This document shows, piece after piece, positions 1 to 30,780 of a DNA stretch of 30,780 bases (position 1 is the stretch's first letter; every line of letters begins with the position of its first letter). The notes below the pieces were generated by a model. The model did not search any database. It was given only the letters and a program-made list of their open reading frames with translations, and was not told the origin of the DNA. The translations under genes were made by a program, and so were the position numbers. Origin of the DNA: Piedraia hortae CBS 480.64 (taxonomy: Eukaryota); contig MU005996.1 of assembly GCA_010093745.1 (NCBI GenBank), positions 124,001-154,780 of the forward strand, written 5' to 3'.

Positions 1-18
1 AACGGAAGCGATACATAC

Positions 19-2500
19 GTCGATGACCTGTTGCAGCTGCTTTAGGCATAATACCATTTCTCCAAGCTTGTCCAGCCAGGCCATTGCCTCTGTCCAATGA
101 AGGAGGAATGTGCGTAGGAAACGATCAACTTGTCCACCATCTTCAATTGTCTCATTGCTATGGATCGCATGGCTGGTCCAGTAGCGGCAGGCGTACTGTA
201 CTGACTCGGGAATGTGCTTTTCGACATGCTCTGCGGACACATCTTTGCGTTTCGTTGCTGGATGTTTCTGCTTGCAGACATCGCGGCCAAGCTTGTTCTT
301 GAGCAAGTCCATGCATCTGATCTGGAGTATACCGTGAGTCTCGCCTTTGTCAATCCAGAATTCAGGATGGTTCTTGAGACTAGAATCCATGAGGAAGTCT
401 CGAAAAGATTCGTGATAAGCCCGTACCGTAGCCCGTGAGCCCGCCTTGACCTCTTTGCCGCTTGGAAACTCAATTACGGAACTCAAGGGATTGAGAGCAT
501 TAGCAACCATAGTATTCCCTCCCAAGAGATCTGCAAGTGCCGGGATGGTGAGAGAAGAATGGAGAAGGGCGAATGGCTTGATGACTTGGCCGAACCAGTC
601 CAGCCAATCGTCGTCGAACTTAGCAGCTTGGTTCAAAATGTCTAGATAGATTGCGGTCAGCGCTTTTGTACCGGTAGATCTGAGCCCGTTCACCCGATCT
701 TCAAGACGTCCTGGATCATTTTTTGCATCCCTAAGGATAGTTGAAGCCGCGATGAAAAGGGGCTTAGATACTTCAACGAGTTTATCGATGACAAGTTCCC
801 CTGGCCAGTCATCCTCTAGCTCATCATAGCTGGACTCATTCCTGCTCTGCTCGCGAAGCTTCCGTAGTTCATCGTTACAGAACAGTCTCAGGTCGTCTTC
901 GATGGTACTTAATTGCCAGTCTTCAAGCTTCTCGTAATGAAGATACTTGGGATCCAACTGGCCGAGCGTGCCCCGGATCTCCACGTCCGACCGACTCGTC
1001 ACAAATACCCTCAAGTTCAATGTAGTATGAGCACCCAGCTTCGGCCAAAGTTTCATGGCTTGCCCTATTGCTCGTCTGGCGTCGCACTCATCGAGTGCAT
1101 CGATGACAATCGCCCTGACATCGGTTGCAGACCTCGTGCTATACCCTGAAAGCGGTCTCTCAATGAGCATCTCGAACTGGTTTTCCAAGGACTTTGAATC
1201 TGCATCAGAAGGTGAGTCACGAAAGGCATCAGCGATACTGTCACTGATGCTAGGTATCGAATAGGCCATTTGACGAGCAATGGTGGGAAACAGATATTGA
1301 GCATTGCTCAGTTCGCCGCCGCCGCGCTTAAAAAAGAAGCTGCCCACCAAATACCCCTGTTTCGCCAATTCATGGGCAACGGTTCGAGCAATTGTAGATT
1401 TACCCGTCCCAGCTTTTCCAGATAGCCAGAATACCCTTTTTTCATCGTCGGTGGTGGCCCACTTTTGTATGGTCTCTGTGATATCGACTCGGGTACCGTC
1501 TAAACACAACTGGAAGTCACCATCCTGACTGTGGCTACTGTAGTCCCTCGAGTCGTAAGCCGCCCGCTTAGCGTATCGAAGAGCACTAAGATCTAGAGTT
1601 TTTTGAACGCCCTTAACTCCCTGATTGATTTCCTCCTGGGCCTTGCTCAATGCCTCCAGCTGTTTATTTACCCAAGTCTGCTGTTTCTTCGACACCTCGT
1701 CATTCACAGCTGGACGATGGATCTCAATGGTTTCCAGCATCCTGTTGTGCGTGTCTTTGAAGTTTGGTATAACCTCACCAGTCAGAGAGTGCACCATACG
1801 TTCTAGCCGATTCATGTCGCAAGTATTATGGGCATGGGCAAGGAAGCACAGAATGAGGCCGTATAGCTTGACGATATTGTTGTATAGATATTCAATGGAT
1901 GATGTCGCATCGACCTCGCGGTAAATGGCAAGGTACGCGGCCAGGAGACGATTGGTATCTAGCACCGTTTCGATTCCGTCCAGTATCGATTCACTCTGCA
2001 CGTGAACGTTCTGAATAACCTAGAGACATGGTATTAACCAGGGCCGGAGACACAAAACTACTGCTTACCATCAATAAAGAGCGAATACCGGCCCAAGGCA
2101 GGCTAAGGACCTCTGGTGCGACATTCGATGCGACGTCAACCACTGGCATGAATTGCATGATTTGACGGTTAATCTTCCTAATGCTGGCCATCCATTCATG
2201 GGACCTTTTCGTCTGGTTCTGGCCTCTCAAGGCCAGGACTTCCGCAGCGTCTCTCTCAAGATCACTGTTGGGCCCAAGTTGTTCTTCAACGAACTTTCGA
2301 TCGTCGGCGGAAAGCTGGGCAACGGCATCACGCAATAGTCTGCCCTGATCTTGAAACGAATTTTTGGGGGCTAGCACTGGAGCTGAAGTCCTGACAGACA
2401 CATGACGTGTTTGCGAAGGCTGTGAAGCGGAAGCTGACGATTGCGACGTGGAGGTATGTGATCTATACTTCGATTTCAAACGCTCAGTCCATTGGGGCAT
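19..2500 (-). CDS. Fungal NLR-type NACHT-domain protein (HET-E/NWD-like); 3' part lies beyond the window start
   Basis: Exon 1 ATG 2500..2069 (144 codons), intron 2068..2020 (GTAAGC...TCTCTAG), exon 2 2019..19 read as open by manual translation, then a likely GTATGT donor at 18. Contains CLDGTRVDI, Walker A WLSGKAGTGKS (GKAGTGKS 1419..1396), SFFFKRG, Walker B IVIDALDEC (~1110..1084), FVTSR, HESFRDFL, QYACRYW and FLLHWTEAM. Exon 2 is absent from the ORF track because it has no stop inside the window. Confidence 0.9.
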
Positions 2501-3923
2501 GCTAGGCACGGTGGGCGAGGAGAAGGCAACACTCGAAAAAGTTCAGGATGAAGCAAACTGTTGCAAAGCTTCATCGCGCTCAAGATTAGGGCTGATGATA
2601 AGGACCGAGAATGGCGTGCATGCATAGACTTAGCTACATCTTAAGTTGCATACCGCATAGACTCGCCATTCCAATGGTATCACACCACTAATTCACGTGC
2701 TCTTGCAGATACCCAATTCTCCTGTCTAGCGTAGATGACAGCTTTGTCTAATATGGGCCACAATAACGCCTCACAACCCTACGGTGAGCCAGCATACTGC
2801 TTATTGAACACCTGAGGTTGATCTAGCCCTTTGCCACCCTGAGAGTAGGAGACTTCTGCTTCCGCTGGTTCCTGTATCTTGCCATAGCTGCCGGCCATTG
2901 GTTCAACGCTTCATTTCACCACTGTCCATTACCATATTTCAACGTTCACCCCTTCAGCCCCTCACTGACACTAGTTACTCTCGTCCCGAAGTCATTTGTG
3001 ATGACATGCGAAAGATAAAACCATTCATAGTAGGCACTATCTTTTCAAACAGTTTCAATTTTCTTTACGCCCTGCACCCCAACTGACGACAGCATATTTC
3101 CTGCGTCCAGACACCACTGCTCTGGCCATCAATAGTCATGCGCTTGGAAAACCTTTGCATGTATGCAATTGAAATTCCAAAAGTGCATTTTGACGTGCTT
3201 CCAGCCCTCGCTCTGGGATAATTTCATCGGATTTCAGCGGAATTTGACCGGCGCAACTGACTCGATTGACATGCTACCGTTCTCACGGGGAGATGAAGGA
3301 TTTATCGCGGGACGAGGATCGCGCTTCGCGAGAAGCGCCCATTTTGTCCCTGCTTCCCGAGGGAGCGCCGGGAAACACCGACAGTAAAAGTCTATTTGTA
3401 GCATCAACCTATCTCAGTACTTAGGGGACTTGCCAAACATGGACTGAGGCAAGATACCGTCTCCTGCACAACTCACTACAGTTGAAGCGTGTTTGCACCG
3501 TATTAGTACCGAGGATAACTGTCAGGATCTCAGTCCCACTTCCAGTCACGTGGAATCGGCACGGCCCGTAAAATACTACAACACCGAGACAGATGCCCTT
3601 TTGGTCCTTACGCGTTGTTCTAAACTTTTAGGCGATATAGAGTAGCGCACACTAATTAGCTCCGTCATTTGTGTCCTCCGGCCTCTCGGGCCTGACAATA
3701 ACATCCGTTGATACAGACCAAAATGTCCATGAACCGAACGATATTTAAATAATACATGAACCGTGGGTGGAAAATCCAATTGCGTCATAAGGAACTCGTT
3801 TGCAATATCAGAATGAGACAAGAAAACATTGATCAATGTGGAATTTCTACACACTAGCCTCCGACATTTCGTCAGTCATAAGCTATCCGAACGCCATGCA
3901 ATGATCCCATTTTATTGTGACCT

Positions 3924-5445
3924 TTAGTCAACTTCCTCTACAGTCGGGCCATCATCACCACCGGCACCACCAGCACCACCAGCACCGCCGGGCATGCCAC
4001 CCATTCCGCCAGGCATACCACCTGCTCCGGCACCGCCCTCACCTTGGTAGAACTTCATCATGATGGGGTTGGCCACACTCTCCAGCTCCTTTTGTTGACT
4101 TTCGTACTCTTCCTTGTCTGCCTGCTGGTTGTCATCGATCCAACTGACCATCTTGTCAATCTCAGACTTGAGCTTCTCCTTGTCCTCTGATGAAAGCTTC
4201 TCGTCGACCTTGGAATCGCTAAGGGTGTTCTTGAGAGAGTAGGCATAAGACTCGAGGCTGTTCTTGGCTTGGATGCGCGCAGCCTCAGCCTCATCCTCTG
4301 CCTTGTACTTCTCAGCCTCCGCAAGCATGCGCTCGATATCGTCCTTGGACAGACGTCCCTTGTCGTTTGTGATAGTGATCTTGTTCGTTTTGCCAGTTCC
4401 CTTCTCCACCGCCGACACGTTCATGATGCCGTTGGCATCGACATCGAATGTAACTTCGATCTGGGGAACGCCACGAGGAGCCGGCGGAATACCAGTCAAT
4501 TCAAACTTGCCTAGCAAGTTATTGTCTCGCGTCTTGGTACGCTCTCCCTCGTACACCTGTATAAGCACACCAGGCTGGTTGTCGGCGAAGGTTGAGAACG
4601 TCTCAGACTTCTTAGTTGGAATGGTCGTGTTGCGCTTGATCAGAGGTGTCATGACACCGCCGGCAGTCTCGATACCGACCGACAGAGGCGCAACATCCAA
4701 AAGGAGGAGCTCATTGGTCGACTTGTTGGATTTGTCGCCTGAGAGAATGGCCGCCTGGACAGCGGCGCCGTAGGCCACAGCCTCGTCAGGGTTGATGGAC
4801 TTGTTGGGCTCCTTGCCACTAAATTCCTCGGAAACCAACTTTTGGATCTTGGGGATACGAGTGGAACCACCGACAAGGACGATTTCGTTCACCGACCCCT
4901 TGTCCATCTTGGCCTCTCTCAGGACCGTTTTGACAGGTTCCATGGTAGAGCGGAAAAGGTCACCGCAGAGTTCCTCGAAGCGCGCCCGAGTGATCGAAGT
5001 GTAGTAGTCAATTCCCTCATATAGCGAGTCGATCTCAATCGACGTCTGCGCAGAAGAAGACAGTGTGCGCTTGGCACGCTCACAGGCCGTCCGCAAACGA
5101 CGGAGAGCGCGGGCATTGGTGGTCAAGTCCTTCTTATACTTCCTCTTGAAGTCTGCGGTGAAGTGCTGCACGAGGCGGTTGTCGAAATCCTCACCACCAA
5201 GATGCGTGTCACCAGCTGTCGACTTGACCTCAAAGATTCCATCTTCAATAGACAGTAGACTGACATCAAAAGTTCTGCGAGGAATTAGCATCTTGTGTCA
5301 GTTTGAATGGGACCACACTTACCCTCCTCCCAAATCAAAGATGAGCACGTTGCGCTCGCCTTCCGTCTTCTTGTCGAGGCCATAGGCAATGGCAGCGGCC
5401 GTGGGCTCGTTGATAATACGGAGAACGTTGAGGCCGGCAATGAGA

Positions 5446-5495
<50 letters not shown>

Positions 5496-5924
5496 TGTGA
5501 TGACAGCGTTGTTAACGGTACCTCCAAGGTAAGATTCAGCCGTCTCCCGCATCTTTGTGAGGACCATTGACGAGATTTCCTCGGGCGTAAAAGTCTTGGT
5601 CTCACCCTTGAATTCCACCTGGATGACGGGCTTTGATGCCCTGTCGATGACCTTGAAGGGGAAGTGCTTCATGTCGGCCTGCACCTCAGGATCGTTGAAC
5701 TTGCGACCGATGAGACGCTTGGCATCAAAGACGGTGTTGGTGGGGTTCATGGCCACCTGGTTCTTGGCCGCGTCACCGATGAGACGCTCAGTGTCGGTAA
5801 AGGCGACAAACGAGGGCGTTGTGCGATTGCCCTGATCATTGGCAATGATTTCGATGCGATCATCCCGGAAGACACCGACACAAGAGTACGTCGTGCCGAG
5901 ATCGATACCAATCGCTGGAGCCAT
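3924..5924 (-). CDS. hsp70: Cytosolic heat shock protein 70 (SSA-type), ~650 aa, 2 exons
   Basis: Exon 1 5924..5323, intron 5322..5275 (GTAAGT...GCTAAT...CGCAG), exon 2 5274..3924. Splicing restores IFDLGGGTFDVS. Also [39 protein letters not shown], a GGMP linker and C-terminal GPTVEEVD. Confidence 0.99.
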
Positions 5925-6038
5925 GATGAGTGTGCAAAATTATTAAGGGCAGTGTAAAGGGACGAATGCACAAGGTGTGTGGGAAGGGAAGTCGACAAAC
6001 ACGCCCACGCAAAGGTTTTATCAAAGTCTTGCGTCACC

Positions 6039-6187
6039 GGGAAACTTCTGGACAATTCTGACCGTTTCCATGCATGTGAGTGGATTTTTCTACTGCGTTC
6101 CAAAGACCCTCTAAATGTGGTTTAGCCTGTGATGTCATTGGTGGTGGGCAGTCGACAGGGCTTTCTAGAAGCTTCCAGGGACTTCCA
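6039..6187. promoter_or_regulatory. Heat shock elements (nGAAn inverted arrays) upstream of hsp70
   Basis: Perfect TTCtaGAAgcTTC at 6163-6175 extended by caGGGacTTC, and an imperfect GAAacTTCtgGACaaTTC at ~6041-6058, 115-260 bp upstream of the hsp70 ATG. Confidence 0.8.
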
Positions 6188-6690
6188 GCGGTATCCGCTT
6201 ACTTCGAGATGATTCTACGTCGCCATACCAATTGCAAACGACTACCTCGTTGCTGACAGATTACAGACAGGTGGTGGGCATATGGCAGGCAGGGTGTTTG
6301 TCGTCGCTGTCGCCCCTCTAAACCCCGCATTGAGGGGTTTCCTCTATTACTGGAGTACCATGACGCAATCAAGCACAGTGCACCAGGGCGGAACAGTGCA
6401 AAGTTTTATATCTATTGCGTCATACGCTTCCATGGGACAAGCATAATGTGCTTGTTTTGCGAGATAGGTTTTTCAAATAGGCGTCATCTTGTGGGTATGC
6501 CACTATACTCGTCGAGTTGGATGGCAACAGGCAAGTATGAACTGAGCTTACAGGTTGCTGTTCGATTTGCAAATCTCTGCAGGACGACGTTAGCAATACC
6601 GCAATACAATGACGTAGTAACGAAGCCCCGCACTAAGCAACGGTCGGAAGGAGAGGCGCAAGTAGACACTGTTACTCTTCATCCATAAAC

Positions 6691-7674
6691 ATGTCAATCA
6701 CCGTTGCTGGTAAGCCTGTAGGCCCTATTGGGTTTGGCATGATCAGTGTCAGCAGGAAGTCAAGCCCTGATGAGGGCATTGCTACGCTCAAAGCGGCACT
6801 CAATGCTGGCGCCAACTTCTGGAATGCGGGAGAGTTCTATGGTACTGCTGAGTACAACAGCCTTCATCTCTTGAACAAATACTTTGCAAAGTATCCCGAA
6901 GACGCCGACAAGGTCGTTGTCAGCGTCAAGGGATGCTTTGACATGGCATCCGCCAAGGCATTGAATGACGAAAAGGGCGTGCGGGGCAGTATCGAGAACT
7001 GTCTTAAGATCTTGGATGGAAAGTGCAAAATTGACGTTTTTGAGGCTGCACGTGGAGATCCCGATGTGCCCATCGAGACCACAGTAGGTGCTATTGCGGA
7101 ATACGTCAAGGCCGGCAAAGTCGGCGGTATCGGTCTAAGTGAATGTAGCGCTTCAACGATACGCAAGGCCAGCGCCGTGCATCCTATCACAGCAGTTGAG
7201 GTGGAGCTGAGTCCCTTCGAGACAAAGATACTCACTAATGGCGTTGCGGATACTTGCCGGGAGCACAAAATACCGATCATTGCATATAGCCCGCTGGGCC
7301 ACGGCTTCCTATCCGGTGAGCTGAAGAAATTCGAAGATATGGCTCCCGACGACTATCGTCGAAACTTCCCCCGTTTCAAGAGTGATGTCTTTGACAACAA
7401 CATCCAAGTGGCTCACCAAGTGGAGCAGATGGCCAAAACCAAGGGTTGTTCTATGCCCCAAGTAGCTATCGCTTGGGTGTTAGCCCAAACGAAGTTGGTT
7501 GGTGCGCCTGTCATTCCGATTCCGGGAACAACAAAAGTTTCGAGGCTGGAGGAGAACATGAATCCTGCCAAGCTCTCGGACCAGGACGTGGCTGAGCTGT
7601 CGGATGCTGTGGCCAAAATTGAGGTTAAAGGCGATCGTGCACCTGAAGCTTTCAAAAAGTACTTGGATGTCTAG
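6691..7674 (+). CDS. Aldo-keto reductase, pyridoxal reductase-like
   Basis: 327-aa ORF with VGPIGFG, FWNAGEFYG, VSVKG, FEAARGD, GGIGLSE, AVEVELS, AYSPLGHGFL and IPIPGTT..RLEEN. Confidence 0.93.
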   Translation: MSITVAGKPVGPIGFGMISVSRKSSPDEGIATLKAALNAGANFWNAGEFYGTAEYNSLHLLNKYFAKYPEDADKVVVSVKGCFDMASAKALNDEKGVRGSIENCLKILDGKCKIDVFEAARGDPDVPIETTVGAIAEYVKAGKVGGIGLSECSASTIRKASAVHPITAVEVELSPFETKILTNGVADTCREHKIPIIAYSPLGHGFLSGELKKFEDMAPDDYRRNFPRFKSDVFDNNIQVAHQVEQMAKTKGCSMPQVAIAWVLAQTKLVGAPVIPIPGTTKVSRLEENMNPAKLSDQDVAELSDAVAKIEVKGDRAPEAFKKYLDV

Positions 7675-7843
7675 TGTACGGTAGGTGTACATGGAACAAT
7701 CATGTCCATATGCGGTTTGAGCGGACAGCGCACTTTGCTTTTACTCCCAAAATTTCTCCTTTTATTATGCAATACTAAAGCCAGTTATTATACTAACAAT
7801 ACAGAGTGGATTAATGATACACAGGGAGTTACACTGGAAGCAG

Positions 7844-8791
7844 TCAGTTGTGCCTCTGCACCTCAATCGCTCGTTGAACTGCAACCTCCAACGAGTCCTT
7901 CTCGTCAATCGCGATGACAGCATTATCGTTGAGACTATGCTGCAAGCCTTTCTCGGCCATGATGCGCTTCATGGTAAGCAATTCAGACTGGTAGTCGCCG
8001 CGATGGAGGGCAGCCTTCTCTTTGTTCTTGAGCGTGTCCAGTGATGTGTAGCTGACATTCCAGCTTCCACCGGTCTGCTTTTCAAACTCTTCCAGGATGG
8101 CTTTGGGCGTGGCCGTGAATGAGTTTACGCGCAGGAAGCGGTTCCTGGTCTGATCGGGGCGGAGGAGCGTGGCAACAACAAATGCCGCACAGTCGTGTAT
8201 TGTGGTGAGGCTAATAGCCTGACTGACATCACCGAGGAGCACAGCTCGCTGTCGCTGTACGTCAAACATGCCTTCGGCTTCGTTACTGGGAGGTCGAGAC
8301 CCAAGAAAGAAGGAAGGATATCCCTCAGCAAACAGTCCTGTAACGAGGCAGGTGTACTCCAGCGTCTTTGAAGCTTCAAGGACGGCACGCACCGTCAGCT
8401 CTGGCTGTTGTTTGTCAATGACCGAATCGAGGACCGCCCCGGTGGTGAAGCAACAGGGAATAAAGCGGTGCACATCGGGATGATGGTTGGCCAGCTCAAT
8501 TATGCGTTTCTGATGGAGGGCAGCTGATTTTCCAAGACAGGAGACAACGGTGTCGAAGCCGCTGAACGCTTCGAGGATGTCATCGTCGAGAGAAAGATTG
8601 CCAGAGAAGATCTCAACTCCCTGCGCTCTAAGGGCATCCAGCTCGTCCGACATCATCCACAGCATGTTGGCCGACGCAAAGACGCCGATGCGGTTGAAGC
8701 TGTTCTGATGTTCAAGCACCGCACGCGTGACGAACTCGCCGATGCGATTCGTGGCGCCGAAGATGAGAACATTCCTAGAGTGAGCGGCCAT
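7844..8791 (-). CDS. NmrA-like / isoflavone reductase family protein (atypical SDR) with degenerate motifs
   Basis: 315-aa ORF with N-terminal Rossmann strand VLIFGATNRIG, FDTVVSCLG, LEYTCLVTG, AVLLGD...ISLTT..D and LRVNSFTATP..IL.EFEKQTG..W.V.YTSL. Confidence 0.85.
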   Translation of the reverse strand: MAAHSRNVLIFGATNRIGEFVTRAVLEHQNSFNRIGVFASANMLWMMSDELDALRAQGVEIFSGNLSLDDDILEAFSGFDTVVSCLGKSAALHQKRIIELANHHPDVHRFIPCCFTTGAVLDSVIDKQQPELTVRAVLEASKTLEYTCLVTGLFAEGYPSFFLGSRPPSNEAEGMFDVQRQRAVLLGDVSQAISLTTIHDCAAFVVATLLRPDQTRNRFLRVNSFTATPKAILEEFEKQTGGSWNVSYTSLDTLKNKEKAALHRGDYQSELLTMKRIMAEKGLQHSLNDNAVIAIDEKDSLEVAVQRAIEVQRHN

Positions 8792-9087
8792 TGTGTAGCG
8801 GTTTGTTGCTGAGCAAAAGGGGTGCGGACGATTTTTGAGCGATCAAACAGCGCCTCATCAAGGAAACGACTCCCACGGAATCTTCCGTTTGGTTACCAAC
8901 TGCCATGTTTGGCGCAGCTTTTACAAGCCTCATGACTGGTGACAGCCTGCCAAATTGTGCCACAGTGGCTGCAGCTTCTAGAAACGTTTCCATCCCAACA
9001 TATGTAGCAGCTAGGCCGTCTTGTGAAAATTCACATGCGGAATGGCTCCGCTGGCACTCCATGATCGAGTTTGCCATGGACATTGCC

Positions 9088-10152
9088 ATGGCTGCTCCCC
9101 GTCTGCTGTTCCTGTGGCCGATGCTATGGAACCCCGAGTCGCGTGCTCTGGTGACAAGGGCAGCAGTCGGTCGACGGACGCTGCACTGCAGCCATCGGTC
9201 TCAGCAGCGCATGTCAGTGTCCCAACGATACGGATCGGCCAACGAACCACCTCCTCATCTCGGCGGCAAGAGTAAGAGCAGGTCCAAGGCCGATAATGCG
9301 AAACGAAAACCGCCGAAGGACGAGAGTGAATCGGCAGTCGACGATGCGACAAAGCAGAGCGGAATGACGGTAGAGTCGCTGCTTGACAGCGTACCTTCTG
9401 AACCACCAGAAGCAACAGACGAGCCCCGGCCATCCACAGACAGTACCAAAATCCCCCATCTCGAGCCCGGCCGCTACGTGCACCACTTCGACTCCTACGG
9501 CCTCGTGCAACGACTAGCGGAAGCAGGCTGGAGCCGCGAACGGGCGGTAGCGATGATGAAGTCCATGCGCGCGATGCTTGCCGAGAACATGGACCTCGCA
9601 ACAGCAGCTCTCATCTCCAAAAGCAACGTCGAAAACGAATCCTATCTCTTCCGCGCAGCCTGCGCCGAGCTGCGCACGGAGGTGACAAACCGTCGCAAAG
9701 CCGAGCAAGAAAAGATGCGCACCGAACGCAACCAACTCCAACACGAAGTCGACATCCTCAGCCAGCAACTAGGCCAATCCTCCGCTGCGCTCAAAGACGA
9801 ACTAGCCGCGATGTTCAACGAGCGCAAAATGGAACTCCGAAACGAACAGCGAACCATGGAAAGCCGTATCCAACAGCTTAATTACAAAATTACGGTCGCG
9901 TTGCAGGCTGATGCGCGATCGGAAATTGAGGGGCTTAGATGGGTTCTCACTCGTAGGGTTATCATGGCGCTGAGTATTGTTGTTGTTATGGTTGTGGGGA
10001 GTCTCAAGTTGTATTCAAATTCTTTGCATGAGAAGGATGTGCAAGGGAGGAGTGTGAAGCCTGTGGTTGAGAAGGCGGTCGAGAAACCTCCTGATGGGCG
10101 CCCGGTGCGGGATATTGTCGTGCCGGAGGCGGAGTTATTGACAGCCGGGTAG
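9088..10152 (+). CDS. Mitochondrial DUF1640 coiled-coil protein (CCDC90/MCUR1/Fmp32-Put7 family)
   Basis: Likely start MAAPRLLFLWP at 9088 with an Arg-rich presequence-like N-terminus, HHFDSYGLVQRL head motif, ENESYLFRAACAELRTE, long coiled coil, and RSEIEGLRW followed by a C-terminal TM helix. The ORF is open from 8905. Confidence 0.85.
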   Translation: MAAPRLLFLWPMLWNPESRALVTRAAVGRRTLHCSHRSQQRMSVSQRYGSANEPPPHLGGKSKSRSKADNAKRKPPKDESESAVDDATKQSGMTVESLLDSVPSEPPEATDEPRPSTDSTKIPHLEPGRYVHHFDSYGLVQRLAEAGWSRERAVAMMKSMRAMLAENMDLATAALISKSNVENESYLFRAACAELRTEVTNRRKAEQEKMRTERNQLQHEVDILSQQLGQSSAALKDELAAMFNERKMELRNEQRTMESRIQQLNYKITVALQADARSEIEGLRWVLTRRVIMALSIVVVMVVGSLKLYSNSLHEKDVQGRSVKPVVEKAVEKPPDGRPVRDIVVPEAELLTAG

Positions 10153-10871
10153 GGAGGTATGCTGGTTATGTTTGGGCGACGGCAGCGCTGATATAAACTG
10201 ATCCGCTTCGGTAATGACAGTGTTCGTTCTTATACTTAATGCTGCGTAGGCAGAGAATGAGGGCGGCCTTGCGGGATCGTCCCGGTAGATTCTGAGCTCT
10301 CAAAACAAGTCTTCATGAAATTCTCAATCACCAGTTATATCCATGTGATATATATATACCCCTGTGCCGGGCACTGTGGTTCTCCAACGACCCCCACCAG
10401 GTTGAAATGTAATGTGTATGTGTGAAAGACGTAAGGGAAACTGTCAGAATTCAGCCAGTCTCACAAAGGATATTTCTCCCGCCAGTAACAGAACGCAAAG
10501 CATCCTATTTGCTCTTTGCAGCAACAATGAAGCCTCATACATCGAAATTTCCTTTGGTGGGGAGGAGAAAGTTTGCCAAGATCTTACCCCTTTTCCAATA
10601 TCTCCCACAGAACAAGGTTCAGGTAGTAAAGGGGTCATCGCCCCACAGCGAACTGGGAAACTCCGGTAAAGCCTGGGCGGGAACATTCAACCACTGTTGT
10701 GTATACACTCTGTAGATATCTTTCGCATACCTTGTATTCCTGCAAGCGCCATCTTGGGGGTACCCTCGTCCATCTCGTCTTCAATTGTCGCAGGTTCCAC
10801 ACATTCCTTCTTAATCTCTTTCCCAGCATTTGTCCATCCAAAATGCTTCCCCAACTTCCCCCAACAGGATT

Positions 10872-13800
10872 CTACCCAAACCGTCCCTCCCTCAAAGGAC
10901 TAACCTCCATCTTCCTCTGCCTAAGCCCCTTCCTCCACCACTTGTCCCCACGCGGTTCCATCTCAAACGCAGCTTCCACATCCCCCCTCCCCCTGCTGCT
11001 GACCCTCCTGACCATCCACCGCGGCACAAAACGCGCACAAACCCCATCGGGAATGAGCCTAATCCCCACCCCTACAGGCAGAACCAATACCCCCAGCAAA
11101 ATAACAATAACCCACTCCCCAGCCGTGAGGGAACGATACCCAACCCCCTCCGTTCTCTTTCCACGCGAGAAAATCCCATATCTCGTGAAAAAAAGTGTGC
11201 AGAGGAGGTAGAGGAACCTCCACCCCTTGCGCATCCCCTGGAAAATGTTGAGTTTATTGTCCACCCGGCGACAGTTTAGTGAGCTGAACATTTGCATAAA
11301 CAGCATTGTCGCGAAGACGAAGGTGTCCGTGTTGTAAACTTCCTCGTAGTCGTAGTTGTAGGTGTTAGAGTTGACTTTGCGTTGGATGGATTTGTTGAAA
11401 GCGTAGAGGACAAGGATGGCGGTGAGCTGGTAGATTGTTTGACCGATGATCATCTTCCACATTGCGATTTTGTTGAGGGTGAAGTTTATGGGGGAGAGAG
11501 GTGGTTCTTTGCCTAGCGCTTGGGCCACGATTGCGCCGACGCCTAGTGTGAGCCAGTAGACGTGGAAGATTGTGAGAAGGCATGAGTTATTTCCATTTGC
11601 GACTGATGTGACGAAGATGACTGTTGCTGTAATGATGGTGTTTGGGATTTGGAATTGGAGAATTTTCGGGGCTGCTTCGCGGAGAGATCGGTAGGAGGTG
11701 AAGGTTCGGGAGATGTAGCTGAATGAGTCGAGTCTCATTTCGAAATCGGCGGCTTCTTTGACGATTTCGCTGGCCCAGATCGGCGCATAGCCCACGTCAG
11801 CAGATTTTACGGCGATGGCGTCGTCAGCATCACTACCGGTTATGGCCACCGTCTCGCCTAGTTCTTTGAGGCGTTCTACGATGACGTGCTTGTCCTTAGG
11901 TCGACATTCGGCTAGCACTTGCAGGGTTGGCAAAACTGTAAGCTGGTCTGGACGACTGAGTTGATAAAAGTCTGACCCCTTCATGGCCTTGCCGTCAGTG
12001 TAAATGCCACATTCTTTCGCAACGGCTTTGGCTGTGTGAATATTGTCCCCGGTCACCATGCGCACGGATAGGTCCAGTTTCTTGCAGTCCTTGACTCCGG
12101 TTACAGAACCGCCTCGCACGGGGTTGAGTATTCCCATCACAGCTAAGAAGGTCAGTCCCCCCGTGACTATCTCCTCTCCGGGCCAGGTCTCAAAGTCGCG
12201 AAAGGCAAAGGAAATGGTTTTCAGAGTGGAATCGCCATAGCCAGCAATCCTGTCTTGCAACGACTTCCTGTCGTCTGCCGTGAGGTCAATGGGGTTGATC
12301 CCCACTGTGGGATTCACCGTCGAGGAACACATGGCTAGGATGATGTCACTTGCTCCCTTGACCAAAAGACGATATCCATGACCACCCTTGTGCTTGATGA
12401 TTGTGCTCATAAACTTGTCCTTTGGGTTGAAACGGTTCACCTGCAGCACTCGCACATCCCGTCCTGAGTCGATGCTTTTCACCCCAAGACGTGATTGTGC
12501 AAATTGCAGCAGTGGCACCTCAATCCGGAGCCCATTTGAGGCTGTCCTTATCTTTTGGGTCGGCTCAACGGTAGAATTAACGACGATGCTGTCTCGCCAC
12601 AGGGCAAGGACACTCTGGGCCAACGTGCTAACTAGCCCAGGTATCTTTGTCCCGTCAAACTCGGCACCGCTGTCCTTGAACAAGCCAGCAGTCCTAATGC
12701 AGCCTGTCACGACAGACATTTGCTCCTTTGTGAGAATGCCAGTCTTTCCCGTACATACACTTGTAATGGTGGCAATGGTTTCCCGCGTGCTGGGCAGCTC
12801 GCCAGCTCCATAATGAATAATCGGTTTATACCAGCTCCGATTTCTCACCGTGCCAAGAGCACTATTCGTGGCATTGAGCACTATCCACAAGTAAGGATCT
12901 GGTATGGCGGCGGCCAGCAATATGGCAGCTGAATGGAGTGTTTGATATATCACGAACTTAGAATGTCTGGAACGAACCGCAAACTTGACGAGCAAGGTAA
13001 TCAACAGCAGCAAAGCTACGGCGATTATGACTCGGGTATTGAGCAATGAAGCCCTCTTGATCCGCTCAACCAAAGGCACAGGTGGCCTGTCTCTTCGTCG
13101 ACGAGGGTTTTTGCGAGAAGCATTGGTACGAACGCCAACAGCAGTAACGAGCATGTATCCGAAGCCGTCAGTGACCTTTGACCCAGAAAACAAGAAAGGA
13201 TCCCTTAGGTTTGAAGTCTCAACCGCAGGCGTCTTTGCAACGAGACCCCATTGGCCTATCGCTTCGTATTCGTCGCAGACGACACCAGAGCCGCTGATAT
13301 AGATCCCATCGACGGGAAGTACATCACCACGTCCCACAGCCATAACATCTCCCACCAGAGCATCATTGATGTCAATTGGCTGCAGTCTACCTGCCCGAAC
13401 AACGCGGGCCTCCTTCTGAACTGGCACCGGAAGCTTGTAGATGCGGCGCCAGATGTAGACCGACTCGAACAAGGCAATGAGAAACATGAATACCAAGACG
13501 AAATTGACTGGGGCCCAAATTGCATCCTCTAAGTCGAGCTCATACGACAAGCTCTTCGCGACCGTAAACCATGCTGCAGTGGCGACAAGAATGACAACAA
13601 AGGCGATGCGGTACCAATTCAGAGAAGCCAGCCAAAAGCAGTAGAGCCACTGCCTCCACCTGAAACCCTTCCTCTTGTTGCTTCCGAAGACGCGCTTCCG
13701 AGCGCTGTTGACGCTTGTATCTAGCCCATGCTTCCGACTTGTCTTCAACCCCTTCTCCAGACCGTAGAGGCCGCCAAGATTTTTAAAGGCGTCAAGATCT

Positions 13801-14159
13801 TTATTTGGGGACATCAATCGCGTAAGTTGGACCGGGGCAAAGCCGAATGGTTTGAATTTCTTGGGGGCAGGGAGCGACTCGTAATCTTGTCCATTCTGCT
13901 CGTGGACGCCATATATCTGCGAAGTCGACGTGTTCCGCAAGTCGGATATGGCGCTGGATATGGAATTGATAGACGATGTTCGGTCTGACGAGTGAGCCGT
14001 GGCAGGCGAGAGGTGTGAAGGATCATTGGGAAGGTCGTTCAGAGGAGATAGCAAAGGACGTGTGATTCCCAGATGGGGACTCTGCGAATCGCCATTGTCA
14101 CGTATCTGATACGGGTTCTGATTTGCACTGGGCAACGGTCTTGTCGGGATGCCGTCCAT
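10872..14159 (-). CDS. P2B (PMC1/PMCA-like) Ca2+-ATPase homolog with degenerate catalytic motifs
   Basis: Uninterrupted ORF, first in-frame ATG at 14159 (~1095 aa). PMC-type features: LGGLYGLEKGLKT, RKRVFGSN, GDVLPVDG, DPFLFSGSKVTDG.G.MLVTAVG, KGASDIIL, MVTGDNIHTAKAVAKECGI, LQFQ, MWKMIIGQTIYQL and NCRRVDNKLNIF. Catalytic motifs are altered (see findings). Confidence 0.92.
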   Translation of the reverse strand: MDGIPTRPLPSANQNPYQIRDNGDSQSPHLGITRPLLSPLNDLPNDPSHLSPATAHSSDRTSSINSISSAISDLRNTSTSQIYGVHEQNGQDYESLPAPKKFKPFGFAPVQLTRLMSPNKDLDAFKNLGGLYGLEKGLKTSRKHGLDTSVNSARKRVFGSNKRKGFRWRQWLYCFWLASLNWYRIAFVVILVATAAWFTVAKSLSYELDLEDAIWAPVNFVLVFMFLIALFESVYIWRRIYKLPVPVQKEARVVRAGRLQPIDINDALVGDVMAVGRGDVLPVDGIYISGSGVVCDEYEAIGQWGLVAKTPAVETSNLRDPFLFSGSKVTDGFGYMLVTAVGVRTNASRKNPRRRRDRPPVPLVERIKRASLLNTRVIIAVALLLLITLLVKFAVRSRHSKFVIYQTLHSAAILLAAAIPDPYLWIVLNATNSALGTVRNRSWYKPIIHYGAGELPSTRETIATITSVCTGKTGILTKEQMSVVTGCIRTAGLFKDSGAEFDGTKIPGLVSTLAQSVLALWRDSIVVNSTVEPTQKIRTASNGLRIEVPLLQFAQSRLGVKSIDSGRDVRVLQVNRFNPKDKFMSTIIKHKGGHGYRLLVKGASDIILAMCSSTVNPTVGINPIDLTADDRKSLQDRIAGYGDSTLKTISFAFRDFETWPGEEIVTGGLTFLAVMGILNPVRGGSVTGVKDCKKLDLSVRMVTGDNIHTAKAVAKECGIYTDGKAMKGSDFYQLSRPDQLTVLPTLQVLAECRPKDKHVIVERLKELGETVAITGSDADDAIAVKSADVGYAPIWASEIVKEAADFEMRLDSFSYISRTFTSYRSLREAAPKILQFQIPNTIITATVIFVTSVANGNNSCLLTIFHVYWLTLGVGAIVAQALGKEPPLSPINFTLNKIAMWKMIIGQTIYQLTAILVLYAFNKSIQRKVNSNTYNYDYEEVYNTDTFVFATMLFMQMFSSLNCRRVDNKLNIFQGMRKGWRFLYLLCTLFFTRYGIFSRGKRTEGVGYRSLTAGEWVIVILLGVLVLPVGVGIRLIPDGVCARFVPRWMVRRVSSRGRGDVEAAFEMEPRGDKWWRKGLRQRKMEVSPLREGRFG

Positions 14160-14613
14160 TTGCGCCTGCAACGGATCGCTGAGACATGTTGCTAGCTATA
14201 AGTAGATGAGGGCCATCCAAGCCCCCTGGGGCAGACAAAAGAAAGGTGCATGCAGAAGGATTCATACTGTCCAATAGAAATATGCAAGAGGGGAAGTAAA
14301 AGGGCCATAAAATCGCACAAGGCTGACAGCCTGGTTTACATTAGCAGCATGACACCTGCACGAACGCACTAAGGCACTCGTGCAAGGTCGATGCCATGAT
14401 TAGGGCTACAGGGAGGCTGTGTAGGATGCAAGAGAGCCTATAGACAACAGGGTTAGTGGTTGTGAACTGAGAGGCTGGAGGTTGATGGGCTGATTTGAAG
14501 GCGGGAAATGCCGACCGCATCTATTACATCCACATCATGGGTGACACCTTCCACATGAACACCACTTCCTTAGACCCAAAATGTAGAACTCTTCCACACA
14601 TGCCCACTGAACC

Positions 14614-16183
14614 ATGTCCACCATGTCCTCCATGTCCTGTCCCGATGCCGAAATCCTTGACCTCGGCCCGCAACGTTTCTCGCGTCCGGATAGCCAGGCC
14701 CGCCTCTCGTCATGGCGCTGTAATCTCGTATGCCCATAACCCCTAAACGTTCTTTCATCCAAACCTTACAAACGTATAGATAGCCCTCTCCCAGGTCTAC
14801 AACCTCTTCTTCCTTGCGGCGGGATCAAGCATCAAAGTGTACATACCACAGTATCCGAGACATAGACTCCCGCCTCAACCAGCCTTATCTATCGCTATCC
14901 CACCAACCTCAACGAATCTACAAGGCTACATTAACCTAAGGGAACCACACTCCATTAACCGCATCCTCGTCGCGCCGTTGGGCGTGGAAGAGATCCTAGT
15001 TATCGCGCGCGACGATGGCGATGTCAACTGTATCTACACGCGGCACATTCACCAAAGCGTGCAGGACCACCTGCCCGCTCAGGGAGTCCGGCCGTTTTTC
15101 CAGGTTAATGTCGGCATGAGCGCATGGGGGCTGGCGGTCCATGCCAAGGCGAGACTTCTCGCCATCAGCTCGAACAGACATGAAGTGTTGGTCTTCTCTT
15201 TTGGTCTCGTGGATCATGACGGTAGGATTTTGAGAGATGACAGCACAAAGGTCATCGCCGGATGGACCAATATTCCCTGTGTGGCGTTTTGTAATATGCC
15301 GTACGATGAAGAGGGGAGGTGGTTGCTATTTACTGATGTCTCGGGCGTGTCTTCAGTGGTGGATTTGAGTATGGATCCCCCGCAGGTGGTGCAGAATTTT
15401 GGGTTTGTGCCCGGGAGAATTACTGGGTTCGATAGGTGGAATGCGGGCTGGATTGTTGAGTTTCTCGATCCAAGGTCTTTTATCGTCGGGGATGAGAATG
15501 CTCCGAGCAATCAGACTCCGCCGCCGGCGGTATGGAATCAGGGGGATGAGCTTGAGCGTCCATTTGTGACTGTGAATGATGATACAGGAGAAAATGGCGA
15601 CGAAGTTGAAGATGACGATGAGAGTGAGAACGAGAACGAGAATATCGATAACAATGAAAATGACATTGAGGATGGCGACGGCAACAACAGCGATAATCCA
15701 TCTCTACCAACCCGCACTCGTCCTGTTTATCTTGCGAATCAAGAAAGGATATTGCACCCCGATCTTCCCTGTCCGATTCTACACACCTCGGTGCGCCACA
15801 TCCATATTCTCCCGCCGAACATCAAGTCGGAACCAGTAATCGGGCTTGAACAGCCGTCAAATGGGACCGGAACGCGCCAGCGTTTTAACATGCACGCGTA
15901 CATTCCGCATCTGGGAATTTTGATCGTAGCCTCCCAGACAGGCTCTGCTGCCATCATAGGGCTTTGCAAAGTGGACGGGAGCTTCATGTGTCGACCGCTC
16001 CACACTTTGGACGGTACTGCCAAGAGTTCGAGTCCCACAACGACGCTGCACGGGCTGACAGCGTCGCCGATTCCCAACGCAAGAAAGCGGTGGAGAATCA
16101 TTTTCTTTCTGAGCGACTGGACGGTTCTACGCTACGAGGTGTCGAGGGATTATGGTGAGTTATCGTTTATCCCTGTTCCGTGA
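14614..16183 (+). CDS. CRT10: CRT10 family protein, 2 exons
   Basis: Exon 1 14614..14727 (MSTMSSMSCP...RLSSWRCNL), intron 14728..14779 (GTATGC...TATAG), exon 2 14780..16183 (IALSQVYNLFFLA...). Splicing gives the WRxNLxALS motif. Also PHSINRI, EEILV..DDGDV, SAWGLAVH..RLLAISSN.H.V and NIPCVAF. Confidence 0.85.
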
Positions 16184-16185
16184 TC

Positions 16186-17103
16186 CTATCGCTCTGCACC
16201 GACCGTCGCGTCTCCCTCCACAGTTTCTGCGCACTTCAGCCTTGTTGCGATCTGACCATTGTTGACAAACAGCCTCTCTCCAAATTTCTGATAGGCAGCG
16301 TTGTATTCCTCATCGACAAAATCCACATCGACCCAGTTCTCTAGTTCAGCGTTTGTCAGCATTCTGCGCATGTTGTCTTCAAACTTGTCCCTTTGCGACT
16401 GATCTTGTTTGCGTTCCGGTAGCTTGACTGGGCGGGGCTGCCTTTCTGCTACTTCCTCGCCCCGTTCACGAGCAGCAGCGGCAGCAGCAGACGCGATGCC
16501 CAATGAGTGCTGCTGTGCTAGAGCGTCTACATTGTGAAACTGCGGATTCAGTACTATTGTGCCGTCAACCTGTGTCAAATGTAGCTCATCACCACGAAAT
16601 GCACCGACAAAATATCTTTCTCCTCGTGGCTGTTGCTGGGCAATCCGTCCACCAAGTGTCTGAGACTTGAACACTCTGCCCTCCTCTATAGCAGTCGCGA
16701 AAGATTGTAGGTCGTCTGAGAAGTCGCTTGTTTCCGTAGCTACGAGATTAGTAGATCTCGAACTTGCTCCCGGGCGTGACGCCTTGCCCGTGCCGAGGCC
16801 GTTTGCCATGCCAAAGGTTGCACTGGAGTTTTGCAGTTCCCTTGCGTTGCGCAGCCCGTAGCCGTACTTGAGTGCCTTGAGTTTGTCAAAGTTCTTGTTC
16901 GTGTCGAGTGGAATGTCGACTTCAATGTATTTACTGGTGGGTTTAACACGCATTGCACAAGGAGAGGAGCCATGGGAAAGGTTATATGGCCGCGTGCGTG
17001 AGCGGTTGGGGAAGTGGACGGTGTAGACTCCCTCGTCATTGGTCTGGGACTCTGTTAAATAAACTTCATACTCGGCTACCACCTCGTCCGAGTCTGTGGC
17101 CAT
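16186..17103 (-). CDS. RPC5: RNA polymerase III subunit RPC5 (Rpc37/C37, Sin_N domain)
   Basis: 305 aa with D.VVAEYEVYLT, MRVKP.SKYIEVDIPL, QTLGG, YFVGAFRGDELHLTQVDG...LNPQFHNVDA and AE.ENW. Confidence 0.88.
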   Translation of the reverse strand: MATDSDEVVAEYEVYLTESQTNDEGVYTVHFPNRSRTRPYNLSHGSSPCAMRVKPTSKYIEVDIPLDTNKNFDKLKALKYGYGLRNARELQNSSATFGMANGLGTGKASRPGASSRSTNLVATETSDFSDDLQSFATAIEEGRVFKSQTLGGRIAQQQPRGERYFVGAFRGDELHLTQVDGTIVLNPQFHNVDALAQQHSLGIASAAAAAARERGEEVAERQPRPVKLPERKQDQSQRDKFEDNMRRMLTNAELENWVDVDFVDEEYNAAYQKFGERLFVNNGQIATRLKCAETVEGDATVGAER

Positions 17104-17372
17104 TGTGGTGTGATCTGCAGAAAGGTGACGTCGTGACCATCACGGTGCTGTAAAACTATTTTGGATGCCCCACCTACGTCATGACGGAAGGGTTCCGCGC
17201 ATGCAACCTGCGCCCTGCTGACGCAAAGGCAAGTTCGAATCCATGATAATAGGTAGGCTTTCCCGCTGTAATCCAACTTTAGGAGTCCCATCGCTGCTTC
17301 TGCCGTCGCGGTGACACGTAGAGATACCGGTAGCCGTGGTCGTCCCTTTACCGTAGCAGCTTCCCCGCGACA

Positions 17373-17837
17373 ATGCTGCGACGCACCACCTTTCTCTCGC
17401 GCACTCTGTCTCGCTGCTTAAGCACAACAGCTGCAAGATCTAAGCAGCCGGCACCTCTACCTCGGCTTCCTGACATACCCGAATCGGAAATCACAGAATC
17501 ATTTCTCAAAGGCTCCGGCCCCGGCGGACAAAAGATCAACAAAACATCTTCGGCTGTACAGCTCATACATGAGCCGTCGGGCATTGTTGTAAAATGCCAG
17601 GAGACAAGGTCGCGCGAACTGAATAGAAAGTATGCGAGAAGGCTGCTGGCGGAGAAGTTGGATCTGATGCAGAACGGAGAGCAGAGCAGGGAAAAAGTCA
17701 AGGCCAAAAGAATTCTAGATAAGAAGAAAAGTGCGGAAAAGAAGCGGAGGAGAAAATATAAAAAATTAGAAGAGGAGAAGGAGGCCAAAGCCGAAAAGAA
17801 AGACGAAAAATCTGTAGGAGACCCCACTGCGTCATAA
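17373..17837 (+). CDS. Mitochondrial ribosome-rescue peptidyl-tRNA hydrolase, RF-1 family (C12orf65/Pth3-like)
   Basis: 154 aa with an Arg/Ser/Thr-rich presequence, ESFLKGSGPGGQKINKT, VQLIHEPSGIVVKCQETRSR..NR..AR..L and a basic C-terminal helix. Confidence 0.93.
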   Translation: MLRRTTFLSRTLSRCLSTTAARSKQPAPLPRLPDIPESEITESFLKGSGPGGQKINKTSSAVQLIHEPSGIVVKCQETRSRELNRKYARRLLAEKLDLMQNGEQSREKVKAKRILDKKKSAEKKRRRKYKKLEEEKEAKAEKKDEKSVGDPTAS

Positions 17838-17876
17838 TAGAACTTGTCAAGAGCACGGGTGTCAGACGCTAGAACA

Positions 17877-18548
17877 ATGCCACGCACTCTGCCCTGGGCC
17901 CGGGAGACCCAGCCCAGGCCTAAACCTGCTAAGCGGAAACGTGCTGATAGTCAAGTACAAAAGGAGATCCCGAGGAGCTCCTCCCCTATTCTAGATGCTG
18001 CTCCAGCGGGTCCTCCACCAGTAGAGTACATGCGTCCAGGGGACGAGGAATGGAGGATGGTGGAGGATGAGTTTCTCGCGACCGCCCAAACATTCACCCG
18101 CCACATTCATCATGCGGAATATGAACGCTTAATGCAGAAACACAAACAGCCTATTGGACGCTCAACTGTTGAAAAGCCTGAATCGAAGACAAAGGCCACA
18201 GTCTTGAAGCAGGAATATGAAATTGAGGAGAGCGAATACTTTGATGATCTCCATCTAGCAGGGCTCATGGCAGACGCGCCAAAGAGCGACTTGCACATAA
18301 GGGCAAGGGTGCGGCCCAAGACAAAAGCTGCAGCAGGATATATTCGTTCACAGCCTCAGAAGTACCGGCCGGAAGAGGCTACAGTAAGAGAGGCTGTGGA
18401 AGAGAAAGTAGAAGCGATAGTGGAGGAGGACTCGAGCGAAACCGACGACGGAGATCTGGACTTGACGCCCAGGAAACCTCCCAAATCTCCCAAACAGGCG
18501 AAACCAAACGTTGCACCAACGCTGGACGTTCCAAGATCTCTCCCCTAA
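17877..18548 (+). CDS. Uncharacterised fungal protein (MPRTLPW N-terminus)
   Basis: ATG in good context (ACAATG). The 223-aa ORF has a conserved-looking block EYMRPGDEEWRMVEDEFLATAQTFTRHIHHAEY that I recall from Pezizomycotina hypothetical proteins, an NLS-like PAKRKR, and an acidic patch near the C-terminus. Confidence 0.75.
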   Translation: MPRTLPWARETQPRPKPAKRKRADSQVQKEIPRSSSPILDAAPAGPPPVEYMRPGDEEWRMVEDEFLATAQTFTRHIHHAEYERLMQKHKQPIGRSTVEKPESKTKATVLKQEYEIEESEYFDDLHLAGLMADAPKSDLHIRARVRPKTKAAAGYIRSQPQKYRPEEATVREAVEEKVEAIVEEDSSETDDGDLDLTPRKPPKSPKQAKPNVAPTLDVPRSLP

Positions 18549-18664
18549 TCCCGGCCGCAGATCTACAGTACATAAGCAACGTGACGTAAGGATTCGTTCC
18601 CAGCCTCCGTCGGTGACTGTCCTTTTGTTTCTTCTTCCTCTCCCTGGCACATTTCACATCGATC

Positions 18665-19454
18665 ATGGCAGACCACAGCCAAGAACGACCACTTCATGAG
18701 TAAGTCACTACCCTTATCCAACTAAACCCCACTAACAGACCGAAACAGACTCCTCTCGCGGGACATGGTCGACATCTACGTCGGGCCGGAAAACACGCAC
18801 TGGATCCTGCACGAGAAACTGCTGTGCTACCGGTCACGCTTCTTCCGCAAGATCTTCTACTACGACAACAAAACCGCCAAGTACAAGAACCACACGTATG
18901 GTGTACCTGAGGAGGAAGACGGGCCTTTTCGCCTCTTTGTCGGCTGGCTTTACAGCGAACAAGTCCCGCCCGCGCGCCACGAAGAAGATCTAGCCTGGCT
19001 ATTTGACCTCTATCTCATGGGCGAGAAATGGGAAATCAAATCCCTCCAGCTTGATGTTCTGGAAGCTGTGCGCCAGTACTACCATGACAACGACACCTGG
19101 CCTGAATTGCGTCGCGTGCAGTATATTTACGCCAACACTGCGCCAGAGTCTCCTATGAGGGAGCTGCTGATGCAGTGCGTCGCGCGCATGCTGGTGCTGA
19201 GGGAGGATGGATTGCCTGCGCATTGGGAGAAGGCGCTTAGACACAATGGACCTCTGGCGGTGGATATTATTCTTTGCGTGCAGAAGTGGCATGCGCTGGA
19301 GGCGGACCGCGTGCCCGATGTAAGAGAGGAGAGCGTCATGTCGTTTGTGGATGAGCTGGAACATCGCGCAGAGGTCAAGAAGGAGGATGAGGCCGCGGAG
19401 GCGCCAAAGGACTTGGAACAGGTTAATCAGCAGGATGAGGGGGCAGAGGAGTAG
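18665..19454 (+). CDS. BTB/POZ domain protein, 2 exons
   Basis: Exon 1 18665..18699, intron 18700..18748 (GTAAGT...CTAAC...AAACAG), exon 2 from 18749, giving MADHSQERPLHELLSRDMVDIYVG..W.LHEKLLC.RS.FF, F.LFVGWLY, LYLMGEKW and YIYANT..SPMR.L. Confidence 0.9.
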
Positions 19455-19898
19455 TGGAGCTGTTGAACAGGACGTTGTAATCAGAGTTCATGTAGTGTTG
19501 TTTAAGCATTTTGACGGGAACGCTTGGTCTTTGCTTTCAATTTGCGCGCTATCGGCTGGACGTCAGGCGCGTCAGAAGAGGAATTATACATACAACGGCC
19601 AAGTGCCACTCATCGTGCTCCCCTATCGTCATGGTGTACCCGGCCGTTGACGGTTTCGCCGCAAGTCTAAATCTTCCTCTCCGTGTCAACGCTCTCCCTA
19701 ACCCAAGAGGACAGGGCAAGTCAAAGAACACATGAGCTTTGCAAGACCCTCGATCCCATCACAACACCCCAGCCAATCGATTTTGCACCCACAGCTGCCG
19801 AGAATTCCTGTTTCCACAGTGGTCGACGTTAATGAAGAGATTCTGCAGCTCACACATCGCTCTTAGGACACATTTTGTAGGTCAGTAAGCAGTAAACC

Positions 19899-20159
19899 TC
19901 ATCTTCTCTCCTTCTCCCCATCATTGTTTCCATTCACGACAAATACAACTACCAACACCATCATAAGACTCATCAGGAGTATCGCCGTAATCGCCATCGC
20001 AACACGCTTTCCAAACGGTGAGTGGCTTCGTTGTTGGAAAGGAATGCGAGACAGAGTAGTCTGTGAGGAGCTTGATGACTGCCCGTCATCGTCCTTGTAG
20101 GGATGGATTATCAGTGGATTTTCCTCTTCGTCTTCGAGGTCGGGGTTTGGGCGGGGCAT
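19899..20159 (-). CDS. Putative small single-pass membrane protein (86 aa)
   Basis: ACAATG start, acidic/Ser-rich N-terminus, KR followed by a ~22-residue hydrophobic helix (VAMAITAILLMSLMMVLVVVFVV) and a short charged tail. No recognised family. Confidence 0.5.
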   Translation of the reverse strand: MPRPNPDLEDEEENPLIIHPYKDDDGQSSSSSQTTLSRIPFQQRSHSPFGKRVAMAITAILLMSLMMVLVVVFVVNGNNDGEKERR

Positions 20160-20528
20160 TGTTGCACACCCTGGATGGTGTTTGTCTCCCGGTTAAATGA
20201 TGAATGAGTGAACGGTGGCTTCCTTGGGTGAATAATTGAAGTCTGAGGAAGTGTGATGGGGTTGAATGACAGGTTTGGTTGGGGTTGCCCCCTGGCTTGA
20301 GGTGAATTAGTTGGCTGCCCTTTTGGGCACGAAGAGAAGCTAGTACATGGTGCGACAACCCGAGGGTGGGGATCGGGGCGCCGCGTGGGTGAACGAGAGA
20401 ATTAGGAGAAATGGAGCATCGGGGATGCCATCATGGCGCCGATAGGGAGTTTACGTGGACCGTTAATGGGCCGGTCAAATCGCAACACGACCAACGAGGG
20501 AATCACATGTGCCTTTGTGTGATTGTCA

Positions 20529-20629
20529 CATGCAATTATCGTGCAGGTCAAATGTGAAATTTGCATGCTTTCAGTGTTTTCGTGCAAATATAACGTGAAA
20601 CTTGCATACATTAGTTGAAATTTGCATGC
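20529..20629. repeat. Cluster of TGAAA(T/C)TTGCAT(G/A)C motifs
   Basis: TGAAATTTGCATGC at 20555-20568 and 20616-20629, TGAAACTTGCATAC at 20596-20609, plus inverted partial copies (CATGCAATT ~20529, CGTGCAAAT 20581). Confidence 0.75.
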
Positions 20630-20829
20630 GTCACAAGTAGCTGCTTGAACTAGTATGAACGGAGAGGTTCAGATCGTGTCAATGTTTGTAGGCCCGCGGG
20701 TTGCTTCTTCGCACGCCATTGAGGATACAGGAATGACAGGAAGTGAGAGCAAGCGTTCAATATGCATACATTGCAGTATATACAAGACCAAATCAGAGCA
20801 GCTGAAGAGGGAAGAAGCTCCTGAGACCA

Positions 20830-21720
20830 AGGCTGTCCTGTCTTGGCCTTTTCAACCAACTATCAAATTCCTCGTTCACGTACTTCCTCTTATTTGTCGG
20901 CCTAGAGTACCTAATCGGCATTCGCTTCTTGACGTTCGACATGTCCAGGTCGATAAGGGCGTCATAAGAAACGAAGTAACCTCATGCTCTCAATTATGGA
21001 CAGTTTACCTTTCGGAGCGTACCTCTTGAAGTCCCTTCCGAGGGTCTTCTTGGCATTGGGTGTGTCCGACATCCAGAGATGCGATTTGCCGGACATCGCT
21101 TTCGAGATAAACTCGCCCCGGCTGATGTACCCGTACAGCCAGGGCTTGGTCTGCGGGTAGGTTGTTGCCATGTGTTCGACTTTAACCTTGAGGTTCTCGT
21201 ATGGCTGTTCAGGGAGGAACTCCAGGCAAGATGATCCCGAAAGTTCGTGGCTTCCAATAAATGAATGACCGAGCCGTTCTTGGCCACCGTGGTTACGCTT
21301 CTTTTAAAGTACACTTCGCAACAACGGAAGGAGTCATCCAGCGAAATCTCTTTGCTGCTTATCCAGCAATGGGCACGGAAGGCAAGCTCGAATCGTTTTA
21401 GCTTGGCCTGAGACTAGTCGTTCATGTTGCTCGGGTAGAGCTAGTAAATAATGTACGGATGTCTTACTGATATTGTTGTGTTGATCAGTTCGATTGTTTG
21501 CGCCTCCCGACCTGCACCGGCCACATTTCCAAGGCTCTGGACAGCACAGCAAAGTGATCCTGGGAATGCTTTCTGTCCCTCCCTTGAAGTGGTGGCCAGC
21601 ATGGGTATAGTGCAGCCCAGGGCCGTACTTTCTCTACTGCTCCCTTTCTGTACGTTCTCAGTCACCTTGCGATGGTGACCCGCGCTCACCTCTCCCCCCA
21701 CTGCAGCTTTCAAGATTGTT
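20830..21720 (-). mobile_element. Fossil transposase fragment, probably a Mutator-related DDE family with a CxxH motif
   Basis: Stitched frames read TIPMLATT...DHFAVL, YPSNMND*SQAKLKRFELA (stop 21416..21414), RCCEVYFKRSVTTVAKNGSVI (CEVY 21320..21309), a frameshift ~21225, TYPQTKPWL, DTPNAKKTLGRDFK and PIRYSRPTNKRKYVNE. This order resembles the DFS..GF..A / CxxHFKR / TNAxE / YxNDG pattern I recall from fungal MULE-like proteins. The call is from memory and unverified. Confidence 0.5.
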
Positions 21721-22917
21721 GGGCCTACAGGCTTTGAAGTCTGTGTCTCCCGAGTAAAGCGTTGGTATTACTGCATTTAGGAGACAAATCAAAGCTTCTT
21801 TGCAGCTGACGGTATAATTTCTCGGCTCCAACAAACTGGACACGCAGGTAGTGCTTGGTGCCGAAGCTTAATTCGCTTCTTCGTGTTTGGCAGCGTGGCT
21901 CCCCGCCCCGGGTTCTGCCTACACACAAGAAATCTAAAACCAAACAGTGCACTTTCGAGCAGAATGGTTCTCATCCCCCAGCCCAGTCAGTCACTGTACT
22001 AAGTGAGCAGAGATCGAAATCGATCATTCCGTTAAAAGAACGCGCCTGGCCGTACAGGCTGCGCTGGAGCAACTCTGATAAAGAAGCTCTGCATCATAAA
22101 CAGATTGTGCAGGTACAGCCGCCAGCGCGGATGGAGTGAAAGTGATCTAAAATCGCCGTTGGCATGAGCTACGTTGACAACGCCAACACGAGCGAAAGCA
22201 ATTAAAGCAATTGGAAAGTCAAGAGGCCGATCTGACAAAAGTCGACTTAAGATGCACGCGTTTCCAGGTCGCTGGCTCAGATGTGGATCATTGATCCGGG
22301 CGTTATTCCAAAATCTCCGAGCTGGTATCTGTGCGATGGGCTATGAAGTTTACCAAGGAGATATTCTGGCGATTAATGGCGCTGGGAGCTTCGCATGCAG
22401 CGACCAATGGAGACTCTGAAGATCAGTGAATCCCGTGTTGACGTTTGGGTTGGGGATGTGTTGAAACTTGTGTCTAATAGCCCGGCCGAGTATACCCTTT
22501 TTCACGGTGTCGAGGCCCAACTCGCACCGTTCACACGATACGGCCTCTTCCCTTGAGATTTTTCCTAGACTATTCATCATCACCTTCGTTGGGACCCGCC
22601 TTCCTCATCCAAAAAAAAAAAAAGGCACGGCAGAAACAAATGAACGGGCAACTATCTTCGTGCAGGACGCACAGACCTTGGCTTAGGGTCGAAGGAGACG
22701 GTCAATTTGGCCGCTGAGAATCGGGTGGTCTTGTCTGAAGGCTTCAATGCCTTCCCTCAAACACCTCATCCCTCTAAACCTAATTTCGCAAGGCCTGAGC
22801 CTCGCAATCTTCCAGGCACATACGAGCATGTGGAACGACGGTGTCAGCACGGTGCGGGGGAAAAAATGGAGTCCGCTAGAAGTTTGGACTACTAGAATGG
22901 CTTGCGTGCTGTGAAAG

Positions 22918-24330
22918 GTATGCTTCGGCCGACCCAGTTACAGTCTCTATGTGACTACGGTCAGTAATGCTAATATCTGGGGCCTTTCAGGAAAAACTAC
23001 ACCCTTTAAAGGATCCTTTTGCCACGGGTCCAAGAGCATCATCTGGTTTGCTGCTCTCTCGTCTTGGCCGTGTGGCCGCTATGGTTCGAAGTAGCCTCCA
23101 GCGCCGCGACACCTACAAAATCGCTTGTGTCACCAAGGGCACAGACCAGAACCTGCTAACACTCGATGTTAGCATTCGCTGGAACAGCACCTATGACTTG
23201 CTGAAGCGGGTGTTGGAAGAGAGGGAGGTTCTGGCAGCCATGCTCCGGCACCTGCGGCTCGAGGGCCACGAATCCAGCGACGAGGACTCGGCCAAGGTGG
23301 CCTCTGTCGTGACAGCTCTCCACCCATTTGACGTCGCCACCTCCGTTTCTTTCTGCGTCCAAGTATGCCACCTCGTCGCTCGTCCTCAACGCTTTCCATG
23401 GGACAGACAATCTCGTGTCCAAGCAAAAGGCCGCGAAGGCGGACCGGGATCTTCGGCGGTGCTTCAGCGCTATGCTGACCAAGCTGGACGAGTACAGCGC
23501 CAACACATCGTCCAAGATGTCGTTATTCTTGGCAATGATGCTGGATCCGATGTTCTGGTTCCGCAAAAATCGCATTGGCAACTGGGAAGTCGCCGCCTCG
23601 GAGGTACGGGACTGATTGAAACAGAAGTTGGAATCCACCAATTATACTCCGTCTATAATAGCGAAACGACAAACGATGCGACAGCTACGACCACGGCCAC
23701 CATCGCCACGGCCACCGACAACACCGGCCACGGCACGCCGACGTCCACACCCCAGCCGCAGCAGGAGCGGCGGAGCGGCGGATTCCGAGGGACGCCTCGT
23801 CCGCCTCGCCGGCACACCGGACGCACATAGGCATATCCTGCTCGGCAAGATGCCGGCCAACTGCACGCCTCAGTTCCCGTTTGGCCGGAGCAGTACCTTT
23901 TCGACACGGGAATACATCTCGTCCATCAGCAACCGTCGGGTTTACTTTAAGGAATCTTAATCTTCATCGCTAGATGTCAATACGCACTAGAACGTAATGG
24001 TAAGAAAGGAGGAACCCTCAGAGCTAGTCTCTGAGATCATCGGCTTTGAGGGGACCGGTAGCAGCATGTTCGAGGAAGAATCGCGGAAGCACAAGAATTT
24101 CCCGTCTGTTTTTTTCGACACGGACCCGGTCAAGTGGTGGAGGGACACTGAGGCTTGACTGTTCCTGCTCCTTGCCGCCATCGCGCGAGATGACCTGGCG
24201 ATTCCGGCAACCAGTACGTCTTGCGAGGGGGCTTTCTCATCCGGCAGGCTGGTAGTGCCATATACCAGGAACAGGCTGTCCGCTCAACGACTCGGGTATT
24301 CTTATGACTGTGAAAAGCTGAATCAAGGCA
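22918..24330 (+). mobile_element. Degenerate hAT-superfamily transposase
   Basis: LDVSIRWNSTYDLLKR (~23160-23210), L.PF..AT, a frameshift ~23345 into LSASKYATSS, AMMLDP, a stop at 23613-23615, and a C-terminal dimerisation domain DPVKWWRDTEA*LF..LAAIARDDLAIPATSTSCEGAFSSGRLVVPYTRNRLS (stop 24156-24158). Possible intron 22918..22990 (GTATGC...GCTAAT...TTTCAG). No TIRs found. Confidence 0.88.
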
Positions 24331-24624
24331 AAGCTTGTGGAATTTCAATCAGGTGGCTGGGCATTGCTGAACGAACCATCTTGCAAGAACGAGATCATAA
24401 TTATCCAGGTACATCCATGCAAAGGGACTGTGACAAGACGATGACACTGATTGTGTTCACCGAGTTAACTTGATATATACATAAGTAGAATATTATTAAA
24501 CTCACACCTTCTCTAGGTTTTCTAGAGTAGTTGCCTTGATTCTCATCCATTGATCCGAGCCACCCAGTCACCAAATAGTGCCCATTTCAACACTAATAAA
24601 TAAACACAGCAAAACCACTTCGAT

Positions 24625-25588
24625 ATGAGCAGCTCAGAAGAAACACCTGTCGTAACTGGCACAAAGCAAAAACAATCAATAGGAAGTTCAACGCCACTAC
24701 CCAAACGACCTGCAGGCCCCAAATCCACCTTCACCAGACGAGCAGCCACCTTCTGACCCCAATGCCCCTTTATCCACACCTCCCGAGCAGCCTGCAGACA
24801 CTGGCTTATATCTATCAGACTCGCAAGCCTCTTCTTCTTAAATCCACCACTGGTTAGCAAAAACCATCTGGGGCCCCAACACCTTCAATGTCCCCCCCTT
24901 CAGTGCCCCTAGGGAAAGGAACCTCACCCGAGGACCACGCAGGATCAGATGAGCCGGGTGAGTACGTCAACCCCAACAGTAAATCCTCCTACCTAACAAA
25001 ACAGTGGAGTTCCTTCCTCTCCCATCTACACAACTTCTGTGCCTCCCCCGCAACTATCAAGTTCAAGTATCTCATCCAGCTCAACTCTTGCGTCCAACCT
25101 CCCATCATACGCAGTGACGTATATTCTGAAGAAAAAGGCCGAGCATAGAATGGAAGTGAACATCTATCTTGCAGAGACATAGTCATCAAGTTATGAGGTT
25201 ATGGGCCGAAAGGCATTTGATTGAGAAGGGGTGTAGGGGGAAATTGGAGGAGGTGTCTGGAAATCATTCTGAAATGCAGGAGAAGATGGCTGGTATGATG
25301 AGGGAGTTTAGGGGGGAGGTTGGGAGGGCTATAACTTAGGAGTATAAGCAGGTGGTGATGAAGGTTGTGGAGGTGTTGGAGAGACGGGATGAGGAGCAGA
25401 TGAGGTTTTTGAGGGGTGTCGAGGAGAGGTTGGGGAAAGAGAATGGAGGATGTTCTCAGGATAAGATCAATGGGGCTGGTCAACACGAGGGGTGTTCTAG
25501 AAACAAGCCAGATGGAATGGGCATTATGGAAAGCAGGACCGGTTACCAAGACAAGCCAAATGGAACTGATACAGAGCACTTTACCTAA
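24625..25588 (+). pseudogene. Possible decayed gene of unknown family
   Basis: ATG at 24625 (MSSSEETPVV...), then protein-like fragments in shifting frames (PPSPDEQPPSDP, the 24888..25148 ORF, and the coiled-coil-like VVEVLERRDEEQMRFLRGVEERL in 25352..25588) separated by stops. C-rich 5' to G-rich 3' gradient. Confidence 0.3.
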
Positions 25589-25809
25589 TAGCGAGGGACA
25601 CTAAGTAGCATATTTCCCTCATATGCTATGTGGAGACTATGCAACCCGCTGCAAAACGATGGTCCTGACTATTTGTATGTTAAACTTTTGAAGTTTAAGC
25701 TGCGACAGGGGCTGATTCATATACAAATGTGTTGTGAATATGTGGTATATTGCGTGCATTATTAGTAATCGGTGCTCGGCTCTCGACTTGACGCGTCAAC
25801 TAGTTACCC

Positions 25810-25855
25810 GTAGAGACTTGTATGCATACTGGTACACATCTACTCACAATTATAA
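25810..25855 (+). repeat. Inverted repeat copy A (partner at 30739..30780)
   Basis: GTAGAGACTTGTATGCATACTGGTACACATCTACTCACAATTATAA matches the reverse complement of 30739..30780 at 40/42 positions plus one 4-nt indel. Confidence 0.9.
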
Positions 25856-25928
25856 CAAAATGTGATTCCCAACGTAGCGGATGGATCTTACCACGGCCCA
25901 AGACATCTCACAGTCTACCACAACAAGA

Positions 25929-27416
25929 TCACTCCTTCCCCTCCGCAGTAAAATCCCTCCAAGACCTCAAACCCAATACGCATCCCTCAACCCCTAAGGA
26001 TGATCCCTTACAAAATCCGTACAGATGCCCAGACACTTCCCCTTTGTTAAACTCCTTCTTCCTCCCAGCCAAGTCATCACAAAAGTCTCTATCCGCAATA
26101 ATACTCCTCGGAACCCAATGATCCTCATACGGGTCGGACCTGTCAAACGTAACTATTGGCTTCGGCCAGGACATTGTTTTCAATCTCTTACCTTCTAATA
26201 AATTCAGCGGAATGGAATCGGAGCAGAATAACCACGTTTTGAAGGTCAAGTTGCGCCACTCGAGAGCGTACATCCCGCAGTTGTTTGCGTTGAGGCCGTC
26301 GCCGGCAGTGTAGGAACGTGCAGTAGAGAGTAGTGTGCCAGCTTTGCGGAATTTGTCCATGCCGGTGACATTGTAGTCTGTGTGTCGGTGGACGATGCGC
26401 ATTTGGTTGCCGCTGTGGCTGTGGTTGAGGATTTCGATTATGCCGGTATCAACTTCATTTTGTTTGATCTTTTTGTGAGGGAAGGGAGGGGGTACTTATG
26501 TGACTCGTTGAGGTAGGTTTGGTTGTTTCTGGTGATGATAGGGTGGCCGAGTCGGAATCTTGTCCAGACTCTGTTGGAAGATAGTTGTTGCGTAGCGTAA
26601 TCGTTCTGGAAATTGAGTTGTTCGAATGATTTTTTCTGCTGCTCAGCAGCGAACTTATATATAAGGAGCTTTTTTGTTCAAACAATTTAAAATATTACTC
26701 CATTGCCCCACTGTCCTCTTTATCATGCCCTTTGAATATTTTGCTATACAGAATTTTCCATGTATAGTCTTTGTTATCAGGCCGAGGTATGGCAATGATA
26801 CTTCTCAACAACAGACTCCACTGCCGACGGGCATGTATACATTGTTGAAGACGAAGGGGCCGCCTAGGTATAGTTTTGAAGCGATGCGGACTGACTTTTG
26901 GCCATAAGGTGTCAAGTAGGCTACAGCATCAGCACGCATCAAAGCTGTATGGTTTGTGGTTTCGATGAGGTTCATTTTCTGTGCCCTTTGGGCGGATCCG
27001 GACTCGGCAAGGCCATTAGCAGTGTTCTCGCCCGTGAAAAGTTCGAAGTCGTTGAAGAAAATGTGTCCAAAATATATTTCTCAGAGATTGTAAGTGGTTC
27101 TGGGTGGGCCAGCTTGGCGCGTTTTGCATTCCCTTTGTCCGTGGAAAGTCTTAACCCGACAATAGCAGATAGTGATCCTATGTCCAAGAGAAAGATTGCA
27201 AGTATGCACATACAACCACACCTTCTCTTACATCTTTCTGTGGATTTGGTGCTTTCCTCTTCGTCTTTGTTATCATTCTTATGGTCATCTCGAACCTGAT
27301 AAAGATCGAGGCCTGGCTCTATCGTATACATAATCGTCTGTCTCCCATGTAGTGAGGTGTTGAGCACATGCAGCTGGATCTCCAGAGGTTGCTGACCCAC
27401 CTTTGACGCCTGTCAT
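25929..27416 (-). pseudogene. Possible frameshifted type II membrane protein gene, unknown family
   Basis: ATG at 27416, then consecutive same-strand open stretches in shifting frames: a charged segment, KRRC and a TM helix (CMCILAIFLLDIGSLSAIVGL), MNLIETTNHT..., YKFAAEQQKK..., and finally the 157-aa ORF 26402..25929, which is open upstream of its ATG. Confidence 0.35.
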
Positions 27417-28350
27417 TGGGAGTTTCGAATCAGGCGCATTGTACGAGAAGGCTTCCTTATCGCATTGATGCTCTTTTAGTCAACGTCGTGAGCTCACTCA
27501 CAGCTTCAACCTGGACGCAGGGCTGATCATGATGGTGCATGCTCAGTGTTACAGAAAGGCAGGATGAAGCATGGCCATTTCGCCGAATATCACGAGGACT
27601 TCACCGCTCTCACAGGGGTTGCCAGACTACGACGCATATTCATACCCAAGAGGCAGGCAGTCATCAGAGTCTGAGAGTGCCCCAATCCACGAAGGCCCAA
27701 GTGGCCGAATCTTGATGAAAAGTTGGGAAATTAGAAAGGACTACAGAGGTGGAGAGAGAAAGTGAAACGTGATGTATCGCGTTATGCGTGGCTTGCGCTG
27801 TCTAACGCCCAAAAGTCTCGGACACAAGCTCGTCAGGAGGTGTGATTCAATCACATAGTCCCAGAAACAAGATAAGATAAAGCTAACTGTGTGCCGGCCT
27901 TTAGGTCCATGATGCGCCAATACACGGGACAGCTGTCATTGTGACAGTTCAATGCTAACTACCAACTCGATGTCATCGGAAGTTTGGAGTCACCGGGTGA
28001 TCCAATGTCGGGCAGGAAATTCAATGTCAGCTCAATATTGCCCAGAGAATTCAATATCAGTTCACTAGTTATGTGTTGAATTACATGTTTCCAGGTATCA
28101 CAAGATAGAGCTGCAAATCACACCTTTGCGTAATTAAGACACACCTTGACCAAAATACACTCATCAATTGCCCTACTTCTACACAAGACAAAACAGGACA
28201 AAGACGAGATGGCGAGGGAGAAAAAGAACATGACCTTTTCGTTAAAGCAACATCCAGGCCTTTTCCGTGAGCTCAGAGCTCAAGGATCAACACTTTTGCC
28301 GCAAATTCATTACACATTACTCGTACTGTGATCATGCAAACTCATCAGAT

Positions 28351-29511
28351 CTAACCCAATGACGCCGACGCCGAAGTAGAAACAGGCGTACTCGTAGCCG
28401 TACCTTGTCTACTTTTCCTCCTCTTCCTCCTCTCCTCTTTGCTAAGCTGCCTATCCTTGACCTTTGTTGCATTACCGCTTGTGAAAGGCTGCGGCAAAAC
28501 CGTCCGCGATGACGCGGCTTTCTCTTTTTCCTTCTGTTTTTTCAATGCCTCTGCCGCCGTAGCAGCAGCTTCATCCGCCCTCTTCTTCTTAACGGCATTA
28601 AACGTAGACGTGAGCTTGAAATTCCACGGTTCACCAGTTATGGGGTTCTCGTCCATGTACTCCCCCTCGTACTGGCCACACATGCGTAGCGTCTGAGCAA
28701 TTAGGCCATCCTGCCAAGCCTCGTCGTCATCGTTCGCCGCCGCCGCCGCCGCCGCCGCCGCAGGAGCGTCTTGTTGTAAAGGATTCACAGAGGAGGAGCG
28801 CTGCGATCTTTCGTCTGCACCAGCGAGATCTACGACGCCGTCCTTGCCGTTCTTCTTTCCCTCATCGGTCAGATACGTGTGCCCTTTGGTAGGCGAGAAC
28901 CTCGGCAAGCTGCGCGCTTTGGTGTAGAAGGCGTTTAGACTAGTCATGACGCCCAGCATGCGGTTCTCCACTACGTCCGCAACTGAAGGCGCCTTGTAGA
29001 CGTTCTCTCCAACTATGTAGTACGTTTCCAGAATGTCTGTTTCGGGAAAGGGATTGTCTGGGTCGGGGCGCCGATCTTGGACTATACGGTCTTGTTTCCG
29101 AATCACCCAAACGCCTGCGGTTGGTGCTGGGGCGCCTGGGGTGCCTCCCGCGGCGATGAACTTTGTGCCATTAGCACCTGGTCCAGTCTTCTTTACTTGG
29201 ATGGGCTCCGCTGCGCCCGCAATAATGTACTCTGTACCGACTTGCTTGCGCAGCGCCGCCTCAAACGCGTCGCGGTCATGGACGCGGTTCCATGAGGCAA
29301 GATCGCTGGTCGCTTGGGAAAATGCGGCACCGTTCTTGGTGGTGAAGTCGAAGAATTGCAGCTCTGAGAGGTAGTGGTGCACGAAGCGGTCGTCGCTGGG
29401 CCACGAAGGATTGGGGAATCCGTGGCTATGGGGGAATCCGGTCACCCACCAATGTACCACCTCCGGGCGGGAAATGACAATTTCGTCGTCCGGTTCGGGG
29501 GCCTTGGACAT
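28351..29511 (-). CDS. MED6: Mediator of RNA polymerase II transcription subunit 6
   Basis: ATG at 29511 (MSKAPEPDDEI), FFDFTTKN, FEAALRKQVGTEYII, GVWVIRKQDR, TYYIVGENVYKAPSVADVV..RM, PRFSPTKGHTY, EYMDENPITGEP and a basic C-terminus. Confidence 0.92.
   Translation of the reverse strand: MSKAPEPDDEIVISRPEVVHWWVTGFPHSHGFPNPSWPSDDRFVHHYLSELQFFDFTTKNGAAFSQATSDLASWNRVHDRDAFEAALRKQVGTEYIIAGAAEPIQVKKTGPGANGTKFIAAGGTPGAPAPTAGVWVIRKQDRIVQDRRPDPDNPFPETDILETYYIVGENVYKAPSVADVVENRMLGVMTSLNAFYTKARSLPRFSPTKGHTYLTDEGKKNGKDGVVDLAGADERSQRSSSVNPLQQDAPAAAAAAAAANDDDEAWQDGLIAQTLRMCGQYEGEYMDENPITGEPWNFKLTSTFNAVKKKRADEAAATAAEALKKQKEKEKAASSRTVLPQPFTSGNATKVKDRQLSKEERRKRRKSRQGTATSTPVSTSASASLG
28735..28761. repeat. (CGC)9 trinucleotide microsatellite encoding poly-Ala in MED6
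   Basis: Pure CGC repeat seen directly; translates to PAAAAAAAAAND on the minus strand. Confidence 0.9.
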
Positions 29512-29822
29512 GGTGTTTTGAATGCGACTTTGTGGCGGCGTTTGTGGAGACGTTCCGGAAGTGTGGGTTGACACCTTCTAGAATGTGGAAAACGTGGGGA
29601 AAATCTGGGGAGGATTTGGCCAATAGGAGAATTGAAAACATGATGGACAATCCAGGAGGTTCGATGGGAGTGGGCCTTTACTATGGCCCTCGTATGATAC
29701 AAGACTGCCAGCGGCCTGATGCCTAGATTCAAAGCTCCAGTCGAGTTCTACAAATAGGCGCCATTAGGAAACTTCATCAACACCTCATACTCCAAACTTG
29801 TGCCTGACCACGGCGGCTGCTC

Positions 29823-30735
29823 TCAAGCCATCGCGTTGACCACAAGAGGCTTGACCAAGATGGCCATGTACGCTTCCAGATCCACATTGCTGCAAAGCAT
29901 GTCTTCCGTCCGGAAGTGCAGCTGCGGTCTCCCGCGCAGCAGGGCGAACGCGCGCTCTGAGATGGACAGGAGACCATAAGCCTGCTTTGCCCACACGTTC
30001 GCTTGCGCAGTGGTGTGAAGGTCCATGGTCTCAGCGAGGGTGATGCCCTCGTTCAGATAGTAGCACGCACGAGCGTAGAGGGAAGCGTTAGCATAGTAAA
30101 TATGGAGGAAGTAAGAAGTCAAGACAGACACGAGGTTGGGAGAGTCGATAAACTCCGTGTCAAGTCCGCGGTGGTAGAGGCATTCTTCAAGGAAGACCTC
30201 CGCCGTAGGAGTCCTCATGGGGTGGAGATGACACACTGTCGCCGCGCAGAGCGAGCAGATGAATACATAATCGGAGACAGGCCAGGCGAAGACTGTGGCG
30301 TAGAGTGCTGGGGAGAGCCAGTAGGTGACATCGACGACTGGTATGAGGTGGTAGAAGTGTTGGAAGAAAATATTGACATAAGTGAAGAGGCAGGAGCCGG
30401 CGAATCGGTAGGAGCTCAAGGGAGGGCTAAGGGGGGAGGGGAGGTTGTCCAAGGGATGTAGTCCCGCAGCTAGACTTGTAGAAGATGATATATTATCTGC
30501 TTCATAAGGATGTGTGTAGGTGGACCAGTCGATATCCACAACAAGCGGTTCCTCACAGCATTTTGGTATAGCTTCCGCTGGCCTTGCGGCAGGAGAAGGT
30601 TCGATTCGACCAGCTGTAGCAGTATCTTCGATACGACGTAGATCACGCAGCACGCGAGCTGAGCGAAGTCCCTTGGGGCCCTTTTTCTTTGACGGCTGGA
30701 GATAGGCACACCTGATCCCGGCCTTTTTGCACGGA
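29823..30735 (-). CDS. Zn(II)2Cys6 transcription factor (MAL63/Suc1/AmyR-like); 5' exon lies beyond the window end
   Basis: After a putative acceptor (GCTCAC...ATAATAG, ending 30736) the exon reads PCKKAGIRCAYLQPSKKKGPKGLRSARVL, the last two Cys and linker of a Zn cluster. It is in frame with the 276-aa ORF carrying a Fungal_trans-like region (FFQHFY.LIPVV, SVLTSYFLH, YYLNEGITLA...LH, LLSISERAFALLRGRP). Confidence 0.85.
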
Positions 30736-30738
30736 CTA

Positions 30739-30780
30739 TTATAATTGTGAGCAGATGTGTACCTGCATACAAATCTCTAC
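30739..30780 (-). repeat. Inverted repeat copy B, inside the putative TF intron; may extend past the window
   Basis: The reverse complement GTAGAGATTTGTATGCAGGTACACATCTGCTCACAATTATAA matches 25810..25855. Confidence 0.9.

Follow-up and report, generated by a model that had tools for sequence, protein, structure and literature searches.

The window analyzed here is a stretch of 30,780 nucleotides from the genome of Piedraia hortae CBS 480.64 (contig MU005996.1, positions 124,001 to 154,780). On its minus strand, positions 10872–14159 form a reading frame of 1095 codons plus stop, uninterrupted under the standard code, which encodes a homologue of P2B (PMCA/Pmc1-type) Ca2+-ATPases with dead catalytic motifs, as judged from the frame itself, Pfam, a PDB search and an AF2 model with its fold matches. 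The protein is termed P0001 in the following. An earlier reading of the DNA letters, referred to as the sequence-only reading, had noted an ORF of about 1095 codons without stop or frameshift, and the translation of 10872–14159 is indeed stop-free. The longest stop-free run obtained by shuffling these bases 500 times amounted to 236 codons (mean 122). Public protein collections contain no more of the gene than P0122, a 439-aa model (11403–12719, minus strand) that corresponds to residues 481–919 of P0001, implying that the whole frame was not accepted by a gene finder. This partial annotation speaks against a protein that has been kept. P0001 is neighbored by the housekeeping genes for CCDC90-like, CRT10-like, RPC5, RF-1 and Med6 proteins. 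The sequence-only reading had also pointed at a decayed transposase nearby, and a hAT remnant split over frames is in fact found 9 kb away. Pfam detects a hAT dimerisation fragment (PF05699, E 8.3e-6) at 24159–24470, and a separate ORF at 22955–23827 has no Pfam match. When 11 neighbor proteins from the window were compared with 80 canonical pump loci, about 30 of which have long flanks and none of which stems from a close relative, no match was obtained at E 1e-5, and in its flanking genes P0001 thus differs from the fungal Pmc1-type pumps.

All four Pfam domains of the family (E1-E2_ATPase, Cation_ATPase, Hydrolase and Cation_ATPase_C) score above cut-off in P0001. A sequence search against the PDB returned ACA8 (E 3.1e-74) and PMCA1 (3.5e-72), with the ACA8 and PMCA1/2 entries spanning 1e-69 to 3e-74, followed by weaker matches to SPCA (1e-34) and SERCA (1e-30). 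Judged by its sequence, P0001 is a descendant of P2B pumps and not of P2A, P2C or P3 enzymes. Structure prediction, which had been suggested beforehand, yielded an AF2 model (pLDDT 80, pTM 0.77) with A, N and P domains residing on a ten-helix membrane domain, and Foldseek placed mouse PMCA structures on top of the list of fold matches with target-normalised TM-scores of up to 0.78. Animal PMCA and plant ACA8 (9gsf, 9gsi, 6a69, 8qmp) are the top PDB matches in sequence as well as in fold, and the model comes closest to their E1-type states (target-normalised TM-score 0.74–0.78). The identity in the fold alignment is about 24–25% and, unlike PMCA and ACA8, P0001 lacks the catalytic Asp and the Ca2+ ligands. 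A Ser/Pro-rich N-terminal tail (residues 1–100, 13860–14159, minus strand) is predicted to be disordered (pLDDT <50) and aligns loosely with the canonical N-terminal tail. Between M4 and the P domain, a lineage-specific insertion of low model confidence is apparent at about residues 443–458 (12786–12833, minus strand), where all canonical rows show a 9-residue gap and pLDDT falls below 50 at positions 448–453. The support helices M7–M10 (11040–11504, minus strand) are the best-retained part of the protein by column retention and hydropathy, with 34 of 48 near-invariant columns kept. Of the aligned segments scored (M1–M7, M9 and M10), all but M9 are still clearly hydrophobic, M9 being more weakly so. 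The regulatory C-terminal tail of about 250 residues present in the closest canonical relatives is absent, and downstream of the P0001 stop no remnant of it was found above chance (best E 0.62). A search of the ESM Atlas returned generic Ca2+-ATPase clusters only.

The phosphorylated Asp of the DKTGT motif is the defining feature of P-type ATPases. Motif columns in P0001 were set by aligning it with nine canonical P2B pumps from fungi plus 26 further proteins, and each motif loss reported by the sequence-only reading falls into the matching canonical column. Thus, the phosphorylation loop reads C-T-G-K-T-G-I-L-T (residues 469–477, 12729–12755; all motifs are on the minus strand), in which K472, T473 and G474 are kept and the Asp that defines P-type ATPases is replaced by Gly471. 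The codon at 12749–12747, lying within S-V-C-T-G-K-T-G-I-L-T, is GGA and two base changes away from Asp, exactly as had been noted before. The dephosphorylation motif TGES of the A domain has become IGQW (residues 301–304, 13248–13259, E303Q), the M4 ion-site motif PEGL reads PDPY (residues 420–423, 12891–12902), the hinge motif DPxR is NPVR (residues 679–682, 12114–12125, D679N), and TGDGTND, the Mg2+/phosphate motif of the P domain, is changed to TGSDADD (residues 774–780, 11820–11840) with D776S and N779D, D780 being retained. Previously given coordinates for IGQW, PDPY and TGSDADD agree with translation and DNA. In the Ca2+-ligand helix M6, LWVNLIMD is replaced by YWLTLGVG (residues 868–875, N871T, D875G); here, the motif itself was read correctly and the position, given earlier as about 11560–11536, is precisely 11558–11535. 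With the M4 Glu and the M6 Asn and Asp gone, the P2B Ca2+ site is absent. For comparison, DKTGT occurs in 69 of the 69 canonical fungal pump loci in which the site is covered (80 metagenome loci examined), a set that is biased toward canonical pumps because the loci were picked through other conserved motifs.

The motifs described as intact, i.e., KGAS, the TGDN stretch, the PKDK Lys and the C-terminal membrane motifs, are all present in the alignment. KGAS of the N domain occupies residues 601–604 (12348–12359), TGDN of the P domain residues 703–706 (12042–12053), followed by the conserved TAKAVAKECGI, and PKDK with the conserved Lys757 residues 754–757 (11889–11900). MWKMIIGQ.IYQ is likewise retained. 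Among the nucleotide-pocket residues, Phe and Lys of FNPKDK, K601 of KGAS, TGDN and K757 are kept, and the aligned Arg647 is a Lys; the putative ATP-binding roles of the FNPKDK, KGAS, TGDN and PKDK Lys residues are carried over from SERCA. It is these residues that suggest nucleotide binding by the N domain, the one function among those proposed by the sequence-only reading for which there is some support and which P0001 may thus still exert. ATP-driven Ca2+ transport and phosphoenzyme formation are, on the basis of the motif losses, predicted to be absent, since the aspartyl-phosphate acceptor, the TGES Glu, GDGxND and the M4/M6 Ca2+ site are all gone and a P-type cycle would be impossible.

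The nearest known proteins are Dothideomycete pumps of about 1400 residues (from Meristemomyces frigidus, Recurvomyces mirabilis and Zymoseptoria tritici) belonging to the fungal Pmc1/NCA-2, NCA-3/PmcA-C type. P0001 is collinear with these over about 950 residues and shares the ten helices, the A, N and P domains and the Pfam domains. It differs from them by the replacement of all phosphorylation, dephosphorylation and Ca2+-site motifs and by the missing C-terminal tail. The P0001 gene has no intron, just as most fungal Pmc1-type pump genes: in nine of 12 canonical loci examined the match was single and uninterrupted, and in three it came in two pieces. Intronlessness therefore says nothing about a retrocopy origin. 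Identity of P0001 with its canonical relatives is 31–36%, whereas canonical pumps share 55–85% among themselves. Apart from its own 439-aa model, no relative above about 40% identity was found in some 15 billion proteins (near-length, shorter-length and exhaustive representative searches), and a scan of metagenomes likewise revealed nothing closer. The sequence-only reading had proposed looking for the D-to-G exchange in orthologues from related species; neither the public-protein nor the metagenome searches gave an orthologue. The best relatives of an adjoining housekeeping gene are also merely 48–55% identical, indicating that no close genome has been sequenced, and the singleton status of P0001 is thus only weak evidence against a conserved pseudoenzyme family.

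As the sequence-only reading had anticipated, P0001 falls among the fungal P2B pumps in phylogenetic trees. In the site-heterogeneous (PMSF) tree it forms a very long branch within the canonical Pezizomycotina pumps, with an end branch of 3.14 changes per site vs. 0.05–0.27 for the named canonical members of the same clade, which is compatible with strongly relaxed constraint. Its branch is the longest in both the FastTree and the site-heterogeneous tree. P0001 is not the only P2B protein with dead motifs. In a tree of 45 proteins, 17 motif-dead members require at least five independent origins, or eight by parsimony, and two multi-species clades from other ascomycetes are supported by values of 100 each. 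The first is a Sordariomycete clade comprising proteins from Lasiosphaeria ovina (KAK3361473.1), Podospora aff. communis (KAK4446947.1), Fusarium mundagurra (KAF5724929.1) and Immersiella caudata (KAK0620694.1), the second includes Sporormia fimetaria KAF2747792.1, and singletons occur in Cadophora, Berkeleyomyces and Cyclocybe. Like P0001, these proteins are full-length, have lost DKTG and usually also PEGL and GDGxND, and sit on long branches; unlike P0001, several still have the Asp of M6. In the databases they are wrongly labeled as calcium ATPases. Their identity with P0001 (26–33%) is below that of P0001 with canonical pumps, and the PMSF tree separates them. In contrast, FastTree grouped P0001 with ten other dead rows at a support of 98. 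Identical derived states in P0001 and other dead lineages make up 14–18% of jointly changed columns, compared to 17–24% between demonstrably separate dead lineages and 34–48% for true dead sisters. A common origin with the other dead clades is thus disfavored by the site-heterogeneous tree and by background-level sharing of derived states, a result that falls short of a formal rejection.

Several observations bear on the question of whether P0001 has evolved under selection. When neutral drift was simulated with substitutions only, an open frame was retained by 701 runs at K=0.01, 10 at K=0.05 and none at K=0.2 (2000 runs each); a neutral divergence of as little as 5% would rarely leave the frame intact. 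P0001 keeps 71 of the 124 columns that are invariant in 11 near canonical pumps and 15 more distant ones, and 27 of 86 columns conserved in the near clade only (Fisher p 2.5e-4), a comparison partly confounded by uncertainty over where precisely P0001 branches off. Retention is also uneven along the protein, with 28 of 120 near-invariant columns (23%) kept in M1–M6 vs. 170 of 283 (60%) in the A, N and P domains together with M7–M10 (p 8e-12). The mean BLOSUM62 score of the replacements is −0.31. Permutations average −0.87, with 0 of 5000 attaining the score of P0001, and neutral codon evolution tuned to equal retention gives about −0.72 to −0.77 (0 of 200), so that the replacements are more conservative than expected under neutrality. 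GC1/GC2/GC3 values of 0.53/0.43/0.60 resemble those of neighboring genes and are unlike intergenic DNA (GC 0.46–0.51), and codon-position composition is gene-like along the entire ORF. Repeat-induced point mutation (RIP) was rejected as a source of the changes, as TpA/ApT (0.59) and (CpA+TpG)/(ApC+GpT) (1.26) are similar to those in neighboring genes. With 1095 codons free of stops, no RIP bias and an intact codon-position structure, P0001 shows none of these marks of a processed or RIP-mutated pseudogene.

Together, these data show that, over most if not all of its divergence, P0001 was held by selection as a full-length membrane protein of ten helices whose A, N and P domains are folded. They inform about past constraint only, not about present-day selection. 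The core of the sequence-only reading, namely a non-pumping protein as opposed to neutral decay, is upheld by the frame simulation, the uneven retention, the conservative replacements, the hydrophobic transmembrane segments, codon-position GC and the absence of RIP, while the support expected from orthologues did not materialize. P0001 resembles a repurposed pseudo-pump because the residues for pumping are lost and yet a folded membrane protein was kept by selection. We therefore consider it probable that P0001 is a lineage-specific, extremely diverged descendant of Pezizomycotina P2B (Pmc1/NCA-like) pumps that lost the P-type cycle and was kept by selection as a full-length ten-helix protein, repurposed as a scaffold or regulator. 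Persistence of dead P2B copies has a precedent in the two multi-species ascomycete clades. Conceivably, the cytoplasmic headpiece and M7–M10 serve as the conserved scaffold, the N domain still binds nucleotide, and the remodeled M1–M6 core, released from ion occlusion, has adopted a new task, e.g., binding a ligand or a partner within the membrane. P0001 might then bind nucleotide without hydrolysing it and act as a scaffold or regulator in the Ca2+-homeostasis membranes of its ancestor.

It is unlikely, albeit worth serious consideration, that P0001 is a young pseudogene, i.e., a protein with a long non-catalytic or weakly constrained role that is now silent and was so recently freed from selection that its frame has not yet been hit. 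Such a history would fit the lack of any orthologue, the 439-aa partial model, the longest branch in both trees and the loss of the C-terminal tail, and the simulation concedes that about 1% neutral divergence leaves the frame open in a third of the runs. It requires, however, the extra assumption that all signs of constraint are older than a very recent silencing event; furthermore, the P0001 frame is unbroken while the hAT remnant only 9 kb away is split, codon-position composition is gene-like across the whole ORF, and the surroundings consist of housekeeping genes and not of a repeat-rich, decaying region. We regard it as quite improbable that P0001 is a transporter or channel operating by a non-P-type mechanism, be it an ATP-independent leak or carrier via M1–M6 or a pump with another acceptor residue. 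M1–M6 are the most changed part of the protein but remain hydrophobic and helical, which could reflect a new pathway rather than a loss. The Na+,K+-ATPase can turn into a channel with palytoxin, and a structure of this kind, 9vj0, is among the fold matches of P0001. Against a transporter or channel, the phosphorylation loop offers no acidic residue in place of the Asp, and the polar ligands of M6 are replaced by Thr and Gly; this loss, combined with an increase in mean M6 hydropathy (1.87 vs. 1.51), does not suggest an ion path. It is hardly credible that a faulty assembly, sequencing errors or a chimeric contig mimic a diverged gene here, since all 31-mers sampled over 10600–14400 are present in two sets of sequencing data that different studies obtained from this organism (one of which may itself be the source of the assembly), hundreds of in-frame substitutions extend across 3.3 kb with no local error pattern, and the D-to-G exchange needs two base changes.

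If P0001 is indeed a repurposed pseudo-pump kept by selection, a dead stand-alone eukaryotic P2B homologue would represent a second, non-transport use of the pump scaffold and a natural "locked" variant for studying the headpiece without turnover. More tentatively, filamentous ascomycetes may repeatedly have converted spare P2B pumps to non-catalytic membrane proteins, P0001 being a further independent and the most extreme case. Such proteins would make up a so far undescribed class of eukaryotic pseudo-pumps, in which the nucleotide-binding headpiece is retained and the membrane core has been put to new use. Automated annotation calls anything with a P-type fold a pump, and if this idea is correct, pseudo-pumps are now hidden in databases as "calcium-transporting ATPase"; numbers of calcium pumps in fungal genomes, and conclusions on calcium homeostasis drawn from them, would be inflated by such copies. 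Our full-text literature search found no paper on catalytically dead fungal P2B proteins of this kind. None of the terms for inactive or degenerate members that we searched for is present in the review by Palmgren (2023), the sole match to "pseudo" being a species name. A related situation is found in the flippase modules of alveolate P4GC proteins, which according to one report are retained although some lineages (Cryptosporidium, P4GC-beta) have alterations at the Asp of DKTGT and at the Glu of the A domain (PMC13466520). In both cases a eukaryotic P-type scaffold is kept despite changes in these two residues. The P4GC modules, however, belong to the P4 lipid flippases, are always fused to a function-giving cyclase and are conserved across phyla, whereas P0001 is a stand-alone P2B copy known from a single genome. 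As a side observation, two of the dead P2B proteins, those of Fusarium mundagurra and Immersiella caudata, have a metalloprotease-like HExxH region at the N-terminus.

P0001, the 1095-residue product of a P2B (PMCA/Pmc1-type) Ca2+-ATPase homologue, is encoded in a single uninterrupted frame of 1095 codons (10872-14159, minus strand), and translation under the standard code confirmed the sequence-only reading, which had described an ORF of this approximate length without a stop. In 500 shuffles of the bases of this ORF, no stop-free run exceeded 236 codons. The protein scores above the curated cut-offs for Pfam E1-E2_ATPase, Cation_ATPase, Hydrolase and Cation_ATPase_C, and a sequence search identified the P2B pumps ACA8 (E 3.1e-74) and PMCA1 (E 3.5e-72) as its closest solved structures, followed by weaker matches to SPCA (about 1e-34) and SERCA (about 1e-30). 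The AlphaFold2 model (55 aligned sequences, mean pLDDT 80, pTM 0.77) is of low confidence only in residues 1-100, in the insertion 448-453 and in the last ca. 40 residues, and its top Foldseek matches are mouse PMCA structures in E1-type states with target-normalised TM-scores of up to 0.78. The four Pfam families, the ACA8 and PMCA1 matches and the model thus bear out the full P2B architecture that had been claimed. The only public protein for the locus is a 439-aa model identical to residues 481-919 (11403-12719, minus strand), which begins at an internal methionine and stops at Tyr919, where the frame runs on without a stop codon. As this model covers neither end of the frame, the full-length ORF is unannotated, and the complete 1095-aa sequence was absent from the protein collection searched.

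Motif columns were set by alignment to nine canonical fungal pumps, i.e. pumps with intact motifs, and to 26 further proteins, and both alignments reproduce, position by position, every substitution listed in the sequence-only reading. On the minus strand, TGES of the A-domain is replaced by IGQW (residues 301-304), PEGL of M4 by PDPY (420-423), DKTGTLT by GKTGILT, with Gly471 (codon GGA, 12749-12747) in place of the aspartate, the hinge DPxR by NPVR (679-682), GDGTND by GSDADD (775-780) and LWVNLIMD of M6 by YWLTLGVG (868-875). K472-T473-G474, KGAS, PKDK, LQFQI and MWKMIIGQ.IYQ are kept, as is TGDN followed by the stretch TAKAVAKECGI. For reference, all 69 canonical fungal metagenome pump loci in which the site is covered have DKTGT, out of 80 loci examined, a set skewed to canonical pumps by the way it was retrieved. 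One metagenome pump locus, L027, is otherwise canonical and shows an in-frame stop within TGES (T*ES) in the tblastn alignment, which may be a sequencing error or mark a genuine pseudogene.

P-type ATPases deprived of the phosphorylated aspartate, the TGES glutamate, the GDGxND aspartate and the M4/M6 ligands do not perform phosphoenzyme cycling or Ca2+ occlusion. All of these are replaced in P0001, and the earlier conclusion that it does not pump is sound. Judged by its residues, the protein would be incapable of forming an aspartyl-phosphate, and it lacks the canonical Ca2+ site. While P0001 is descended from P2B pumps, it fails four of their defining features and is therefore not classed as a functional member.

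Selection was assessed on the P0001 sequence alone, in the absence of orthologues. It is conceivable, though rather unlikely, that P0001 is a recently silenced pseudogene; under neutral drift simulated with substitutions only, 701 of 2000 runs kept an open frame at 1% divergence, as did 10 of 2000 at 5% and none of 2000 at 20%. Identity of P0001 to canonical pumps is 31-36%, that among those pumps 55-85%. Constraint was measured on the 415 columns that do not vary among 11 near canonical pumps. Of these, P0001 retains 71 of 124 that are invariant also in 15 distant pumps versus 27 of 86 whose conservation is confined to the near clade (p 2.5e-4), a comparison partly confounded by its unresolved branching point. 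Retention is around 60% in the A (27/45), N (28/47) and P (56/97) domains and 71% in M7-M10 (34/48), and reaches only 16-32% in M1-M2, M3-M4 and M5-M6; pooled, 28 of 120 columns are retained in M1-M6 compared with 170 of 283 in A/N/P and M7-M10 (p 8e-12). Neutral decay is blind to domains, and this unevenness thus speaks against it. Replacements in P0001 have a mean BLOSUM62 score of -0.31, a value matched by none of 5000 composition-preserving permutations (-0.87) and by none of 200 neutral codon-evolution simulations that start from a canonical gene and are adjusted to equal retention (-0.72 to -0.77). Among the segments at canonical hydrophobic peaks, M1-M7 and M10 are still hydrophobic and M9 is weaker (0.65), while M8 forms a peak in neither P0001 nor the canonical protein; the hydrophobicity of M6, which has lost Asn and Asp, even exceeds that of its canonical counterpart. 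GC1/GC2/GC3 of the whole ORF are 0.53/0.43/0.60, with GC3 of 0.52-0.70 in neighbouring genes and an intergenic GC of 0.46-0.51. Mutation by RIP was rejected, as RIP indices are normal. The contrast drawn earlier between the intact pump frame and a broken transposase nearby holds: 9 kb from the P0001 gene, a hAT-type remnant (22955-24470, plus strand) is split between an ORF of 291 aa without Pfam match (22955-23827) and one for a hAT C-terminal dimerisation fragment (24159-24470; PF05699, E 8.3e-6). Frame survival, uneven constraint, conservative replacements, hydrophobicity and composition together provide good support for past selection that maintained P0001 as a folded ten-helix membrane protein through most of its divergence.

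P0001 is probably a selected pseudo-pump. Its N-domain pocket survives, as does much of the P domain, and the ion-binding core is rebuilt; on this basis the most economical reading would be a membrane scaffold or regulator that binds nucleotide without hydrolysing it. A role in transport or leak by a non-P-type mechanism, for which the persisting hydrophobic helices could be adduced, appears improbable. An artefact is scarcely credible; GGA for Gly471 is two base changes away from any Asp codon and, as had been pointed out, does not reflect a single-base error.

A scan of the retrieved homologues for catalytic strings revealed that DKTG is missing from many further P2B proteins of fungi, among them proteins from Lasiosphaeria, Podospora, Fusarium mundagurra, Immersiella, Cadophora, Berkeleyomyces, Sporormia and the basidiomycete Cyclocybe. 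In the FastTree phylogeny, P0001 falls together with ten such dead rows (starred support 98). In the site-heterogeneous IQ-TREE analysis (LG+C20+F+G4, PMSF, 45 rows), P0001 instead takes an unresolved position within the canonical long-form Pezizomycotina clade on an end branch of 3.14 changes per site, compared with values of 0.05-0.27 among the clade's named canonical rows and of at most 0.36, reached by an unnamed representative. Of the columns changed both in P0001 and in another dead lineage, 14-18% hold the same derived residue, a share no greater than the 17-24% between demonstrably separate dead lineages and well under the 34-48% of true dead sisters. Given the PMSF placement and this background-level sharing, we attribute the FastTree grouping to probable long-branch attraction and regard the dead state of P0001 as of putatively independent origin. 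On the PMSF tree the dead label requires eight changes, of which starred branches force no fewer than five. Two dead clades comprise several species (starred support 100 each), which shows that P2B copies with dead motifs are able to endure elsewhere among the ascomycetes. Two dead homologues from Sordariomycetes, P0136 (Fusarium mundagurra KAF5724929.1) and P0164 (Immersiella caudata KAK0620694.1), are lengthened at the N terminus by ca. 450 residues that contain a common HELGHVLGLRH-type zinc-metalloprotease-like motif and give weak reprolysin-family Pfam matches below cut-offs (E 5e-4 and 1e-3); here the dead pump may act to anchor a further domain in the membrane.

Full-text literature searches retrieved no description of dead P2B pumps in fungi, and P0001 appears to be one case of a recurrent, unreported fungal phenomenon. 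A term search of a 2023 review on open questions about P-type ATPases gave no match that refers to inactive or degenerate members, the sole match to 'pseudo' being a species name (PMC10654040). The closest precedent described, likewise a eukaryotic P-type scaffold retained with degenerate motifs, is the flippase module of alveolate P4-ATPase-guanylate cyclases, in which the DKTGT aspartate and the A-domain glutamate are altered in Cryptosporidium and in P4GC-beta (PMC13466520).

The best matches of P0001 are Dothideomycete pumps (Meristemomyces, Recurvomyces, Friedmanniomyces, Cercospora, Zymoseptoria) with just 34% identity. When 1.84 billion representatives were searched exhaustively with HMMER, 18,847 relatives emerged, none above 36% identity except its own 439-aa model; a search of shorter proteins gave 38% as next best after that model, and the metagenome scan found no relative. 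The adjoining CCDC90-like housekeeping gene has its best relatives in Teratosphaeria, Meristemomyces and Baudoinia at 48-55% identity. As this neighbour also has no match above 55%, the source fungus lacks a close sequenced relative in the searched collections, and the isolation of P0001 is only weakly informative.

The P0001 gene is flanked by housekeeping genes, with CRT10-like, RPC5 and RF-1 on one side and, on the other, the gene for the CCDC90-like protein (8905-10152, plus strand; PF07798, E 3.5e-45), arranged tail-to-tail. The animal CCDC90 family includes a mitochondrial calcium uniporter regulator, and the adjacency of two calcium-related genes may be coincidence. The genes neighbouring it in the window were found beside none of the 80 canonical pump loci, which stem from distant fungi and in many cases have short flanks; this hints at a relocated duplicate rather than a degenerated positional orthologue. 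The lack of introns is uninformative: of the 12 canonical loci examined, 9 are likewise uninterrupted. The C-terminal tail of about 250 residues present in the nearest canonical pumps is missing, and no remnant was found downstream of the stop. Within this housekeeping neighbourhood, an NLR-type STAND NTPase (1-2001, minus strand, extending past the window start; NPHP3_N, E 7.9e-31; NACHT) represents a fast-evolving class of fungal non-self-recognition genes. An SSA-type Hsp70 gene (3924-5924, minus strand) is made up of two ORFs meeting at a GGG/TFDV junction, consistent with one gene with a single short intron.
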